Notes under the pieces: model-generated
What the model saw: the letters and a program-made list of their open reading frames with translations, nothing else
Told to the model about the DNA's origin: nothing
Databases searched by the model: none
Made by a program: the position numbers and the translations under genes
From: an uncultured Eubacteriales bacterium
GTDB lineage: Bacteria; Bacillota; Clostridia; Oscillospirales; Acutalibacteraceae
DNA length: 64,000 nt
Assembly: GCA_948941465.1 (NCBI GenBank)
Contig: CARATB010000002.1
Span: forward strand, 10,921-74,920
Reading direction: 5' to 3'
In this document: piece after piece, positions 1-64,000 of the stretch
Layout: the number at the start of each line of letters is the position of its first letter
How positions within the stretch are numbered: position 1 is the stretch's first letter

Positions 1-222
1 AGCAGTATTTTCAGGTGCTACACTCCTCATACCTCTGTGTGCAATAAGCGTGACATTCTGATTCGTCTGAAGAACTGAATAATCTGCTGTTTTGCAATAC
101 CAGTCCAGAGCACTTACACCGGCGATAACCGCCAGCACAATCAGTGTCAAAAGAACCGACACAACAATAACTGCTATCTTTTTCTTCTTAGACCACTTTT
201 TTCCTTCGGCTGCATTACTCAT
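1..222 (-). CDS. glycerophosphodiester phosphodiesterase family protein, N-terminal part (gene runs off the window start)
   Basis: Own translation from the minus-strand ATG at 222: MSNAAEGKKWSKKKK, then a TM helix, then LIAHRGMRSVAPENTA (HRG..APENT GDPD signature). A GAGGGGG RBS lies just upstream. Confidence 0.6.
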   Translation of the reverse strand, partial: MSNAAEGKKWSKKKKIAVIVVSVLLTLIVLAVIAGVSALDWYCKTADYSVLQTNQNVTLIAHRGMRSVAPENTA

Positions 223-993
223 TTAATTTTCCCCCTCATTATTTTCCGGAAATTTGATTACCTTACTGTCATTCGTGCAGAACCTGCCGCTGCTGTCCCA
301 TTCTCCACTGACACCCTTTGCCTTTGCACCAATGCAGAAATGAAGTTGAGCAACGCCAAAGCTGATACTTTTATCACTGTACGGTTCGTCAACATAACCG
401 GATATTACACCATTTTCATACTTAAAATGAACCGGTCTGCTGTTTGTAGCTGACGGAGCTTTTTCAACCAGCTTCATGGCATATTCATAATAGGATGGCA
501 GTTTTTCATCACACACAACAAACATTTTCTGATACGGCTTATTCCGCTTGTGCGTAATATTATACATTATTTTCTCTTTCCGGCTGAGCTTCGGCTTGAC
601 ATTGCCGATAACGATTACGCCATAAAGTCTTGTTTCCTTTGGTATTTTAACCATTTCAAGGATTTTATTTTCATTATAGGTGCCTGTCACCCAGCAGGTA
701 CCCAATCCATGGTAGGTACATTCAAGCACAATCATTTCGCCGAAATAGCCTGATTTAACACGCATTTTTTCCGAATCATCACCACAGATTGCTATCAAAG
801 AAAATTTACCTGTAAAAATCGTGAAGGCAGATGAACCGTCATCAACAAATCTGAAATCAAGCCCTGCGTTTTTATTAACAATATCCACCAGATTTTTAAT
901 AACCGCCTTTGTACTGTCATCAAGTCCCACAGAGCGGTACGTACGCCTTGAACGGCGCATTTCTATGGCTTTGATATATTCATCGTTCGTCAT
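223..993 (-). CDS. nitroreductase family protein
   Basis: 256-aa ORF. The N-terminal IEMRRSRRTYRS motif is typical of the nitroreductase fold. Confidence 0.75.
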   Translation of the reverse strand: MTNDEYIKAIEMRRSRRTYRSVGLDDSTKAVIKNLVDIVNKNAGLDFRFVDDGSSAFTIFTGKFSLIAICGDDSEKMRVKSGYFGEMIVLECTYHGLGTCWVTGTYNENKILEMVKIPKETRLYGVIVIGNVKPKLSRKEKIMYNITHKRNKPYQKMFVVCDEKLPSYYEYAMKLVEKAPSATNSRPVHFKYENGVISGYVDEPYSDKSISFGVAQLHFCIGAKAKGVSGEWDSSGRFCTNDSKVIKFPENNEGEN

Positions 994-1035
994 ATTTTAT
1001 CTTCCTTAATTTTTATATAACATATTATACTATAT

Positions 1036-2859
1036 TTATATGTCAAATTCAACATTGTAATTTTTAATCCATACATAAATCTGGAAAATATATGCAAGAA
1101 CCTGAGGTGCTGCCATTAGCTGACCATACCACGGCTCTGTCATACTATCCGGATTTTCCATAAGATTGAACACAGCATCTTTATTAAGCATTTCACCGAG
1201 AGGGCAGGTTTTATCATTAAGTGCTGCTGCTGCAAGCTCAGATACAGCCTTAAGATAAACAGGATTATGCGTCTTTGGATAGGGACTCTTTTTGCGCCAT
1301 ACGATTTCTTCGGGCAAATCATTTTCAAAGGCTTTGCGCAGAATACCCTTTTCTCTGCCGTCAAGAGCTTTTATTTCCCAAGGCATATTATAGGCATATT
1401 CAACAAGCCTGTAATCGCAGAACGGAACACGCACCTCTAACGATGATTCCATACTCATAACATCCTTGCGATACAGAAGTGTCTGCATAAACCATTTAAG
1501 GTTGAGAATGAACATTTCTCTCATTCTTTTTTCAAGCACACTGTCGCTTTCAAGAAAAGATACCTGTGAAATTGTACTGTCATAAGCACTTTTCAGATAC
1601 TCCTCGCCGTATGGCAAAAAGCCATCTCTTAAAATACTGCGTCTTGCAGCAGTCGATCTTGACCACGGAAAAACCTCTTCAAACAGAATTTCCTTTCTGT
1701 GATACCATGGATAGCCGCCGAAAATTTCATCAGCACATTCACCTGACAGACAGACGGTGAAATCCTTTTTTACCTCCCTGCAGAACAGAAGCAGTGAGGA
1801 ATCCACATCTGCAAATGCAGGCAGTCCTCTTGCAATTGCAGCTTCCCCGAGAGCTTTTGCCACATCATTATTATCAAGAACAACATTATGGTGAACGGAG
1901 TGAATATAATCGCTTATCAAACCGATATAATCACTGTCCTTGTTCGGCTGAAAAAGGCTCTTTTTAAAATAGATATCATTGTCTACATAATCAACAGAAA
2001 ATGTATTAAGCTGCTCTCCCCTGCTCTGGTAATGATCAGAAGCAACCTTCGATATAATTGAAGAATCAAGACCGCCGCTTAAAAAGGTTGCAAGCGGAAC
2101 ATCGGAAACAAGCTGACGCTCAATTGAATCCTTAACAAGAGAATAGGTATGTTCTATTGCCTGCTCTCTGCTTTCGGTGTTAACGGCAGCAGTTAGCCTC
2201 CAATATGAATTTATTTCAATATTTCCGTTTTTAACAGTCATATAGCTGGCAGGAGGCAGTTCCTTAATATCTTTGAAAATTCCGTTTCCTATTGTTTTTG
2301 CAGGACCAAGCATAAATATTTCATTCAGTCCGTTCTCATCCACCACAGGCTTAATATCAGGCACACACAGCAGAGTGCTTATTCTGCTGGCAAAGGCAAA
2401 CTGCTTTGGCTTTGAAGAATAATAAAGAGGCTTTACACCGATTCTGTCACGGGCAATAAAAAGACTTTTGTCCTTTTCATTGTAAACAGCATAGGCAAAA
2501 ATACCATTGAGCTTTTTAACACTGCTTTCACCCCATTTGTCAAACGCTTTTAATACAACCTCCGTATCACAATGCGTATCAAAGGTATAACCAAAGGATT
2601 TGAGCATATCCCTGACCTCATCAGTATTGTATAGCTCACCGTTATAAGCGATAATATAATTTCCAAAGCGCATCGGCTGAGCACCTTTTTCAACATCAAT
2701 AACCGCAAGCCTTCTGTGTATCAAAGCGATATTACGGTCAACATATTCACCTTTTCCGTCAGGTCCCCTCATTTTAAGTGATAAGCTCATTTTTTCAATA
2801 ACAGGCTTTTCAGCCCTCAAATCTATGGAAGAAGATAAAATTCCTGCTATTCCGCACAT
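1036..2859 (-). CDS. asnB: asparagine synthase (glutamine-hydrolysing)
   Basis: 607 aa. Starts with MCGIAG, the Ntn amidotransferase catalytic Cys2. Contains the SGGLDSS PP-loop. Confidence 0.9.
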   Translation of the reverse strand: MCGIAGILSSSIDLRAEKPVIEKMSLSLKMRGPDGKGEYVDRNIALIHRRLAVIDVEKGAQPMRFGNYIIAYNGELYNTDEVRDMLKSFGYTFDTHCDTEVVLKAFDKWGESSVKKLNGIFAYAVYNEKDKSLFIARDRIGVKPLYYSSKPKQFAFASRISTLLCVPDIKPVVDENGLNEIFMLGPAKTIGNGIFKDIKELPPASYMTVKNGNIEINSYWRLTAAVNTESREQAIEHTYSLVKDSIERQLVSDVPLATFLSGGLDSSIISKVASDHYQSRGEQLNTFSVDYVDNDIYFKKSLFQPNKDSDYIGLISDYIHSVHHNVVLDNNDVAKALGEAAIARGLPAFADVDSSLLLFCREVKKDFTVCLSGECADEIFGGYPWYHRKEILFEEVFPWSRSTAARRSILRDGFLPYGEEYLKSAYDSTISQVSFLESDSVLEKRMREMFILNLKWFMQTLLYRKDVMSMESSLEVRVPFCDYRLVEYAYNMPWEIKALDGREKGILRKAFENDLPEEIVWRKKSPYPKTHNPVYLKAVSELAAAALNDKTCPLGEMLNKDAVFNLMENPDSMTEPWYGQLMAAPQVLAYIFQIYVWIKNYNVEFDI

Positions 2860-3003
2860 ATATAAATCACCTCAGCTTACTATATGTATTTTGTGAGAAA
2901 TAGTGACAAAAAATCAAAATGTTAACTTCAGTTGACAAAATTTCCATTGAAAATTGCTGGAAAGCAACTACCGGATGTGGTATATTTGTGTTGAGGTGAT
3001 AAA

Positions 3004-3744
3004 ATGACATTAGGAAACAGACTTTACGAAATGAGAAAGGAAAAGGGTCTGTCACAGGAAAAGACAGCAGAGGTACTCGGTGTAACAAGACAGACAATAT
3101 CAAAATGGGAAACAGATCAGTCAACTCCTGATTTTGACAAAATACTGCCTTTGTGTGAGCTCTATGGTATCAGCACAGAGGAGCTGCTGACAGGAAAGAA
3201 ACAGGAAACCGATAATACAGATAATATAAACAGCAGCAATGACAGTTCAGAAAACAATGAGTATAATTATGATAACAGATATAACTATTATGGTGATACT
3301 GTACAGAATGATAATAACAGCAATGAGATAAACGAAAAAACAGCAAACGGCAGAAAAAGATTTGCAATACTTACATCAATAGCAGTTTGTATGTATATAC
3401 TTTCAGTAGTGCCGCCGATTATTTTCGATGGAAGCGATGCATCAACAGCCTGTTTTTTTGTTATAATCGCACTGGCGACTATGCTGATTGTTTTCGGTGC
3501 CCTGTCAAAACCGAAAAAGCACGGAAATGACGAATTTGCAAATGTTATGACAGGCCAGAAAAAAATGTATAAACAGATAACAGGTATTTTGTCAGGCATT
3601 ACACTTTGCATTTATCTGATCATCAGCTTTTTAACAAATGATTGGCACATAACCTGGCTTATATGGGTAATATATGGTATAATATGTAAAATCATAGATT
3701 TGATACTTACACTTAAGGAGAGTGAAAAGAATGTCGAAAAATAA
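3004..3744 (+). CDS. XRE-family HTH transcriptional regulator with C-terminal transmembrane segments
   Basis: N-terminus LYEMRKEKGLSQEKTAEVLGVTRQTISKWETDQSTP is a Cro/C1 HTH. A low-complexity N/D-rich linker is followed by hydrophobic helices. Confidence 0.75.
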   Translation: MTLGNRLYEMRKEKGLSQEKTAEVLGVTRQTISKWETDQSTPDFDKILPLCELYGISTEELLTGKKQETDNTDNINSSNDSSENNEYNYDNRYNYYGDTVQNDNNSNEINEKTANGRKRFAILTSIAVCMYILSVVPPIIFDGSDASTACFFVIIALATMLIVFGALSKPKKHGNDEFANVMTGQKKMYKQITGILSGITLCIYLIISFLTNDWHITWLIWVIYGIICKIIDLILTLKESEKNVEK

Positions 3745-4480
3745 CAGAGGATTACTTATAACACTTATTGTTCTGCTCAGCATTATTGCTCTGCTGCTTT
3801 CAGGTATATTTACATTTTCTTTAATCTCGGGAACACATTCGCTCGGATCATTTATTTCTATGAAAACACAAACTTTTTTTGATCAGAGCTACAATGCAGA
3901 TGAAATAAAAAACATTACAATCGACAGCAATGCAGGCGACATAACCGTTAAAAGCAGTAATGACGGCAAAATAAGACTTACCGCAAACGGATTAAACGAT
4001 GATCATTTCAGTGCTGAAACTGATGGCAGCACACTCAGCATATCAAGCAAAGAGCTGAAAGGAAAATACAGGTTTTTCCCATTCGGTGCATTAAAAGAAG
4101 GTACTGATATTGTACTCTATGTTCCGCAAAAGCTTGATTCAATAAATATAACATCAAACTTCGGCAATGTTGATATTGAGGATTATATTGTTACAAGCCT
4201 TACAATTAATAATGATATGGGAAATATTGATGCCGAATTTCTTGGAGGTTCATTTGACCTGAACACCAATATGGGCAATATTGACATTGAAAAAATTGAT
4301 ATAACCTCAAATTCAAAGGCTGTAACCAATATGGGTGACATTGACATTGAAAGAACAAATGAGGTAAATATTTATGCAAATACCTCTATGGGTGACTGTG
4401 ATGTCAAGAAAAACACGCCGACTGCCTCGGTTATTTTAACTGCCCAAACAGATATGGGCAATATTGAAATCAATGATTAA
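3731..4480 (+). CDS. DUF4097-like putative adhesin / beta-helix repeat protein with N-terminal TM anchor
   Basis: Repeated MGNIDIE / MGDIDIE motifs. AAGGAGA RBS sits 10 nt before the ATG at 3731 (the track ORF starts at GTG 3722). Overlaps the stop of the upstream HTH gene. Confidence 0.6.
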   Translation: MSKNNRGLLITLIVLLSIIALLLSGIFTFSLISGTHSLGSFISMKTQTFFDQSYNADEIKNITIDSNAGDITVKSSNDGKIRLTANGLNDDHFSAETDGSTLSISSKELKGKYRFFPFGALKEGTDIVLYVPQKLDSINITSNFGNVDIEDYIVTSLTINNDMGNIDAEFLGGSFDLNTNMGNIDIEKIDITSNSKAVTNMGDIDIERTNEVNIYANTSMGDCDVKKNTPTASVILTAQTDMGNIEIND

Positions 4481-4601
4481 CAATTACTGCCGCATTATAA
4501 AACCATAAAATTTGTGTATTTTGACTAAATTAATGCCAATATTTTTTACACCATCTTTTATTGAAAAATGTGTTATGCTATTGTAAAATAGAATCAAAGA
4601 T

Positions 4602-5267
4602 ATGAAAGGCTGTGAGAACAACATGGATAAACCTGTTTACACAATTACTTCACACAGAGATGAAAGGGTGTTCATTCACGCAATGCCCGGTCACTATATT
4701 TCGGCATCAAGCCACATAAATTATTACATAGGCACATCCGACATCAAGCACAATCACGATGTTTCGGTTGATGCGGCAATGCTGCTTGCCCAGTATTATA
4801 ATGAAAGAAGCATTAAGGTGGATACTGTTCTGTGCCTTTATGAAACACAGGCACTGGGAGCATATCTTGCCCACGAGCTGTCAAGACCGAATATGCTTAA
4901 TCCAAATCCCGAAAACAAGGTTTATGTGCTTGGCTCTGAATACGACTCAGCAGGCAACCTGATTTTCCGTGACAATTTGAAGAAGCTGATAAGCTCTAAA
5001 GATGTTGTTATTTTAATTTCCTGTATCACCAGCGGTAAAACTGTAGAAAGGGCAATTGAAAGCATTTCATACTATGGCGGAAGAGTTGTTGGTATTTCAT
5101 CCGTCTTCTCTGCTATTGATAAGGTTGAGGATATGGAAATCAATACAATTTTCAATAAAGACGATGTTCCCGGCTATGCAGCATACACACCCCATAACTG
5201 CCCCCATTGTGCAGCAGGTGAAAAGGTTGATGCAATTGCGAACGGCTACGGTTATTCCCTTCTTTAA
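4602..5267 (+). CDS. phosphoribosyltransferase-like protein (type I PRTase fold, PyrE-like)
   Basis: VVILISCITSGKTV is a PRPP-binding-loop-like motif. C-terminal CPHC motif. The start could instead be the ATG at 4623. Confidence 0.55.
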   Translation: MKGCENNMDKPVYTITSHRDERVFIHAMPGHYISASSHINYYIGTSDIKHNHDVSVDAAMLLAQYYNERSIKVDTVLCLYETQALGAYLAHELSRPNMLNPNPENKVYVLGSEYDSAGNLIFRDNLKKLISSKDVVILISCITSGKTVERAIESISYYGGRVVGISSVFSAIDKVEDMEINTIFNKDDVPGYAAYTPHNCPHCAAGEKVDAIANGYGYSLL

Positions 5268-5274
5268 TTCGCTC

Positions 5275-5302
5275 TTGACAAATATTTTTTATTTGTTATA
5301 AT
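5275..5302 (+). promoter_or_regulatory. sigma-A type promoter for the T-box/leuAB transcript
   Basis: TTGACA (5275-5280), a 16-nt spacer, then an extended -10 TGtTATAAT (5294-5302). Confidence 0.6.
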
Positions 5303-5331
5303 ATTTATACAACTTAATAGTACCCATTTAA

Positions 5332-5590
5332 AGGCAATGAAGCAGAAAAAGACCTTATAAATTTCGTTTCAGAGAGTTGACGGTTGGTGAAAGTCAATAC
5401 AGATTATTTGGTGCATAGCTCTCTGCAGAGCCGCTGTTTTGAATAGAAATGAATAGGAACAGCCGTGTTGTTACGTTACAAACAAAGGCATTGATTGATG
5501 CTAAAGGGCAATTTATTTGCTGAAATAGGGTGGTACCACGTATAATTATTACGTCCCTATACATTACTGTATAGGGGCTTATTTTTTGTT
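5332..5590 (+). promoter_or_regulatory. T-box riboswitch leader (probably Leu-specific) with intrinsic terminator
   Basis: Contains an AATGA/AGAG K-turn-like base, an AGAGA box and the distal loop GGTTGGTGAAAG. The conserved T-box sequence AATAGGGTGGTACCACG lies at 5524-5540. The terminator is CCCTATACA-TTAC-TGTATAGGG plus a T-run (5555-5590). A CTC codon at 5419-5423 is the candidate specifier. Confidence 0.8.
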
Positions 5591-5835
5591 CCTATACATA
5601 GGCAAAGACAACCAAATTAAAACACGATTTAAAATGACTGATTTGCCCTTTACCTGTGTTAAAAATGCTCGGAATACGCAAGTATTCCTGTGCTTTTTGC
5701 CTTGCTAAAGAATAAATTAGTACATTTTAAATTGCTTCGCACCAAAATCAAAAACCCCAAATAACACTTAAAGACTTTGCTTTGGCGGTTCTAATTTAAT
5801 TATCTTTGCCTACATTTGAAAGGAGATTCTTAATT

Positions 5836-7572
5836 ATGAAAAAAGGGTATGAAAAATATGTCGGCTTCAAGCCGATAAATATCCCGGACCGTACCTGGCC
5901 CGACAAAGCCATTACCAAGGCGCCAATCTGGTGCTCAGTTGATATGCGTGATGGTAATCAGGCACTTGTTGACCCGATGAACCTTCAGGAAAAGCTGGAG
6001 CTTTTCTCAACACTTGTTGAAATCGGAGTTAAGGAAATTGAGGTAGGCTTCCCTTCCGCCAGCGAAACCGAATATGAAATTTTAAGAACACTTATTGACG
6101 GCGGCTACATCCCCGACGATGTTACAATTCAGGTGCTTGTGCAGGCAAGACCGCACCTTATAAAGAAAACCTTTGAGGCAATCAAGGGTGCAAAAAATGT
6201 AATTGTTCATTTTTATAACTCAACATCAAAACTGCAGAGAAAGGTTGTTTTTAAAACCGATATGCAGGGTGTAATTGATATTGCTGTTAAGGGTGCAAAG
6301 CTTATTTATGAACTGACTGAGGAACAGAAGAAATCTAATCCCGAAACAAATATTCGTTTTGAATACAGTCCTGAAAGCTTTACGGGAACTGAAATGGACA
6401 ACGCTGTTGAAATCTGCCGTCAGGTTATGGAGGAACTCCATATTACAAAGGAAAACCCGATTATCCTTAATCTGCCGTCAACTGTTGAAGGCTCAACACC
6501 AAACGGCTATGCAGACCAGATTGAATACTTCTGCCGTCATTTGCCAAACCGTGATGCGGCAATCATTTCGCTTCACCCGCACAATGACAGAGGCACAGGT
6601 GTTGCTGCTGCCGAGCTTGCACTGCTTGCTGGTGCAGACAGAATTGAGGGCACACTTTTCGGCAACGGCGAAAGAACGGGTAATGTGGACTTAGTTACCC
6701 TTGCACTTAATATGTGGACACAGGGAGTTGATCCTGAGCTTGATTTCCACAACATCAATAAAATCAAAGAGGTTTATGAACGTACAACAAAAATGATTGT
6801 TCCGCCACGCCACCCTTATGCAGGCGAGCTTGTTTTCACAGCATTCTCAGGCTCACACCAGGATGCTATCAACAAGGGCAAAATGTATATGGAGGAAAGC
6901 GGCACAGAACTCTGGGAAGTACCTTACCTTCCTATTGACCCTGCCGACGTAGGCAGAGAATACGAGCCGATTATCCGTATCAACTCACAAAGCGGTAAGG
7001 GCGGCACTGCATATATCCTTGCTAACGATTACGGCATCAAAATGCCGAAGGCTATGCATCCTGAATTTGGTGCAGTAGTGCAGAAGGCTTGTGACGAAAA
7101 GGGCAAGGAGCTTCATAATCAGGAAATCTTTGATCTTTTCCAGGAGGAATACAGAAATGTATGCGGTCCTTACAGACTATTAAATTACAAAATCAGCGAA
7201 GAGAAAAATGAGGCTGATTATATGACCTCTGTTCATTTTACAGGCGAGATTAAGTATAAGGATAATCAGCCTGTAAAAATTGAGGGCACAGGCTCCGGAC
7301 CTATCGGTGCATTCTGTCAGGCCATGAATGAAATCGGTCTTACAGGCTATGAGTTTGTTGATTACAGCGAGCATGCCATTTCAGTCGGCAGTGACTCAAA
7401 GGCAATCAGCTACATTCACCTTAAAAATCCGCAGGGCAAGGATGTATTCGGTATCGGTGTAAGCCACAACATCAGCTACGCATCAATGAAGGGCATTGTA
7501 TGTGCTATCAACCGTGATCAGGCAGACACTATGCGTGATGACACAATGCCGGGCATATTTGATGTTTGTTAA
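5836..7572 (+). CDS. leuA: 2-isopropylmalate synthase (long form)
   Basis: Contains DMRDGNQA and the [11 protein letters not shown] motifs of the HMGL-like/IPMS family, plus a C-terminal LeuA dimerisation/regulatory region. AGGAGA RBS precedes the ATG at 5836. The track start at 5806 is a TTG with no RBS. Confidence 0.9.
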
Positions 7573-7591
7573 TCTAAGTTGGAGGAATAAT

Positions 7592-8662
7592 ATGAACAAC
7601 TATAAAATTACAGTATTAAAGGGTGACGGAATCGGCCCTGAAATTGTTGACGAATGTATAAAGGTGCTTGACAAGGCAGGTGAAAAATTCGGCTTTAAGC
7701 TTGATTATGATTATCAGCTTTTAGGCGGTGCTGCAATTGATGCAACAGGTGTCCCCTTCCCTGAGGAAACAGAAACTGCCTGCAAGGCAAGTGATGCAGT
7801 TCTTCTTGGCTCTGTAGGCGGTCCTAAGTGGGATACTCTGCCGAGCGAAATCAGACCTGAAAAAGGACTGCTCGCAATTCGTGAAGCACTTGGCTTATTT
7901 GCAAACCTGCGTCCTGCTAAGATTTTTGCGCCGCTTAAATCTGCATCTCCTATTAAAGAGGAAATCATCGGTGATGAGCTGGACATCCTTATTGTAAGAG
8001 AGCTTACAGGCGGAATATACTTTGGTGACAGAGCAACCTATGAGGAGAATGGTGTTGTTGGTGCATATGACACTGAGCGTTACACCTACCCTGAAATCAA
8101 AAGAATTGTTGTTGCAGGCTTTGAGTACGCTATGAAGAGAAGCAAGCGACTTACCTGTGTTGACAAGGCAAATGTTCTTGACAGCTCTAAGCTGTGGAGA
8201 AAGGTTATGGAGGAAACCTCAAAGGATTACCCCGAGGTTGAGGTTTCATATATGTATGTTGACAACTGTGCAATGCAGTTGGTACGCAATCCAAATCAGT
8301 TTGATACAATCGTTACATCAAATATCTTTGGTGATATTCTTTCCGATGAAGCTTCAATGATCAGCGGTTCAATCGGTATGCTGGCATCTGCCTCTCTTGC
8401 AGAGGGCACATTTGGTCTTTATGAGCCTATCCATGGCTCTGCACCTGACATTGCAGGTCAGGGCAAGGCAAATCCGCTTGCAACAATCCTTTCAGGTGCA
8501 ATGATGCTCAGATATTCACTTAATGAGAGTGATGCAGCAGATGCAATTGAAAAGGCAGTTGACACTGCTTTGACCAAGGCAAGGACACCGGATATTGCTG
8601 AGGACGGACTTGAAACCGTTAATACAGCACAGATGGGCAACCTTGTAGTAGAATTATTATAA
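7592..8662 (+). CDS. leuB: 3-isopropylmalate dehydrogenase
   Basis: Starts [18 protein letters not shown]. Contains the [21 protein letters not shown] signature. GGAGGA RBS precedes the ATG at 7592. Confidence 0.92.
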
Positions 8663-8670
8663 CAAATACG

Positions 8671-8704
8671 AAATCGGGGTGTATGGATACATCCCGATTT
8701 TTTA
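8671..8704 (+). terminator. intrinsic terminator after leuB
   Basis: Hairpin AAATCGGGGTGTAT / ATACATCCCGATTT followed by a T-run. Confidence 0.55.
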
Positions 8705-8723
8705 TACTTAAAAGGAGAAAAAT

Positions 8724-9497
8724 ATGAGTGACTGGAACAGTGAACAATATTTGAAATTCAAAAAAGACAGAACGCAGCCTTCAATTGATCTGGCAAACAG
8801 GCTTGATATTGAAAATCCCAAAAGCATACTTGACATCGGCTGCGGACCGGGAAACAGCACTGCGGTTTTGAAAAAGCGCTATCCTGACGCATATGTACTT
8901 GGTGCTGACTTTTCACCAAATATGATAGAAAAAGCAAAGACCGATTATAACGAAATTGACTTTATGCTTTTTGATGCAACAAAGGATTTTAAAAAGCTTA
9001 ACCATAAGTTTGACATCGTTTTTTCAAACGCCTGTATTCAGTGGGTGCCGAATCACCAAAAGTTGCTCAGGGATATGATGGGCATTTTAAATTCAAAAGG
9101 TATTATGGCAATACAAATTCCCATTAGCGAGGAACAGGCTGTTCACAAAGTTATTCATAAAGTAACCCAGCGTGAAAAATGGAACAGCCGATTTACATCC
9201 ACACGCGAATTTTATACCCTCACCGAAAGCGAATACTTTGATATTTTAGCTGACATATCCGCCGACTTTAACATCTGGAAAACAATATACTGCCACAGAA
9301 TGCCGTCACACCAAAGCATTATTGAATGGTATAAGGGAACGGCATTAAGACCTTATCTTGACGTTCTTGACAATGCAGAAAAAGCAGAATTTGAAAGAGA
9401 TATTCTTGCAGAGTTAAAAACAGAATACCCAATTCAGTCAAACGGCGAAATCATTTTTCGATTTCCGCGCTTATTTATGCTGGCAGTAAAACAATAA
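8724..9497 (+). CDS. tam: trans-aconitate 2-methyltransferase-like SAM-dependent methyltransferase
   Basis: N-terminus MSDWNSEQYLKFKKDRTQPSIDL matches the Tam-family pattern. Contains the SAM motif I ILDIGCGPGNST. Confidence 0.7.
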   Translation: MSDWNSEQYLKFKKDRTQPSIDLANRLDIENPKSILDIGCGPGNSTAVLKKRYPDAYVLGADFSPNMIEKAKTDYNEIDFMLFDATKDFKKLNHKFDIVFSNACIQWVPNHQKLLRDMMGILNSKGIMAIQIPISEEQAVHKVIHKVTQREKWNSRFTSTREFYTLTESEYFDILADISADFNIWKTIYCHRMPSHQSIIEWYKGTALRPYLDVLDNAEKAEFERDILAELKTEYPIQSNGEIIFRFPRLFMLAVKQ

Positions 9498-9514
9498 CAC
9501 CAAGAATATAATAA

Positions 9515-9553
9515 CCCCTTGCAGTTTTCAAAGAAACTGCAAGGGGTATTTTT
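9515..9553. terminator. bidirectional intrinsic terminator
   Basis: Hairpin CCCCTTGCAGTTT-TCAAAG-AAACTGCAAGGGG lying between convergent genes. Confidence 0.7.
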
Positions 9554-11570
9554 AATCTATAAAGCCGATTGACTGCAGATATTTATATGTCTGATTATCC
9601 TCCGGAACAATATAGATGGAATCACTCGCTATACATTCGTGATATTTCTCGCTGTTCGCACTTAATCTGTCAAGCTCTTCTATGCTTAAGGACTTATAAT
9701 ATTCACGGTCCTTATCCTCGACAGACGAATAAAAGTATGTTAAATAAACCCAGTGTTCGCCTGTCGGTTCACCATTAACATCTTTTGTATCAACAGGGAC
9801 ATCTATGGAAACATCATCGTATCTATCATTATATATATCCGCATAGTAGCCTGTGTACATACTAAGATAATCAAGAAATTCTGCTTTGTCCGTATTATTT
9901 AATAAGTCCTCTTTATACGCACGCAACAAGCTCTCAAGCTCCTGTGATGTCAATGTTTTTGTATCTCTTTTTAAACTGCTGCTGTCTTCATAAGCCTCAT
10001 TGTTATAAACTGCATAAAGCAAATCATCATAATCAATTGCGGTAATACCGATCTGGCTTAAAGCCTCATCTGTTTTCATAAGAGAAACCATTTCATCCGA
10101 AATCATTTTAGCAGGAACGGCATACCTTCTTGTAACAATTCTTTTGTTCTTTAAATGATATACAATTCTGCATTCATAGCTGTTTTCATACTCATAGTTA
10201 TAATCCATCATATCACCCCATGTATCGGAGTTAATTGCCTTACCCTTTTTGATGGTTTCATCGTCAACTATTTTTTTATGAAGCTTTACTGCATTTTCAA
10301 TACCATCTGCAGTAGTAAATTTATATGGGCCTGATGTTTCAAAATCATAAGCCGACAGTGCATTGCTATAGTATGAAAAGCTATTATAATTCATAAGCGC
10401 CATATTGCCGTCAATTAATTCAGCACTTTCAATTTCATCAATTTCCGGAACATATTTAACATAACTTGAATAACCGGGCAGAGTGACAATTCCAACAAAC
10501 AAAATGCATACTGCACTGCTCACCGTAAAGGTTAATACTGTATTTTTAACAAACACCTTTTTATAGAAAACCCCGCTGAAAATCATAGTTCCTATAACAG
10601 CAAACACAATCGCTGACGGTATTGCTATATAATAAGTCATTTCAGCCGCAAACTGAGAAAACTCAGCCGCTATAACAAGAGCAAGGAATATAAGCGGTAT
10701 AACCTTGCCTGATGGCGAAAATTCTGCGCTTTCCGCCTTTCTGTTTTTGAATGTTCCATATCCTATTATATAGAGTGCAACAGTTTCAACAGCCTCAATC
10801 AAAATAATCAGCAAATATTTATCTACTGACAATGCATATTCAATATTGCTTTCCCAAAGCATAAGAATATTCTGCACAGGATGAATAATTGAAGCAACAA
10901 ACGAATTTACATCTGCACCCCATATTTTATTGATTATATCAATTGCACCCGTGGTAATATACATTGGTGCAAGCAGTGCAATTATCGCAAAGAAGAAATA
11001 CTGAATTTTTTTGCCGGCAAGCACCGCACAAAAAACAAACAGTGTATAAACACACAGCATATCAAACAAAAATGCAATTGAAATTTTCAGAAATGCCCAA
11101 AAATCTATTGTATATGTTACCAGCTTTGTAGATGCCGACAGAAGTATCACAATATAAATAACTGCTGCAACAAGCATTACAGTAATATTTACCGCTGCAC
11201 CATACAAATATTTTGCAGCAAAATATTCACTGCGTTTTATCGGTAAAGCAAAGAAGGTGTCACAGGCTCTTTTGCTGTAAATTTCCTTAAACATCTGCAT
11301 TGCCAGAAAAAAGCTGAAAATAATACAGATAACACAAAAATAGTTAACAAGTAATATACTGTCATTAGTAATATCATATTTATTATTAATTGCATCCCTG
11401 ACATTGCTGACAATTATACTTGCAGCACTGAAAACGGATGCAAACACTGCAAGAAAAATCAAAACAATTGTTCCGGGCAACTGCTGTTTAAAGGTTTTTG
11501 CAAATGCAGCTTTGAAGCCACCCTTATAATTTAAGGTTGTTGATATCATAACCTGCCACCTCCATTTCAC
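9552..11570 (-). CDS. ABC-2-type transporter permease-like polytopic membrane protein with a large C-terminal extracytoplasmic domain
   Basis: 672 aa with many hydrophobic helices. Overlaps the upstream ATPase gene, consistent with an operon. Confidence 0.55.
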   Translation of the reverse strand: MKWRWQVMISTTLNYKGGFKAAFAKTFKQQLPGTIVLIFLAVFASVFSAASIIVSNVRDAINNKYDITNDSILLVNYFCVICIIFSFFLAMQMFKEIYSKRACDTFFALPIKRSEYFAAKYLYGAAVNITVMLVAAVIYIVILLSASTKLVTYTIDFWAFLKISIAFLFDMLCVYTLFVFCAVLAGKKIQYFFFAIIALLAPMYITTGAIDIINKIWGADVNSFVASIIHPVQNILMLWESNIEYALSVDKYLLIILIEAVETVALYIIGYGTFKNRKAESAEFSPSGKVIPLIFLALVIAAEFSQFAAEMTYYIAIPSAIVFAVIGTMIFSGVFYKKVFVKNTVLTFTVSSAVCILFVGIVTLPGYSSYVKYVPEIDEIESAELIDGNMALMNYNSFSYYSNALSAYDFETSGPYKFTTADGIENAVKLHKKIVDDETIKKGKAINSDTWGDMMDYNYEYENSYECRIVYHLKNKRIVTRRYAVPAKMISDEMVSLMKTDEALSQIGITAIDYDDLLYAVYNNEAYEDSSSLKRDTKTLTSQELESLLRAYKEDLLNNTDKAEFLDYLSMYTGYYADIYNDRYDDVSIDVPVDTKDVNGEPTGEHWVYLTYFYSSVEDKDREYYKSLSIEELDRLSANSEKYHECIASDSIYIVPEDNQTYKYLQSIGFID

Positions 11571-12423
11571 TGATAAACAATTCCTCTAAGGTAAGAGGAA
11601 GACTTTCAACATAAACAGGATTTTTGCTGTTTAAGATTTCGTCAATACTATTCTTATCACCTTTAACTGTAATTTCAATCATTTTACCCTGATGTGATTC
11701 CTTTGTAACACTAAGCTGCGGCTTAATATCAAGATAATCATTTTCTTCCATAACAAACTGATATCTGTATAGACTCATCTGTTCACCGTCAATGTCACTT
11801 TCAAACAAAACGCCGCCAAGGTGAAGCAGACCGATATGGTCACAAAATCCCTCAAGCTCTCTTAAATTATGACTGGCAATAACTACTGTTGCACCTGTTT
11901 TATCAACATAATCAATAAGTATCTTTTTAACAAGCTCACGGATAACAGGGTCAAGTCCGTCAAAAATTTCATCAAAAAAGATATATTTGGGATTATAGGA
12001 TAATGCAAGAATAATAGCTGACTGACGCTGCATTCCTTTACTCATTGATGCAATCTTCTGCACAGAATTTATCGGAAAAATCTTTTTCAGCTCATTATAT
12101 CTGTTATTATCCCAGCTTGGATAAATCGAACTGTAATACTTTGCTGTGGAATCAAGCGTTGCTCCCGGATAAAAATACGAAAAATCCGACACAAATGCAC
12201 ACCGGCTTTTAATAATAATATTTTCAAAGGGTGCACTGCCTTCAATGAACACCTCACCACCGTCGGGTTTAAAAACACCTGCAAGTATTCTGAGAAGTGT
12301 TGACTTGCCTGCTCCGTTTGAGCCTACAAGACCGAAAACCGAACCCTCACTGATAGAAAAGGAAATATTATCAAGTGCCTTTTTGTCACCGAAAAGCTTA
12401 ACAATATTTTTTATCTCAATCAT
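11524..12423 (-). CDS. ABC transporter ATP-binding protein
   Basis: Contains Walker A GSNGAGKST, the signature MSKGMQRQ and Walker B IFFDEIFDGLD. The ATG at 12423 overlaps the gntR stop (ATGATTGA). Confidence 0.85.
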   Translation of the reverse strand: MIEIKNIVKLFGDKKALDNISFSISEGSVFGLVGSNGAGKSTLLRILAGVFKPDGGEVFIEGSAPFENIIIKSRCAFVSDFSYFYPGATLDSTAKYYSSIYPSWDNNRYNELKKIFPINSVQKIASMSKGMQRQSAIILALSYNPKYIFFDEIFDGLDPVIRELVKKILIDYVDKTGATVVIASHNLRELEGFCDHIGLLHLGGVLFESDIDGEQMSLYRYQFVMEENDYLDIKPQLSVTKESHQGKMIEITVKGDKNSIDEILNSKNPVYVESLPLTLEELFISEMEVAGYDINNLKL

Positions 12424-12784
12424 TACTTTCCCCTCCCAACAAATCATGAATCATTTCAATTACTTCTTCCTTTTTCAGACCATAGCCTTTTGCTTCCAGC
12501 AGCACTGCTTTAAGCTGTTCTTTGGTAATCCTTTTTATTTGGTCGGTATTATTGGCACTGACATAAACACCCTTGCCGACAACAGTATAAATAACCTGCT
12601 GCTGTTCCAACTCCTTATAAGCCTTGGCAACCGTATTCGGATTAACGCCAATCTCGCACGCCATTGACCTGACCGATGGCAAAGGCGTATTTATATCATA
12701 AACCCCAAGATTGATAAGCTTAATTATCTGCTTTTCAAGCTGAAGGTAAATCGGCTCTCTGCTGCGTGTATCAATATTAATCAT
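12416..12784 (-). CDS. GntR-family (YtrA-subfamily) transcriptional regulator
   Basis: 122 aa. PIYLQLEKQIIKLINLGVY..LPSVRSMACEIGVNPNTVAKAYKELE is a GntR winged HTH. The short C-terminus is typical of YtrA-type regulators that pair with ABC pumps. Confidence 0.85.
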   Translation of the reverse strand: MINIDTRSREPIYLQLEKQIIKLINLGVYDINTPLPSVRSMACEIGVNPNTVAKAYKELEQQQVIYTVVGKGVYVSANNTDQIKRITKEQLKAVLLEAKGYGLKKEEVIEMIHDLLGGESND

Positions 12785-12920
12785 TGCTGATATACCAAAT
12801 CCTTTCTCAGTTGTATCAACTGTATTATTACACTTAGTACACTTTCTTTATATCATATTATTTCTTCCATGTCAATAGACTTTATAAATTGTTTATGTTA
12901 TACTCTATTCGGGTGATGAT

Positions 12921-15296
12921 ATGAATATTAAAAACAAAATAAACAGTGCTGTTCAGAAGCTGATTGACAAATTAAGCGGCAGCGGTGTTATGCAGGACGA
13001 GAACACCGTAAACGGAAAAAAATTCGTGTTCCCTGATATGCCTGAGGCTGCACTGAAGGCTGCCGAGGAAGGAACTGTTCTGTTAAAAAACAATGGTGCT
13101 TTACCCCTTAAAAAAGACGAAAGCATTGCGGTATTCGGCAGATGCCAGATAGATTATTTTTATGTGGGCTACGGCAGCGGCGGAGATGTTAATCAGCCAT
13201 ATGAGGTTAACCTGATTGACGGACTGAAGAACAATGGAGTAAAGCTGAATGAAAAGCTGCTGGGAGTATATAGCAACTGGTGCAAAAACAATCCGGTAAA
13301 CCACGGCTTCTGGGGGCACTGGCCGATGAACTATCCTGAAATGGAGCTTACCGACAGCCTTGTAAAAGATGCTGCAAAGGAAAGCAATACTGCAATCATT
13401 ATACTTGGCAGAGCTGCAGGAGAGGACAGAGAAAACAAGCTTGAAAAAGGCAGCTATTACCTTACTGACACTGAGATGAAAATGCTTGATCTTGTAACCT
13501 GTGCATTTAAAAAGATTGTTGTTGTTATGAACTGCGGTAATATCATTGATATGGAGTGGGTAAAAAAATACGGTGATAAAATAAACGCTATCGTTTACGC
13601 ATGGCAATGCGGTATGGAAAGCGGAAATGCCCTTGCAAATATACTGACAGGCAAAACAAACCCAAGCGGTAAGCTGACAGATACGATTGCCGTAAGCTAT
13701 AAGGACTACCCCAGCTCAAAGGATTTCGGAAATGCTGATTTCAACAACTACACTGAGGACATATTTGTTGGTTACAGATATTTTGAAACCTTTGACAAAT
13801 CAAAAGTGCTGTTCCCCTTCGGTTTCGGGCTAAGCTACACAGATTTTGAAATAACACCCGACAGATTTATATATGATGATAAAATAAAAATAACTATCAC
13901 TGTTAAAAACAGCGGTAATACAGCAGGTAAAGAGGTATTGCAGGTTTATGTATGCTGTCCTGACGGCAGGCTGAAAAAAGCTGAAAAAAGTCTTATTGCC
14001 TTTGCAAAAACCAGATGCCTTGCACCCAATGAATGTGAAAGCATTAATTTTGAAATCAAGCCTTATGACTTTGCATCATATGATGAGGACATCAGCTCAT
14101 ACATAACGGAAAAGGGTGAATATGCATTCTATATCGGGAACAATGTTAACACCGATTTATTGGCAGGCACTGTAGATTTAGATGAGCAGGTGCTTGAAAG
14201 GCTTCTTCCTGTATGTCCTGTACAAAATCCCTTTAAAATCATCACAGGTGAAACACTGAAAAATGGTAAGGCGGTTCTAAAAGAAAGGATTATTGAAAAT
14301 CTCCCCGCTGAAATCGGATTCAAGGGTGATCAGGGCTTTAAACTGTCTGATGTAAAAAACGGAAAAATTACTCTTGATGAATTTATTTCTCAGCTTACAA
14401 ACAAGGAGCTGGAGGCACTGACAAGAGGTCAGGGCAAAATGGACAGTGAGCTTGGTGTAATCGGCAATGCAGGTGCATTCTGCGGAATTATTCCTTCACT
14501 GCGTGACAAGGGTGTGCCACCTATCATTACAACTGACGGACCTGCAGGTGTGAGAATAAGAAAATACACCTCCCTTATCCCATGCGGCACTGCTCTTGCC
14601 TGCAGTTGGAACACCGCACTTGTGGAAAAACTGGCAGCCGTTATGGGTAATGAATTAAAATTCCACAAAAGTGATGTTCTTTTGGCACCCGGTATGAACA
14701 TTCACAGAAATGTACTCTGCGGCAGAAATTTTGAATATTTCAGCGAAGATCCCGTTGTTTCGGGAAAAATGGCTGCTGCCTTTGTCAGAGGTATTCAATC
14801 AGCAGGCGTATCTGCCTGCCCAAAGCATTTTGCCTGTAACAATCAGGAATTCAGGAGGACAAAAAACGACTCACGTCTTTCAGAAAGAGCCTTGAGAGAA
14901 ATATATCTGAAGGGCTTTGAAATCTGCGTTAAAGAATCAAATCCACTTAATATTATGACAAGCTACAACAAAATCAACGGCGTATGGAGTCATTACAACT
15001 ATGACCTTGTCACTACTGTGCTTCGCGGTGAGTGGGGCTACACAGGAAATGTTATGACTGACTGGTGGATGCAGAAATCACCATCACCTGAATTCCCCGA
15101 AATAAAGGATAATGCTTATCGTGTGAGAGCACAGGTAGATGTACTTATGCCCGGCGGTTTCAGACACATTGAAAAGAAATATAAATCAGACGGCTCACTG
15201 CTGAAAACACTCGGCAGACAAAACGGTATTACTCGAGGCGAGCTTGAACGCACTGCCAAAAATGTATTGGAGCTTGCCTTAAAAATTAAAATGTAA
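12921..15296 (+). CDS. glycoside hydrolase family 3 (beta-glucosidase-like) with reversed domain order
   Basis: The alpha/beta sandwich and Fn3-like part (NPSGKLTDT, FPFGFGLSYT) comes first. The TIM-barrel part (GRNFEYFSEDP, KHFACNNQE, SYNKINGVW, VMTDWW) comes last. Confidence 0.85.
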   Translation: MNIKNKINSAVQKLIDKLSGSGVMQDENTVNGKKFVFPDMPEAALKAAEEGTVLLKNNGALPLKKDESIAVFGRCQIDYFYVGYGSGGDVNQPYEVNLIDGLKNNGVKLNEKLLGVYSNWCKNNPVNHGFWGHWPMNYPEMELTDSLVKDAAKESNTAIIILGRAAGEDRENKLEKGSYYLTDTEMKMLDLVTCAFKKIVVVMNCGNIIDMEWVKKYGDKINAIVYAWQCGMESGNALANILTGKTNPSGKLTDTIAVSYKDYPSSKDFGNADFNNYTEDIFVGYRYFETFDKSKVLFPFGFGLSYTDFEITPDRFIYDDKIKITITVKNSGNTAGKEVLQVYVCCPDGRLKKAEKSLIAFAKTRCLAPNECESINFEIKPYDFASYDEDISSYITEKGEYAFYIGNNVNTDLLAGTVDLDEQVLERLLPVCPVQNPFKIITGETLKNGKAVLKERIIENLPAEIGFKGDQGFKLSDVKNGKITLDEFISQLTNKELEALTRGQGKMDSELGVIGNAGAFCGIIPSLRDKGVPPIITTDGPAGVRIRKYTSLIPCGTALACSWNTALVEKLAAVMGNELKFHKSDVLLAPGMNIHRNVLCGRNFEYFSEDPVVSGKMAAAFVRGIQSAGVSACPKHFACNNQEFRRTKNDSRLSERALREIYLKGFEICVKESNPLNIMTSYNKINGVWSHYNYDLVTTVLRGEWGYTGNVMTDWWMQKSPSPEFPEIKDNAYRVRAQVDVLMPGGFRHIEKKYKSDGSLLKTLGRQNGITRGELERTAKNVLELALKIKM

Positions 15297-15365
15297 CTCA
15301 TATTATTTATTATATTTCACGGACGGATAATATCCGCCACTATGGATTAAAGCGTATATAATCAT

Positions 15366-15401
15366 AAAAAATGCTTGTGGGATAAATCCACAAGCATTTT
15401 T
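15366..15401. terminator. bidirectional intrinsic terminator
   Basis: Hairpin AATGCTTGTGG-GATAAAT-CCACAAGCATT flanked by an A-run and a T-run, between convergent genes. Confidence 0.7.
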
Positions 15402-15414
15402 CTTTGTATTAAAT

Positions 15415-15924
15415 TTAATAAAATGCTGCTGATGTTGCCGCAAAACCAAACGCAAACACAGCAATAAACATAAACACAATAAGTACTACCCAAAGAACAA
15501 CAGGAATTACAATACCTAACACATTGAGCTTTTTGCATCTTGCCTTTTCCTGAGCAAGCGGAGTGTATGGAGCAAAATCAGGAACCTCGTTCACCTTGCT
15601 TATACCAATTGCACCACAGATAATACCTACAATAGGTGAAAAGATTATACCTAAAATAATAGACAAAATACCAAGCGTGTTCGCTGTTGACAGCTTATCC
15701 TTATAGCCTTGTTCTATCATCTGCTCCTGCTTCACCTGATTGTCATATTGATAGTAGCTTTGAGATGAGCTTGGCTGTGGATTATAATATGAACCCTCGC
15801 TCTGCTGATAATAATTATCATTATAATTTGTTTGATTTGTTTGTTCTTTCACAACAGTCTCACCGCAATTTACGCACTGAACACTATCCTCTTCCATATA
15901 AGTTCCGCATTTAGGACAATACAT
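15415..15924 (-). CDS. zinc-ribbon domain membrane protein (DUF4190-like)
   Basis: MYCPKCGTYM..CVNCGE zinc ribbon, a Q/Y/N-rich linker, then two hydrophobic helices. Confidence 0.6.
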   Translation of the reverse strand: MYCPKCGTYMEEDSVQCVNCGETVVKEQTNQTNYNDNYYQQSEGSYYNPQPSSSQSYYQYDNQVKQEQMIEQGYKDKLSTANTLGILSIILGIIFSPIVGIICGAIGISKVNEVPDFAPYTPLAQEKARCKKLNVLGIVIPVVLWVVLIVFMFIAVFAFGFAATSAAFY

Positions 15925-16089
15925 AGTATCCCCTCCTTTTCTTTTTTATATTATACTATATTATATTCGGATATTCAATATAAACTATAGCTGAAAATAA
16001 CTATAAAATCAAAAAAATAAATATTTTTTACTGTTTTTGTTCCAAAAAATAGCTGTTTTTGGCTATATTATCCTCCCTGCACACTGTTA

Positions 16090-16491
16090 GTGCAGGGATT
16101 TTTTTCTGCACAGAAAGCTGCAAGGCTTTCAAAATATCGGTTAGGAGATGATTATACGGCAAGAAAAAAGAAAATCACCCAGAAAGAGGTCAGTGAAGGC
16201 TTAAGACGTTTAGCCTTTGGTGAAATCCGGGATGCGGTATCACTGCTTTTTGAGAGCGAGGATGACATCATTGAAAAGCTGCCAAAACTTGATTTATTCA
16301 ACATAAGCGAAATCAAAAGAGTAAAGGGCGGAGGTATGGAAATCAAATTTTTCGACAGGCTCAAAGCTCTTGACAAGCTTGGTCAGGTTATCAGCACAAC
16401 TGACAAATCTCAGGCAAAGTCATTTTATGAGGCATTGGAAAACAGCACCGGCAAAGCTGAAAACGCATATGAGGGAAACAGCTATGAATAA
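16090..16491 (+). CDS. terminase small subunit, N-terminally truncated (Terminase_2-like C-terminal part)
   Basis: LRRLAFGEIRDAV...ISEIKRVKGGGMEIKFFDRLKALDKLGQ matches the conserved C-terminal half. The HTH N-terminal half is absent, and the in-frame upstream sequence is unrelated and closed by a stop at 16018. Confidence 0.55.
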   Translation: MQGFFSAQKAARLSKYRLGDDYTARKKKITQKEVSEGLRRLAFGEIRDAVSLLFESEDDIIEKLPKLDLFNISEIKRVKGGGMEIKFFDRLKALDKLGQVISTTDKSQAKSFYEALENSTGKAENAYEGNSYE

Positions 16492-17743
16492 ATTTGTTCC
16501 ATTTTCTCCCAAGCAGCTTGCAGTGCTCAACTGGTGGTGCAAAAGCAGCAAAATGAAAAATAAAAACGGAATCATATGCGACGGTGCAGTGCGAAGCGGA
16601 AAAACTCTTTGTATGAGTCTTTCATTCATATGCTGGGCATTTTACAGCTTCACGGACACCTCATTTGCCCTTTGCGGAAAAACAATTGCCTCACTAAGAA
16701 GAAATGTTGTAACGCCGCTTTTGCCGGTACTTACAGAGCTGGGCTTTATCTGTAATTACAAAATCAGCAGGAACTATCTTGAAATAACAAGACAGAATGT
16801 TACAAACAGATTTTATTTATTCGGCGGCAGGGATGAATCATCTGCATCACTTATTCAGGGTATGACCCTTGGGGGAATAATGCTTGATGAGGCTGCACTT
16901 ATGCCGCGTTCCTTTGTGGAGCAGGCACTGGCAAGGTGCTCACTTGAAAATGCAAAATACTTTTTCAACTGCAATCCTGAACACCCATACCACTGGTTCT
17001 ATATGGAATGGATAAAAAAATGTGATGAAAAAAATATGCTCTATCTTCATTTCACCATGGAGGACAACCCTTCACTTTCCAAAGCTGTCATCAACCGATA
17101 CAAAAATCTTTACTCAGGTGCCTTTTACGAACGCTTTGTAGAGGGCAAATGGGTAACAGCCGATGGTCTTGTTTACCCTATGTTCAGCTTTAACCGTCAC
17201 GTTAAAAGATGTGATGACAAATTCAGTGAATACTATCTATCCTGTGACTATGGAACTGTCAATCCCTTTTCTTTGGGATTATGGGGCAGGAGCAGTGACG
17301 GATGGTACAGAATTGATGAATACTATCACTCCAGCCGTGACATGGGAGTTCAGCTTACAGACGAGGAATATTATACTCAGCTTGAAAAGCTGGCAGACGG
17401 TAAAAGGATTACGGCACTTATTATTGACCCTTCGGCGGCATCATTTATTCAGACTGTCAGACGGCACGGAAAATTCACAGTAATCAAGGCAGAAAATGAT
17501 GTACTGACAGGTATTAACAGGGTTTGTCAGGCTCTGAAAAATGATGAAATATTCTTTTATCCGAATTGCGGTGACACACTGAGAGAATTTTCAATTTACC
17601 GCTGGGACAGCAGCATAAAAAGAGATGCCCCGAAAAAAGAAAATGACCATGCAATGGACGACATTCGATACTTTGTTTCAACTGTACTGAAAACGGAACA
17701 AAAAAGCGAAAGCCTTGTAACCATTGCGGTAGAAAGGAATTAG
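16484..17743 (+). CDS. terminase large subunit (PBSX family)
   Basis: Contains Walker A DGAVRSGKT, Walker B MLDEAAL and the C-terminal nuclease motif DHAMDDIRY. The ATG at 16484 overlaps the terS stop (ATGAATAA). Confidence 0.9.
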   Translation: MNKFVPFSPKQLAVLNWWCKSSKMKNKNGIICDGAVRSGKTLCMSLSFICWAFYSFTDTSFALCGKTIASLRRNVVTPLLPVLTELGFICNYKISRNYLEITRQNVTNRFYLFGGRDESSASLIQGMTLGGIMLDEAALMPRSFVEQALARCSLENAKYFFNCNPEHPYHWFYMEWIKKCDEKNMLYLHFTMEDNPSLSKAVINRYKNLYSGAFYERFVEGKWVTADGLVYPMFSFNRHVKRCDDKFSEYYLSCDYGTVNPFSLGLWGRSSDGWYRIDEYYHSSRDMGVQLTDEEYYTQLEKLADGKRITALIIDPSAASFIQTVRRHGKFTVIKAENDVLTGINRVCQALKNDEIFFYPNCGDTLREFSIYRWDSSIKRDAPKKENDHAMDDIRYFVSTVLKTEQKSESLVTIAVERN

Positions 17744-17746
17744 GCT

Positions 17747-18868
17747 TTGGGCGTATTCAATTTAAAGAAAAAGAAAGAGAGCGCACTGTCAGCAGGAGCA
17801 GTCCAAACATCAGCAATGTCAAAGCACCCGTATTATAATCTTGGCACTTATATGCCTATGAACAGTATGTCAAGAGTGTATCAGGAATTAAGGCAAGCCG
17901 TACCGATAATTGATTCAGCTATTCATAAAATCATAAGACTGACAGGCGGTTTTCATTTTGAAACGGGAAATGACACACTTGATTTACAGATTAACAGCTA
18001 TTTTGACAGCATAAACGTAGGCGGAAACCAACAGGGGCTGTCGGCATTCATTTCAAATTACTTAAACCAGCTTTTAACCTTCGGCACTGCCATTGGTGAG
18101 ATTGTACTGAATGACAGCGGTATTTATGCCCTTTACAACAGTGAGCTTGAAAGCATTGAGCTGAAAAGAAGCAACAATGGTATTGACATTGATTTCTATA
18201 ACAACAGAGATAAAATTGTCAATCCGCAGCTTATTTTATATTCAGTTCTTAACCCTAAACCAAGAGATTTATGCGGAACGAGCCTGCTTGAAGGTTTACC
18301 ATTTATCAGCGATATACTGATGAAGATTTACAACACCATAGGTCAGAACTGGGAACATGCAGGCAACATAAGATATGCTGTTGTGTGCAGACCGGGAAGC
18401 AATGATACCGACAACACAGATGCCCAGGCAAAAGCGACAGCAATTGCCGATGCCTGGCAGGAAGCTATGAACGCACAAAAAGTAAAGGATTTTGTAGCTG
18501 TTGGTGATGTGAGCATAGAGGTAATCGGTGCAGACAACAAAATACTGAACAGTGAAATACCTGTAAGACAGCTTCTTGAACAGATTGTTGCAAAAACAGG
18601 ACTGCCGCCGTTTATGCTTGGACTTAGCTGGTCGTCAACAGAAAGAATGAGCACACAACAGGCGGATATTCTTACAACCGAGCTTGAGACATACCGCAGA
18701 ATACTCACACCGATTATCAAAAAAATAGGAAATATTTACCTTGCAGTTAACGGAATCGGCAGTAATCTGAATATCATTTGGGATGACATAACACTGCAGG
18801 ATCAGTGCGAAAGCGCAAGAGCAGAGCTTTATCTTGCGCAGGCTGAAAAAATAAGGAGGGAGGTTTGA
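17747..18868 (+). CDS. phage portal protein
   Basis: Lies immediately after terL. 373 aa with a general portal-like pattern. TTG start with an AAAGGA RBS. Confidence 0.65.
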   Translation: MGVFNLKKKKESALSAGAVQTSAMSKHPYYNLGTYMPMNSMSRVYQELRQAVPIIDSAIHKIIRLTGGFHFETGNDTLDLQINSYFDSINVGGNQQGLSAFISNYLNQLLTFGTAIGEIVLNDSGIYALYNSELESIELKRSNNGIDIDFYNNRDKIVNPQLILYSVLNPKPRDLCGTSLLEGLPFISDILMKIYNTIGQNWEHAGNIRYAVVCRPGSNDTDNTDAQAKATAIADAWQEAMNAQKVKDFVAVGDVSIEVIGADNKILNSEIPVRQLLEQIVAKTGLPPFMLGLSWSSTERMSTQQADILTTELETYRRILTPIIKKIGNIYLAVNGIGSNLNIIWDDITLQDQCESARAELYLAQAEKIRREV

Positions 18869-18869
18869 T

Positions 18870-19826
18870 ATGACACAGGGTTATATTGAAAAAAGTATCG
18901 GCACATCAAATAGTGATTTGGATAAAATCAATCAATTTACAAGAAGTCAATTCGGTTCGGACGAGCTTTACATTTTCAGCGTAATACTCTGCAACAATGA
19001 CATTGACAGAGATTATGAAAGATTTTCACTGAATGCGCTCAACTCACTTAAGGATTTATTTGTTGGCAAAACAGGAATTTTTGACCATTCAATGAAAGCC
19101 GCTAACCAGAAAGCAAGGATTTTTGAAACAGAGCTGGAGGAGGTTTATGACAAAAAGACTGCTGATGGTATGAAATTTTACCAACTGAGGGCAAAAGCAT
19201 ACATGGTGAAAAGTGACGAAAACAAACCACTTATCACCGAGATTGAGGCCGGAATAAAAAAAGAGGTTTCAATCTCCTGCTCTGCAAAATCAAGCACCTG
19301 TTCAATCTGCGGCAAGGACAAAAGACACGGCTTATGTGAGCATATTAACGGAAAAATCTATGACGACAAAACTGCTTTTTCCGTTCTTGATAACATAAGC
19401 GATGCATACGAATTCAGTTTTGTTGCAGTCCCTGCACAGAGAGAAGCAGGAGTGACAAAGCACTTTAATATTGAAGGAGAGAAAACAGACATGACATCAA
19501 TTATGAAAAGTCTTAAAAGCTGTGACAGTGAAATTGTATTGACAAAAGCACAGGCAAACAGTTTGATTTCAGAGCTTGAAGAGCTTAATACGGAAGCCGA
19601 GCTTGGCAGAGAATACAAAAGCTCGCTCACAAAGGAGGTTATCACCCTTTGCACGAAAGCAATGCCGGATATGGATATAAATACCTTCGGCAGTGTTGCA
19701 CAAGTTATGACAACAAAGGAGCTTTTGGCATTCAAAAAGGCATTTAAAAAATCTGCAGACAGCACAGTCTGCCTGCAGCTTAATACAGAAAAATCAAACA
19801 AAAGCGTAAATCAATTTAAAATTTAG
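18870..19826 (+). CDS. prohead protease / scaffold protein (XkdF-like)
   Basis: Lies between the portal and major capsid genes. N-terminal DRDYERFS..GKTGIFDHS region, then a coiled-coil-like C-terminal half typical of a fused scaffold. Confidence 0.5.
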   Translation: MTQGYIEKSIGTSNSDLDKINQFTRSQFGSDELYIFSVILCNNDIDRDYERFSLNALNSLKDLFVGKTGIFDHSMKAANQKARIFETELEEVYDKKTADGMKFYQLRAKAYMVKSDENKPLITEIEAGIKKEVSISCSAKSSTCSICGKDKRHGLCEHINGKIYDDKTAFSVLDNISDAYEFSFVAVPAQREAGVTKHFNIEGEKTDMTSIMKSLKSCDSEIVLTKAQANSLISELEELNTEAELGREYKSSLTKEVITLCTKAMPDMDINTFGSVAQVMTTKELLAFKKAFKKSADSTVCLQLNTEKSNKSVNQFKI

Positions 19827-19840
19827 GAGGATTAACAATT

Positions 19841-20836
19841 ATGGCATTCGACAACATCAGACTTGAAAAAAGCTTATACACTACAGGCAAATCATTCACA
19901 GCGGCATTGGAGGAGCTTGACCCCTCTGAAAACTACAGAGGCACCTCTCTTGAAGGACTTGATGCATATGAAAGACAGCTTAAAAGATTCGACATCAAGG
20001 TTTCGGGGGCTGAGTCAGACCCTGTATCAAAATTCTTCAAAACAAATGAGTCTTCTGCATTGTTCCCTGAATATGTATCAAGAGCAGTAAGAACAGGACT
20101 TGATTACAATGATTCAGTTGAAGAAATAATTGCATCGACAACTGAAATTGACAGTATGGATTATCGTTCTGTAATGACACAGTTAAATCTTGATGACTTT
20201 GAGCTTAATTACCTTGAAGAAGGACAGAGTCTTCCTGAATTCACAGTTAATCTGAGCGAAAAGCTTACTAAGCTTAAAAAGCATGGTAAAATGCTTGTTG
20301 CATCCTACGAGGCAATTAAATTCCAGAAGCTTGACCTCTTCACAACTGTTTTAAAACAGATTGGTGATTTCATAGCAAAAAGTGAATTTTATCAGGCAAT
20401 TGAAACAATCGGAGCTGAAAACAATATAAATGCAATTCAGTCAACCAACACAAGCCTGACATTCGGCGATCTTCTGGATTTATGGGAAAGCTGTAATCAG
20501 TTTAATATGACGACGCTTATGGTCAGCAAAAAGACTCTGAGAGATATTCTTGCCATGCCTGAGTTCAGGGATGCAAATGCAGGACTTGATTTCCATGCAA
20601 CAGGCAATATAGCCACTCCCTTCGGTGCAAAGATCATTGTGTCAACCGCCATTGATGACAACACTGTTTGTGCAATGGACAAAAACTATGCTCTTGAAAA
20701 GGTACAGACAGGCGGAATCACTACAGAATTTGACAAGCTGATTGACAGACAGCTTGAACGTGCAACTATTTCAACAATCACAGGCTTTTCTGTCATTTAC
20801 AGTGATGCAATCAAAATTCTGACACTGACTAACTAA
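19841..20836 (+). CDS. major capsid protein
   Basis: 331 aa in the capsid position with a strong AGGAGG RBS. Assignment rests on position and size. Confidence 0.65.
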   Translation: MAFDNIRLEKSLYTTGKSFTAALEELDPSENYRGTSLEGLDAYERQLKRFDIKVSGAESDPVSKFFKTNESSALFPEYVSRAVRTGLDYNDSVEEIIASTTEIDSMDYRSVMTQLNLDDFELNYLEEGQSLPEFTVNLSEKLTKLKKHGKMLVASYEAIKFQKLDLFTTVLKQIGDFIAKSEFYQAIETIGAENNINAIQSTNTSLTFGDLLDLWESCNQFNMTTLMVSKKTLRDILAMPEFRDANAGLDFHATGNIATPFGAKIIVSTAIDDNTVCAMDKNYALEKVQTGGITTEFDKLIDRQLERATISTITGFSVIYSDAIKILTLTN

Positions 20837-20848
20837 GGACGGTGCAAT

Positions 20849-21199
20849 ATGGCAAATATCAATACTGTCATTAAAGAGCTCTCCGTATTGCTTGGAATTG
20901 ATGAAGAAGATACAGTAAAATACAGCAGCATAACTGAAAATGCAGTAAAAAGCATAGAACAGCTTTTAAAAAATGACGAAAGCATTCAGAACAATCGTAT
21001 TGTTTACCTTTGCGCAGTTAAGGCATTTTATCGTATTGTCCTTTCAGAAAAGGATGATATATGCTCTTTCTCAGCAGGTGACATATCCTATTCAAAAAAT
21101 TCGTCTGCTATTGAGAATGCAGAAAAGCTTTTGAAAGATGCATTTAAGGATTGCCGTGATCTGCTTAAAGATACGGTCTTTGCTTTTAAGGTGGTGTAA
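20849..21199 (+). CDS. head-tail connector protein
   Basis: 116 aa directly after the capsid gene, the gp6-like position. Confidence 0.45.
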   Translation: MANINTVIKELSVLLGIDEEDTVKYSSITENAVKSIEQLLKNDESIQNNRIVYLCAVKAFYRIVLSEKDDICSFSAGDISYSKNSSAIENAEKLLKDAFKDCRDLLKDTVFAFKVV

Positions 21200-21200
21200 T

Positions 21201-21551
21201 ATGAACACACGGCACATTATACAAAAAGAAATCGAAAATTTAGGAGCAACAGTTATTATAACTGACGGAGAATGGAGTTCTGTACCATTTAAAGCAATAC
21301 TCCGTCCTCTATGGCGAAAGAAAAGCTCGAATTTTGAAAAAAAGCTCACCGAGCTTGGCGGCAGTCTTATGGAATATTATCAGTACATAGGTTCAGCCAA
21401 TCATTCCATCACTGATTTAACAGAGGATGCACTGCTTATCTTTGACGGTGAAAGCTATGAATTCAAGCACCGTGACAAGGTCATTGCAAATAATCAAGTA
21501 CTATTTTACACCGGAATCCTCAGAAAGCTGAAGGGTGACGACAATGATTAA
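21201..21551 (+). CDS. head closure / head-tail adaptor protein
   Basis: The ATG at 21201 follows the upstream stop by 1 nt. Size and position fit. The track start at 21138 lies inside the previous gene. Confidence 0.4.
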   Translation: MNTRHIIQKEIENLGATVIITDGEWSSVPFKAILRPLWRKKSSNFEKKLTELGGSLMEYYQYIGSANHSITDLTEDALLIFDGESYEFKHRDKVIANNQVLFYTGILRKLKGDDND

Positions 21552-21942
21552 TACCGAAAAAATTGTTGACGAGCTGATTAACAGTATCGGAAACATAGAA
21601 AATGCAAAAATTATCAGAGCATATCCGAACAAAGATAAACCTACAAAAATAACAAAAGCCTATATAGCCATCAAAATCAAAGAAATAAAGCTGGAGCCAT
21701 ATCAGATTGACTATCCATACAAAGCAGGTGAATTAACCGTATCGGCAGATTTATTCTGCCCCCTGAAATGGGACAGCAGTGAGCTTACAAAGCTTTTTTC
21801 AAAGCTGTGCACCGCTGTTGAAAAATACAACATCACTTCAATATCAGCAGAAAACATAACCGCTGATACGAACACACAGGCGTATATGTTAAAAACTTCC
21901 ATAACCTTTTATAACAAATTTGATTTTGGAGGTGACGAGTAA
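21544..21942 (+). CDS. tail completion / neck protein (DUF3168-like)
   Basis: 132 aa. Overlaps the upstream gene and is the last gene of the head-completion block. Confidence 0.4.
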   Translation: MINTEKIVDELINSIGNIENAKIIRAYPNKDKPTKITKAYIAIKIKEIKLEPYQIDYPYKAGELTVSADLFCPLKWDSSELTKLFSKLCTAVEKYNITSISAENITADTNTQAYMLKTSITFYNKFDFGGDE

Positions 21943-22034
21943 TGGATCATGATTCAATCAATTCGGCAGAAAGATTAAGTGAAATAATCAGGCTTGACCA
22001 GAAACGATATGACAAAAGCTCAGGAGGTAATTAA
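21942..22034 (+). CDS. 30-aa hypothetical ORF at the head/baseplate junction
   Basis: Own translation: MDHDSINSAERLSEIIRLDQKRYDKSSGGN. TAATG overlap with the upstream stop. It is below the track size cut-off. Confidence 0.25.
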   Translation: MDHDSINSAERLSEIIRLDQKRYDKSSGGN

Positions 22035-22040
22035 AATAAA

Positions 22041-22553
22041 ATGAAAATGAAATTCAAGGATTTTACGTTCCCGTCAAATCCAAGAGAAATAGAAATTAAT
22101 ATCTCCTCCAACATTCAGTCAAAAGGAATTTACGGCGGCAGCAGTGCAACAGAAAATATTTCTGTAAACCCTATTATAATCAGTGGCAAGGGTGAATTTT
22201 TTGATGATCATGCAGAGGAACTGTGTCTTTACCTTCAGCATATGCTGAAAGATAAAACTGCGGGGGAGCTTATGCTCCCCTCTTCTGCGGGACTTAATGC
22301 ATTTCTGACAGAATTTACATATTCAAAAAACTGCAGAAAAGGCAGCATAGAATATAATTTTGTATTCACTGAAAGCTGCAGCAAAACATATAGCAAAAGA
22401 AAAACAAATTACACAATTGCAGAAAAAAATGAAAATGCCTTTGAGATTGCAGGCAGATGTAATATCTCGGTCAGTGATATTATGAATTTAAATAATTTCC
22501 CGACCCCATTCAGTATAAACGAAGGTGACAGGGTGGTGCTTTATGATAATTGA
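22041..22553 (+). CDS. LysM-domain phage tail/baseplate hub protein (XkdP-like; N-terminus resembles Mu gp43)
   Basis: C-terminal FEIAGRCNISVSDIMNLNNF..INEGDRVVL is a LysM domain. The N-terminal FKDFTFPSNP...GELMLP pattern resembles the DNA-circulation N-terminal domain. Confidence 0.55.
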   Translation: MKMKFKDFTFPSNPREIEINISSNIQSKGIYGGSSATENISVNPIIISGKGEFFDDHAEELCLYLQHMLKDKTAGELMLPSSAGLNAFLTEFTYSKNCRKGSIEYNFVFTESCSKTYSKRKTNYTIAEKNENAFEIAGRCNISVSDIMNLNNFPTPFSINEGDRVVLYDN

Positions 22554-23490
22554 ATTGACAACTGTAGACGGCAAAAAAATTACTGTCGATAAATTCACCG
22601 AGCTTTGCTTTACCCAGACCGCAGGAGTAGCCTGTGACAGTCTGTGGACAACATTTATATCAGACAATTGTATTGATGATATAGACAGTGTAAAGCTTTA
22701 CATTAATTATAAGCTTGTATTCAGCGGACTTTGCGACTGTCAGAAAAGCACATATGATACCAACGGATTTGAAATATACTTTTATGCCCGTTCAACAGCC
22801 TGCATACTTGTTGATAATGAGGCTGAGCCTTACACATATCAACACCCAAGTGCAAAGCAGCTATGCTTTTCACTGGCTGAGGGACTGGGATTTTCAAACA
22901 GTCTGCCTGATATCAGCAGCACAAACCAATATGAAATCACCAAAGGGACATCACGCTACGGCGCAATCAGTCAATTTGTTTCGCTGTTAACAGGAAAGTA
23001 TATTAACATTACACCGAAAAATGACATTGAATTAATATCAGAAAGCAGTGAAATAAAAAGCCTTAATGATTATGATATTTTGTCACTGACAGAAACCATT
23101 AACCGCAGCGAGCCCTTGTCACAGATTCAGTTTAAGCAAACCTCTTCTCAGGAGAAATATAATCTGCACACAAAATCAATGCTTTGTGACAGGCTTGGTA
23201 TTAACAGAACAAAATTTATTAACCTGAATTCCCTGCCCCGATGGCAAAGAGATAATACCGTGCTTCTTCAGTTGAAAAACTCCTTTGAAAATTACAGAAT
23301 ACTTGAGGCAAATGTACACGGCTATGCTGATGAACCATTGCTCCGGCGTTTCAACTGCATCACCAATCACAAAAGCTACAATGATTATATTTTAACAGAA
23401 CGTAAATTCATCTGTACTGAAAAAGGAACTGTAACAAAGCTAACATTAAAAAAGCAAATTGATATTAAGGAGATTACATATGTGGATTAG
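22543..23490 (+). CDS. baseplate hub protein (XkdQ / late-control gpD-like)
   Basis: 316 aa, positioned after the LysM protein as in PBSX. The ATG at 22543 overlaps the upstream stop. Confidence 0.5.
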   Translation: MIIELTTVDGKKITVDKFTELCFTQTAGVACDSLWTTFISDNCIDDIDSVKLYINYKLVFSGLCDCQKSTYDTNGFEIYFYARSTACILVDNEAEPYTYQHPSAKQLCFSLAEGLGFSNSLPDISSTNQYEITKGTSRYGAISQFVSLLTGKYINITPKNDIELISESSEIKSLNDYDILSLTETINRSEPLSQIQFKQTSSQEKYNLHTKSMLCDRLGINRTKFINLNSLPRWQRDNTVLLQLKNSFENYRILEANVHGYADEPLLRRFNCITNHKSYNDYILTERKFICTEKGTVTKLTLKKQIDIKEITYVD

Positions 23491-23836
23491 CAAACAGATT
23501 GTTAAAGAAAGCAGTGAGCCATATGCACAAACAGGCAAGAGCACACTTAATAACAATGGCAGTGTTGAAGCAGTTTCATCAGGTGTTAACAGAGATCTGA
23601 AATTAGTTTCTCCCTACGGATACAGCTTTTCACTGCCTGCAGGGACAGGGCTTCTGTTAATGAAGGCTGACGGCAGTCAGCTTGGTATAGGAGTACCTGC
23701 AAATGACAGCAGTCTTAAAACAGGCGAAATAAAAATCACTTCAAAATCAGGAGCATTTATTCACCTGCGTGATGACGGCAGTATCAGCCTTAACGGCTTA
23801 ATTATTAATAATAACGGGGTGATTGACAGTGACTGA
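23480..23836 (+). CDS. baseplate spike/assembly protein (gpV / XkdR-like)
   Basis: 118 aa with a beta-rich GEIKITSKSGAFIHLRDDGSISLNG motif. Overlaps its neighbours. Confidence 0.4.
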   Translation: MWISKQIVKESSEPYAQTGKSTLNNNGSVEAVSSGVNRDLKLVSPYGYSFSLPAGTGLLLMKADGSQLGIGVPANDSSLKTGEIKITSKSGAFIHLRDDGSISLNGLIINNNGVIDSD

Positions 23837-24092
23837 ACAGATTATTAAAGATTGTATTTCTGCTTTAGCCTGCCCATTGGGTCAGTTTTATCCTGACAAA
23901 AACTACGGCAGCAGACTGAACGGACAAGCTGATATTAACAGCCTGCTTTGTGCAGCAAGGCTTGCTGTCAATAACATAAACGGTGTATATATAAAAAACG
24001 GAAAAACAGAGGATAATACGCTGATATTATCCGTCATAATTAATGAAAACGAGGAAAGGACAGTGATTATTGACCTTGATGAGAGCATATGA
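23823..24092 (+). CDS. baseplate wedge protein (gpW/gp25 / XkdS-like)
   Basis: 89 aa directly upstream of the baseplate J gene. Confidence 0.4.
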   Translation: MTVTEQIIKDCISALACPLGQFYPDKNYGSRLNGQADINSLLCAARLAVNNINGVYIKNGKTEDNTLILSVIINENEERTVIIDLDESI

Positions 24093-25149
24093 GGAAATTC
24101 TAAGCAGAATGAAAAATGCGTATTTCAATGAATGCGGCGAGGCAGTTGAAAAGAATTCAAAAACAGAAAAAAGGCTTGAAATTCTGGCAAGTGAGCTGTT
24201 TTCAATATCCTGCTATGGTGATTATATTTTCAGGCAGGCTTTTGTACAGACTGCCACAGGTGATAACCTTGACAAGCTCGGAGAGCTCAGAGGATGCATC
24301 AGAAAAAAGAAGGATTATGCGCACGGCGAACTTTATTTCACAATAAACGAGGCAGTCGACTATGATATTGAGATACCTCAGAATACAGTCTGCTCCGTGT
24401 CAGGCAAGCCTTTTCTCCAATTTTCCGTTACTGACTCTGCAGTTATTCCGGCAGGTGAAACAGGCGTAAGTGTTCCTGCGAAAGCGATTGACTGCGGAAA
24501 CGATTATAATGCTGATGCCGGAACAGTTACAGTAATGGTTAATGCACCTATCGGCGTTGCAGCAGTGACAAACCCTGCCGATTTTGATGGCGGCTATGAT
24601 GGAGAAAGCGACCTTGCGTACAGAGACAGAATACTCCGCCGCTTTGATGTTTTGCCAAATCAGCTTAACACAACATCAATTGAAAACAATATTCTCACCC
24701 TTGATTATATAACTGACTGCAATGTTCCATTTTCAGACACTGCCAACAGAATAACTGTTTTTGTATCTACTAAGGACAATGAACTGACAGCACAGCAGAT
24801 AACAGAAATCAGGGATAAAATTGCCATCGGCAAAATTGCGGCAATCACACGCAACGTAAATCTTGCAAAAAAGAAAAAATACACCTTGACCATTGAAATA
24901 TTCTGTATGAAAGGCTTTGATAAAGACGAAATTACAGAGCTTGTAACAAACCGAGTTAATAATATGGTTTCCGCACTCAGAATAGGTCAGACACTTTCGC
25001 TAAAGGATATTTCAAAATCCATGTCGGATATTGACGGCATCGTTGACCATAATATTTATTCTGACAAGGCAGAGGGTAATTTTATTTACTGCAAAAGTGA
25101 CAAAATACTTCATTTAAAAAGTCTGGCGGTGAACTGCTTTGATGAATGA
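24079..25149 (+). CDS. baseplate J-like protein (XkdT-like)
   Basis: About 356 aa. The pattern ...TATGDNLDKLGELRG..R....A.G.. is typical of baseplate J. Confidence 0.7.
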   Translation: MRAYEEILSRMKNAYFNECGEAVEKNSKTEKRLEILASELFSISCYGDYIFRQAFVQTATGDNLDKLGELRGCIRKKKDYAHGELYFTINEAVDYDIEIPQNTVCSVSGKPFLQFSVTDSAVIPAGETGVSVPAKAIDCGNDYNADAGTVTVMVNAPIGVAAVTNPADFDGGYDGESDLAYRDRILRRFDVLPNQLNTTSIENNILTLDYITDCNVPFSDTANRITVFVSTKDNELTAQQITEIRDKIAIGKIAAITRNVNLAKKKKYTLTIEIFCMKGFDKDEITELVTNRVNNMVSALRIGQTLSLKDISKSMSDIDGIVDHNIYSDKAEGNFIYCKSDKILHLKSLAVNCFDE

Positions 25150-25702
25150 TATTGAAAAGAGAATTATAAAGCTTGCCGATTTAATCAGCATCGCAACTGA
25201 AGATAACAGCCGAGAACTTGCAGAGCTGAAAGGCTATGCAGAAGGCATTAAATTAATTTTAAGTGACCTTGAAAAAACAGCTTTGCAGTTATCACCTGAA
25301 ACAGCAGAGGATATGGCACTCGGTCTTTTCTGCGATATGATGGGTATTGATTATACACTAAGTGACAGTGAAAAAAGAGAGCTGATAAAAAAAGGTTTTT
25401 TAATGGACGGCATTCATTACGCAAACGGTGAATTTGAAGAAAAACTGGCATCCGCACATTTTAACGCTCAGCTTTCTGCAGGCACACTCACTCTTTCAAA
25501 CGCAGCAGAACCAACGGCAGAAGATTTTAAAAAGCTTGCAGATATTATGAAAAACTATGCTTCACCAAATCTTTTTATCACATTTGAAGGTGACGGAATA
25601 ACATTTGAAAAATGGGATGCATTTGACTTTATGTTTGATGAATATGACAAGCTGAATTACCCATTTTCAATGCTTGACACAATTAAAACGGAGGAAATAT
25701 GA
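25139..25702 (+). CDS. phage tail protein XkdU/YmfQ-like (DUF2313)
   Basis: 187 aa, positioned after baseplate J. Contains the SPETAEDMALGLFCDMMGI motif. Confidence 0.6.
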   Translation: MMNDIEKRIIKLADLISIATEDNSRELAELKGYAEGIKLILSDLEKTALQLSPETAEDMALGLFCDMMGIDYTLSDSEKRELIKKGFLMDGIHYANGEFEEKLASAHFNAQLSAGTLTLSNAAEPTAEDFKKLADIMKNYASPNLFITFEGDGITFEKWDAFDFMFDEYDKLNYPFSMLDTIKTEEI

Positions 25703-26181
25703 GCAGTACGAATAAAACAGAGGTTTTAAGGTTAAATCAGTGGATAAGCTCCGATAAACCAAAGCGTGAGGACTTCAACTATGACAATCAGGTAATTGAA
25801 AATAATTTTAATTACCACACAAGCGACAAATTCATCCACATTACACAGGGTGAAAGAGAAAACTGGAATCTGTTTTCATACAGCGGAATGTATTACGGCA
25901 ACGGTAATATTGAAAGAACTATTGATACGGGATGCCCCTTTGAAGTGTCCTTTGCAGTGGTATTTGCCAATAACAGACCGCTGGCTGTAACCAGATTTTC
26001 AGATTCAAAAAATCATAATTATATGGCATTTGCAGGCAAGCTTGCCAACAGCACAGGTATTAAGCTGAAAAATAATGGCAAACAGCTGACTGTCAGTCAA
26101 AGTGCAACTGCCGTACTCAATAACGAGTATATGAACCTGAATGAAGCAGGTGTAGCTTATTGTTATGTAATGTTCAGGTAA
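25699..26181 (+). CDS. short tail-fibre-like protein
   Basis: The N-terminal LRLNQWISSDKPKREDFNYDNQVIE motif is common at the N-terminus of Firmicute phage tail fibres. At 160 aa it is unusually short. Confidence 0.45.
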   Translation: MSSTNKTEVLRLNQWISSDKPKREDFNYDNQVIENNFNYHTSDKFIHITQGERENWNLFSYSGMYYGNGNIERTIDTGCPFEVSFAVVFANNRPLAVTRFSDSKNHNYMAFAGKLANSTGIKLKNNGKQLTVSQSATAVLNNEYMNLNEAGVAYCYVMFR

Positions 26182-26196
26182 CTATAATTTGTAAAT

Positions 26197-26229
26197 AAAA
26201 CAAGGCACGATAAAATCGTGCCTTGTTTT
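26197..26229. terminator. bidirectional intrinsic terminator at the right edge of the prophage remnant
   Basis: Hairpin AAAACAAGGCACGA-TAAAA-TCGTGCCTTGTTTT. Confidence 0.75.
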
Positions 26230-26231
26230 AT

Positions 26232-26489
26232 TTACAGCTTATTCTCTTCCTGGTATTCCTTTGAAAATTCAGTATTCAGCTCATCGGGAATAGGCACACC
26301 CATTTCCGTTACATTATCAGGCTGTACGGTAGGATTGCTTGCCCAGCTTGCATACCTGTTTGTAATATTAGGGTCAAGCTGGTATTTCTGCTCAAAGCTT
26401 CGCTTGTGCCTATGGGTTTCAGCAGGCACGTCATAATTATTCAAACTGTTAATAGTTTGCTTTGAGTCATTTTCGTTATCCCTGCACAT
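26232..26489 (-). CDS. hypothetical 85-aa hydrophilic protein
   Basis: ORF in the track. The ATG at 26489 overlaps the stop of the upstream 51-aa ORF by 14 nt. Confidence 0.4.
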   Translation of the reverse strand: MCRDNENDSKQTINSLNNYDVPAETHRHKRSFEQKYQLDPNITNRYASWASNPTVQPDNVTEMGVPIPDELNTEFSKEYQEENKL

Positions 26490-26631
26490 TGCCTGCTCCT
26501 TCGGCAATTGCCTTTAAATCTTCAAGTGAATTAATTTTTGCACCGCTCTGAATGATTGATTCCTGCATCATTTCAGGCAGTGAATTAAAGTATTCCTGCA
26601 TCTGCGGTGTTAAGTTAAACATATCGGGCAT
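26476..26631 (-). CDS. hypothetical 51-aa protein
   Basis: Own translation: MPDMFNLTPQMQEYFNSLPEMMQESIIQSGAKINSLEDLKAIAEGAGNVQG. AAAGGAG RBS sits 7 nt upstream. It is below the track size cut-off. Confidence 0.4.
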   Translation of the reverse strand: MPDMFNLTPQMQEYFNSLPEMMQESIIQSGAKINSLEDLKAIAEGAGNVQG

Positions 26632-26670
26632 AATAAAAACTCCTTTCAGCTTTAGTTTATCCGAAAGGAG

Positions 26671-27705
26671 TTAAATTAATTCACTGATTATTAAATTGCT
26701 GACTAACATTCCGTCAGGTGTCAGGGCAATTTTTTTATCTGTTTCTGACATCAGACCGGCCGAAACAAAAGCCGAAAAATCTTTTTTTACAAATTTTTTG
26801 TCAATACCGCTGCAAAGCCTCAAGCCAAGCATTATTTTTTCGTCATCACTGCCGCCTGTACCGTCATCAATAAGATTAAAAGCTTTATCATAATAAAAAC
26901 GCCTGCCATTAAAATATGAATGTGCAGAAGCACCCAAACCAAGATAAGGTACAAGCTCCCAGTATTTCAGGTTGTGTCTGCTTTCAAAGCCCGGTTTTGA
27001 AAAATTGCTTATTTCATATTGATTAAAGCCAAGTAACTTTAGCGAATCGATCGTCTTTAAATACATCTCAGCAACAATGTCCTCATCAGGCAATGACAAA
27101 CGGTCACCCATTTCATAAAACCTTGTACCCTCTTCAATCTTCAGCATATAGGCACTGATATGCGTAACATTCATTTTTTCAATAAATTCAAAGGTCTCAT
27201 CAAGTGTGTCAAGCGTCTGCTTCGGAGTGCCGAGCATAACATCAAGACTTATGTTGGTAATACCTGCTTTTTTTGCATCACTGACAGCCCTTGCAACCTC
27301 TGCCTGTCCTGCTGACCTGCCAAGAGCAAAGCGTTCCTCGTTCCTTGCACTTTGCATACCAAGGCTTATTCGATTAACACCGAAAGACAAATATTTTTCA
27401 AAATCATACTCAAGACTTTTTGACGGATTGCATTCAACTGTTATTTCACAGTCAGCAGAAATATCAAACTGTTCCTTAGCAGCACTAATTATTCTGCCTA
27501 TCAAATCAGCATTTATGATTGACGGCGTACCGCCGCCGAAATAAATTGTGTCAAAGCTGCCGCAGTATTTTTTCATTTCAGAAATAAGTCTGTCGGTGTA
27601 CTTTTCAGCCGGCACCTCGTCATACTTAACACTGAAAAAATCACAATAAGGACATTTTGATTTGCAGAAAGGAATGTGGATATATAAACCTGATTTTTTA
27701 ACCAC
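26671..27705 (-). CDS. hemW: radical SAM family haem chaperone HemW (oxygen-independent coproporphyrinogen oxidase-like)
   Basis: LYIHIPFCKSKCPYCDF contains the CxxxCxxC radical SAM motif. Length and C-terminal HemN_C-like region fit. Confidence 0.85.
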   Translation of the reverse strand: MVKKSGLYIHIPFCKSKCPYCDFFSVKYDEVPAEKYTDRLISEMKKYCGSFDTIYFGGGTPSIINADLIGRIISAAKEQFDISADCEITVECNPSKSLEYDFEKYLSFGVNRISLGMQSARNEERFALGRSAGQAEVARAVSDAKKAGITNISLDVMLGTPKQTLDTLDETFEFIEKMNVTHISAYMLKIEEGTRFYEMGDRLSLPDEDIVAEMYLKTIDSLKLLGFNQYEISNFSKPGFESRHNLKYWELVPYLGLGASAHSYFNGRRFYYDKAFNLIDDGTGGSDDEKIMLGLRLCSGIDKKFVKKDFSAFVSAGLMSETDKKIALTPDGMLVSNLIISELI

Positions 27706-27734
27706 GTAAATCCTCCATTAAAAAATAGAATTAC

Positions 27735-28727
27735 TTATTGTTCACTTTTCTTTTCCCTGTTCATAAGAAGACTTACTGCCTTATCGGGAGCAAGCTCACC
27801 GCTTACGGTTTTATGAACTGCAGTGATAATCGGCATATCAACCTTGTATTTTTCAGCAAGCTTAAGTGCTGAAGGAATAGCGTGTATGCCCTCAACAACC
27901 ATTCCTACCTTTTTGATTGCCTCCTCGGCAGAATCACCGCTGCCGATAAGAAAGCCTGCTCTGTTATTTCTGCTGTGACAGCTTGTAGCAGTAACAATCA
28001 AATCGCCCAGACCGGCAAGACCCGCAAACGTCATTTTATCGCAATTCATAGCCATTCCCAGACGTGACATTTCAGCAATGCCTCTTGTAATGATAGCAGC
28101 CTTTGCATTGTCACCGAAGCCAAGACCCGTTGATATTCCGCAGGCAAGAGCAATGATATTTTTCAGTGCGCCGCAAAGCTCTACACCTAAAATATCTTCA
28201 TTCGTATACACACGCATACAGGTATTCATAAAAATACTCTGCACCTGTTGTGCTGCATTCAGATTGCGGCAGGCAGCCACAACTGTTGTAGGCAAGCCCA
28301 ATGCAACCTCCTCTGCGTGGGTCGGACCTGACAAGGCAACAACGGTAACATTTTTTCCTATACCATCTTTTATTACCTGTGACATCGTGAACAGGGTATC
28401 CTCTTCCAGACCCTTTGCCGCATCAACGATAATCTGCCCCTCTTTAATATAAGGAGCTGCTTTTTTGACAGTTTCTCTGACATATGGTGATGCAACTGCA
28501 AAAAGCAAAATATCCTTATCAGAGCATACCTTTGAAATATCGTTTGTAAAAACAATATTATCCGGAATAACAGAGCCTTTTAGATTCGGGTGCGTATGTG
28601 TTGCTTCAAGTGTTTTAAGTTCATCATCAAGTGCCGACCAAAGGGTAACACCGTTTGCATTTTGCGCAAGCATAATTGCTAACGCCGTTCCCCATGTGCC
28701 TGCACCGAGTACACCTATTCTGCTCAT
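27735..28727 (-). CDS. gpsA: NAD(P)H-dependent glycerol-3-phosphate dehydrogenase
   Basis: Starts IGVLGAGTWGTALA (Rossmann fold). Contains ALKNIIALACGI and SRNNRAGFLIG motifs. Confidence 0.9.
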   Translation of the reverse strand: MSRIGVLGAGTWGTALAIMLAQNANGVTLWSALDDELKTLEATHTHPNLKGSVIPDNIVFTNDISKVCSDKDILLFAVASPYVRETVKKAAPYIKEGQIIVDAAKGLEEDTLFTMSQVIKDGIGKNVTVVALSGPTHAEEVALGLPTTVVAACRNLNAAQQVQSIFMNTCMRVYTNEDILGVELCGALKNIIALACGISTGLGFGDNAKAAIITRGIAEMSRLGMAMNCDKMTFAGLAGLGDLIVTATSCHSRNNRAGFLIGSGDSAEEAIKKVGMVVEGIHAIPSALKLAEKYKVDMPIITAVHKTVSGELAPDKAVSLLMNREKKSEQ

Positions 28728-30550
28728 TATTTTTTCCTGCTTTCTGCTTTAAGTCTTAAGCCCTTGTCAAGGATAGTTTTTCTAAGACGGATTGATTTTG
28801 GTGTAACCTCCAAAAGCTCATCATCAGCTAAAAATTCCATACTCTGCTCCAGAGAAAGAGTCGTTGGCGGAACAAGCTTTAATGCCTCGTCACTGCCGCT
28901 GGCACGGGTATTTGTAACATGCTTCTTTTTGCAGACATTACATACAATATCCTCATCCTTAGCACATTCACCGCAAATCATACCCTCATAAACCTCAACA
29001 CCCGGTCCAAGGAACAGCTTGCCCCTGTCCTGCGTATTCCACAAGCCATAGCCGGTTGTTGTACCTGTTTCGTGAACGACGATTGAGCCACGATTTCTTG
29101 TGGCAATTTCGCCCTTATATTCCTCATATCCCACAAAGAGCTGATTCATAATACCGTTACCGTTCGTATCGGTTAAAAATTCACTGCGGTAGCCGATAAG
29201 ACCACGTGAAGGAATTTTAATTTCAAGGTGTGTCATACCTGTTGAACGGGTATCCATATTTTCAATTTCACCCTTGCGTGAGCACAGCTTTTCCATAACA
29301 GCACCGACATAATCCTCAGGCACCTCAATAATAGCAAGCTCTACAGGCTCAAGCATTCTGCCGTTCTCATCCTTTTTCATAATAACCTGAGGACGTGATA
29401 CCTGGAACTCATAATTCTCACGGCGCATCGTTTCAATAAGGATTGAAAGGTGAAGCTCTCCCCTGCCTGATACCTTGAAGGTATCCATTGAGTCGGTTTC
29501 CTCAACACGCATTGAAACATTGGTTTCAACCTCTTTGAACAGACGGTCACGCAGGTTACGTGATGTAACATACTTGCCCTCTCTGCCTGCAAACGGTGAA
29601 TCGTTAACAATAAAGTTCATTGAGATTGTAGGCTCGTCTATTTTTACAAAAGGAAGAGCCTCAACACAGTTAGGGTCACAGGCAGTTTCACCGATATTAA
29701 GGTCGGCAATACCTGCAACTGATACCAAATCACCGAACTTTGCAGTCTGGCAGTCAACACGCTTTAAGCCTTCAAACTGATAAATTTTTGTGAATTTAAC
29801 ATTTTCCTGACTGCCGTCCTGCCTGCAGAGAACATATGGTGTATTCACCTTAATTTCACCACGTTCCACTCTGCCGACACCGATTCTGCCAACATAGTCA
29901 TCGTATTCAAGGGAGCTGAACAAAATCTGTGCAGGACCCTCAGCATCACCCTCAGGTGACGGAATATGCTCCAAAATTGCATCAAGCAGCGGACGCATAT
30001 CGCCCTCACGCACATCAGGGTCAAGGCTTGAATATCCCTCTCTTGCAGAAGCATAAACCACAGGAAATTCAATCTGCTCATCATCAGCACCAAGCTCAAT
30101 AAACAGGTCCAGCACCTCATCAATAACCTCACTCGGTCTTGCCCCGTCACGGTCAATTTTGTTAACTACAACAAGAGGTGTTTTATGAAGTCCCAATGCC
30201 TTTTTCAGCACAAATCTTGTCTGCGGCATACAGCCCTCAAAAGCGTCAACAAGCAGAAGAACACCATCAACCATTGTTAAAATACGCTCAACCTCGCCGC
30301 CGAAATCAGCATGACCCGGCGTATCAACAATATTGATCTTTGTGTCTTTATAATGCACAGATGTATTCTTAGAAAGGATCGTAATTCCACGCTCCTTTTC
30401 AAGGTCGTTACTGTCCATTACTCTTTCAGCAACCTCTTCGTTATCACGGAAGATACCGCTCTGATGCAGCATTTCATCAACAAGTGTTGTTTTGCCGTGG
30501 TCAACATGGGCAATAATTGCAATATTTTTTATATCATTTCTCTTACTCAA
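28727..30550 (-). CDS. typA: translational GTPase TypA/BipA
   Basis: [20 protein letters not shown]1 motif, then DTPGHADF and NKIDR. Confidence 0.92.
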
Positions 30551-30721
30551 AATTCATCACCTTCAATTAATTTAAACAGTTGCTTGTATTTTACCACTTA
30601 GCGGCACGCTTGGCAAGTATTAATAATTTATTTTATTATAAGAAAGCAATATACTTTACAAAACATAGTCCTTTTGATAAAATCAAGGTAAATCAATCAA
30701 AATTCAAGGAGAATAACCGAT

Positions 30722-32332
30722 ATGAAAAAAATATTTATTACTTCATCTTTGGAAAAGGTTTTTCCAAACAGCAAGAATATTTATGAGCTTACAGCCTTAT
30801 CCATGCTGAAAAATGAAAAGAAGGCATTTCAAATTGTTTTTGATGCCAGAAAAGGACAGGAAATATTCTTCACCGTTAAATCAGCACTTTCTGATTATCT
30901 GAAATTCTCCGAAGTTAAAATGATTAAAGGTGGATATGTTAAAGCCAAAAACGCCGATGATTACTACCTTGAGCCACAGGAGTATTATCCCGATTTACTG
31001 ATGCCCATCGACGGCACAGGCTTCACTGCACAGAATGACGGCTACAACGCTGTATGGGTACAGATTGCAGATGAGGCTCTTCCTGCAGGCGATCACGATA
31101 TATGCGTAGAGTATGGTGATGAAAAATGCAGTATCAGTATAACCATTATTGATGCATTTCTGCCAAAGCAGGAGCTGATATATACAAACTGGTTTCACAC
31201 GGACTGTCTTATGAGTATATACGGCTTTGAAGCCTTTAGCGACGAATACTGGAGAGTTACCGAAAACTACCTGCGCCGTGCTGCGGAATATGGAATGAAC
31301 TGCGTGCTGACTCCCCTTTTCACACCTCCCCTTGACACTAAGGTAGGCGGCGAAAGACCCACCGTTCAGCTTGTTGATGTTAAAGTTGAAGGCTTAAATA
31401 AATATTCGTTCTCCTTTAAAAAACTTGACAAATGGATTGAAATGTGTGAACGCTGCAATATTGAATACTATGAAATGAGCCATCTTTTCACCCAGTGGGG
31501 GGCACGCCATGCACCAAAAATCATAGCAGAGAAAAACGGAAAGCAAAAGCGTATTTTTGGCTGGAAAACAATGGCAAGCGGAATAAGATACAAGCTGTTC
31601 ATCAAACAGTTTGCTGACGCACTGACTGCATATATTGATAAAAAGAACATACGCAGCAAATGTCTGTTACATATCTCTGACGAGCCTGCAGGGTCAATGA
31701 AATTCACCTATGGCAAGGCATCAAAAATTGTTAATCGGAATTTTAAAAATTTTAAAATCGTTGATGCGCTTTCATCTTACACGCTTTACAAAAACGGACT
31801 TATTAAACTGCCTATACCTGCAACGGACCACATTAAGCCGTTTATCGGCAATGTGCCTGAGCTGTGGACATATTACTGCGGTGCTCAGGGAAGCAAATAT
31901 GTATCAAACCGTTTTTTTGCTATGCCGTCTGAGAGAAACAGGATTTTGGGACTGCAGCTATATAAATATAATGTTAAGGGCTTTTTGCACTGGGGCTATA
32001 ATTTTTATTACAGTCAATATTCAAAAGCTGTAATTGACCCCTTTGAAACGGCAGACGCAGGCGGAAAGTTCCCGTCCGGCGACAGCTATGTCGTTTACCC
32101 GGGTAAAAACGGTATGCCCCTTGACTCACTGCGATTACACGTTTTTTATGACGGAATACAGGATATGCTGGCATTGAAATTGCTTGAAAGCAAAATCGGT
32201 TACGATAAAACGCTTGAAATCATTGAAAAAGGGATTGATAACCCCATCACCTTTACCGAATATCCACACGATGCACGCTGGCTTGAAGATATTCGAGAGC
32301 AGGTTAATACTGCAATATCGGACAATATGTAA
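30722..32332 (+). CDS. DUF4091 domain-containing protein (glycoside-hydrolase-like)
   Basis: 536 aa. N-terminal pattern SSLEKVFP...LKNEKKAFQIVF and overall architecture as in the DUF4091 family. Confidence 0.55.
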   Translation: MKKIFITSSLEKVFPNSKNIYELTALSMLKNEKKAFQIVFDARKGQEIFFTVKSALSDYLKFSEVKMIKGGYVKAKNADDYYLEPQEYYPDLLMPIDGTGFTAQNDGYNAVWVQIADEALPAGDHDICVEYGDEKCSISITIIDAFLPKQELIYTNWFHTDCLMSIYGFEAFSDEYWRVTENYLRRAAEYGMNCVLTPLFTPPLDTKVGGERPTVQLVDVKVEGLNKYSFSFKKLDKWIEMCERCNIEYYEMSHLFTQWGARHAPKIIAEKNGKQKRIFGWKTMASGIRYKLFIKQFADALTAYIDKKNIRSKCLLHISDEPAGSMKFTYGKASKIVNRNFKNFKIVDALSSYTLYKNGLIKLPIPATDHIKPFIGNVPELWTYYCGAQGSKYVSNRFFAMPSERNRILGLQLYKYNVKGFLHWGYNFYYSQYSKAVIDPFETADAGGKFPSGDSYVVYPGKNGMPLDSLRLHVFYDGIQDMLALKLLESKIGYDKTLEIIEKGIDNPITFTEYPHDARWLEDIREQVNTAISDNM

Positions 32333-32379
32333 CAACAAAAAACGGCATTGATACTGAATTGTATCAATGCCGTTTCACA

Positions 32380-34068
32380 TTAATTATTCTTTTTATTAAA
32401 GCTGTCACGCAGGGCAACTGTTCTGTTAAATACAGGATGTTCATCTGTTGATGTTCTGTCCTTGCAGAAATAGCCGTTTCTCATAAACTGGTATTTTGCA
32501 CCAATCTCACAGTCTGAAAGAGCCTTTTCTGCATAGCCCTCCTTAACAACAAGTGAGTCGGGATTAAGGTTATCCTCAAAGGAGCTTACACCCTCCTCAT
32601 CACTTGGATTCGGAACATCAAATAGTCTTTCATAAAGATTGATTTTAACGGGAACATTTTCCTTTGCCGATACCCAATGAATTGTACCCTTAACCTTTCT
32701 GCCGTCAGGAGCGTCACCGCCGAGGGTTTCAGGGTCATAGGTACAATGAACACAGCATACCTCACCGTTTTCATCAAGGTCATAGCCTGTGCAGGTAACA
32801 AAATAAGCCTTATAAAGTCTTACCTCATTGCCCACAAAAAGACGTCTGTACTTCTTGATAGGCTCAATCATAAAGTCATTTTTCTCAATCCACAGCTCTT
32901 TTGAGAAAGGCATTACCCTTGAGCCGTATTCAGGATGATCAGGGTGATATTCACACGCAATATCCTCTGTTTTATCCTCAGGATAATTGTCAATAACAAG
33001 CTTAAGCGGATCAATAACAGCCATTGCTCTTGGCGAATTCGCACCGAGGTTATCACGAACGCAAGCCTCAAGCAGTGCAAAGTCGATAACGCTGTAAGCC
33101 TTTGAAACACCGATTCTTTCACAAAAATCACGGATTGCCTCAGCAGGATAACCACGTCTTCTCATACCGCTGATTGTTGCCATACGAGGATCATCCCAGC
33201 CGTCAACAATACCGTCCTGAACAAGCTTTAAGCACTTTCTTTTAGATGTAAGCGTATAGTTCAGATTCATTCTTGCAAACTCAATCTGTCTTGGTTTTTC
33301 CCAGTCGATAAGCTCATTTACAAACCAGTCATAGAGCGGTCTGTGATTTTCAAATTCAAGTGAGCAGAGTGAATGTGTTACTCTTTCATAGGCATCACTA
33401 AGAGGATGTGCAAAGTCATACATCGGATAAACGCACCACTTGTCACCTGTTCTGTGGTGATGTGCATACATAATACGATAAATAATCGGGTCACGCATAT
33501 TAAGGTTAGGTGATGCCATATCAATCTTTGCTCTGAGCACCATTTTACCCTCAGGGAATTCACCCTTTGTCATACGCTCAAACAGGTCAAGATTTTCCTC
33601 AATGGGTCTGTCCCTGTAAGGTGAATTCTTGCCTGCCTCGGTGAGTGTTCCTCTGTACGCTCTCATTTCCTCAGGGCTTAATTCACAAACGAAAGCCTTG
33701 CCTTTTTTAATCAGCTTGATTGCACATTCATAGATAAAATCAAAGTAGTCACTGGCATAATAAACATTGTCATAGTCGAAGCCGAGCCATTTAATATCCT
33801 CTTCAATAGCCTCAACATACTCTGTATCCTCTTTGGTCGGATTCGTATCATCAAGGCGGAGATTGCACACACCCTTATATTTGTCCTTTACACCGAAATT
33901 AATGCAGATAGCCTTGGCGTGACCAATATGGAGATAGCCGTTCGGCTCGGGAGGGAAACGGGTCTGAATACCCTGATACTTGCCCTCTGCAAGATCCTCG
34001 TCAATAAAATCATGTATAAAGTTTGAGGTGATTTCCTTTTCCTCTTCCTTCATTATTTCTTCAGCCAT
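32380..34068 (-). CDS. glnS: glutamine--tRNA ligase
   Basis: Contains NFI.DFIDEDL, RFPPEPNGYLHIGHAKA (HIGH motif) and LTSKRK (KMSKS-like motif). Confidence 0.9.
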   Translation of the reverse strand: MAEEIMKEEEKEITSNFIHDFIDEDLAEGKYQGIQTRFPPEPNGYLHIGHAKAICINFGVKDKYKGVCNLRLDDTNPTKEDTEYVEAIEEDIKWLGFDYDNVYYASDYFDFIYECAIKLIKKGKAFVCELSPEEMRAYRGTLTEAGKNSPYRDRPIEENLDLFERMTKGEFPEGKMVLRAKIDMASPNLNMRDPIIYRIMYAHHHRTGDKWCVYPMYDFAHPLSDAYERVTHSLCSLEFENHRPLYDWFVNELIDWEKPRQIEFARMNLNYTLTSKRKCLKLVQDGIVDGWDDPRMATISGMRRRGYPAEAIRDFCERIGVSKAYSVIDFALLEACVRDNLGANSPRAMAVIDPLKLVIDNYPEDKTEDIACEYHPDHPEYGSRVMPFSKELWIEKNDFMIEPIKKYRRLFVGNEVRLYKAYFVTCTGYDLDENGEVCCVHCTYDPETLGGDAPDGRKVKGTIHWVSAKENVPVKINLYERLFDVPNPSDEEGVSSFEDNLNPDSLVVKEGYAEKALSDCEIGAKYQFMRNGYFCKDRTSTDEHPVFNRTVALRDSFNKKNN

Positions 34069-35729
34069 TATTTCTCCTCCTTATAATAGTTAATTGCATT
34101 TTCAATTCGCTTTGCCACTGTGTCACTGCCAAGCAGTGCTGTGATTGAGCAAAGGTCAGGTGTATTGGTTCTGCCTGTTAATGCAACACGGATAATTGTT
34201 GAAACATCGCCGACGTGACCTTTGAATGCATCCGGATTCTGCTTGAATTCCTTAACATTCGGTGTACAGCCCACAGGCTCGCAAAGCGACTTGATTTTTT
34301 CAAACCATATGTCCTTGTCGTCATTAACATCAACAATATCCTTATAACGCTCTAAAACCTCAATTGCTAATTCAGGTGTTGCATTGCCTGCAAGCTCATA
34401 GTTTTCATTAAAGGTTTCATCATACATATAGCTGATATAGTCAGGGATGTCACTCCACTTAGCTATATCCTTTCTCGGCTTCTTGTTACCGCGGTCAATA
34501 TTAAGCACTGCCGCTGCATAAGCCTTGTCCTGCTCATAAAGTGAAGCAAGCTGCTGATTATATTCCTTAGCCCATTCATATGACTGCTCAAAAACATTCT
34601 CGGCTGTCATCATACTGATAACATTTTTAGAAACGTCTGTCAGCTTTGCAATATCAAACAGTGCACCTGAAACAGACATTTTTTTAGGATTAAACGGAAA
34701 TTTGTCCAGACCTGCATCCTTATTCGCTCTGCGCCAATCCTCAAAATTCGAGTTAGCAATGGTCATCACATATTCATTCACGCTGTCCTTAGGATAGCCC
34801 TCTTCTGCATAGAAGGTGACTGCTGCCTCAGGATCCTTACGCTTTGAAAGCTTTCGTTTACCGCCGTTTTCCTCCTTCATAATAGGAGCAACGTGTGCAT
34901 ATTTAACAGGCTTGAAGCCCAACAGCTTGAAAAGCTGTAAATGCAGCGGAACGGAAGCAATCCACTCATCACCGCGGAAAACATGGGTTGTCCTCATCAA
35001 ATGGTCATCAATTGCGTGTGCAAAATGATATGTAGGAATACCATCTGTTTTAAGCAGAACAACATCAATAACATTCTCAGGCATTTCGATTTTGCCCTTA
35101 ATCATATCATCAAAATAGCATTTTTTAGTGATATCACCGGGTGATTTTAAACGTAATGTCCAGGGCTTGCCTGCGTTAATATTTTTCTCTATCTCTTCAT
35201 AAGAAAGGTCACGGCACTTAGCGTATCTGCCGTAGTATCCCTTAATATCCTCTTTTTCCTGCTGCTGTCGGATTTCATCAATCTCCTCGGCAGAACAGAA
35301 GCAGGGATAAGCCAAGCCCTGCATAACAAGTGATTTTGCATAGCATTGGTATATATCTTTTCTATGACTCTGATAATAAGGGCCATAAGCACCGATTTCC
35401 TCATCGTCACCAACAACACCCTCATCGGCATTGACACCATATACAGAAAGGCTTTTAAGCATTGAGCCTATAGCACCCTCAACCTTGCGCTTCTGGTCGG
35501 TATCCTCAACACGCACATAAAATACACCGTCTGTATTTTTAGCGGTTGTATAAGCAACAATGCAGGTAAACAAATTGCCGAAATGCAAAAAGCCTGTAGG
35601 ACTTGGAGCAAAACGTGTTACCCTTGCACCTTCCTTTAAATCCCTTACAGGATATAAAGCCTCGTAATCATCAGGGGTTTTATCTATATTCGGAAATAAT
35701 AATTCCGCAAGCTTGTTATAATCAGTCAT
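34068..35729 (-). CDS. gltX: glutamate--tRNA ligase
   Basis: Contains RFAPSPTGFLHFGN (HIGH-like motif) and KLSKRK. The ATG at 35729 has a GGTGAG RBS, and the track start at 35741 has none. Confidence 0.85.
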   Translation of the reverse strand: MTDYNKLAELLFPNIDKTPDDYEALYPVRDLKEGARVTRFAPSPTGFLHFGNLFTCIVAYTTAKNTDGVFYVRVEDTDQKRKVEGAIGSMLKSLSVYGVNADEGVVGDDEEIGAYGPYYQSHRKDIYQCYAKSLVMQGLAYPCFCSAEEIDEIRQQQEKEDIKGYYGRYAKCRDLSYEEIEKNINAGKPWTLRLKSPGDITKKCYFDDMIKGKIEMPENVIDVVLLKTDGIPTYHFAHAIDDHLMRTTHVFRGDEWIASVPLHLQLFKLLGFKPVKYAHVAPIMKEENGGKRKLSKRKDPEAAVTFYAEEGYPKDSVNEYVMTIANSNFEDWRRANKDAGLDKFPFNPKKMSVSGALFDIAKLTDVSKNVISMMTAENVFEQSYEWAKEYNQQLASLYEQDKAYAAAVLNIDRGNKKPRKDIAKWSDIPDYISYMYDETFNENYELAGNATPELAIEVLERYKDIVDVNDDKDIWFEKIKSLCEPVGCTPNVKEFKQNPDAFKGHVGDVSTIIRVALTGRTNTPDLCSITALLGSDTVAKRIENAINYYKEEK

Positions 35730-35876
35730 ATTCTCACCCATATCTGTAAAATTTAGTTTATTATCTCATATAATATGTAATTAATCAACATTTATTTCTT
35801 GAAAATATTAAAACCATATGATAAATTATTTATTGAAAACGATATTTTCAATTAAAAACAGAAAGGATTTATATAT

Positions 35877-36053
35877 ATGAACTTACCAAACGACCCTTTT
35901 ATGCTGCTTAGTATAATTAATACAAAGCTGAGAGATTTTTACAAAAATCTTGATAATCTGTGCGAGGATACAAACATTAATAAGGAAGAGCTTTGTGAAA
36001 GGCTGAAGGCTGCAGGCTTTGAATATGACAAAGATTTAAATAAATTCTGTTAA
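35877..36053 (+). CDS. DUF4250 domain-containing small protein
   Basis: Own translation, 58 aa: MNLPNDPFMLLSIINTKLRDFYKNLDNLCEDTNINKEELCERLKAAGFEYDKDLNKFC. GAAAGGA RBS upstream. It is below the track size cut-off. Confidence 0.6.
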   Translation: MNLPNDPFMLLSIINTKLRDFYKNLDNLCEDTNINKEELCERLKAAGFEYDKDLNKFC

Positions 36054-36058
36054 AAGTA

Positions 36059-36086
36059 TTGACATTTTTTTCCATATGTGTATAAT
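36059..36086 (+). promoter_or_regulatory. sigma-A promoter of the perR-rbr operon
   Basis: TTGACA (36059-36064), a 16-nt spacer, then TATAAT (36081-36086). Confidence 0.6.
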
Positions 36087-36115
36087 CTAAATTGTAATCA
36101 TTACAATTTAGATTA
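36083..36115. promoter_or_regulatory. PerR/Fur-type operator (perfect 16-1-16 palindrome)
   Basis: TAATCTAAATTGTAAT-C-ATTACAATTTAGATTA has the core TTGTAAT-C-ATTACAA, matching a 7-1-7 Per/Fur box. It overlaps the -10 hexamer. Confidence 0.65.
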
Positions 36116-36131
36116 TGCGAGTGGTGATAAC

Positions 36132-36536
36132 TTGAATATAGATATAATCAAAGAAACATTCAGACAAAAGGGTCTGAAGGCAACGCCACAGCGAATAGCG
36201 GTATATGAATTTCTTGTTGAAAACAGAATTCACCCTGATGTTGAAACTGTTTACAGTCAGGTCATCAAAAGCAATCCTTCATTTTCAAAAACAACAGTTT
36301 ATAACTGCTTAAAGGATTTGTCCGGCTGCGGATTGCTTATCCCGGTTATGATTGACAACGAAAAAATAAGATATGATGCCGATATCTCTTTTCATGGTCA
36401 TTTCAAGTGTGAAAAATGCGGCAGCATATTTGATTTTAAATGTGTTGATACTATAACTGAGGGTATTGAAGGCTTTGAAATAAAGCAAAAAGATGTATAT
36501 TACAGCGGTCTATGCAATCACTGTAAAAATAAATAA
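36132..36536 (+). CDS. perR: Fur-family peroxide-responsive repressor (PerR-like)
   Basis: GLKATPQRIAVYEFL is the Fur-family winged HTH. HGHFKCEKCG...CNHC is the Zn site. The TTG at 36132 lies after the operator, and the track GTG at 36078 lies inside the promoter/operator. Confidence 0.7.
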   Translation: MNIDIIKETFRQKGLKATPQRIAVYEFLVENRIHPDVETVYSQVIKSNPSFSKTTVYNCLKDLSGCGLLIPVMIDNEKIRYDADISFHGHFKCEKCGSIFDFKCVDTITEGIEGFEIKQKDVYYSGLCNHCKNK

Positions 36537-36560
36537 TTAATTTTAAAGGAGTAATGTAAA

Positions 36561-37097
36561 ATGGCAAAGAAGTATTTTTGTCCCGTTTGCGGCTATGAAA
36601 GTGACGAGCCAATTGAAATCTGCCCTGTTTGCGGCGTAAAAATGCAGGAGAGAAAGGACGATGTAACTGCTTGGGCTGCTGAGCATCAGGTAGGTATTAT
36701 CGACGGCGTAAGCGAGGAAATCGTTCAGGGTCTTCGTGATAACTTCAACGGCGAGTGCAGTGAGGTTGGTATGTACCTTGCAATGGCAAGAGTAGCTTTC
36801 AGAGAGGGCTATCCTGAAATCGGTCTTTACTGGGAAAAGGCAGCTTATGAAGAGGCTGAGCATGCTGCAAAGTTTGCTGAAATGCTTGGCGAAGTTGTAA
36901 CAAACTCAACAAAGAAAAATCTTGAAATGCGTGCTGCAGCAGAAAACGGTGCTACACTCGGCAAAACAGAGCTTGCAAAGCTTGCAAAGGCTGCAGGTCT
37001 TGATGCTATCCACGACTCAGTGCATGAGATGGCAAGAGATGAGGCAAGACATGGTAAGGCATTTGAAGGTCTTCTCAAGAGATATTTTGCTGACTAA
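36561..37097 (+). CDS. rbr: reverse rubrerythrin (N-terminal rubredoxin-like domain plus C-terminal di-iron four-helix bundle)
   Basis: [16 protein letters not shown] at the N-terminus. [10 protein letters not shown]...EEAEHAAKF...DEARHGKAF are the ExxH di-iron motifs. Confidence 0.9.
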
Positions 37098-37692
37098 TTC
37101 AATAATGTTAATGGGTACGGTTGCTGAACCGTACCTTTTTTTGCCTCATCTCTTGCCAAGCCTATCCAAATTTTGAAATCGTAGATTGATAAAATTTGGG
37201 AGAAAAGGTCCGGGGGACCTTTTCGTAGAGGGTTGCACATCGGACCGAGGCAAGACACGGTAAGGTATATCCAAGTTGCTACAAAACAGTCCACAGGACT
37301 GTTTTTCCCAAATCATAGATTTGGAGCAACGGTCTCTTGCACTTCGTGCAATTCACTCTTCTCAAGAGATATTTTGCTGACTAATTCAATAATGTTAATG
37401 GGTACGGTTGCTGAACCGTACCTTTTTTTGCCTCATCTCTTGCCAAGCCTATCCAAATTTTGAAATCGTAGATTGATAAAATTTGGGAGAAAAGGTCCGG
37501 GGGACCTTTTCGTAGAGGGTTGCACATCGGACCGAGGCAAGACACGGTAAGGTATATCCAAGTTGCTACAAAACAGTCCACAGGACTGTTTTTCCCAAAT
37601 CATAGATTTGGAGCAACGGTCTCTTGCACTTCGTGCAATTCACTCTTCTCAAGAGATATTTTGCTGACTAATTCAATAATGTTAATGGGTAC
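37070..37692 (+). repeat. exact 287-bp tandem repeat, 2 full units plus a 49-bp partial third unit, beginning inside the rbr 3' end
   Basis: Units 37070-37356 and 37357-37643 read as identical. The third copy, 37644-37692, is identical for 49 bp. The ORF track shows identical ORFs offset by 287 bp. Confidence 0.95.
37113..37142 (+). terminator. intrinsic terminator, repeat-unit version (second copy at 37400-37429)
   Basis: GGTACGGT-TGCTGA-ACCGTACC followed by T7. Confidence 0.8.
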
Positions 37693-37715
37693 AGCTTTTA
37701 TGCTGTACCCTTTTT
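37687..37715 (+). terminator. intrinsic terminator, distal (presumably native) version after the third repeat copy
   Basis: GGGTACAGC-TTTTAT-GCTGTACCC followed by T5. Confidence 0.8.
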
Positions 37716-37776
37716 ATTTTACATAGACCAATACTTTAACGAATTATGAATTTTTAGTAATATTTAGAAAAAACTA

Positions 37777-37809
37777 TTGACAAAACTGAAAAATGGATAT
37801 ACTATAAAT
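37777..37809 (+). promoter_or_regulatory. sigma-A promoter of the hrcA-grpE-dnaK(-dnaJ) operon
   Basis: TTGACA at 37777-37782, with TACTAT / TATAAA about 17 nt downstream, immediately before CIRCE. Confidence 0.6.
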
Positions 37810-37815
37810 ACAGAG

Positions 37816-37842
37816 TTAGCACTCGGATAGTGAGAGTGCTAA
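37816..37842. promoter_or_regulatory. CIRCE operator (HrcA binding site)
   Basis: TTAGCACTC-GGATAGTGA-GAGTGCTAA is an exact match to the CIRCE consensus TTAGCACTC-N9-GAGTGCTAA. Confidence 0.95.
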
Positions 37843-37861
37843 CAGATAAATTTCAAAAGAG

Positions 37862-38902
37862 GTGGAGGGTTTGATAAGCGAAAGACGTCTGGCAATACTC
37901 AATCTGATCATTGAGCATTACCTTAACACCGGCGAACCTATGGGTTCAAAAACTTTATGTCAGCTTCTCCCCTATTCGGTTTCAAGTGCCACAGTTAGAA
38001 ATGAAATGGCATATCTGTCCGAGCTTGGTTTACTGGAGCAGAGACACACCAGCGGCGGCAGAGTTCCAAGCAAAGCATCATACAGATATTATATCGACAG
38101 CCTGATGGAGAAAAAAAGCATCAGCAATTATGATGCTCGGAAAATCAACGAGGAATTATCCGTTAATGCAGGCGACCCCGAAAGGTTGTTAAGTGATGCC
38201 GCAAAACTGATTTCTTCTTACACGAACTGTGTAGGCTTCAGTTGTGCACTAAAGGATGAGCTTGACTGCATACAGGGTGTTGATCTTATTCCCGCAGGCA
38301 ATTCAAAAGCAATGCTTGTTATGCTTACAGTAGGCAGCAAAATCAAATCATCACTTATAAATATGCCCTGTGCTATAGATGATGATTTAAGGTTTTTGTT
38401 TTATGAGGTTATGAACAGATTGTTCATAGGAACACCTCTTACAGACGTTAACCTGTCACTTGTTCAAAGCTCAATACTGATTGCAAAAAGCAGAGTATTT
38501 GATTTACTGCCCGCACTCACATCTCTTTGCTCACTGTGCAGCGAGGCTTCACAGAGCAAACTGGGTCTTGAGGGGGAAACAAATCTTCTGTCACACGACG
38601 AGCTTGGCAGTGACGTATACAGACTGCTGTCATTCTTAACAGATAAATCACAGATAATTAATCTTATTAAGCAGTTTTCAAAAGGCAATGTTAAAACAGC
38701 ACTGTTTATCGGTGACGAAAATCCGCTGTACGAAATGAAGAACACATCAACCATTCTTTCAAATTTCACCTACGGCAATAATCAAAAAGCAGCATTGGGT
38801 ATGATTGGCTCAACCAGAATTGATTACAAGCACATCATCCCGGTTGTTAAATATATTTTAAACACAGTTGACACATTACTCTCAAAGGGAGGTACGATAT
38901 GA
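37862..38902 (+). CDS. hrcA: heat-inducible transcription repressor HrcA
   Basis: ERRLAILNLIIEHYLNTGEPMGSKTL is the HrcA N-terminal wHTH. The start could be GTG 37862 or TTG 37871. Confidence 0.88.
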   Translation: MEGLISERRLAILNLIIEHYLNTGEPMGSKTLCQLLPYSVSSATVRNEMAYLSELGLLEQRHTSGGRVPSKASYRYYIDSLMEKKSISNYDARKINEELSVNAGDPERLLSDAAKLISSYTNCVGFSCALKDELDCIQGVDLIPAGNSKAMLVMLTVGSKIKSSLINMPCAIDDDLRFLFYEVMNRLFIGTPLTDVNLSLVQSSILIAKSRVFDLLPALTSLCSLCSEASQSKLGLEGETNLLSHDELGSDVYRLLSFLTDKSQIINLIKQFSKGNVKTALFIGDENPLYEMKNTSTILSNFTYGNNQKAALGMIGSTRIDYKHIIPVVKYILNTVDTLLSKGGTI

Positions 38903-39420
38903 GCAAAAAAAACAGCAAGCCTGCTCCTGAAAAAGAAGAGGAAAAGGTTGAAGAGGATGTAAACACCACTGAAGAAACAGTGGAGGAAAATCCGCTTGAA
39001 AAGGAATTGGCAGACACCAAGGAGCAGCTTTTAAGGCTGACAGCCGAGTATGCAAATTTTAGAAAGAGAAGTGAAAAGGAAAAAAGCGAAAGTTTCACCT
39101 TTGCCACTGCCAAAGCAGTAGGCGAAATTCTCAGCGTAGTTGACAATCTCGAAAGAGCATTATCAAATGAGCAGGAGGACTATGAGGGACTGAAAAAGGG
39201 CGTTCAAATGACCTTTGACGGACTTATGGCATCCCTTGAAAAATTAGGCGTAACCGTCTACGGCGAAAGCGGTGATCAGTTTGACCCTAACTTCCACAAC
39301 GCAGTAATGCATATTGAGGATGAAAATCTGGATGAAAACGTAATCACAGATGTTTTCCAAAAAGGCTACAGAATAAATGATAAGGTCGTAAGACCTGCAA
39401 TGGTTAAAACAGCTAACTAA
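38899..39420 (+). CDS. grpE: nucleotide exchange factor GrpE
   Basis: Contains LRLTAEYANFRKR and GY.INDKVVRPAMV motifs. ATGA overlap with hrcA. Confidence 0.92.
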   Translation: MSKKNSKPAPEKEEEKVEEDVNTTEETVEENPLEKELADTKEQLLRLTAEYANFRKRSEKEKSESFTFATAKAVGEILSVVDNLERALSNEQEDYEGLKKGVQMTFDGLMASLEKLGVTVYGESGDQFDPNFHNAVMHIEDENLDENVITDVFQKGYRINDKVVRPAMVKTAN

Positions 39421-39425
39421 TTTAA

Positions 39426-41297
<1,872 letters not shown>

Positions 41298-41527
41298 TAG
41301 TTAGAATATAATATAAATGGTGGGACACACAACTGTCCCACCTTATAATTAGTTAAGAGAGAATCAGTGTGAAAATCACACTAATTCAATTGTATCGCCC
41401 TCAAAATTTGCCTGTGGCATAATTTTGAGATGGCTGAATTTCCGTTATACGCCTTGTCCGGCTACAACAAGACGTATATTTGATTTTTAATTTACTTTTG
41501 TAGCCAGAAAAGGCTACGGAAATTATT

Positions 41528-42667
41528 ATGGCAGAAAATAAGAGAGATTATTATGAGGTCCTCGGTGTTTCAAAGAGCGCAAGTGAAGATGAAATAAAAA
41601 AAGCCTACAGAAAAACTGCTAAAAAATATCATCCGGACTTAAATCCCGATAATGCAGAAGCTGAGGCTAAATTCAAGGAATGCAACGAAGCATATGAGGT
41701 ACTCAGTGACCCACAAAAAAAAGCAAGATATGACCAGTTCGGCTTTGCGGGAGTTGATCCTAACTATGGTGCCGGCCAGGGCGGATACGGAGGCGGCTTT
41801 GGCGGTGGTTTTGGCTTTGACGGAGATATCGACCTCGGCGACATCTTTTCATCCTTTTTTGGCGGCGGAGGCGGCTTTGGAGGAAGAAATCCGAATGCTC
41901 CCCAAAGAGGACGTGATATTCAGTCAAGTGTAACCCTCACCTTTGAGGAAGCTGCAAAGGGCTGCAAAAAGACTATCGAGGTTATGCGTGTTATGGACTG
42001 CAGCGACTGTCACGGCAGCGGCGCAGCAGCAGGCACAACACCCCAGACCTGTCCCGAATGTCAGGGCAGAGGTACTATAAACATTCAGCAGCGAACACCT
42101 CTCGGCGTAATGAGCACACAGCGTACCTGCAACAGATGCGGCGGCACAGGTAAGGTTATTACCACCCCATGCAAAAAATGTAACGGCAAGGGTAAAGTCA
42201 GGACAAAGAAGAAAATCGACATCAATATCCCTGCAGGCATCGACAACAATCAGGTTGTTAATGTGCGTGGATTCGGTAACGACGGCTCAAACGGCGGTCC
42301 GGCCGGAGATTTAAAGGTTGTTGTCAATATCAAGCCACATGCTTATTTCAGACGTGACGGATATGATGTTCATTACAGTAAGCATATTTCAATAGTTCAG
42401 GCAACGCTTGGTGCTGATGTTGAAATACCGACACTTGACGGCAATGTAACACTGAATATTCCTGCAGGCACACAGCCTAATGAGGTATTCACCTTAAAAG
42501 GCAACAAGGGCATTCAGAGGCTCAACGGCATGGGCAAAGGCGAGGAATATGTAACAATCGTTGTTGACATCCCTAAAAACGTAAGTGATGAGCAGAAAAA
42601 ACTGCTTAATGATTTTGATAAATCCTACACTCCCCCAAAGCCTAAAAAAAGAGGCTTTTTCAGATAA
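41528..42667 (+). CDS. dnaJ: molecular chaperone DnaJ
   Basis: J-domain YHPD, a G/F-rich region, and four CxxCxGxG zinc motifs. Confidence 0.97.
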
Positions 42668-42704
42668 GAGCAAACCCAGGGTGAAATCACCCTGGGTTTG
42701 CTCT
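42667..42704 (+). terminator. terminator hairpin after dnaJ
   Basis: 17-bp stem AGAGCAAACCCAGGGTG-AAAT-CACCCTGGGTTTGCTCT. The T-run is weak. Confidence 0.6.
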
Positions 42705-42733
42705 TATCCATATAGATAGCAGAACATTCTTTT

Positions 42734-43240
42734 TTATTTGGAATTTGATTTCTTATTACCAATCATTTTTATAAGAAATACTAACGGAATAATCGGTGCA
42801 ATATGCAAAACTATTCTGCCAAATATCGACGGTGCCAAATCATACGGCTCAGAAAGATTGAATAAAGCATGGTTCATATAGTATTCCGCTTTTTGGCTCA
42901 AAATACCAAATGAATCTCCAAAAAACAAGAAAGTTTCAATTACCCATATATTAGAAATAACGAAAGAAAAAATTAAAAAAACTGCAAATTCTATTTTTAA
43001 ATGATTTTTAAGCGTATACAGAGATATAAACACAAGAAAGAAAATATAAAGCAATAAAAATACAATTTCTGAAATAAAATCATATTTAATATGATTGGCA
43101 ATTTTATCAAACGAATAGAAAACAAAAATAAACATAGCTATTGATATCAATGCCACGATATGGCTTATCTTTGATTTATCTATTTTCATAGTATAGCCCT
43201 CCAATTGCTGCATTATATCAGCATGATTAACTGTTATCAT
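42734..43240 (-). CDS. polytopic membrane protein, candidate immunity protein for the orphan RHS toxin tip
   Basis: 168 aa with 4-5 hydrophobic helices, very AT-rich, directly downstream of the orphan toxin cassette. Confidence 0.4.
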   Translation of the reverse strand: MITVNHADIMQQLEGYTMKIDKSKISHIVALISIAMFIFVFYSFDKIANHIKYDFISEIVFLLLYIFFLVFISLYTLKNHLKIEFAVFLIFSFVISNIWVIETFLFFGDSFGILSQKAEYYMNHALFNLSEPYDLAPSIFGRIVLHIAPIIPLVFLIKMIGNKKSNSK

Positions 43241-43272
43241 TAATTTGAGAAATTTTTGCTTTCATATACAGT

Positions 43273-43787
43273 TTATACTCCACCCAAAAAAGCTTTCAAA
43301 AAAGTATATGTCAGTCTTTGCGTTTCTAATAATCTACTAATATCACCGGGTTTCTTTTTTAATCTGTTCTTTGCTGAATTGGTCCATAATTTGTGTTTTT
43401 CAAGTTGTTGATACTTTAGAACATATATTAATGTCGAGTGTGTCGAATCATACATAGCTAACAAAACTGCATATGATGTAGAAGGATAATCCTTATCCAG
43501 AGCAGCACAGTATTTGCCCAACCTATAAGCATCTTTTTTTGAAAATCCGCATTATCAACAGGATCATTACAGCAATATGCAAAGAGATTTGTGCCAATTT
43601 GTTCTTCTCTACACTCATATGCTATATCTATATCATCCGCATTGATAAAACGGCAGATTGATGGGTCATAATAACGGGATTGGAGATAATAGTAACCTGT
43701 TTCGCTGTCAAGATAATAACCACGATAGCGGAGCGAGTTTGCATTTGTTATTTTTATTGTACAGATTTTGTAAATTTTTGTCAACAT
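43273..43787 (-). pseudogene. orphan RHS C-terminal toxin cassette, frameshifted
   Basis: ORF 43458-43787 carries LRYRGYYLDSETGYYYLQSRYYDPSICRFINAD, identical to the end of the main RHS core. The reading frame continues in ORF 43273-43521 after a 1-nt shift at the homopolymer run 43534-43540. There is no own N-terminal RHS body. Confidence 0.75.
43635..43742 (-). repeat. 108-bp homology block shared with the main rhs gene (partner at 45031-45138, 105/108 identical)
   Basis: Base-by-base comparison of the two segments. The block encodes the conserved RHS core end. Confidence 0.9.
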
Positions 43788-43845
43788 CTAATTTGATTTG
43801 AATATTTAAAACCCGGAGCAATATTACTCCGGGCTACTCATAAAC

Positions 43846-44319
43846 TCATTCGACTCGTACAACGGTAAATGTTTTATAAATATTTTTCAAAATTTCAATC
43901 ATATTTTCTGTTTTGGATATACCTTTATTAACGTATACATATACATCAATGTCCAAAGAACTATTGGAACTTATATCATATGTCGGTTCTAAATCAATAC
44001 AACTTTCAATCAAATAAAAATCATCATTTTTAACAACCTTCTCGTTAAAAATACATACCGAAAAATCATTGTTATTTGTAAATTTATATTTTACTTTTAC
44101 GAGCTTATAGTTTTCGGTATAGAGTTCTACATTTCCCGGTGAAAAAGCACAATTGTATTTTTCAAAATCCTCTTTGGTTGCATCAGAAATATTCAAAATA
44201 TCAAAATTAACTTTTTCTGCGGGAGGTTTCATTGTATTACTGCAGAATGCAAACAAAATTATTACTAATAAAGTTGCTAATAAAACAGAAATACTCCCAA
44301 TGAATAATGCTTTTTTCAT
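43846..44319 (-). CDS. membrane-anchored or secreted small protein, candidate immunity protein for the RHS amidase-like toxin
   Basis: 157 aa. N-terminal signal/anchor MKKALFIGSISVLLATLLVIILFAFC. Lies 7 nt downstream of the rhs stop. Confidence 0.5.
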   Translation of the reverse strand: MKKALFIGSISVLLATLLVIILFAFCSNTMKPPAEKVNFDILNISDATKEDFEKYNCAFSPGNVELYTENYKLVKVKYKFTNNNDFSVCIFNEKVVKNDDFYLIESCIDLEPTYDISSNSSLDIDVYVYVNKGISKTENMIEILKNIYKTFTVVRVE

Positions 44320-44325
44320 ATAACC

Positions 44326-47300
44326 CTACCTTAAAACACAAACTTTTACAATCATATTTTTATAATAATTATTGTTATAAACATCTTTGATGGATGTATA
44401 CTGTCTTTTACCATTTAAATATCGTTTACCATTTTTATCACTTGTATGTGCATAGTAATACATATCATAATATTTTGTACTATTAATAATTTGACCGCTT
44501 AATGCTGCATGATTTATTCCCTTTGGTTCTTTAGGGTTATTCCAATCAAAAAACAAAACTGCACAACAATATGGTTTTTTGTATATTTGTTTGCCAACCC
44601 AATCGACATCACTTTTTCTTCTTATTGTATAAATGGTATTAATATAGTGCTTATCTCTTAGCCAATCATATAAATTCTGTGCAGCTGCCCAAGCATGTGA
44701 CCTATCATAATAAACTGTTCTACGATTATATGCATCCCTGGTATTTCTGCATACACAATGCCATCCACTACGTCCATAGCCAGTCATTTTACTTAATCCA
44801 CCCGCATAAAGGCATGCTGAAACAAAATTTGTACAATCTCCGCTACTGTTTTGTCCGTATTTCGGATTGATACCATTTTTTCTGTTCCACCATTTTTCAG
44901 CATATGCTTTTGCTTTGCTTGCACTGTAATAGCCGTCATAATCCACATCATTAATTGGATTGTTACAGCAATAAGCAAATATGTTCAGTCCGTTAACATC
45001 AAATTTATACTGCTGTGCAATATTGGGTATATCCGCATTGATAAAACGGCAGATTGATGGGTCATAATAACGGGATTGGAGATAATAGTAACCTGTTTCG
45101 CTGTCCAGATAATAACCACGGTAGCGGAGCGGGTTTGCCTCAGCAAGTTCTCTTTCCTCATCGGTATTGTTGAGCAATGTAACAACAACTGTATTGCCCC
45201 ACTCGTCATACTCATACTGCACAACCTCTTTACCGCCGCTGTTTACAATACTGGCAACATCACCTTGCTGATTGGTCATATATAAATACTGCTTGCCGTT
45301 ATAATTCAAGCCAAGCGGCACACCGTCAGGGTCATACTGAAAATGCATTGTGTTGGTGCCGTCTGTCTGGGACAAAATTACACCGTCCATTGTATTATAG
45401 TATGTTGTTAATCCATTGACTGTCTTTGATGTTCTTATGCCGTTTTCGTCATATGTATAAGTATATTCATTTTCACCGTCTGTTATACTTTCAAGATGTC
45501 TGCCGGTGTTCCAGCTAAACGCTCTGTCACCATAGGTCAGCACATTACCGTTAGCATCATAAGTTAAAGAATCATCATTAACCTTTATGAGCAGGTCTTT
45601 CCAACCGCTGTCAGAATAGGTAAAGGTTGTTGTTCCTTGTGAATCCCCGTTACGGTCATAGGTTTCACGCAGGGTTACATTACCTCTGCTGTCATAAGTA
45701 TAATCGGATTGATATACGCCAAAACCGTTTTTAACACTTATCAGCTGACTGTTATCATCATAGGTAAAACGCTGTGAGGCTGAGCCATAGCCTGTACCTG
45801 TTATTCTGCCCTGTTCATCATACTCATTGACGATTGCTGTTTCGGCAGTTACGGTTGTTATATTTTTTTCAGTTACATTGTCAAAATCATCATACTTATA
45901 TGTTGATTTAATCAATTTTCTTGGACCATTTTGTGACACATCGGATATAAGCTTTCCGTTTTCATCTGTAGTAGCAGTATAATTTACACCTGCACTGCCA
46001 TTATCACGCAAATAAACTATGCTGTTTTCCTTTGAAACAATATGATAATTTGTTCCGAAATTCGTACCGATAATATCCGTCTGTGCTTCAATACCCTGCT
46101 CTTCATCCGCTTCGGTTACAGTTTCACTGTATGACTGAACAAGGGTATTGTCCGACATCCGGTAAACCTCAAAGCTGCCATTTTCACCATAGGTGTATCT
46201 GAGGTCACTGTCATAATTAATTTTCTGTGTCAGCTCACCCTCTGTATTATATGCAAAGGTTACATATGGTGAGGTACTGTTATCTCTGTATTGTGCGGTT
46301 ACATAGCCGTCGTCGTTATACTCATATCGGATTTTACTGCCGTTTGCGTAATTTTCTGACACAAGGTTACCGCTGTCATCATAGGTATATGAAATGGTTT
46401 CAGCTCCGCCGATTTTTACATTCAGCGGATTACCGTCATCAGTATAATTGAACTCGTAAATATCAAAGCTTTCTTTGATTTTTGCACCAACGTCATTATA
46501 CTGATAATTTGTCGTTACACCAAGGCGGTTTGTTTCGCTTGCAAGATTGCCGTTTTCGGCATAAACATAGGTCTGACCTGCCGTCGGGTCTGAATAAGTA
46601 TTTTCCGCAGGCAATCCGTCCTTTGTGCTGTCATAATCCTCTGCACTGATTTCCTGCACCACTCTGCCAAGGTCATCGTAAAGTGTTCGGGTAACACTGT
46701 CACCCTCTTTGGCAAGGAGCGTTCTGCCTGCATTATCATAAACATAGGATGCCGTATCACTTTCACAGGCTGTGGTGAGAACATTGCCTAAGGTATCATA
46801 TGTATATGAAGTAACAGTTGTTGTGGTTTTGCTGTTCTCCGTAATAACAGATGTTTCCTTCGTAACATTACCGCTGGTATCATATTCATATTTATATGCA
46901 TAGCCGTCGCTGCTGTTTTCCTCAACAACACGTCCATTGCTATCATAAGTATACTCTGTTTTATCAAAGCAAGTCAAGTCAGGATTGTAAATATTTGGAA
47001 TTTCTCCATCATAATCCTCCTTAAGTGCGGCACTGACAAGAATATAGTTATTATCATCATATGTATAATAGGTGTAGCTGTCACCATTCTGCTCTCGGAT
47101 TACATTGCCCTTTTCATCATATGTATAATATGAATTATCCTCGGCATCTTCTGTGACAGATGAGAGAACATTGCCCATATCATCATATGTATAGGTTGTG
47201 GTTGTGCCGTCCGTGGTTTCAGTAACAACACGCCATTGGATGTCATATGTATATGCTGTTATCTGACCATACTCATCGGTATACTCTACAGGCAGAAAAG

Positions 47301-48474
47301 CATCATTATATACAGTTTTAGTAGCTTCGCCGCCTGAGGTCAAGGTGGTATAGGTCATATGCGCATCGTCATAATTATATGTAATATATGAGCCGTTATC
47401 ATATGTAACACGCTTAACCCTGCCGTTATCATAGTAGCTTATGGATTTGTCCATACTTCTGATAAGGGTATAGTCGGTTGTATTGCTTGTGTATTCATAC
47501 TGACCGAGAGTAACCCCTGCCTGATCGGTTACCTTAATATATCTGCCAAGCTTTGTTGTATATTCAAGCTTATTACCATTTGGGTCAGTTATTTCCTTAA
47601 CGCTGTAATACTTTACTCCGCTGCCGTCAGGTGCTTCAATCCCTCTGTAATCCGACAAGGCAAAGGAACGACCTGCACCGTCGGAAATAGAAATCTCCTC
47701 TGTATTGGTTGTTCTGCTCAGGTTTAACCTGTTGCCTGAATAATCCTCAATTGCACTGAGATATGCGATGCTTTGGAGTGCTTTGATTTCAAAATAATAC
47801 TTATAAGCACCGGTATCAAAGATATAATTCTTATCTGTTTTCGTGAGCACATATCCATTAAGCTCATCAACATATGTGTCAGCATCTTTTCGTATCATAG
47901 GATACTTTGAGCTGTCGGGAAGCTGCACCTCAAGACGGCTGTTTGTAACAAGCACCTTACTGTGGATAGACTCAAACCAGTCTTTGTCAGCACTGTTATA
48001 AATTCTTGTATAACCGAAATCAATATTGTTATAGGAGAATTCAAAGTCAGTATTTCCTTCTGTATATACTCCGATAGCTTCATTTGTTGTTGACAGATTC
48101 AGATAAGTTATCCTGCCATTTTCACCGATACGGGCATAGACCTTTGTAGTCTGAAAGGCGGGAATTGAAAAGGGTACTGCATAATCAGTCCAGTCACCAT
48201 CCTCACCTATTTTGTACTGTATTGCCGTATTGTTTGTGTAGTCAAGCTTATAAAGACCTACAAGCTCGCCGTATCTGTAAAAAAGCGGCACCGGTGATAT
48301 TGCGGCTTCTGCCTTAATTAATGACATAAAATCGACGTAATCCGACAAAAACAGATTACCGAATGTCATTGTCATAAAGGTTGAAAAACCCATCAGCACC
48401 GCAAGGAAAATGCTCAACAGCTTTTTCCAGAGTTTTGTTTGGGACACTTTGTTTTCATAATAATTTTCTTTCAT
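44326..48474 (-). CDS. RHS/YD-repeat polymorphic toxin with an Amidase_6-like (papain-fold putative amidase) C-terminal domain
   Basis: 1382 aa with an N-terminal signal peptide (..LIKAEA/A) and dozens of YD repeats (Y.YD..G). The core-end motif is YYLQSRYYDPSICRFINAD. The C-terminal tip carries SGDCTNFVSACLYAGGL, the hallmark of the PF12671-type domain. AGGAGG RBS. Confidence 0.9.
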   Translation of the reverse strand: MKENYYENKVSQTKLWKKLLSIFLAVLMGFSTFMTMTFGNLFLSDYVDFMSLIKAEAAISPVPLFYRYGELVGLYKLDYTNNTAIQYKIGEDGDWTDYAVPFSIPAFQTTKVYARIGENGRITYLNLSTTNEAIGVYTEGNTDFEFSYNNIDFGYTRIYNSADKDWFESIHSKVLVTNSRLEVQLPDSSKYPMIRKDADTYVDELNGYVLTKTDKNYIFDTGAYKYYFEIKALQSIAYLSAIEDYSGNRLNLSRTTNTEEISISDGAGRSFALSDYRGIEAPDGSGVKYYSVKEITDPNGNKLEYTTKLGRYIKVTDQAGVTLGQYEYTSNTTDYTLIRSMDKSISYYDNGRVKRVTYDNGSYITYNYDDAHMTYTTLTSGGEATKTVYNDAFLPVEYTDEYGQITAYTYDIQWRVVTETTDGTTTTYTYDDMGNVLSSVTEDAEDNSYYTYDEKGNVIREQNGDSYTYYTYDDNNYILVSAALKEDYDGEIPNIYNPDLTCFDKTEYTYDSNGRVVEENSSDGYAYKYEYDTSGNVTKETSVITENSKTTTTVTSYTYDTLGNVLTTACESDTASYVYDNAGRTLLAKEGDSVTRTLYDDLGRVVQEISAEDYDSTKDGLPAENTYSDPTAGQTYVYAENGNLASETNRLGVTTNYQYNDVGAKIKESFDIYEFNYTDDGNPLNVKIGGAETISYTYDDSGNLVSENYANGSKIRYEYNDDGYVTAQYRDNSTSPYVTFAYNTEGELTQKINYDSDLRYTYGENGSFEVYRMSDNTLVQSYSETVTEADEEQGIEAQTDIIGTNFGTNYHIVSKENSIVYLRDNGSAGVNYTATTDENGKLISDVSQNGPRKLIKSTYKYDDFDNVTEKNITTVTAETAIVNEYDEQGRITGTGYGSASQRFTYDDNSQLISVKNGFGVYQSDYTYDSRGNVTLRETYDRNGDSQGTTTFTYSDSGWKDLLIKVNDDSLTYDANGNVLTYGDRAFSWNTGRHLESITDGENEYTYTYDENGIRTSKTVNGLTTYYNTMDGVILSQTDGTNTMHFQYDPDGVPLGLNYNGKQYLYMTNQQGDVASIVNSGGKEVVQYEYDEWGNTVVVTLLNNTDEERELAEANPLRYRGYYLDSETGYYYLQSRYYDPSICRFINADIPNIAQQYKFDVNGLNIFAYCCNNPINDVDYDGYYSASKAKAYAEKWWNRKNGINPKYGQNSSGDCTNFVSACLYAGGLSKMTGYGRSGWHCVCRNTRDAYNRRTVYYDRSHAWAAAQNLYDWLRDKHYINTIYTIRRKSDVDWVGKQIYKKPYCCAVLFFDWNNPKEPKGINHAALSGQIINSTKYYDMYYYAHTSDKNGKRYLNGKRQYTSIKDVYNNNYYKNMIVKVCVLR

Positions 48475-48553
48475 TTTTTATACCTCCTAACAATATAAAT
48501 TAAAACACAACTTATTGCGTTATATATATAGTGTGGATTTTTGAAAAAAGTAA

Positions 48554-48593
48554 CAAAAAAATCAGCAGTAAATCAAAAAAATTTACTGCTGAT
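48554..48593 (-). terminator. intrinsic terminator after nrdG
   Basis: 13-bp stem ATCAGCAGTAAAT/ATTTACTGCTGAT, followed by a T7 run on the minus strand. Confidence 0.8.
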
Positions 48594-48597
48594 AAAA

Positions 48598-49122
48598 TTA
48601 TTCCATATAAAGGACTATTCTTTTTTCTGATAAGGTTTTTTGAACATCAATGATACGCTGATTTGACGAGCCGCGGAATTTGAGTGAAATATCCTTTTTA
48701 CTTTCCTCAAAGCGTCCGTCAACAAGAACATCAATCAGCGACAGCATTTCTGCAGACACATCGGTTTTTGCCCTGCTTTTCGCTCTTCCTGTTATTTCTT
48801 CAAAGGTAAAGCCCGAGTAACACCATATATCCTTATCGGGGAATTTTTCCTTAAACATTACAAGAAACGGCAGGAGCACTCTTTGATTTTCAGGCTCAAA
48901 GGGCTCACCGCCCAAAAGAGAAAGACCATTTATCCAATCAGGCTCACATGACTCAAGTATTTCCATCATTGTCTGTTCGGTAAACGCCTCCCCAAACCCA
49001 AAATCCCAAGTCTGTGCATTAAAACAGTCCTTGCAGTGATGTCTGCAGCCTGACACAAAAAGCGATGTACGAACACCTATTCCGTTTGAAATATCATTTT
49101 TTTTGATTTCACCGTAGTTCAT
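48598..49122 (-). CDS. nrdG: anaerobic ribonucleoside-triphosphate reductase activating protein
   Basis: NGIGVRTSLFVSGCRHHCKDCFN is a radical SAM motif. GAGGTGG RBS precedes the ATG at 49122. Confidence 0.9.
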   Translation of the reverse strand: MNYGEIKKNDISNGIGVRTSLFVSGCRHHCKDCFNAQTWDFGFGEAFTEQTMMEILESCEPDWINGLSLLGGEPFEPENQRVLLPFLVMFKEKFPDKDIWCYSGFTFEEITGRAKSRAKTDVSAEMLSLIDVLVDGRFEESKKDISLKFRGSSNQRIIDVQKTLSEKRIVLYME

Positions 49123-49189
49123 ATTCCACCTCATATTTTACAACTATATGGCAATAGGCTGTCTTTAATCAGACAGCCTATTTTTCATT

Positions 49190-51391
49190 TTATAAGTGCA
49201 GAACTCTTTCCTTAATTTCCTGAGTTCTTCCCTGATTCCAGAACTGCGTGCCGATATAACCGCAGGTTCTGCGTGCAACATTCATTTTATCCTGATCCTC
49301 ATTGCCGCACTTAGGACATCTCCACACAAGCTTGCCGTCACCGTTTTCAACAATTTTAATCTCGCCGTCATAGCCGCAGCACTGACAGTAATCGCTCTTG
49401 GTGTTAAGCTCGGCATACATAATATTATCATAGATAAATCTCATAACCTGAAGCACTGCAGGGATATTATCCTGCATATTCGGCACCTCAACATAAGAAA
49501 TTGCACCGCCGGGTGAAAGAGCCTGGAACTCACTCTCAAACTTAAGCTTGGTGAAAGCATCAATCTCCTCAGCCACATGAACATGATATGAGTTTGTAAT
49601 GTAGTTTCTGTCAGTTACACCGGGAATGATACCAAATCTCTTCTGAAGCTGCTTTGCAAATTTATAAGTTGTTGACTCAAGAGGAGTACCGTAAATACTG
49701 TAATCAATATTTTCCTCTTTCTTCCACTTGTTACAAGCATCATTCATATACTGCATAACTGAAAGAGCAAACGGCTTACCGCCATCAGAATCAGTATGTG
49801 ACTTGCCCGTCATATACTTTGTACATTCATAAAGACCTGCATAGCCAAGTGAAATGGTTGAATAACCGTCAAAGAGCAGTCTGTCAATGGTTTCACCCTT
49901 TTTGAGTCTTGCAAGTGCACCATGCTGCCACAAAATCGGTGCAGCATCACTCATTGTGCCCATAAGTCTGTTATGACGGCACTGGAGTGCCCTGTGGCAA
50001 AGGTCAAGACGCTCATCAAATATCTTCCAGAACTTGGTCATATCACCGCCCGATGAGCAGGCGATGTCAACAAGGTTAAGTGTTACAACACCCTGATTGA
50101 AACGACCGTAATATTTCTTTTTACCTTCAACATAGTTCTTGGCATTCGCAATATTTCCAACCCCGTTTTCAGTAAATCTGTCAGGTGTAAGGAATGAACG
50201 GCAGCCCATACAGGTGTAAACATCACCCTTTAAATCAAGCATAACCTTTTCACTGATATAGTCAGGCACCATACGCTTTGCAGTACATCTTGCTGCCAGC
50301 TCTGTAAGATAATAGAACTGTGAATCCTCTTTAATATTATCCTCCTCAAGCACATAAATAAGCTTCGGGAATGCAGGAGTAATCCACTCCCCGCTTTCAT
50401 TTTTAACACCCTGTATTCTCTGCTTGAGAGTTTCCTCAATAATAAGAGCAAGGTCCTTTTTCTCCTGCTCGTTATTCGCCTCGTTAAGATACATAAACAC
50501 GGTAACAAAAGGAGCCTGTCCGTTGGTTGTAAGCAGCGTTACAACCTGATACTGAATAGTCTGTACACCACGGGCAACCTCTTCACGTACTCTTTTTTCC
50601 GTAAGTCCGTTAATCTGCTCCTCGTTCATTTCCACTCCAAATTCAGCAGTTTCAGCAATAACCTCTCTCTTAATCTTTTCACGGCTTACCTGAACGAATG
50701 GTGCAAGATGTGACAGTGAAATAGACTGACCGCCGTACTGACTTGAAGCAACCTGCGCAATAATCTGTGTTGCAATGTTGCAGGCAGTTGAGAATGAATG
50801 CGGCTTTTCAATCATAGTTTCACTGATAACAGTGCCGTTCTGAAGCATATCCTCAAGATTAACAAGGTCACAGTTATGCATATGCTGTGCAAAATAATCA
50901 GCATCGTGAAAATGAATTATACCCTGCTCATGCGCATCAACAATATCCTGGGGCAAAAGAATTCTTTTTGTAATATCCTTTGACACCTCACCGGCCATAT
51001 AGTCACGCTGAACTGAATTGACGGTGGGATTTTTGTTTGAATTTTCCTGCTTAACCTCTTCATTATTACACTCAATCAGTGACAAAATCTGATTATCTGT
51101 AGTATTTGCCTTTCGGATAAGTGAGCGGTTATAGCGGTACTTTACATAAAGCCTTGCAACCTCAAAAGCACCCTGTGCCATAATCTGATTTTCAACTATA
51201 TCCTGAATTTCCTCAACAGAAAATGCTCTGTTCGCCTTAAGTGTTTTAAATTCCACATATTCAGCAATTTCATGAATCTGGCTTTGTGAAAGCTCTTCCT
51301 TCTTGCAGGCAGCATTCGCCTTTGATACGGCTACTATAATTTTATTTATATCAAAATCTGCTTCAGATCCGTTTCTCTTAATAATTTTCAT
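49190..51391 (-). CDS. nrdD: anaerobic ribonucleoside-triphosphate reductase
   Basis: N-terminal ATP cone, the C-terminal Zn ribbon CQCCGY..CPKCG, and the glycyl-radical motif RRTCGYIG. Confidence 0.95.
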   Translation of the reverse strand: MKIIKRNGSEADFDINKIIVAVSKANAACKKEELSQSQIHEIAEYVEFKTLKANRAFSVEEIQDIVENQIMAQGAFEVARLYVKYRYNRSLIRKANTTDNQILSLIECNNEEVKQENSNKNPTVNSVQRDYMAGEVSKDITKRILLPQDIVDAHEQGIIHFHDADYFAQHMHNCDLVNLEDMLQNGTVISETMIEKPHSFSTACNIATQIIAQVASSQYGGQSISLSHLAPFVQVSREKIKREVIAETAEFGVEMNEEQINGLTEKRVREEVARGVQTIQYQVVTLLTTNGQAPFVTVFMYLNEANNEQEKKDLALIIEETLKQRIQGVKNESGEWITPAFPKLIYVLEEDNIKEDSQFYYLTELAARCTAKRMVPDYISEKVMLDLKGDVYTCMGCRSFLTPDRFTENGVGNIANAKNYVEGKKKYYGRFNQGVVTLNLVDIACSSGGDMTKFWKIFDERLDLCHRALQCRHNRLMGTMSDAAPILWQHGALARLKKGETIDRLLFDGYSTISLGYAGLYECTKYMTGKSHTDSDGGKPFALSVMQYMNDACNKWKKEENIDYSIYGTPLESTTYKFAKQLQKRFGIIPGVTDRNYITNSYHVHVAEEIDAFTKLKFESEFQALSPGGAISYVEVPNMQDNIPAVLQVMRFIYDNIMYAELNTKSDYCQCCGYDGEIKIVENGDGKLVWRCPKCGNEDQDKMNVARRTCGYIGTQFWNQGRTQEIKERVLHL

Positions 51392-51500
51392 TGTTTATTA
51401 CCCCATAAAAGTTGTTACAAAATAGTTACATTCAAAATAAGTGACTGGATTTATAATATCAAATAAATAGTATTATGTCAATAGCAAACAGCAAAATAAA

Positions 51501-51552
51501 TACAACATCTTGTGTCTATTATTTTAATTGAACGTTACAATACGTATATGTA
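51501..51552. promoter_or_regulatory. candidate NrdR boxes upstream of nrdD
   Basis: TACAACATCTTGTGTC and ACAATACGTATATGTA resemble the acaCwAtATaTwGtgt consensus. The centre-to-centre spacing of about 35-36 bp is longer than the usual 31-32 bp. Confidence 0.4.
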
Positions 51553-51681
51553 GATAAATAGATCTTTGCTGTAAAACTGTGGAATTTCACACATCATCAA
51601 TGATTTTAACGGTTACAAAATAAAAAAACATATTTCTGCAAAAAATAAGAGCAGATATATAATCCACTCTTATACGAAAAC

Positions 51682-52116
51682 TTATTTTTCTTCAGGAAGC
51701 TGATCAACACCGTTTATAGCATCCTTCAAACCGAGGTCATTCTTTATCATGGTGGTTGAAACACCGGGTGTTCTGTCAAGGAAAACCAGCTCGCAGTGCT
51801 CTTTCAGATAGTCGAACTTGTCACTGCCTGCCCAGTCACCGCCCATAACAACCGTATCAATATGATACGCCTTAACATCATCAAGCTTCTGCTCCCAGCA
51901 GTTTTCAGGAATAACAAGGTCAACATAACGGATTGCCTCAAGCATCTTTTTCCTTGTTTCATAGGAATGATAGGCCTTTTTGCCTTTTCCTGCATTGAAC
52001 TCATCTGTTGAAAGTGCAACAACAAGATAATCTCCCATTGCCTTTGCTCTCTTCAAAAGTCTGATATGACCGTAATGAAGCAAATCAAAAGTGCCGTATG
52101 TTAAAATTCTTTTCAT
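51682..52116 (-). CDS. tagD: glycerol-3-phosphate cytidylyltransferase
   Basis: TYGTFDLLHYGHIRLL is the HxGH cytidylyltransferase motif. 144 aa. Confidence 0.85.
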   Translation of the reverse strand: MKRILTYGTFDLLHYGHIRLLKRAKAMGDYLVVALSTDEFNAGKGKKAYHSYETRKKMLEAIRYVDLVIPENCWEQKLDDVKAYHIDTVVMGGDWAGSDKFDYLKEHCELVFLDRTPGVSTTMIKNDLGLKDAINGVDQLPEEK

Positions 52117-52166
52117 ATTTTATCTCCAATATAATAATTAATAATTTTATTAAATCATAATATACA

Positions 52167-52880
52167 TTATATGTCAAGTATGTCCTTTATAACCTCACCT
52201 GCAATAATAAGACCTACCACTGAAGGAACAAACGCATTGCTCGCAGGTATTGAGCGCCTGCCCTGCTGAATTTCTCCACAGTCACAAACCGGCTTTAATG
52301 GCTCCTCCTTTGAATAAACAACCTTCAGATGTTTAACACTGCGTGCCTTCAGCTCTCTACGCATTACCTTTGCAAGCGGACAAACAGAGGTTTTATAAAT
52401 ATCACTGACCTCAAAACGTGTGGGGTCAAGCTTATTTCCTGCACCCATTGAGCTGATAATCGGCGTGCCTGCTTTTTCGCACTGCACTGCAAGCTCAATT
52501 TTACCTGACACAGTGTCAATTGCATCAACCACATAATCATATAAACTGAAATCAAATTCATCTGCCGTTTCGGCAGTAAAAAACGTCTGATAACAATTCA
52601 CATTACAATTGGGATTTATTTCTAAAATTCTATCCCTTGCAGCGTCAACCTTTAACTGACCTACTGTTTTATGTGTAGCAATAATCTGCCTGTTGATGTT
52701 TGACAAACTGACGGTGTCGTTATCAATCAAATCAATTGTGCCCACACCTGTTCTTGCCAATGCCTCAACAGCGTAACCGCCGACACCGCCAACACCGAAT
52801 ACGGCAACACGTGAAATATTAAGTTTCTTTATACCATCGCTGCCGAACATCATACGGCTTCGTGAAAACTGATTATCCAT
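52167..52880 (-). CDS. tcdA: tRNA threonylcarbamoyladenosine dehydratase (ThiF/MoeB-like E1 fold)
   Basis: Contains VAVFGVGGVGGYAVEALARTGVG and DNDTVSLSNINRQ motifs. Confidence 0.8.
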   Translation of the reverse strand: MDNQFSRSRMMFGSDGIKKLNISRVAVFGVGGVGGYAVEALARTGVGTIDLIDNDTVSLSNINRQIIATHKTVGQLKVDAARDRILEINPNCNVNCYQTFFTAETADEFDFSLYDYVVDAIDTVSGKIELAVQCEKAGTPIISSMGAGNKLDPTRFEVSDIYKTSVCPLAKVMRRELKARSVKHLKVVYSKEEPLKPVCDCGEIQQGRRSIPASNAFVPSVVGLIIAGEVIKDILDI

Positions 52881-52881
52881 A

Positions 52882-53328
52882 CTATATATAATACTCGTCT
52901 GTCTTTTTAGCTCTGTCGTTGTCGATTATATCCTGAAGGGTAATAGAATCAAGATAATCGGTTATCGTTTTATAAAGTCCCTGCCACATCGGAAGAGTAG
53001 GGCAGATTTCGCATTTTTCACAGGTATTAGGCTCATAATCAAGACACACAACAGGAGCAAGACTGCCCTCTGTAATTCTGAGGATATCACCAACAGTATA
53101 TTTATCCGGAGCCTTTGCAAGCATATATCCGCCCTGAAAGCCCCTTGTAGTCCTCAGCACACCCGATTTATTCAGCATAGGAACAATCTGCTCCAAATAC
53201 TTTTTGGAAATATCCTGTCTTTCGGCAATGTCTTTCAGAGCCACATAGCCGTTATTTTGATTTTCGGCTAAATCAAGCATCAGCCTTAAGGCATATCTGC
53301 CCTTAGTTGATATTTTCAAAATCATCAC
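52882..53328 (-). CDS. Rrf2-family transcriptional regulator (three-Cys cluster type)
   Basis: ISTKGRYALRLMLDLA.. is the wHTH. C..(6)C..(2)C lies near residue 100. Confidence 0.85.
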   Translation of the reverse strand: MMILKISTKGRYALRLMLDLAENQNNGYVALKDIAERQDISKKYLEQIVPMLNKSGVLRTTRGFQGGYMLAKAPDKYTVGDILRITEGSLAPVVCLDYEPNTCEKCEICPTLPMWQGLYKTITDYLDSITLQDIIDNDRAKKTDEYYI

Positions 53329-53380
53329 CTCTGTAATTACCTATTATAACATAGGTTTTATATGTTTTCAACAATATGAA

Positions 53381-55009
53381 TCAGAGTATTCTCCCCTCAG
53401 AAATATTGAACTTAAACACATCGTTCTTCGTTTTGATACAGGCAATATGATCAACAATTTCTGCACTGATGATTTCTGCTTTATCACAGCTTATTGTCTG
53501 AGTGAAAATATTCATCTGCTCATCTGTATAGGTTGAAACATCATCACTTACAAAAAGTAGATTACCGAGCATACTGTTAACTTTGGCAACAATTTTCCTC
53601 TGACTCATCGGCATTTTGATATTATTATCACGCAGCAGAAAAACATCCGGGTCATTCAGCCACGCTCTGCCGTCAAGATGCCGGCGGTAAATGGTATTCG
53701 TTAAAGTATTTATTGTTGAAACATCCTCACGTGAAAATGGTTTTTTATTCCAGCTCAATGCCACATCGGCTCCGATTCGGCAAAAATCGACCTTACCGAA
53801 AGCAGGTGCAAGAGGAACTCCGCAGCCAAGAATAATTTTATCACCGCACCATTCTCTGATTAAATCCATAGCTTCGCACATTATTTCGCCACGGCTTTTA
53901 TTATGAATAGGTCTTTGACAGCAGGCATAAAGAAAATCCAGTTTCACCATATCATAGCCCCAGTCATTAAGCACTGTGTCAAAAACATTTTTCAGATGCG
54001 CACGCACCTCTTTATTATAAATATCAAGAGCATAAAAGCCGCCCCAGTTCTGAGAGGAATAATGATATTTGCCATTTTCATCGGTAACAAGCCAGTCCTT
54101 ATGCTTCTTAAAGACATTCGACTTAGGTGTTACAGCAAAGGGGGCGAGCCATAAGCCTGCAAGCATATCGTTTTTATGAATACGATCTGCAACGACCTTC
54201 ATTCCGTCAGGAAATTTTTTTGAATCGGTTTCAAGCCAGTCGCCTACTGTACGCTCATATCCGTCATCAATCTGAAAAATATCTATCTTTGTATCAAGCT
54301 TTGAAATCGCCTTTAAATCACGCTTAACAATATCCTGTGTGACCTTGGTGTAGTAATTATACCATGTCGTGTAGCCGCACTTTCTGTCAGCTCTCGGTTT
54401 TGGAACATTCATAAGAGTGAAATATCTGTCAAAAACAGAATTATATTCACCACGGATTATTACTGCATCAAGTACTCTTTTTTCACTGTCAAAGGATACA
54501 CCTTCCAAATCCTTGGCAATCGTCAAAGTGTTTTTGTTTGTATCAAAGGTAAAGACAGTATAGCCTGCTCTTTCACTCAGCGAGCCGAAAAGAGTAAGCG
54601 CATTCCCCTTTCTTACATAAGCATAGGAATAGCCGTAGAACAGCCCTTGCTTTTCAGGATAATCGTGCCAGAGCAAATCTCCTGCACCCCAAATCCCTAA
54701 AGGATTGAATTTAGATTTTTTAACACCTAAAAATCTCGGATTAAATTCATCCATAGCCTCATTCGGTGAATACTCTCTGCTTACAGTCCAGCTTTGGTAT
54801 CCGTTTGTAAAAATCCGCTCATCACTGTTAACCTGATAATCAGCAGTAAGCTCGAACTTCCTGAATTCAATTTTTCGTTTTGGAAATACAGTAACCGACA
54901 ATCGACTTTCATCGCTGTCAATACTGAGAATAAAATCCTCATTACTGCAATCAGTGTTTTTTTTAATTCTGCCATCTGCATAATATTCAAAGTTACATTT
55001 CCAATTCAT
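53381..55009 (-). CDS. alpha-galactosidase-like glycoside hydrolase (clan GH-D, GH36-like)
   Basis: Contains GYTTWYNYY, IFQIDDGYE..GDW, GLWLAPF and MVKLDFLY motifs. Confidence 0.7.
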   Translation of the reverse strand: MNWKCNFEYYADGRIKKNTDCSNEDFILSIDSDESRLSVTVFPKRKIEFRKFELTADYQVNSDERIFTNGYQSWTVSREYSPNEAMDEFNPRFLGVKKSKFNPLGIWGAGDLLWHDYPEKQGLFYGYSYAYVRKGNALTLFGSLSERAGYTVFTFDTNKNTLTIAKDLEGVSFDSEKRVLDAVIIRGEYNSVFDRYFTLMNVPKPRADRKCGYTTWYNYYTKVTQDIVKRDLKAISKLDTKIDIFQIDDGYERTVGDWLETDSKKFPDGMKVVADRIHKNDMLAGLWLAPFAVTPKSNVFKKHKDWLVTDENGKYHYSSQNWGGFYALDIYNKEVRAHLKNVFDTVLNDWGYDMVKLDFLYACCQRPIHNKSRGEIMCEAMDLIREWCGDKIILGCGVPLAPAFGKVDFCRIGADVALSWNKKPFSREDVSTINTLTNTIYRRHLDGRAWLNDPDVFLLRDNNIKMPMSQRKIVAKVNSMLGNLLFVSDDVSTYTDEQMNIFTQTISCDKAEIISAEIVDHIACIKTKNDVFKFNISEGRIL

Positions 55010-55108
55010 ATGAATATCTCCTTATTTAATACTATTATTTTACTATATTTTTACAAATATTGCAATGAAAGAGTTTTTCGGTTATTATTATATCAGTGAG
55101 GTACCGAT

Positions 55109-56605
55109 ATGATCAAGTTAATTCCTGAACCGTCATATATTAATATCATAAATAATGAAAAACACAAAATTGGCCATATTACCCTTGGCGAAAATGCGCT
55201 CAGCAGTGCGGCAAAGAACGACTTTTTATCATTCTGCAAACGTCCTCAAGGCGAGGCAAATATAATATTTAAAACAGATAACAGCCTTGACCATGAAGAA
55301 TATATCATTAAAACAGGTGAAAAAATTATTATTGATGCATCAGGAGCTGCCGGTCAGCTTTACGCCCTGCAAACGCTTAAACAGCTGCTGTTTGCGTATA
55401 ACTTTAATATTCCCTGTATTGAAATAAAAGATAAGCCAAAATATAAAATACGCGGATTTATGCTTGACGTCGGCAGATATTTTTACTCAGTTGATGATGT
55501 TAAGCTGATTATAAGAAAAATGGCAGTCCACAAGCTGAATTTTTTCCACTTTCATCTGACCGAGGATCAGGGCTGGAGAATTGAAATAAAAAAATATCCC
55601 CTGCTTACGGAAAAAGGTGCAATGCGTACAAAAACCAATTTTAATAACAAGCCGCACGGCGGATTTTATACACAGCAGGAAATTAAAGAAATAGTAAGCT
55701 ATGCACATGATTTCAATATTAAGATAATGCCCGAATATGACATACCGGGTCACAGCCGTTCAGCTATTGCCTGCTATAAGGATTTAACCTGCTTCCCGCG
55801 TGATTTGCCTGTTGCCGATCACTGGGGAGTAAAGCACGATATCCTCTGTGTCGGAAAAGAAAGCACCATACAATTTGTTAAAGATATTATAGACGAAATG
55901 TGTGTGCTTTTCCCTGACGAATATTTCCATATCGGTGGTGATGAGGTACCTAAGCACAGATGGAATTTGTGCCCTCACTGTCAGGCAAAAATCAAAAAGC
56001 TTGGTTTAAGGGACAGCGAGGATTTGCAGTGTTGGTTTATGAACACAATAAAAGAATACTGTAAAGCAAAGGGCAAACAGGTGTTTATGTGGAGCTGGGA
56101 CCTGAAGGATGAAGGCAGTCTTGATACCGACTTAGGCTTTTCAAAATGCGGTGAAATGAACACCGGCAACAGACCTTTTATTGACACAAGCACATCGGCA
56201 TATTACATTGATCTGCCATATGGCTATATAAGCCTTAAAGACACTGCCGAGCACAAGCCATTCAACGGAAACTGTCTTGGAATTGAAGCGGCACTATGGA
56301 CAGAATATGTTCCTGATATGAAAAAAGCAGATTTAATGACATTCCCGCGTCTTGGTGCTGTGTGTGAAACGGCATGGCACGGAGAATGCAGCTGGAAAGG
56401 CTTTGAACAAAAGCTTGACTTTTACTATTCCTACCTTGACAAATTGAACTGGGGATATGCAGATATTGCTATGGCAAATCCGAACAGGCTAAGAGGCACG
56501 GCACAGGTGCTCTGGTTTGAACGGCGTCAGCTTGCCTGGGAAGGCTTAACAAATATATTTGACGATAAGAAAATAGAGAAAATTGCAAAAGCAAATAAGC
56601 AATAA
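55109..56605 (+). CDS. beta-N-acetylhexosaminidase (GH20)
   Basis: Contains IRGFMLDVGRYF, FHFHLTEDQGWRIEIKKYP, DIPGH and HIGGDEV motifs. Confidence 0.88.
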   Translation: MIKLIPEPSYINIINNEKHKIGHITLGENALSSAAKNDFLSFCKRPQGEANIIFKTDNSLDHEEYIIKTGEKIIIDASGAAGQLYALQTLKQLLFAYNFNIPCIEIKDKPKYKIRGFMLDVGRYFYSVDDVKLIIRKMAVHKLNFFHFHLTEDQGWRIEIKKYPLLTEKGAMRTKTNFNNKPHGGFYTQQEIKEIVSYAHDFNIKIMPEYDIPGHSRSAIACYKDLTCFPRDLPVADHWGVKHDILCVGKESTIQFVKDIIDEMCVLFPDEYFHIGGDEVPKHRWNLCPHCQAKIKKLGLRDSEDLQCWFMNTIKEYCKAKGKQVFMWSWDLKDEGSLDTDLGFSKCGEMNTGNRPFIDTSTSAYYIDLPYGYISLKDTAEHKPFNGNCLGIEAALWTEYVPDMKKADLMTFPRLGAVCETAWHGECSWKGFEQKLDFYYSYLDKLNWGYADIAMANPNRLRGTAQVLWFERRQLAWEGLTNIFDDKKIEKIAKANKQ

Positions 56606-56606
56606 A

Positions 56607-56642
56607 ACAAAACAGCAAGCGTTTATTCGCTTGCTGTTTTTG
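56607..56642. terminator. bidirectional intrinsic terminator
   Basis: AACAGCAAGCG-TTTATT-CGCTTGCTGTT flanked by an A-run and a T-run. Confidence 0.75.
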
Positions 56643-56692
56643 TTATGTGTGTGTTTAGAAAATCTGATGTCAATTGTGATTGTGTTTAATAC

Positions 56693-59287
56693 TTAGTTTA
56701 TCTCCTCCTTCAATGTTTCAACGATACTGTCGTTTTTGATTTTATGAACCGAGTAAATCATAGTCATTCCGACTATAACAAACACAGCCCCTATTACCGC
56801 AAGGTACATAAGCCAGTTGATTTCAAACGGAATCATTTCCTCACCGAGTCCCTTATTAATACCAAAGCTTACAAGCACACTGATAGGCAGTGCAAATACC
56901 AAAGCTTTTATACCATAAAAGGCACTTTCAAGAACAACCATTTTATTGAAACCGCTTGGTGTGATACCTACGGATTTAAACATTGCAAATTCCTTTTTCC
57001 TGAGCATTGTGCTGTTTGAAATCGTATTAATAATATTAAACAGTGTTATTAAAGTAATCAAAGCAATGAAGCCATAAACAAACACCTGCATTACAAACAT
57101 GATTGTGTTCATCATCTGAAATTGTTCAATCGTATCAGCAACATACGCATTGCCTAAATCTTTTGTGTTAAACACATCCTTAATATCATCATAAACCTGC
57201 TCATGCTCCTTTGTTTCAATACCTAAACTGTAGGTAAGCTGAGTTTTATCAAAGCCGTCATAAATAACATTCTTATAAACGCTTACGGGAACATAGCATG
57301 AAATACTGTTTGAAGGGTTTAAACCAAGAACATAATTATCCTTATCATAATCAACAAAGCCTGCTATCTCGACATCACATTTGTGACTTTCATCCATGTT
57401 ATCAAAGAAATCAAATTTTGTACCGAGAATTTTTTCATCAAATACCTTTGATGAATTTTCCTTGTGATTGACATTATTCATTAACAATGCTTTTGCTTCG
57501 CCGTTATAAAACTGCTTGTAATCAATATCATTATCTTGGCAAAGCTTGTTGAAGTCCTCATCATCAATGCCATTAATCATAAAGTATGTTCTGCTTTCAA
57601 ACAAATCGCTGTATTTATCTGTAAGATTTTCTTTTTTACAAAAAGCCTCGCTGACTGATTTTGCAATCAACGGGTCATCCTTTTTTTCTGAAGAAAGATA
57701 AAAGTGTGAGTTATTTACACTGTAATAACGATCAACATTATTAATCTTTTTAAGTTCCTTTATAACGCCATCATAATACTGCTCATCCATAGTAATCTGG
57801 AGCTGATAAGGAATATCAACACTCATATCAGCTGCCTGCATAAACACCTGGCAGAAATAGTTACAGCTTAAAAACAGGATTACGGAAAGTGCAATTGATG
57901 CAGTAATAACTCTTGCTTTTCTTCCGTTGCGCTTTAAGTTTTTATTGGCAAGCTCACCCTCGTAGCCAAAGAGTGTTCTGATAATTTTAGGTGATTTCAG
58001 CTTCTTCGCCTTAACCTTTATCTCCTGCCTTTGTCTGATAGCATCAATTGGGGTAACTGAGGATGCTTTTTTTGACGGAATAAAGGAGGAGATAAAGATT
58101 GTTAGCACACTGAATATAACAATACCGATAATCGCCCAAAGAGGCACAACAACATCAAAGGATGTATTTGCTTCATTCACACCGTTAAGCATTCCTGTTG
58201 AAATGATTTTGCTGCCCACCGCTTTAAGCGTGATACCTATACCTGCTATACCTGAAAGAATACCGACAGGAATACCGATTGCACCAAGAATAATGCCCTC
58301 ATAATAAGCTGACATTTTCTTCTGTGCCTTTGTTGCACCCACACTTGCCAGCATACCGAGATAGCGGACACGTTCGTTAATGGACATAGCAAAGGAGTTG
58401 TAAATCAGTACAACCGATGCAATCATAATGATAATAAGAATAACGAGTACAATCGGCAGAAGGCTGAAAACATCGCTGTTTTGGTCAATAGCAAGCTTTG
58501 ACGCAAGGTATTCACTGTTTTTACTCCAATCCGTTATATTATGCTCCTTAACAATATCCTTAATTACATTAACGGATTTATAATTAACTGTTTTAAGATT
58601 AGCCGTAGCCGTAACAACTTCACCGTTAGCAAGCTTAAGCTCAGACATATTAAGTCCTCTTATAATGCTGTACTGAGCTGTCGGCGGATTATCCTTAAAT
58701 ATGGCAGTAATTTTAAATTCGCCGATTTCTTCAACGTCAAATTCTTCCTCACCTGAAAAATAACTGCCCTTGACCTCCATTTTCTCACCGCTGTCAATCG
58801 TATAACGAAGACCCAGCGGAATGGAAACGGTGTCACCTATTTTCCAGTCAAGCTTATTCAAATCAATAAGCTCCTGCTCAACAGCAATTTCTCTGCTGTT
58901 CTGGGGCAGCTCACCCTCATAATCACCGATTACCATCTGCTTGAGGTTAATCGGGTCACCGCAGTAAACCTCACCTGTTCCGGCACGTGAGGAGCTTTTC
59001 TTCTCAAGCTGATATGATGGTGAAAACAGTTTGCTTTCAACGCCGACAGCACTCAGTCTGTCATCCTTTTTCAGCTCCTCAAGCTGTTTGGCATCCACAT
59101 CAAAAACAACATCCTTGTGACCCATCTGCCTATATGAAATGGTACCATCAAGATTTAAAAATGATGCAATAGCAACGAATACGGCAGTAATCATTGCAAC
59201 AGAAACAATGATACCAAGTGTTGTAACAACTGATCTTCCCTTGTTTTCCTTAAGATGACGAAGGGTTAATTTATTAACGATATTCAC
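56693..59287 (-). CDS. FtsX-like ABC transporter permease (BceB/MacB-type, 864 aa, two FtsX modules)
   Basis: N-terminal LRHLKENKGRSVVTTLGIIVSVAM is typical of this type. Large extracytoplasmic loops. Overlaps the ATPase gene. Confidence 0.8.
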   Translation of the reverse strand: MNIVNKLTLRHLKENKGRSVVTTLGIIVSVAMITAVFVAIASFLNLDGTISYRQMGHKDVVFDVDAKQLEELKKDDRLSAVGVESKLFSPSYQLEKKSSSRAGTGEVYCGDPINLKQMVIGDYEGELPQNSREIAVEQELIDLNKLDWKIGDTVSIPLGLRYTIDSGEKMEVKGSYFSGEEEFDVEEIGEFKITAIFKDNPPTAQYSIIRGLNMSELKLANGEVVTATANLKTVNYKSVNVIKDIVKEHNITDWSKNSEYLASKLAIDQNSDVFSLLPIVLVILIIIMIASVVLIYNSFAMSINERVRYLGMLASVGATKAQKKMSAYYEGIILGAIGIPVGILSGIAGIGITLKAVGSKIISTGMLNGVNEANTSFDVVVPLWAIIGIVIFSVLTIFISSFIPSKKASSVTPIDAIRQRQEIKVKAKKLKSPKIIRTLFGYEGELANKNLKRNGRKARVITASIALSVILFLSCNYFCQVFMQAADMSVDIPYQLQITMDEQYYDGVIKELKKINNVDRYYSVNNSHFYLSSEKKDDPLIAKSVSEAFCKKENLTDKYSDLFESRTYFMINGIDDEDFNKLCQDNDIDYKQFYNGEAKALLMNNVNHKENSSKVFDEKILGTKFDFFDNMDESHKCDVEIAGFVDYDKDNYVLGLNPSNSISCYVPVSVYKNVIYDGFDKTQLTYSLGIETKEHEQVYDDIKDVFNTKDLGNAYVADTIEQFQMMNTIMFVMQVFVYGFIALITLITLFNIINTISNSTMLRKKEFAMFKSVGITPSGFNKMVVLESAFYGIKALVFALPISVLVSFGINKGLGEEMIPFEINWLMYLAVIGAVFVIVGMTMIYSVHKIKNDSIVETLKEEIN

Positions 59288-59966
59288 CCATTCTCACCTC
59301 ATCCCTTGTAATTTTGCCGTCCTCAATTGAAATAACTCTGTCGGCTGCCAATGCAATTTTTTCATCATGTGTGATAATAATAACAGTCTGTTTCTGCTCT
59401 TTGTTGAACTTTCTGAGCAGGGTCATTATCTCTCGGCTGTTCTCACTGTCCAGGTTACCTGTGGGCTCATCTGCAAGGAGTAAAGCAGGATTATTGACAA
59501 GTGCTCTGCCGATTGATACCCTCTGCTGCTGACCGCCTGAAAGCTGACTCGGCAAATGTGTAAGCCTTTTGGAAAGTCCCAACTTTTCAATCAGACTATC
59601 CGTGATTCTTTTATCAGGCTTTCTGCCGTCAAGCAGAAGCGGAAGCGTTAAATTTTCCTCAACAGTTAAAATAGGAATTAAATTATAAAACTGATAAATA
59701 AGTCCGATCTGTCTGCGTCTGAAAATTGCAAGTGCTGTTTCGTTGAGTGTTGAGATGTCAGTATTGTTGATTATAACCTGACCGCTTGTGGGCGTATCAA
59801 CACCGCCGAGAATATGGAGCATTGTTGACTTTCCTGAGCCTGACGGACCAATGATTGCCACAAACTCACCCTGCTCAACGCTGAAGGATACATTGTCAAG
59901 GGCTTTAACCATTGTATCGCCCTTTCCATAGGTTTTGGATAAATTTTTAACTTCAAGAATTTTCAT
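59274..59966 (-). CDS. ABC transporter ATP-binding protein (MacB/BceA-like)
   Basis: Contains GPSGSGKST, LSGGQQQRVSIGRAL and LLADEPTGNLD motifs. Confidence 0.9.
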   Translation of the reverse strand: MKILEVKNLSKTYGKGDTMVKALDNVSFSVEQGEFVAIIGPSGSGKSTMLHILGGVDTPTSGQVIINNTDISTLNETALAIFRRRQIGLIYQFYNLIPILTVEENLTLPLLLDGRKPDKRITDSLIEKLGLSKRLTHLPSQLSGGQQQRVSIGRALVNNPALLLADEPTGNLDSENSREIMTLLRKFNKEQKQTVIIITHDEKIALAADRVISIEDGKITRDEVRMGEYR

Positions 59967-60246
59967 AAGAATTTATCTCCTTTCGTTCTTCGTATAATAA
60001 AGAGTAGTCATTTATGTGATTTCCCTTTCTGTCTATCATTCTAATTTGTCAACCTTACAGACAGGTGACTATTAAATTACAATTTTGTCACTTACATAAT
60101 AGCACAAAAAGTCAAGCATTTCATAAAATTATGTGATATACTTCACTGCATAAAGCAAACGCAGGAAAAATTTTACTTGCAAAATGTGTTTTACTGTGCT
60201 ATGCTGAATTTATTATAAATCAAATTTACAGGAGGTGAACATCGTT

Positions 60247-60354
60247 ATGACAAATAAAAGAACTTATTCAACCGTCTATACCCAGATGCCCTATCAGAAA
60301 AAATATAACTCAAAATACCAATTTGCCGAAAATGTTCACCCATATACTGTGTGA
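60247..60354 (+). CDS. 35-codon leader ORF upstream of the ABC exporter pair
   Basis: Own translation: MTNKRTYSTVYTQMPYQKKYNSKYQFAENVHPYTV. AGGAGGTG RBS sits 7 nt upstream. An intrinsic terminator follows 21 nt later. Confidence 0.4.
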   Translation: MTNKRTYSTVYTQMPYQKKYNSKYQFAENVHPYTV

Positions 60355-60375
60355 GCGTTTGACTTGTCCTATTTT

Positions 60376-60403
60376 GACCCGGCAGATTGCCGGGTCTTTT
60401 TTT
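60376..60403 (+). terminator. intrinsic terminator/attenuator between the leader ORF and the ABC exporter genes
   Basis: GACCCGGC-AGAT-TGCCGGGTC followed by T7. Confidence 0.75.
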
Positions 60404-60428
60404 ATTCTTTTACAAATGAGGTGACATA

Positions 60429-62249
60429 ATGAGAATTGTTAATCTTAAGGACCACAAAAAGGTTCCTGTTTTTAAAAATATTAAATACGCCGTAAAAATG
60501 ATATGGCAGGCAGATAAGCTATTGCTTTCAGGCTACATACTCAACAGAACTGCTGAAAATATTTTTTCATTGTTCATTCAGAACATTCTGTTTCTGAAGG
60601 TGCTTTTAACCGCAATTGACGGCGAACGTGACTTCAAGGTATACATCAAATATCTTGTACTATTTTTAATCGCATCCGTTATCACAAAGGCATTAAACTG
60701 GACAGGAAATTACCTGCACCAGTACGCAACAAAAAGAGTGCTTAAAAGACTTAACAACAAAATATTCGACAAGGCGGGGCAGCTTGACATAAGCTGTTAT
60801 GAGAACCCGGAATTCTATGACCAATACCAAAGAGCAACACTTGTTCTGCAATACGGATATTTTGACATACTTTGCTACGATATAGCTTATATTATCGGCT
60901 GTCTGCTGTCCTTTGTCTTCGTTGTGGCAACTGTTACTGTAATTGACCCTTTATATCTTCTGTTCCTGCTTCCTGTTGTATTTGTTTTCCTTATCGAAAT
61001 GTCAAAAAGCAGGTGTGTTTATGAGCGTGACTTACAGATGACGACAAATAACAGAATAAAGGCTTACATACAGCGAACCGTATTTTTAAAGGACTTTTCA
61101 AAGGATATGCGCACCTCAAATATTTTTGCGGTATTGATGAAACGCTTTGACAAGGCAATAAAATCCAATATTGAAATACTGAAAAAATACGGAATTAAGC
61201 TATTTATTTACAGTATGGTCAGCTCACTTTTCAGCGAGTTCATACCGATTATAGGAACATATGCCTTTGCAGGCTATCAGTTTATTCATACAGACAAGAT
61301 GACAATATCAGGCTTTTCCGTTGTGCTGTCATCAATTAATTCTGTCAGAAATGCAACAATGGATATTGCCGAGTGCTTTGACGAGCTGAGCCAGATGGCA
61401 CTCTATTTTCAAAATTTAAAGGACTTTTTTGAATACGAGCCTAAAATCGTATCAGGCTCGAAAAAGGCTGAAAAATTTGAGAGTCTTGAACTGAAAAATG
61501 TATCCTTTAAATATCCAAGTGCAAATGAAAACGCACTTAACAACATCAGCTTTAAAATCAATAAAGGCGACACCATTGCAGTCGTCGGCATTAACGGTGC
61601 AGGCAAATCCACACTTGTTAAATTGCTGCTGAGATTTTACGATGTTACGGATGGTGAGATATTATATAATGGTATAAATATTAAGGAATATGATATTGAC
61701 TCCCTGCGAAACAGATTCGGAACAGTTTTTCAGGATTACAAAAACTTTGCAATTTCCGTTTTTGAAAATGTTATCTGCCGCAGATGTGACGATGAAGACA
61801 AGAAAATCGCCGAAAAGGCTTTAATCCAAAGCGGTGTGTGGAATAAAATCAGTTCCTTTGCTAATGGCGGTGACACACTTTTAACACGTGAATTTGATGA
61901 AAACGGTGCCGGGCTTTCAGGCGGTGAAAATCAGAAGGTGTCAACGGCAAGATTATTTGCCAAGAACTTTGACCTTGCAATACTTGACGAGCCAAGCTCT
62001 GCCCTTGACCCCATTGCTGAATATAGAATGTATGAAAATCTGATTTCTGCAACAAAAAACAAAACGGTAATTTACATATCACACAGGCTTTCAAGTGCTG
62101 TTTTGTCCGACAAAATTTATGTTTTAAGCGGCGGACAAATAATAGAAAGCGGTAATCATACTGATCTTATGGCACAGCATGGCGAATACGCAAAAATGTT
62201 CAGCCTGCAGTCAAAAAGCTACAGAGAGGAGGGAAAATATGAAAACTAA
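60429..62249 (+). CDS. ABC exporter, fused TMD-NBD half transporter (subunit 1 of a heterodimer)
   Basis: 606 aa. Contains GINGAGKST, LSGGENQK and ILDEPSSALD motifs. Confidence 0.85.
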   Translation: MRIVNLKDHKKVPVFKNIKYAVKMIWQADKLLLSGYILNRTAENIFSLFIQNILFLKVLLTAIDGERDFKVYIKYLVLFLIASVITKALNWTGNYLHQYATKRVLKRLNNKIFDKAGQLDISCYENPEFYDQYQRATLVLQYGYFDILCYDIAYIIGCLLSFVFVVATVTVIDPLYLLFLLPVVFVFLIEMSKSRCVYERDLQMTTNNRIKAYIQRTVFLKDFSKDMRTSNIFAVLMKRFDKAIKSNIEILKKYGIKLFIYSMVSSLFSEFIPIIGTYAFAGYQFIHTDKMTISGFSVVLSSINSVRNATMDIAECFDELSQMALYFQNLKDFFEYEPKIVSGSKKAEKFESLELKNVSFKYPSANENALNNISFKINKGDTIAVVGINGAGKSTLVKLLLRFYDVTDGEILYNGINIKEYDIDSLRNRFGTVFQDYKNFAISVFENVICRRCDDEDKKIAEKALIQSGVWNKISSFANGGDTLLTREFDENGAGLSGGENQKVSTARLFAKNFDLAILDEPSSALDPIAEYRMYENLISATKNKTVIYISHRLSSAVLSDKIYVLSGGQIIESGNHTDLMAQHGEYAKMFSLQSKSYREEGKYEN

Positions 62250-64000
62250 AAAAGAAAAAGCAGAGCACTCCATGCTTTCAAATATAATGTATTTTCTAAA
62301 ACTTTTGTTCTCCGTATCACCGCTATTGGTTATCGGCGAATGCATATGGGGTATTGTTCTTGTTCTGCCCACAAGACTTATAAGCGTACTTGGTGTAAAA
62401 TATATGATTGACGTTGTAGCAAGCGGTGAAAATCTTAACCGATTATATATTGTAGTGGCAGTTGTTGCGGCAGTTCTGATAATCAGCAAGCTTGCGGCGT
62501 GGATATTCAGGGAATTTTTCTGGAATGTTGAAAAGGAAAAGGTTTATAAGGGACTGAATGAAAGACTGTACAAAAAAGCAAAATCCCTTGACCTTGAGTC
62601 ATATGATAACCCTGCTTTTTATAACAATTTCATTTTAACCATCGAGTCTTCGTCCGACAATATGCAGAACATACTCGGTCTTGTCAGAAACTACATAGGC
62701 AACGTAGTATCACTTATAACTATAGCTTCCATTCTTTTAGCAATTGACCCTGTATGTCTTTTAATTATTCTTGTATTTGTGGGCATATTTATGCCGCTTA
62801 GCAAAAAAATCGGTGCACTGCAGATGGGCAGAAGAATTGATAACACCAAGTTTCACAGACGCAGTGACTACTTTCAGCGCATATTTTATTTGCAGGACTA
62901 CGCAAAAGAGGTCAGAATGAATAACATCAGACCCATTCTGATTGACAATTATAATGACGCTGCTGACAAGGTTATTGAAAATCAGAAAAAATATTGGTCA
63001 AAAATATCAATACTCTATTTCATTCAGGATTTCGGTGTGCAGATTTTAGGCTTTATGTTTGTTCTTCCCCTTTACCTCGGCTACTGCGTACTGATTGAAC
63101 ATTCAATTTCAGCAGGTGACTTTGTTGCATCCTTCAACGGTGCATATGCCATTGCATCCTCAATCAATTTCTTAACTGTATGGGCACTTGCAAGATTTGA
63201 AGAGCAGGGTAAAATGATTGAAAAATATCGTGAATTTTTAAAAACAGAAAGCAAAATCAACGACGGAAAATTCACGGCAAAAATCACTGAGCCTAAAAAT
63301 ATTGAAATCAAAAACCTGTCCTTTACCTATCCGGGTAATACCAAGCCGACTCTTAAAAATATTAATCTGACAATAAAGCCCTATGAAAAAATTGCTCTTG
63401 TGGGCTTTAACGGTGCAGGAAAAACCACACTCACAAATTTGCTTTTAAGACTTTATGATGTCAGCGAGGGTGAAATTCTGATTGACGGCGAAAACATAAA
63501 AAACGCCACAGTAAAGTCACATCGTGACAGATTTACCGCAGTATTTCAGGATTTTCAGATTTTTTCCTGCTCAGTTGGTGAAAATGTGGCACTTGATGTT
63601 GACCCCGACGGTGACAGGGTCAATGAGGCGCTTTCACACAGCGGCTTTAGCAAAAAGCTGAAAAACGGTACTGACACAGAATTATTAAGAGAATTTGATG
63701 ACAAGGGTGTAATGCTTTCAGGCGGTGAAAGTCAAAAGATTGCAATTGCCCGTGCTTTCTATAACCAATGTCCATATATAATCCTTGATGAGCCTTCTGC
63801 AAACCTCGACCCCGTGGCTGAGTACAAGCTGAACCAGTCGATGCTTGAAGCTGCTGAGGATAAGACAGTAATATTTATTTCTCATCGACTGTCAACGACA
63901 ATCAATGCAGACAGAATTTTTGTTATGGAAAATGGTGAAATCATTGAAAGCGGCTCACACGCTGAGCTAATGGCAATGAACAAAACCTATGCAAAGATGT
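62239..64000 (+). CDS. ABC exporter, fused TMD-NBD half transporter (subunit 2; 3' end beyond the window)
   Basis: Own translation from the ATG at 62239 (overlaps the upstream stop): MKTKKEKAEHSMLSN... Contains GFNGAGKTT, LSGGESQK and ILDEPSANLD. No stop codon occurs before the window end. Confidence 0.85.
   Translation, partial: MKTKKEKAEHSMLSNIMYFLKLLFSVSPLLVIGECIWGIVLVLPTRLISVLGVKYMIDVVASGENLNRLYIVVAVVAAVLIISKLAAWIFREFFWNVEKEKVYKGLNERLYKKAKSLDLESYDNPAFYNNFILTIESSSDNMQNILGLVRNYIGNVVSLITIASILLAIDPVCLLIILVFVGIFMPLSKKIGALQMGRRIDNTKFHRRSDYFQRIFYLQDYAKEVRMNNIRPILIDNYNDAADKVIENQKKYWSKISILYFIQDFGVQILGFMFVLPLYLGYCVLIEHSISAGDFVASFNGAYAIASSINFLTVWALARFEEQGKMIEKYREFLKTESKINDGKFTAKITEPKNIEIKNLSFTYPGNTKPTLKNINLTIKPYEKIALVGFNGAGKTTLTNLLLRLYDVSEGEILIDGENIKNATVKSHRDRFTAVFQDFQIFSCSVGENVALDVDPDGDRVNEALSHSGFSKKLKNGTDTELLREFDDKGVMLSGGESQKIAIARAFYNQCPYIILDEPSANLDPVAEYKLNQSMLEAAEDKTVIFISHRLSTTINADRIFVMENGEIIESGSHAELMAMNKTYAKM

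What the first reader, a model, noticed from the sequence alone, without database searches (positions are those of the whole stretch)
37070..37692. Exact 287-bp tandem units fused to the rubrerythrin 3' end, bracketed by 49-bp att-like repeats
Reading base by base, 37070-37356 and 37357-37643 are identical. A third copy of the first 49 bp follows at 37644-37692. The ORF track shows the same thing independently, with identical 66-aa ORFs at 37094 and 37381 offset by 287 bp.

The shared 49-bp segment is the last 25 coding nt of rbr, its stop codon, and the spacer up to the 5' arm (GGGTAC) of the terminator. After copies 1 and 2 the hairpin continues as GGTTGCTGAACCGTACC-T7. After copy 3 it continues as a different hairpin, AGCTTTTATGCTGTACCC-T5.

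The layout is therefore DR-core-DR-core-DR. The gene 3' end is regenerated at every junction, and a distinct, presumably native, terminator half appears only at the far end. That is what tandem site-specific integration into a gene 3' end looks like when the element carries a replacement 3' end. However, the cargo is only 238 bp, it has no ORF, there is no recombinase in the window, and I see no terminal inverted repeats or target-site duplication.

Zero mismatches between the units means the event is very recent or the array is actively homogenised. I do not recognise this as any described element class.
Basis: partly seen in the sequence, partly recalled or inferred. Interest (0 to 1): 0.8.

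Follow-up and report, generated by a model that had tools for sequence, protein, structure and literature searches.

The report
Tiny integrative element repeated after rubrerythrin
The exact 287-bp repeat after the rubrerythrin gene is real, and it is an amplified copy of a gene-less mini-element that carries two copies of a conserved folded motif, absent from Rfam, which recurs at the 3' ends of tRNA and housekeeping genes in many gut Clostridia.

Summary
Window 37070-37356 equals 37357-37643, and a third 49-bp copy follows.

- Closely related strains have empty sites, one simple 208-bp unit, or 1, 2 or 3 units of 287 bp, plus hybrid arrays. The insert is therefore a dispensable, polymorphic element that duplicates the rbr 3' end.
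- The native terminator is hairpin A, not B.
- The att-like junction lies upstream at GAGGCAA (37041-37047).
- The 287-bp period fits unequal homologous exchange between the 49-72-bp repeats better than two site-specific integrations.
- A described class does exist: gene-less, att-flanked "microCIMEs" of 130-220 bp.

The new part is the cargo. Each unit holds two oppositely oriented copies of a roughly 65-90-nt three-way-junction motif. It has covarying stems, has no Rfam match, and occurs in more than 128 metagenomic and viral loci.

In its short form the motif follows a rule. Directly 5' of it lies 16-20 nt antisense to the target gene. A sense copy from a short shared core to the gene end starts a fixed 16-18 nt 3' of it. 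Targets include six tRNAs, rbr, gyrB, rpsI and argJ.

How the element moves, and what the motif does, remain unknown.

The parts
36561..37097 (+). rubrerythrin (reverse rubrerythrin, named 'NADH peroxidase' by sources), the target gene
   Evidence: ORF. Pfam Rubrerythrin/RUBY_RBDX and source names.
37030..37047 (+). Target segment L+core inside rbr. It is the exact complement of the antisense arm a'. The core GAGGCAA is 37041-37047.
   Evidence: (I5).
37070..37118 (+). Repeat copy 1 (rbr last 25 nt, stop codon, spacer, GGGTAC). Copies 2 and 3 are at 37357-37405 and 37644-37692.
37113..37143 (+). Terminator hairpin A plus T run, the native rbr terminator. A second copy is at 37400-37430.
   Evidence: It is the same hairpin in the empty sites L129-L132, L280 and L281.
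37141..37158 (+). Antisense arm a' (TTGCCTCATCTCTTGCCA), the reverse complement of rbr 37030-37047. A second copy is at 37428-37445.
   Evidence: Family rule.
37157..37236 (+). Three-way-junction motif, short type, plus strand. A second copy is at 37444-37523.
   Evidence: Covariance model R1: 70.6 bits, E 1.8e-20. P3 carries two compensatory changes relative to the family.
37237..37268 (+). Linker (ACATCGGACC) followed by the sense copy of rbr 37041-37062 (GAGGCAAGACACGGTAAGGTAT). A second copy is at 37524-37555.
   Evidence: (D3). In L279 and L002 this copy runs uninterrupted to the stop codon and terminator.
37269..37356 (-). Second motif, long type with the 5' hairpin GTGAATTGCACGAAGTGCAAGAGAC, on the minus strand. 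It replaces 7 nt (TTGAAGG) of the distal rbr copy. A second copy is at 37556-37643.
   Evidence: R1: 67.4 bits, E 2e-19 at 37271-37333. Nearest relatives are L186 and L196. It is absent from the simple unit of L279.
37687..37715 (+). Terminator hairpin B plus T run, at the position of the native terminator.
   Evidence: L001 and L007 carry an A-type hairpin here.
37777..37843 (+). hrcA promoter-like site and CIRCE operator. This is the right-hand neighbour and is not part of the element.

Best explanation
The locus holds a gene-less miniature integrative element of the CIME/microCIME kind, lodged at the 3' end of rbr.

Basic unit. The basic unit is 206-208 bp. In order it reads: core + rbr 3' end + terminator A, then an 18-nt arm antisense to rbr just left of the core, then a three-way-junction motif, then a 10-12-nt linker. 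After the unit come the core and the rbr 3' end again.

Later changes in this lineage. A second copy of the motif, of the long type and in inverted orientation, was inserted into the distal rbr copy. That made the distance between the 49-72-bp repeats 287 bp.

Origin of the tandem array. The exact tandem of 287-bp units in the window then arose recently by unequal homologous recombination, or replication slippage, between those repeats. It did not arise by a second site-specific integration.

Shown:
- the anatomy of the unit;
- empty, single and multi-copy alleles;
- membership in a widespread family with a conserved, covarying motif and target-derived arms.

Inferred:
- the founding insertion used a recombinase supplied in trans, probably a tyrosine integrase of a prophage or ICE with the same target;
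- the unit spreads between strains mainly with flanking DNA by homologous recombination.

The role of the motif and of the antisense arm is not established.
For: Exact repeat.

Population series in one species, by spacer between rbr and hrcA:
- 199 bp, empty (L280, L281);
- 407 bp, one simple unit (L279);
- about 485 bp, one 287-type unit (L001, L003, L005, L006, L274, L276-L278);
- 774 bp, two units (window, L004, L008);
- 1060 bp, three units (L275);
- 979 bp, a 206-bp unit plus two 287-bp units (L002);
- an internal 207-bp deletion (L007).

Copies within arrays differ by SNPs in mosaic patterns. That indicates real arrays and recurrent exchange.

The sister lineage (L129-L132) has rbr, hairpin A and no element.

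L279 is identical to the empty-site strain L280 over 2.4 kb upstream. Its distal rbr copy and the first roughly 115 bp downstream carry alleles of another strain type.

Family evidence:
- A 27-base degenerate pattern taken from the core hits 8 IMG/VR contigs, and a 21-base version hits at least 120 metagenome contigs.
- The consensus structure is supported by covariation: 12 pairs with changes on both sides, score 0.186 against 0.071 in shuffles (0/500) and 0.02-0.07 in slid controls.
- Model R1 finds exactly the four copies in the window.
- Arm rule: 23 of 42 distinct short-type copies have 14 or more of 16 antisense matches upstream, against 1 and 0 in the two controls. In 13 of these the sense copy starts in register with an overlap of -1 to 6 nt (examples).
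- 42 of 134 copies lie less than 400 nt downstream of a tRNA gene on the same strand.
- Tyrosine integrase-like ORFs (assigned from their N-terminal sequences) sit next to units in L146, L147, L149 and L151, and a serine recombinase-like ORF in L146 and L150. One integrase-like cluster recurs beside the motif in 8 loci.

The class is described in the literature as microCIMEs: 130-220 bp, no genes, at the 3' ends of rpsI, rpmG, fda and rplL, and found in tandem with ICEs or IMEs (PMC7563491).
Against: - No integrase specific for the rbr 3' end was found. None lies in the 64-kb window or near the other rbr-associated units (L156).
- MicroCIMEs are described as decayed remnants. A motif kept almost invariant across many hosts and targets, placed in fixed register with an antisense arm, is not what random decay predicts.
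- In L279 the distal copy, not the proximal one, carries the foreign alleles. This fits import by homologous recombination. It gives no support to integrase action in that event.
- Excision circles, transcripts and activity were not observable with these tools.
Confidence: 0.6

Rival explanations
1. The unit is a self-targeting element programmed by nucleic acid. The transcript, or a single-stranded DNA form, made of antisense arm, motif, linker and sense arm reads both strands of the target on either side of the core. This is the same topology as the target-binding loop of an IS110 bridge RNA, or as a 5' guide plus scaffold. It would direct a trans-encoded enzyme (or its own catalysis) to insert the unit there.
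For: - The motif is nearly invariant while the arms are rewritten for each target, in fixed register. The antisense arm abuts P1, and the sense copy starts 16-18 nt after GUAG.
- Orthologous sites in rbr and gyrB of different species carry arms that match the local sequence at synonymous positions (L156 against the window; L154 against L186).
- The antisense arm does not pair with the linker (tRNA-Met and window units, read). It is therefore free to pair elsewhere.
- No recombinase is encoded in cis, apart from integrases in 8 loci.
- A 206-bp unit that requires exchange at the 22-nt core copy exists in L002.
Against: - No partner protein was identified.
- The arms decay in some copies: 15/16 in several tRNA-Asn units and 3 mismatches in L284.
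- Long-type copies show no antisense rule (0 of 27).
- The folded strand could not be determined: G.U against A.C is 11:11 overall and 3:0 in P2.
- The sense arm often runs to the end of the gene or terminator, which fits an att-type repeat equally well.
Confidence: 0.2
2. The motif and the antisense arm are an RNA-level device of integrative elements. In transcripts that read through the restored gene's terminator, the arm pairs with the gene's own 3' region and the junction motif follows. Together these would process, terminate or destabilise read-through RNA and so insulate the element or neighbouring genes. Mobility would come entirely from ordinary integrases and homologous recombination.
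For: - In every short-type unit checked, the arm is co-oriented with the target gene and lies just after its terminator.
- The predicted fold of 37020-37720 pairs rbr 37030-37047 with the arm around hairpin A. The region folds far better than shuffles (z -10.4; core alone z -5.8).
- P3 resembles a bidirectional terminator hairpin.
Against: - Such a duplex would cut or trap the host gene's own coding region or tRNA T-arm.
- Long-type copies sit in REP-like palindromes with no gene upstream.
- There are no expression data.
Confidence: 0.12
3. There is no element. The region is a local complex rearrangement of the rbr 3' UTR (duplication plus inverted template switch), and the tandem copies are either an assembly expansion or plain slippage.
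For: - Pieces of rbr occur in both orientations in the core.
- The sister lineage already has TTTTGCCT after hairpin A, a possible microhomology.
- Identical units cannot be counted from short reads, and L272 and L273 have N gaps in the array.
Against: - The non-rbr part of the core is a motif found in at least 128 unrelated loci with the same flank architecture at other genes.
- Arrays with SNP-marked copies exist.
- Empty and filled alleles coexist in near-identical strains.
Confidence: 0.06

Closest known systems
CIME / microCIME (cis-mobilizable elements of Firmicutes; PMC7563491)
   Same: Both are gene-less and 130-220 bp in size class. Both are bracketed by direct repeats made of the 3' end of a conserved gene or tRNA gene, so the gene stays intact. 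Both are found in tandem with each other and next to integrase-bearing elements. rpsI is a shared target (L184).
   Different: MicroCIMEs are described as decayed leftovers with no defined content. Here the content is a conserved, covarying three-way-junction motif with an antisense arm in fixed register. It is shared across elements with at least 12 different targets. No cognate ICE, IME or prophage was found for the rbr site.
IS110/IS1111 bridge (seek) RNA, target-binding loop
   Same: The topology is the same: a 5' segment complementary to the top strand left of a short core, then a structured spacer, then a 3' segment identical to the top strand from the core rightwards. Long-type copies sit in REP-like palindromes, a classic IS110 target.
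   Different: There is no DEDD transposase next to any copy and no second (donor) loop. The arms are 16-20 nt or longer rather than about 4-9 nt. The sense arm continues to the end of the gene. This comparison rests on my knowledge of the published bridge RNA.
Integrative elements that carry a replacement 3' end (phage/ICE att sites in tRNA and gene 3' ends)
   Same: The gene 3' end is duplicated. The two copies differ at synonymous sites (L232 argJ, L251, L279). The core coincides with the junction used by neighbouring integrase-bearing prophages (L149, L147).
   Different: The unit is hundreds of times smaller and encodes nothing. It also carries an inverted copy of the sequence left of the core, which att sites do not need.
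MITEs and REP/BIME- or BOX-type intergenic repeats
   Same: All are short, non-coding, strongly folding and multi-copy across genomes, with modular arrays that vary between strains.
   Different: There are no terminal inverted repeats and no short target-site duplication. The position is gene-specific rather than dispersed. No further copy occurs in the 64-kb window.
Guide-plus-scaffold RNAs with a 5' guide (IscB omega RNA, Cas9 sgRNA)
   Same: A 16-20-nt variable segment complementary to a DNA or RNA target sits directly 5' of a conserved folded scaffold.
   Different: No effector gene is nearby. The scaffold is much smaller than an omega RNA. There is no Rfam HEARO match.

Membership tests
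CIME / microCIME | Flanked by direct repeats (att-like) formed by the 3' end of the target gene, with the gene left intact | tested here: met
   The 49-72-bp repeat occurs 3 times in the window. A roughly 115-bp repeat flanks the simple unit of L279. The rbr ORF is intact.
CIME / microCIME | No integrase, relaxase or other genes inside; size 130-220 bp for microCIMEs | tested here: met
   Units are 206-208 bp (simple) or 287 bp (with the second motif). Their ORFs are not conserved. The size range is from PMC7563491.
CIME / microCIME | Shares its att site with a cognate ICE, IME or prophage, and occurs in accretion with one | tested here: inconclusive
   For tRNA-Pro and tRNA-Met units, integrase-bearing prophage ends abut the units at the same core. 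For rbr, no integrase lies in the window or in L156.
CIME / microCIME | Excised and integrated by the cognate integrase (cis-mobilisation) | not testable with these tools
   This needs circle-junction PCR or reads, or genetics.
Simple tandem duplication by unequal homologous exchange | The period equals the distance between pre-existing direct repeats, copy number is polymorphic, and SNPs are mosaic between copies | tested here: met
   One-unit alleles already carry the repeat 287 bp apart. Alleles with 1, 2 and 3 units and mosaic SNPs exist.
IS110 bridge RNA | Encoded in the non-coding end of an element with a DEDD (RuvC-like) transposase | tested here: not met
   No recurrent neighbouring ORF other than tyrosine integrase-like ORFs in 8 loci. 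No such ORF in the unit.
IS110 bridge RNA | Two internal loops, one for the target and one for the donor | tested here: not met
   Only one pair of target-derived arms flanks a three-way junction.
MITE | Terminal inverted repeats and a short target-site duplication | tested here: not met
   The ends are an antisense arm and a sense arm of the target. The repeat is 49-115 bp of gene sequence.
Diversity-generating retroelement (TR/VR at a gene 3' end) | A reverse transcriptase nearby, and a template repeat differing from the gene copy mainly at adenines | tested here: not met
   No reverse transcriptase was noticed among the ORFs of the locus (not scanned against Pfam). The repeats are identical or differ at C/T and G/A sites.
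Folded single-strand att sites (integron attC, CTX-phi attP) | Two inverted arms pair to rebuild a duplex recombination site | tested here: not met
   The antisense arm pairs with the downstream copy only over the 4-7-nt core. The linker is not complementary to it in the tRNA-Met and window units (read).
Any Rfam 15 family | A covariance-model match | tested here: not met
   Nothing relevant at E<=10 on the window region, nor at E<=0.5 or gathering thresholds on family loci.

The most novel reading that the evidence does not exclude
The three-way-junction motif with its antisense and sense arms is the working part of a new kind of programmable mobile element in gut Clostridia. In this reading, a small RNA or single-stranded DNA specifies its own insertion site at the 3' end of tRNA and housekeeping genes by base pairing with both strands around a short core. 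It would use an enzyme encoded elsewhere, or its own chemistry. MicroCIME-like units such as the one after rbr would then be active products rather than decayed remnants.
Probability: 0.2. Interest if true: 0.95.

Novelty: new variant of a known kind. Interest (0 to 1): 0.7.

Why it matters
Att-flanked mini-elements are usually dismissed as debris of ICEs and prophages. Here the "debris" carries a conserved, covarying structured motif. That motif is absent from Rfam 15 and from the searched literature, and it is common in human-gut metagenomes. It is always framed by sequences copied from the target in a fixed geometry.

Either it is a still-unknown accessory of integrative elements (an insulator, a processing site or a transfer signal), or it is a guide-like device for site choice.

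Both readings are testable with RNA-seq, circle-junction assays and co-occurrence profiling. The second reading would add a new programmable DNA-insertion system.

Locally, the array changes the spacing and the number of terminators between an oxidative-stress gene and the hrcA-grpE-dnaK heat-shock operon. It is also a strain-typing marker.

Tried and rejected
- The single genome-contig scan was wasted on AAAAGGTCCGGGGGACCTTTT. This is a generic terminator hairpin (Streptococcus, Rhodobacterales and others). None of L009-L128 holds more of the core. Other copies in the same genome could therefore not be sought beyond the 64-kb window.
- Rfam in three modes found nothing.
- Coding potential of the 66-aa and 56-aa ORFs was rejected because of frameshifts in other strains.
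- DGR, group II intron, retron and integron attC readings were rejected. No reverse transcriptase was noticed at the locus, the repeat differences do not fit, and the arms do not pair.
- Clustering of ORFs within 2.5 kb of 134 motif copies gave no recurrent recombinase except tyrosine integrase-like ORFs in 8 loci.
- The phage and plasmid collections gave one hit, MT838325.1. It is a bacterial contig, not a phage. There were no plasmid hits.
- Literature searches for the motif sequence and for RNA-guided or oriT-mimic mini-elements found nothing matching.
- The attempt to assign the folded strand from G.U against A.C counts was inconclusive.
- A first automated search for the antisense arm was confounded by palindromic terminators. 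It was redone with a fixed 16-nt window and controls.
- The idea that the proximal rbr copy of L279 is the imported one was rejected. The distal copy and its downstream flank carry the foreign alleles.
Full report
**1. Observation**

The region was read directly.
- Tandem Repeats Finder reports a single array at 37070-37692 with period 287, 2.2 copies, 100% matches and no indels.
- A direct comparison confirms that 37070-37356 equals 37357-37643. The third copy is exact for 49 nt and then diverges, and the repeat does not extend leftwards.
- The 49 nt are the last 25 coding bases of a 178-aa rubrerythrin (36561-37097), its stop codon, and the spacer up to GGGTAC.
- Copies 1 and 2 continue into hairpin A plus a T run. 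Copy 3 continues into hairpin B plus a T run.
- The gene order is gltX/glnS (minus strand), DUF4250, a Fur/PerR-like gene, rbr, the array, the hrcA promoter with CIRCE, then hrcA-grpE-dnaK-dnaJ.

**2.

The 238-bp core is not featureless.
- It contains an exact 18-nt inverted copy of rbr 37030-37047 at 37141-37158, directly after the T run of hairpin A.
- It contains a 22-nt direct copy of rbr 37041-37062 at 37247-37268.
- It contains a 35-nt imperfect inverted repeat at 37194-37228 / 37279-37313.
- The core folds much better than shuffled sequence, with z -5.8 on the plus strand and z -4.5 on the minus strand.
- Rfam gives nothing.

**3. Population data**

Looking up contigs that encode exactly this Rbr, this HrcA and a 99%-identical Rbr gave 28 loci of the same or a very close species, which sources name "Eubacterium sp." MAGs. 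The rbr-hrcA spacer takes discrete sizes.

| Spacer | State | Loci |
|---|---|---|
| 199 bp | empty | L280, L281 |
| 407 bp | one simple 208-bp unit | L279 |
| about 485 bp | one 287-type unit | L001, L003, L005, L006, L274, L276-L278 |
| 774 bp | two units | window, L004, L008 |
| 1060 bp | three units | L275 |
| 979 bp | a 206-bp unit followed by two 287-bp units | L002 |
| 279 bp | one unit with a 207-bp internal deletion | L007 |

- In multi-copy strains the copies differ by SNPs arranged as mosaics. The arrays are therefore real and exchange sequence.
- L272, which has the same sequence type as the window, and L273 have runs of N inside the array. Assemblers struggle here, and the count of exactly two in the window is not secure.
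- A sister lineage with 97%-identical Rbr (L129-L132) and more distant relatives (L133-L143) lack the element altogether.

**4.

- Every empty site shows rbr followed by hairpin A (GGGTACGGTTGTAA(A/T)ACCGTACC) and then TTTTTTATTTTA. Hairpin A is therefore native. B occupies the native position as a variant, and L001 and L007 have an A-type hairpin there.
- The simple unit of L279 shows the primary architecture: rbr (L-core-R), terminator, antisense arm, motif, linker, core-R, terminator. A roughly 115-bp repeat runs from GAGGCAAGAC to the end of the T run.
- In the window's lineage a second element copy sits in the distal rbr copy, where it replaces TTGAAGG.
- The 287-bp period is the distance between the two c-plus-hairpin repeats created in this way. 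Exchange at the core gives 206 bp instead, as seen once in L002.
- The exact duplication in the window is therefore best explained by unequal homologous recombination or slippage between 49-72-bp repeats.

**5. L279 as a test of "imported 3' end"**

The two rbr 3' copies of L279 differ at three synonymous sites.
- Upstream, L279 is identical to the empty-site strain L280 over 2.4 kb.
- The distal copy and the first roughly 115 bp downstream carry alleles of the L282 type.
- By +317 bp the sequence is again of the L280/L281 type.

In this instance the unit came in with flanking DNA by homologous recombination. It was not acquired by integration at the core of an L280-type chromosome.

**6. A family**

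- A degenerate pattern built from the two arms of the 35-nt inverted repeat (27 fixed bases) hit 8 IMG/VR contigs.
- In the window the pattern matches only the four expected places, against zero in shuffles.
- Aligning 33 diverse copies gives a three-way junction:
  - P1 is variable.
  - P2 is CUCCAAAU...AUUUGG(N)AG, with a distal part of 4-40 nt.
  - P3 is AAACAGUCC-GGN-GGACUGUUU.
  - The junction strand is CGUAG.
- Pair counting gave 87.8% standard pairs and 12 pairs with changes on both sides. These comprise all 7 pairs of P1, 3 pairs in the distal part of P2, and 2 pairs in P3, the last contributed by the window's plus-strand copy. The covariation score was 0.186, against 0.071 in shuffles (0 of 500 reached it) and 0.02-0.07 in slid controls.
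- A covariance model built from this alignment finds exactly four copies in the 64-kb window: plus strand 37157-37236 and 37444-37523, minus strand 37271-37333 and 37558-37620, each at E about 1e-19 to 1e-20. It finds none in element-free relatives.
- A "long" form has an extra 5' hairpin (GAGTGAATTGCACGCAGTGCAAGAGAC). The window's minus-strand copy is of this form, and its nearest relatives are L186 and L196.
- No Rfam family matches canonical members.
- The motif sequence is not found in the searched literature.

**7. The flank rule**

In short-type copies the following holds.
- The 16-20 nt immediately 5' of P1 are the reverse complement of the adjacent gene just left of a short core.
- A sense copy running from the core to the gene's end starts 16-18 nt after GUAG.
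- Both arms share the core of 3-9 nt.

With a fixed 16-nt window, 23 of 42 distinct short-type copies have 14 or more of 16 antisense matches within 380 nt upstream. The forward-orientation and reversed controls give 1 and 0. In 13 of these the sense copy is also found in register.

Targets seen:
- tRNA-Asn, tRNA-Pro (two anticodons), tRNA-Arg, tRNA-Met and tRNA-Val. Of 134 copies, 42 lie less than 400 nt downstream of a tRNA gene.
- rbr in at least two other lineages with different motif subtypes (L156/L257, L266).
- gyrB in two species at the same codon position, with arms matching each host (L154, L186).
- rpsI (L184), argJ (L232), a serC-like gene (L251) and another gene (L260).
- Gene names for the protein-coding targets are my reading of their C-terminal translations. 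They are not database hits.

Further observations:
- Units are often tandem (L145, L146, L148).
- In L147 the local sequence left of the core differs from the arm beyond 12 nt. The arm therefore travels with the unit and is not made at insertion.
- Long-type copies lie in REP-like palindromes and show no antisense rule (0 of 27).

**8. Partners**

- ORFs within 2.5 kb of the 134 copies share no recurrent protein apart from tyrosine integrase-like ORFs in 8 loci. A large serine recombinase-like ORF abuts the units in L146 and L150. These assignments rest on my reading of the N-terminal sequences.
- Where a prophage end abuts a unit (L149, L147), the phage-host junction falls at the same core as the unit's arms. 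This is what accretion of elements using one att site would give.
- The window has no homologue of these recombinases and no tRNA gene.

**9. Comparison with known classes**

- The closest described class is the CIME, and specifically the "microCIMEs" of Streptococcus salivarius. These are 130-220 bp, carry no genes, are bracketed by att repeats at the 3' ends of rpsI, rpmG, fda and rplL, and lie in tandem with ICEs or IMEs. They are interpreted as the most decayed remnants (PMC7563491).
- The rbr unit meets the structural criteria. The link to a cognate integrase is untested for rbr.
- What is not described is the conserved structured motif and the antisense arm in fixed register.
- In topology this resembles the target-binding loop of IS110 bridge RNAs, or a 5' guide plus scaffold. 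The defining features of those families (an adjacent DEDD transposase, a second loop, an effector gene) were tested and not met.

**10. Verdict**

- The repeat is real.
- The "tandem site-specific integration" reading is right about the nature of the insert: an integrative-type mini-element that regenerates the gene end.
- It is wrong about how the two exact copies arose, and wrong about which terminator is native.
- The unit is a new variant of a known kind.
- The underlying motif family is the interesting part and deserves follow-up.
- I could not establish how it moves or what the motif does. I give about 0.2 to a guide-like, programmable mechanism.

Noticed in passing
window 16427-26181: A roughly 10-kb phage-like head/tail gene cluster with no integrase: terminase-like, portal-like, capsid and baseplate genes, and a tail-fibre-like ORF starting 'MSSTNKTE...'. 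Homologous clusters lie beside tRNA-Pro and motif units in IMG/VR loci L144-L151. It may be a defective prophage or a GTA-like cluster.
   Followed up: partly
L282 about 600-900; L283 about 1395-1465: In strains with the 99%-identical Rbr, other insertions begin exactly after the stem of the rbr terminator (CCGTACC|TCAGC...). The roughly 300-bp insert of L282 is bracketed by a 23-bp repeat of the terminator hairpin and contains a REP-like palindrome. The terminator is thus a hot spot for a second, unrelated kind of insertion.
   Followed up: no
L184 (oriented) about 2800-2915: In the rpsI-associated unit, the sense copy of the gene end is interrupted 15 nt after the core by an unrelated roughly 115-nt insert. 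This is the same position class as the inverted second motif in the window.
   Followed up: no
L266 1-1192: A 1.2-kb contig in which roughly 130 nt of rbr 3' end plus both motifs lie between a glycoside-hydrolase-like fragment and the 3' end of a glgA-like gene. Either the contig is chimeric, or the whole structure has moved to another locus.
   Followed up: no
L175, L153, L157, L162 and similar loci; L285 1780-1900: Long-type motif copies sit in the loops of REP-like palindromes (GTAGGGTGCGAT...ATCGCACCCTAC) in high-GC gut Clostridia contigs that are full of GTAGGGGCGG...CCGCCCCTAC repeats. MT838325.1, labelled 'Bacteriophage sp.', is such a bacterial contig.
   Followed up: partly
L189 about 670-760; L160 about 14380-14450: Next to canonical units lie divergent or truncated motif copies with their own antisense tRNA T-arm pieces, for example GGGATTCGAACACGAG...GGGAGAAAGGTCCAGTGGACCTTTCAATGC. 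The family is therefore broader than the search pattern used.
   Followed up: no
one search hit list (P0022, P0035, P0039, P0045, P0050, P0102, P0118): Some close Rbr homologues are 215-241 aa instead of 177-179 aa. They may be extended or fused forms. I did not check whether the extension is C-terminal and related to insertions at the gene end.
   Followed up: no

Follow-up and report, generated by a model that had tools for sequence, protein, structure and literature searches.

The DNA behind the rubrerythrin gene (rbr) in the 64,000-nucleotide stretch analysed here (the window), from an uncultured bacterium of the Acutalibacteraceae, holds members of an uncatalogued, protein-less repeat family whose units, here called cassettes, sit just behind tRNA genes and conserved genes. 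Cassettes are built around a folded module, S, follow one layout, carry a short antisense segment (a') that co-varies with a segment (a) of the gene upstream, are widespread in one genus and patchy beyond it, and recur as tandem arrays in several genomes. The module itself is an uncatalogued structured family with unusually clear covariation. The rbr unit of the window is a cassette with a second S of the 'free' kind (type F) nested within it in reverse, the whole unit then having been duplicated in tandem. The features of the locus, in window positions, are as follows.

36561..37097, plus strand: rbr, rubrerythrin gene, host and target of the cassette (open reading frame; Pfam Rubrerythrin plus a rubredoxin-like domain).
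37030..37047, plus strand: segment a, 18 nt of rbr coding sequence (..MARDEA.. region), exact complement of a'.
37070..37118, plus strand: c1, last 49 nt of the rbr region (last codons, stop codon, start of the terminator).
37113..37142, plus strand: t1, intrinsic terminator carried by the unit; second copy 37400-37429.
37141..37158, plus strand: a', 18-nt perfect antisense copy of a, 7-8 nt before P2; second copy 37428-37445.
37160..37232, plus strand: S_A, three-way junction (model R1 78.3 bits; covariation), made up of P1 (37160-37165 with 37227-37232), P2 (37166-37199), GAG, P3 (37203-37223) and CGT; second copy 37447-37519.
37233..37265, plus strand: spacer x (37233-37246) and start of the second rbr-end copy.
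37266..37356, minus strand: S_B, 'free' type-F module, reverse insertion (model R1 72.6 bits), reading on the minus strand GAGTGAAT, H0 (37337-37351), GAGAC, P1 (37325-37330 with 37275-37280), P2 (37308-37324) and P3 (37283-37305); second copy 37553-37643.
37357..37643, plus strand: second complete 287-nt unit, 100% identical to 37070-37356.
37644..37720, plus strand: third unit, incomplete (c3, 37644-37692), which leads into another terminator, t2 (37687-37720), and has no a' after it.

From 37070 to 37692 the 287-nt unit runs through 2.2 copies that are 100% identical, and c1 is the first of three identical direct repeats, the others lying at 37357-37405 and 37644-37692. In an independent mouse-gut DNA run the unit forms a loop-like contig of 317 nt whose depth is 2.4 times that of its flanks, indicating that the tandem repeat is real and no assembly artefact. 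Downstream of S_A and the spacer a second copy of the gene end begins, in that 37247-37265 matches rbr 37041-37059 save for one synonymous difference and overlaps the last 6-7 nt of segment a. The 91 nt of S_B replace 10 nt of this copy (CATTTGAAGG). The rbr cassette of three other species (genomes G025, G001 and G027) has one S, and its second rbr-end copy (c2) is uninterrupted; on this comparison S_B is an insertion caught in place within sequence that is continuous in those species. S_B is 100% identical in the two tandem units, which places the duplication after the insertion. Across genomes, the end of rbr carries cassettes in three insertion registers within ~15 nt (one in G000 and G025, one in G016 and one in G002 and G063), each with a separate a' and a distinct start of the second copy, so that this one gene end was hit repeatedly and independently.

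An earlier note, made from the sequence of the window alone, had read five hairpins in series within each unit (37166-37199, 37203-37223, 37283-37305, 37308-37324 and 37337-37351) as a single structured RNA scaffold of ~200 nt. All five are present and recur exactly 287 nt on, and the 198-nt core folds at -68.2 kcal/mol, as compared with -46.4 +/- 4.2 for shuffles (z -5.24, with 0 of 200 shuffles matching it; z -4.99 for the minus strand), in keeping with the note's expectation of a folding energy better than that of shuffled sequence. The core proves to be two independent copies, in opposite orientation, of a three-way-junction module with helices P1, P2 and P3, rather than one scaffold: the first two hairpins are P2 and P3 of S_A, the third and fourth are P3 and P2 of S_B, and the fifth is H0 of S_B. 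A long-range pairing that the note had proposed between 37227-37236 and 37326-37337 joins P1 strands of the two different modules, each of which has a better-supported partner of its own, and it thereby clashes with the covariation-supported P1 stems of both. Nor can this pairing be general, since other species have this cassette without its second module.

A genome search found pieces of the core elsewhere in the same genome, and reading of these sites gave the common module S. It is ~60-90 nt long (60-75 nt for the core three-way junction) and runs in the order P1 5' strand, P2 hairpin, GAG linker, P3 hairpin, CGT linker and P1 3' strand. P2 has the stem CCAAAT/ATTTGG and a loop of 3 to >40 nt, P3 reads AAACAGTCC-GGTG-GGACTGTTT or a compensated variant, and the junction bases are conserved across copies. 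A covariance model, R1, was built from eight copies. In an alignment of 72 distinct copies, 90.6% of cells pair and 20 of the 24 pairs show compensatory double changes, all six P1 pairs included; homologues thus bear out the conserved structured element that the note had proposed, by the covariation it had named as a check. None of 500 shuffles reached the observed pairing, number of double-changed pairs, number of double-changed cells or covariation score (four of five measures), and slid controls for the alignment paired in only 31-51% of cells. When 3 kb of the window region were scanned against Rfam at E values up to 10, S had no match and only chance hits were returned, the best being the ALIL pseudoknot at 12.9 bits. 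Mismatches of the G:U and A:C types within the stems are equally frequent overall (14 versus 14) and number 12 versus 2 at interior pairs, a bias that would also suit an RNA of the gene's strand.

The order of parts in a cassette is the gene with segment a; c, the gene end and terminator of ~66 nt; a'; 8 nt; S; ~12 nt of degenerate a; and a second c. The a' is a 10-19-nt perfect reverse complement of segment a, which lies within the gene upstream, and the relation seen for segment a of rbr is found at 51 other copies as well. Spacing is tightly kept: a' adjoins P1 on its upstream side, its 3' end lies 7-8 nt before P2 in 50 of 51 copies, and a and a' are a median of 66 nt apart (quartiles 63-68). 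Perfect a' segments of at least 10 nt accompany 27 of the 60 non-type-F copies, as against 1, 0 and 0 of 60 in three controls. The second gene-end copy begins 21-23 nt after P3 in 18 of 38 copies and overlaps the last 3-7 nt of segment a. Targets comprise tRNA genes of 10 isoacceptor types (Val, Pro, Met, Thr, Arg, Lys, Asn, Ala, Leu and Gly), in which segment a consists of the T-loop and the T-stem strand 5' of it, and, in the genome of the window, five protein genes (rbr, gyrB, argJ, a serC-like gene and one more), with rbr and gyrB recurring as targets in other genomes. Where the gene differs between species, a' differs with it, as seen for rbr (G000, G025 and G016), argJ (G000 and G031) and tRNA-Met (two genomes). 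Since the a:a' pair occupies the exact place that H0 takes in type-F modules, S seems to need a helix there.

Searches with R1 identified 10 strong and four weaker copies of S in the genome of the window. Within the genus 28 of 36 genomes contain S, one of them (G031) with as many as 49 matches, and in other genera of the family its distribution is patchy (6 of 119 genera, with 12 copies in one complete genome); it is absent from the 24 other families of the order that were sampled. The records that hold S are labelled Eubacterium sp., CAG:251, CAG:341, or Acutalibacteraceae or Oscillospiraceae MAGs. A total of 154 distinct copies could be sorted into 47 of type F, 41 behind an intact tRNA gene, 22 with an a' behind something else and 44 that are unclear. 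Upstream of S, type-F modules have GAGTGAAT, then a short hairpin with a co-varying stem, H0, and then GAGAC; the architecture of S_B is the same in G031, G015 and G159. Such copies often lie within larger palindromic elements, which in G031 are ~300 nt long and have 14-bp terminal inverted repeats. These repeats occur only in the S-enclosing elements of G031, the genome of the window having none, and the cassettes behind genes lack terminal inverted repeats, for which reason a MITE was rejected as a description of them. Type-F modules share a conserved GCAAGAGAC that looks like the target segment in rbr, a likeness indistinguishable from coincidence. Copies directly behind a gene (type 3) lie on the gene's strand, the module always being in the gene's orientation. 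Eight viral contigs contain S, only in host DNA at prophage / tRNA-Pro borders.

Tandem arrays with periods of 154-195 nt occur in G020, G023, G036 and G159, one triple among them, and their unit boundaries coincide with the base of the fold. An alignment of the flanks of S indicates that the repeated block often includes the degenerate a, the gene end, a' and even the P1 5' strand, from which it follows that the repeat unit corresponds to the complete fold, with its left edge where a begins and its right edge where P1' stops. In this fold both unit ends would meet on the unbroken a'-P1 strand, opposite one another as at a splinted nick. Many arrays end on a last gene-end copy that is again followed by a', the right end varying from 0 to 22 nt after this last a'; simple cut-and-paste of one unit predicts neither the variable right ends nor the terminal a'. 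Relic sites that have a' and lack S are present at rbr in G020 and at tRNA-Val in G008 and G013, and truly empty sites without either also exist. No empty/filled difference was found within the species of the window: the metagenome contigs searched gave 0 matches for the empty rbr allele and 0 for the occupied allele as well, so the species is not represented in them. One 2666-nt contig has one unit fewer, which may be an assembler collapse.

We looked for a protein that might accompany S. Clustering of 521 open reading frames around 80 copies recovered no recurrent family beside S other than the target genes themselves (rbr six times, gyrB four times). Among 41 genomes of the genus, TnpB (PF07282) was not found above the cut-off in any, IS110 (PF01548) was found in five and not in G031, the genome richest in S, and reverse transcriptase was found in eight and does not follow S. 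The Y1 transposase (PF01797) is present in 19 of the 41, including the S-less G008, G012, G013, G026 and G029, and was not found in the S-rich G019, G020 and G025. The genome of the window does hold an IS110 gene fragment; contigs with such fragments have no S. One copy of S (C17) adjoins a broken tyrosine integrase gene, which was rejected as a partner as 30 homologues of this integrase in the genus have no S nearby.

Our preferred explanation, to which we give a little less than even confidence, is that the cassette is a base-pair-targeted, non-autonomous DNA element that would home to, and multiply at, gene 3' ends, those of tRNA genes and of conserved genes alike. While single-stranded, the intermediate would pair its a' with a to give a helix stacked on P1, bringing the a 5' end and the P1' 3' end opposite each other on a continuous splint strand; cutting and joining at the a / P1' point would then insert or multiply whole units, and the carried copy of the gene end would keep the target gene intact. 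We infer that the element acts as DNA, that it is cut at this position and that base pairing targets it. The patchy distribution, a copy number that varies up to 49 and the reverse nesting of S_B look like mobile DNA, and the ruler-like spacing, the terminator between a and a' and the lack of a conserved promoter point the same way, whereas the absence of a co-occurring enzyme, possible transcription, the array ends that simple cut-and-paste does not predict, the even overall mismatch count (14 versus 14), the lack of an empty/filled difference within the species and the want of a step that would create an a' for a new target count against it. The main rival, which we consider doubtful though far from negligible, is a trailer reading: S would be a structured 3'-trailer RNA, similar to RtT, in which a' pairs with the 3' part of the gene in read-through transcripts, the junction and the spare end directing processing or stability or yielding a stable small RNA, and the tandem units being by-products. 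This would account for the constant orientation of the module relative to the gene, the strong covariation together with the 12 to 2 wobble bias towards the gene's strand, and the co-variation of a and a' between species, as selection for the pairing would produce. A terminator closes every unit, several protein-gene sites have, on reading of the sequence, no visible terminator hairpin between the stop codon and a', and the rtT units of E. coli are made of like parts (per unit, 19 nt of tRNA end and an antisense piece of 10 nt). RNA-library contigs of two studies cover the rbr unit, and a further RNA-library contig (X19) stops in t1, although such contigs show neither strand, nor ends, nor absence of DNA carry-over. 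Against a trailer RNA stands an intrinsic terminator between a and a', found at rbr by a terminator scan and at many tRNA sites by eye, which makes co-transcription of a and a' exceptional. No conserved -10 element precedes a' across copies (a -10-like hexamer lies at a suitable distance in ~6 of 22), and a scan found no sigma-70-like site on the plus strand of the rbr unit. Pairing by a' would moreover unfold the T-arm of a tRNA, spacing of ~66 nt at unrelated genes is hard to explain by RNA function alone, and the spread, the 49 copies in one genome and the reverse nesting again have the look of mobile DNA.

We rank third, and as rather unlikely, the reading of cassettes as att scars or minimal integrase-less (CIME-like) derivatives, the repeats being attL and attR, and S with a' the arms of an attP. 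Direct repeats of the gene 3' end do flank the element, which has a precise left border within the T-loop and a variable right one, cassettes sit at classic integration sites, prophages use the same tRNA-Pro ends, one copy adjoins the broken integrase gene mentioned above, and an inverted site ~66 bp from the core recalls the arm sites that a lambda-type attP carries. An integrase has one site, however, and here a single scaffold is used at more than 12 targets, with an a' fitted to each; there is no integrase beside S at 80 loci nor any S beside the 30 homologues of the C17 integrase, and in the viral contigs S is on the host side of the att core. The stems keep pairing while their sequence changes, which argues for folding and not for palindromes read by a protein. 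The earlier note had compared each unit to a guide-type RNA of ~200-290 nt (omega- or bridge-like), with its protein gene elsewhere, a reading now largely refuted and very improbable. One part of it stands, in that there is indeed a segment antisense to the neighbouring gene, at 37141-37158 and so outside the hairpin core; this lies beside a conserved scaffold with a sense segment opposite, recalling the two target guides of a bridge RNA, and an IS110 gene fragment is present in the same genome. The kinship to omega or bridge RNAs does not stand: the scaffold is two modules, the second of which is absent from the same cassette in other species, no Rfam family matches, TnpB is found above its cut-off in 0 of 41 genomes and IS110 in 5 of 41 and not in the S-richest, contigs with IS110 fragments are without S, no gene other than the targets recurs beside the 80 copies, a second (donor) loop is lacking, and neither IS110 nor IS605 leaves long direct repeats on insertion. 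The accompanying idea that each unit is a transcription unit of its own, giving an independent small RNA, is sound as to the terminator that closes every unit and fails as to the promoter, none being conserved; the extended -10 that the note had placed at 37187-37195 (TGATAAAAT) lies in the variable loop of P2, has no -35 partner and is not conserved in other copies. Hardly more credible is an origin without any dedicated mechanism, in which hairpin-rich sequence by terminators is prone to replication slippage or template switching and gives rise to local duplications. The variable right ends of arrays, the a' relics without S and the 100% identity of the tandem copies in the window would suit slippage, but the same conserved module with its junction bases recurs at dozens of unrelated loci in several genera and at fixed distances of 8, 22 and ~66 nt.

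The closest published analogue of the cassettes is RtT/rtT of the E. coli tyrT operon (RF00391), repeats first described between about 1978 and 1991. Both form tandem units of 160-290 nt directly behind a tRNA gene, combine within every unit a short antisense piece with a sense copy of the tRNA 3' end from the T-loop onwards, and need no protein; we checked the E. coli locus, where the unit is 178 nt long and consists in part of a 19-nt tRNA-Tyr end and a 10-nt antisense piece. The two differ in that the rtT antisense pairs inside the repeated tRNA end whereas a' pairs just upstream of it, with an overlap of 3-7 nt, and in that S is found behind protein genes too and has 'free' copies. RF00391 had no match in the window region (E values up to 10) or in the whole genome (up to 1), the E. 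coli control being matched, and R1 found nothing in the E. coli tyrT locus, so that rtT is, as far as these sequence comparisons go, an analogue and not a relative. A preprint reports that under stress the exonuclease-resistant DNA of E. coli is enriched for the tyrT-rttR region, and calls the way in which rttR acts unknown (10.1101/2024.07.17.603846). We regard it as an unlikely proposition that the cassettes join the rtT repeats in an unrecognised class of protein-less elements targeted by base pairing, in which a folded single strand would cut and join at a gene 3' end with its own antisense segment as splint, settle at a constant ~66 nt downstream and bring a spare gene end, the chemistry coming from a universal host enzyme or from the fold and not from a dedicated transposase.

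Other systems share individual traits. Integrative elements that target tRNA genes, and CIMEs, likewise insert at the T-loop or the gene 3' end, are flanked by gene-end repeats, supply a replacement end and build up in tandem, whereas the cassettes have no integrase, measure 160-290 nt, use one scaffold for many targets and have co-varying stems as expected of a folded strand. IS200/IS605 elements, PATEs and REP sequences are also hairpin-based and gene-less, with a guide 5' of the hairpin foot and seamless insertion. The short guide of IS608 lies 5' of the hairpin foot and pairs with an upstream cleavage site, a topology that is mirrored by a', 8 nt 5' of P2 with its complement upstream. The cassette guide is, however, 10-19 nt long as opposed to 4 nt in IS200/IS605, lies ~66 nt from its target across an interval that is a copy of host sequence, and does not co-occur with the Y1 transposase. 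In the IS110 bridge RNA and the IS1111 seekRNA, antisense and sense target segments flank a structured core and share a few central bases; the cassettes have one antisense and one sense segment, both matching the target gene, around a core that is a three-way junction, and differ from IS110 in having no neighbouring recombinase gene, no donor loop and long direct repeats that would not be expected. Most of the S-bearing genomes, moreover, gave no IS110 match. The adjacent tnpB or iscB gene typical of TnpB/IscB omega-RNAs is missing beside S, and no omega-RNA family of Rfam matches the region. Tn7-like and CRISPR-associated transposons resemble the cassettes in using a site in a conserved gene end or tRNA and inserting harmlessly at a fixed distance downstream, which is 60-66 bp in type V-K systems as against the median of 66 nt for the cassettes; the cassettes are tiny and have no transposition genes, no Tn7-type ends and no 5-bp duplication.

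Should a' really serve as the cassette's address for its gene, the family would represent a very small base-pair-targeting system without a protein of its own, of interest for mobile-element biology and as a possible minimal targeting device, and it would offer a testable explanation for the tyrT/rtT repeats of E. coli. Even as a 3'-trailer RNA, S would be a structured family common in gut Clostridia that genome annotators currently miss. The cassettes also break genome assemblies. At three or more loci in the genome of the window, contig ends or gaps lie at S cassettes.

Two copies of S, the 60-75-nt three-way-junction module of the repeat cassettes, lie beside incomplete genes in the window's own genome (G000). 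On contig C17, a tyrosine integrase gene (L011:1930-2718) is split between two ORFs, with its N-terminal half missing; the truncation point falls exactly at the S copy, after which comes part of a tRNA-Arg-like 3' end. On contig C6, the "tRNA-Met" preceding S (L012 ~1400-1700) is a 3' fragment only, which begins at the anticodon loop and extends to the CCA end, and ARAGORN called no tRNA gene at this site. The C6 cassette is placed behind a tRNA remnant, and in both of its gene-end copies (repeated 3' ends) a -10-like sequence, TGTATTTAAT / TGTATAAT, precedes a', the antisense copy of a gene segment upstream of S.

S cassette repeats disrupt short-read assemblies. The serC-like and argJ cassettes of this genome coincide with an assembly gap (C36 7431-7530) and with the ends of contigs C43 and C14, which overlap by 55 nt. 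Fragments of an IS110-family transposase gene are also found at contig ends (C24:12-347 and C3:39-218), a location indicating that the element is probably a multi-copy IS; these fragments are unrelated to S.

G031, the genus genome richest in S, contains two high-copy composite elements of ~300 nt (L042-L061) with 14-bp terminal inverted repeats (TAAATTATAGTTTA) and numerous nested GC-rich hairpins, enclosing "free" S modules of type F. No transposase was identified for these elements. In three IMG/VR contigs (L193, L197, L198), S arrays directly adjoin prophages integrated at the 3' end of tRNA-Pro with the att core CACCTCGACCA. The arrays contain additional copies of this core and hence could serve as extra prophage integration sites. 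Several S copies also occur in certain public bins whose labels read Bifidobacteriaceae, Agathobacter rectalis or Bacteroides (L245, L233, L225 and similar), which suggests mislabelling or contamination rather than true hosts.

Candidate regulatory sites flank the rubrerythrin gene (rbr), host of the window's cassette:

36083-36115, perfect 33-nt palindrome in the promoter region of the Fur-family regulator gene
36123-36533, Fur-family regulator gene (Pfam FUR), immediately 5' of rbr
36561-37097, rbr
37777-37805, promoter-like site
37816-37842, CIRCE-type inverted repeat, TTAGCACTC-N9-GAGTGCTAA

The palindrome looks like a PerR/Fur-type operator of an oxidative-stress pair. The CIRCE-type repeat separates the promoter-like site from hrcA, as expected for an hrcA-grpE-dnaK operon.
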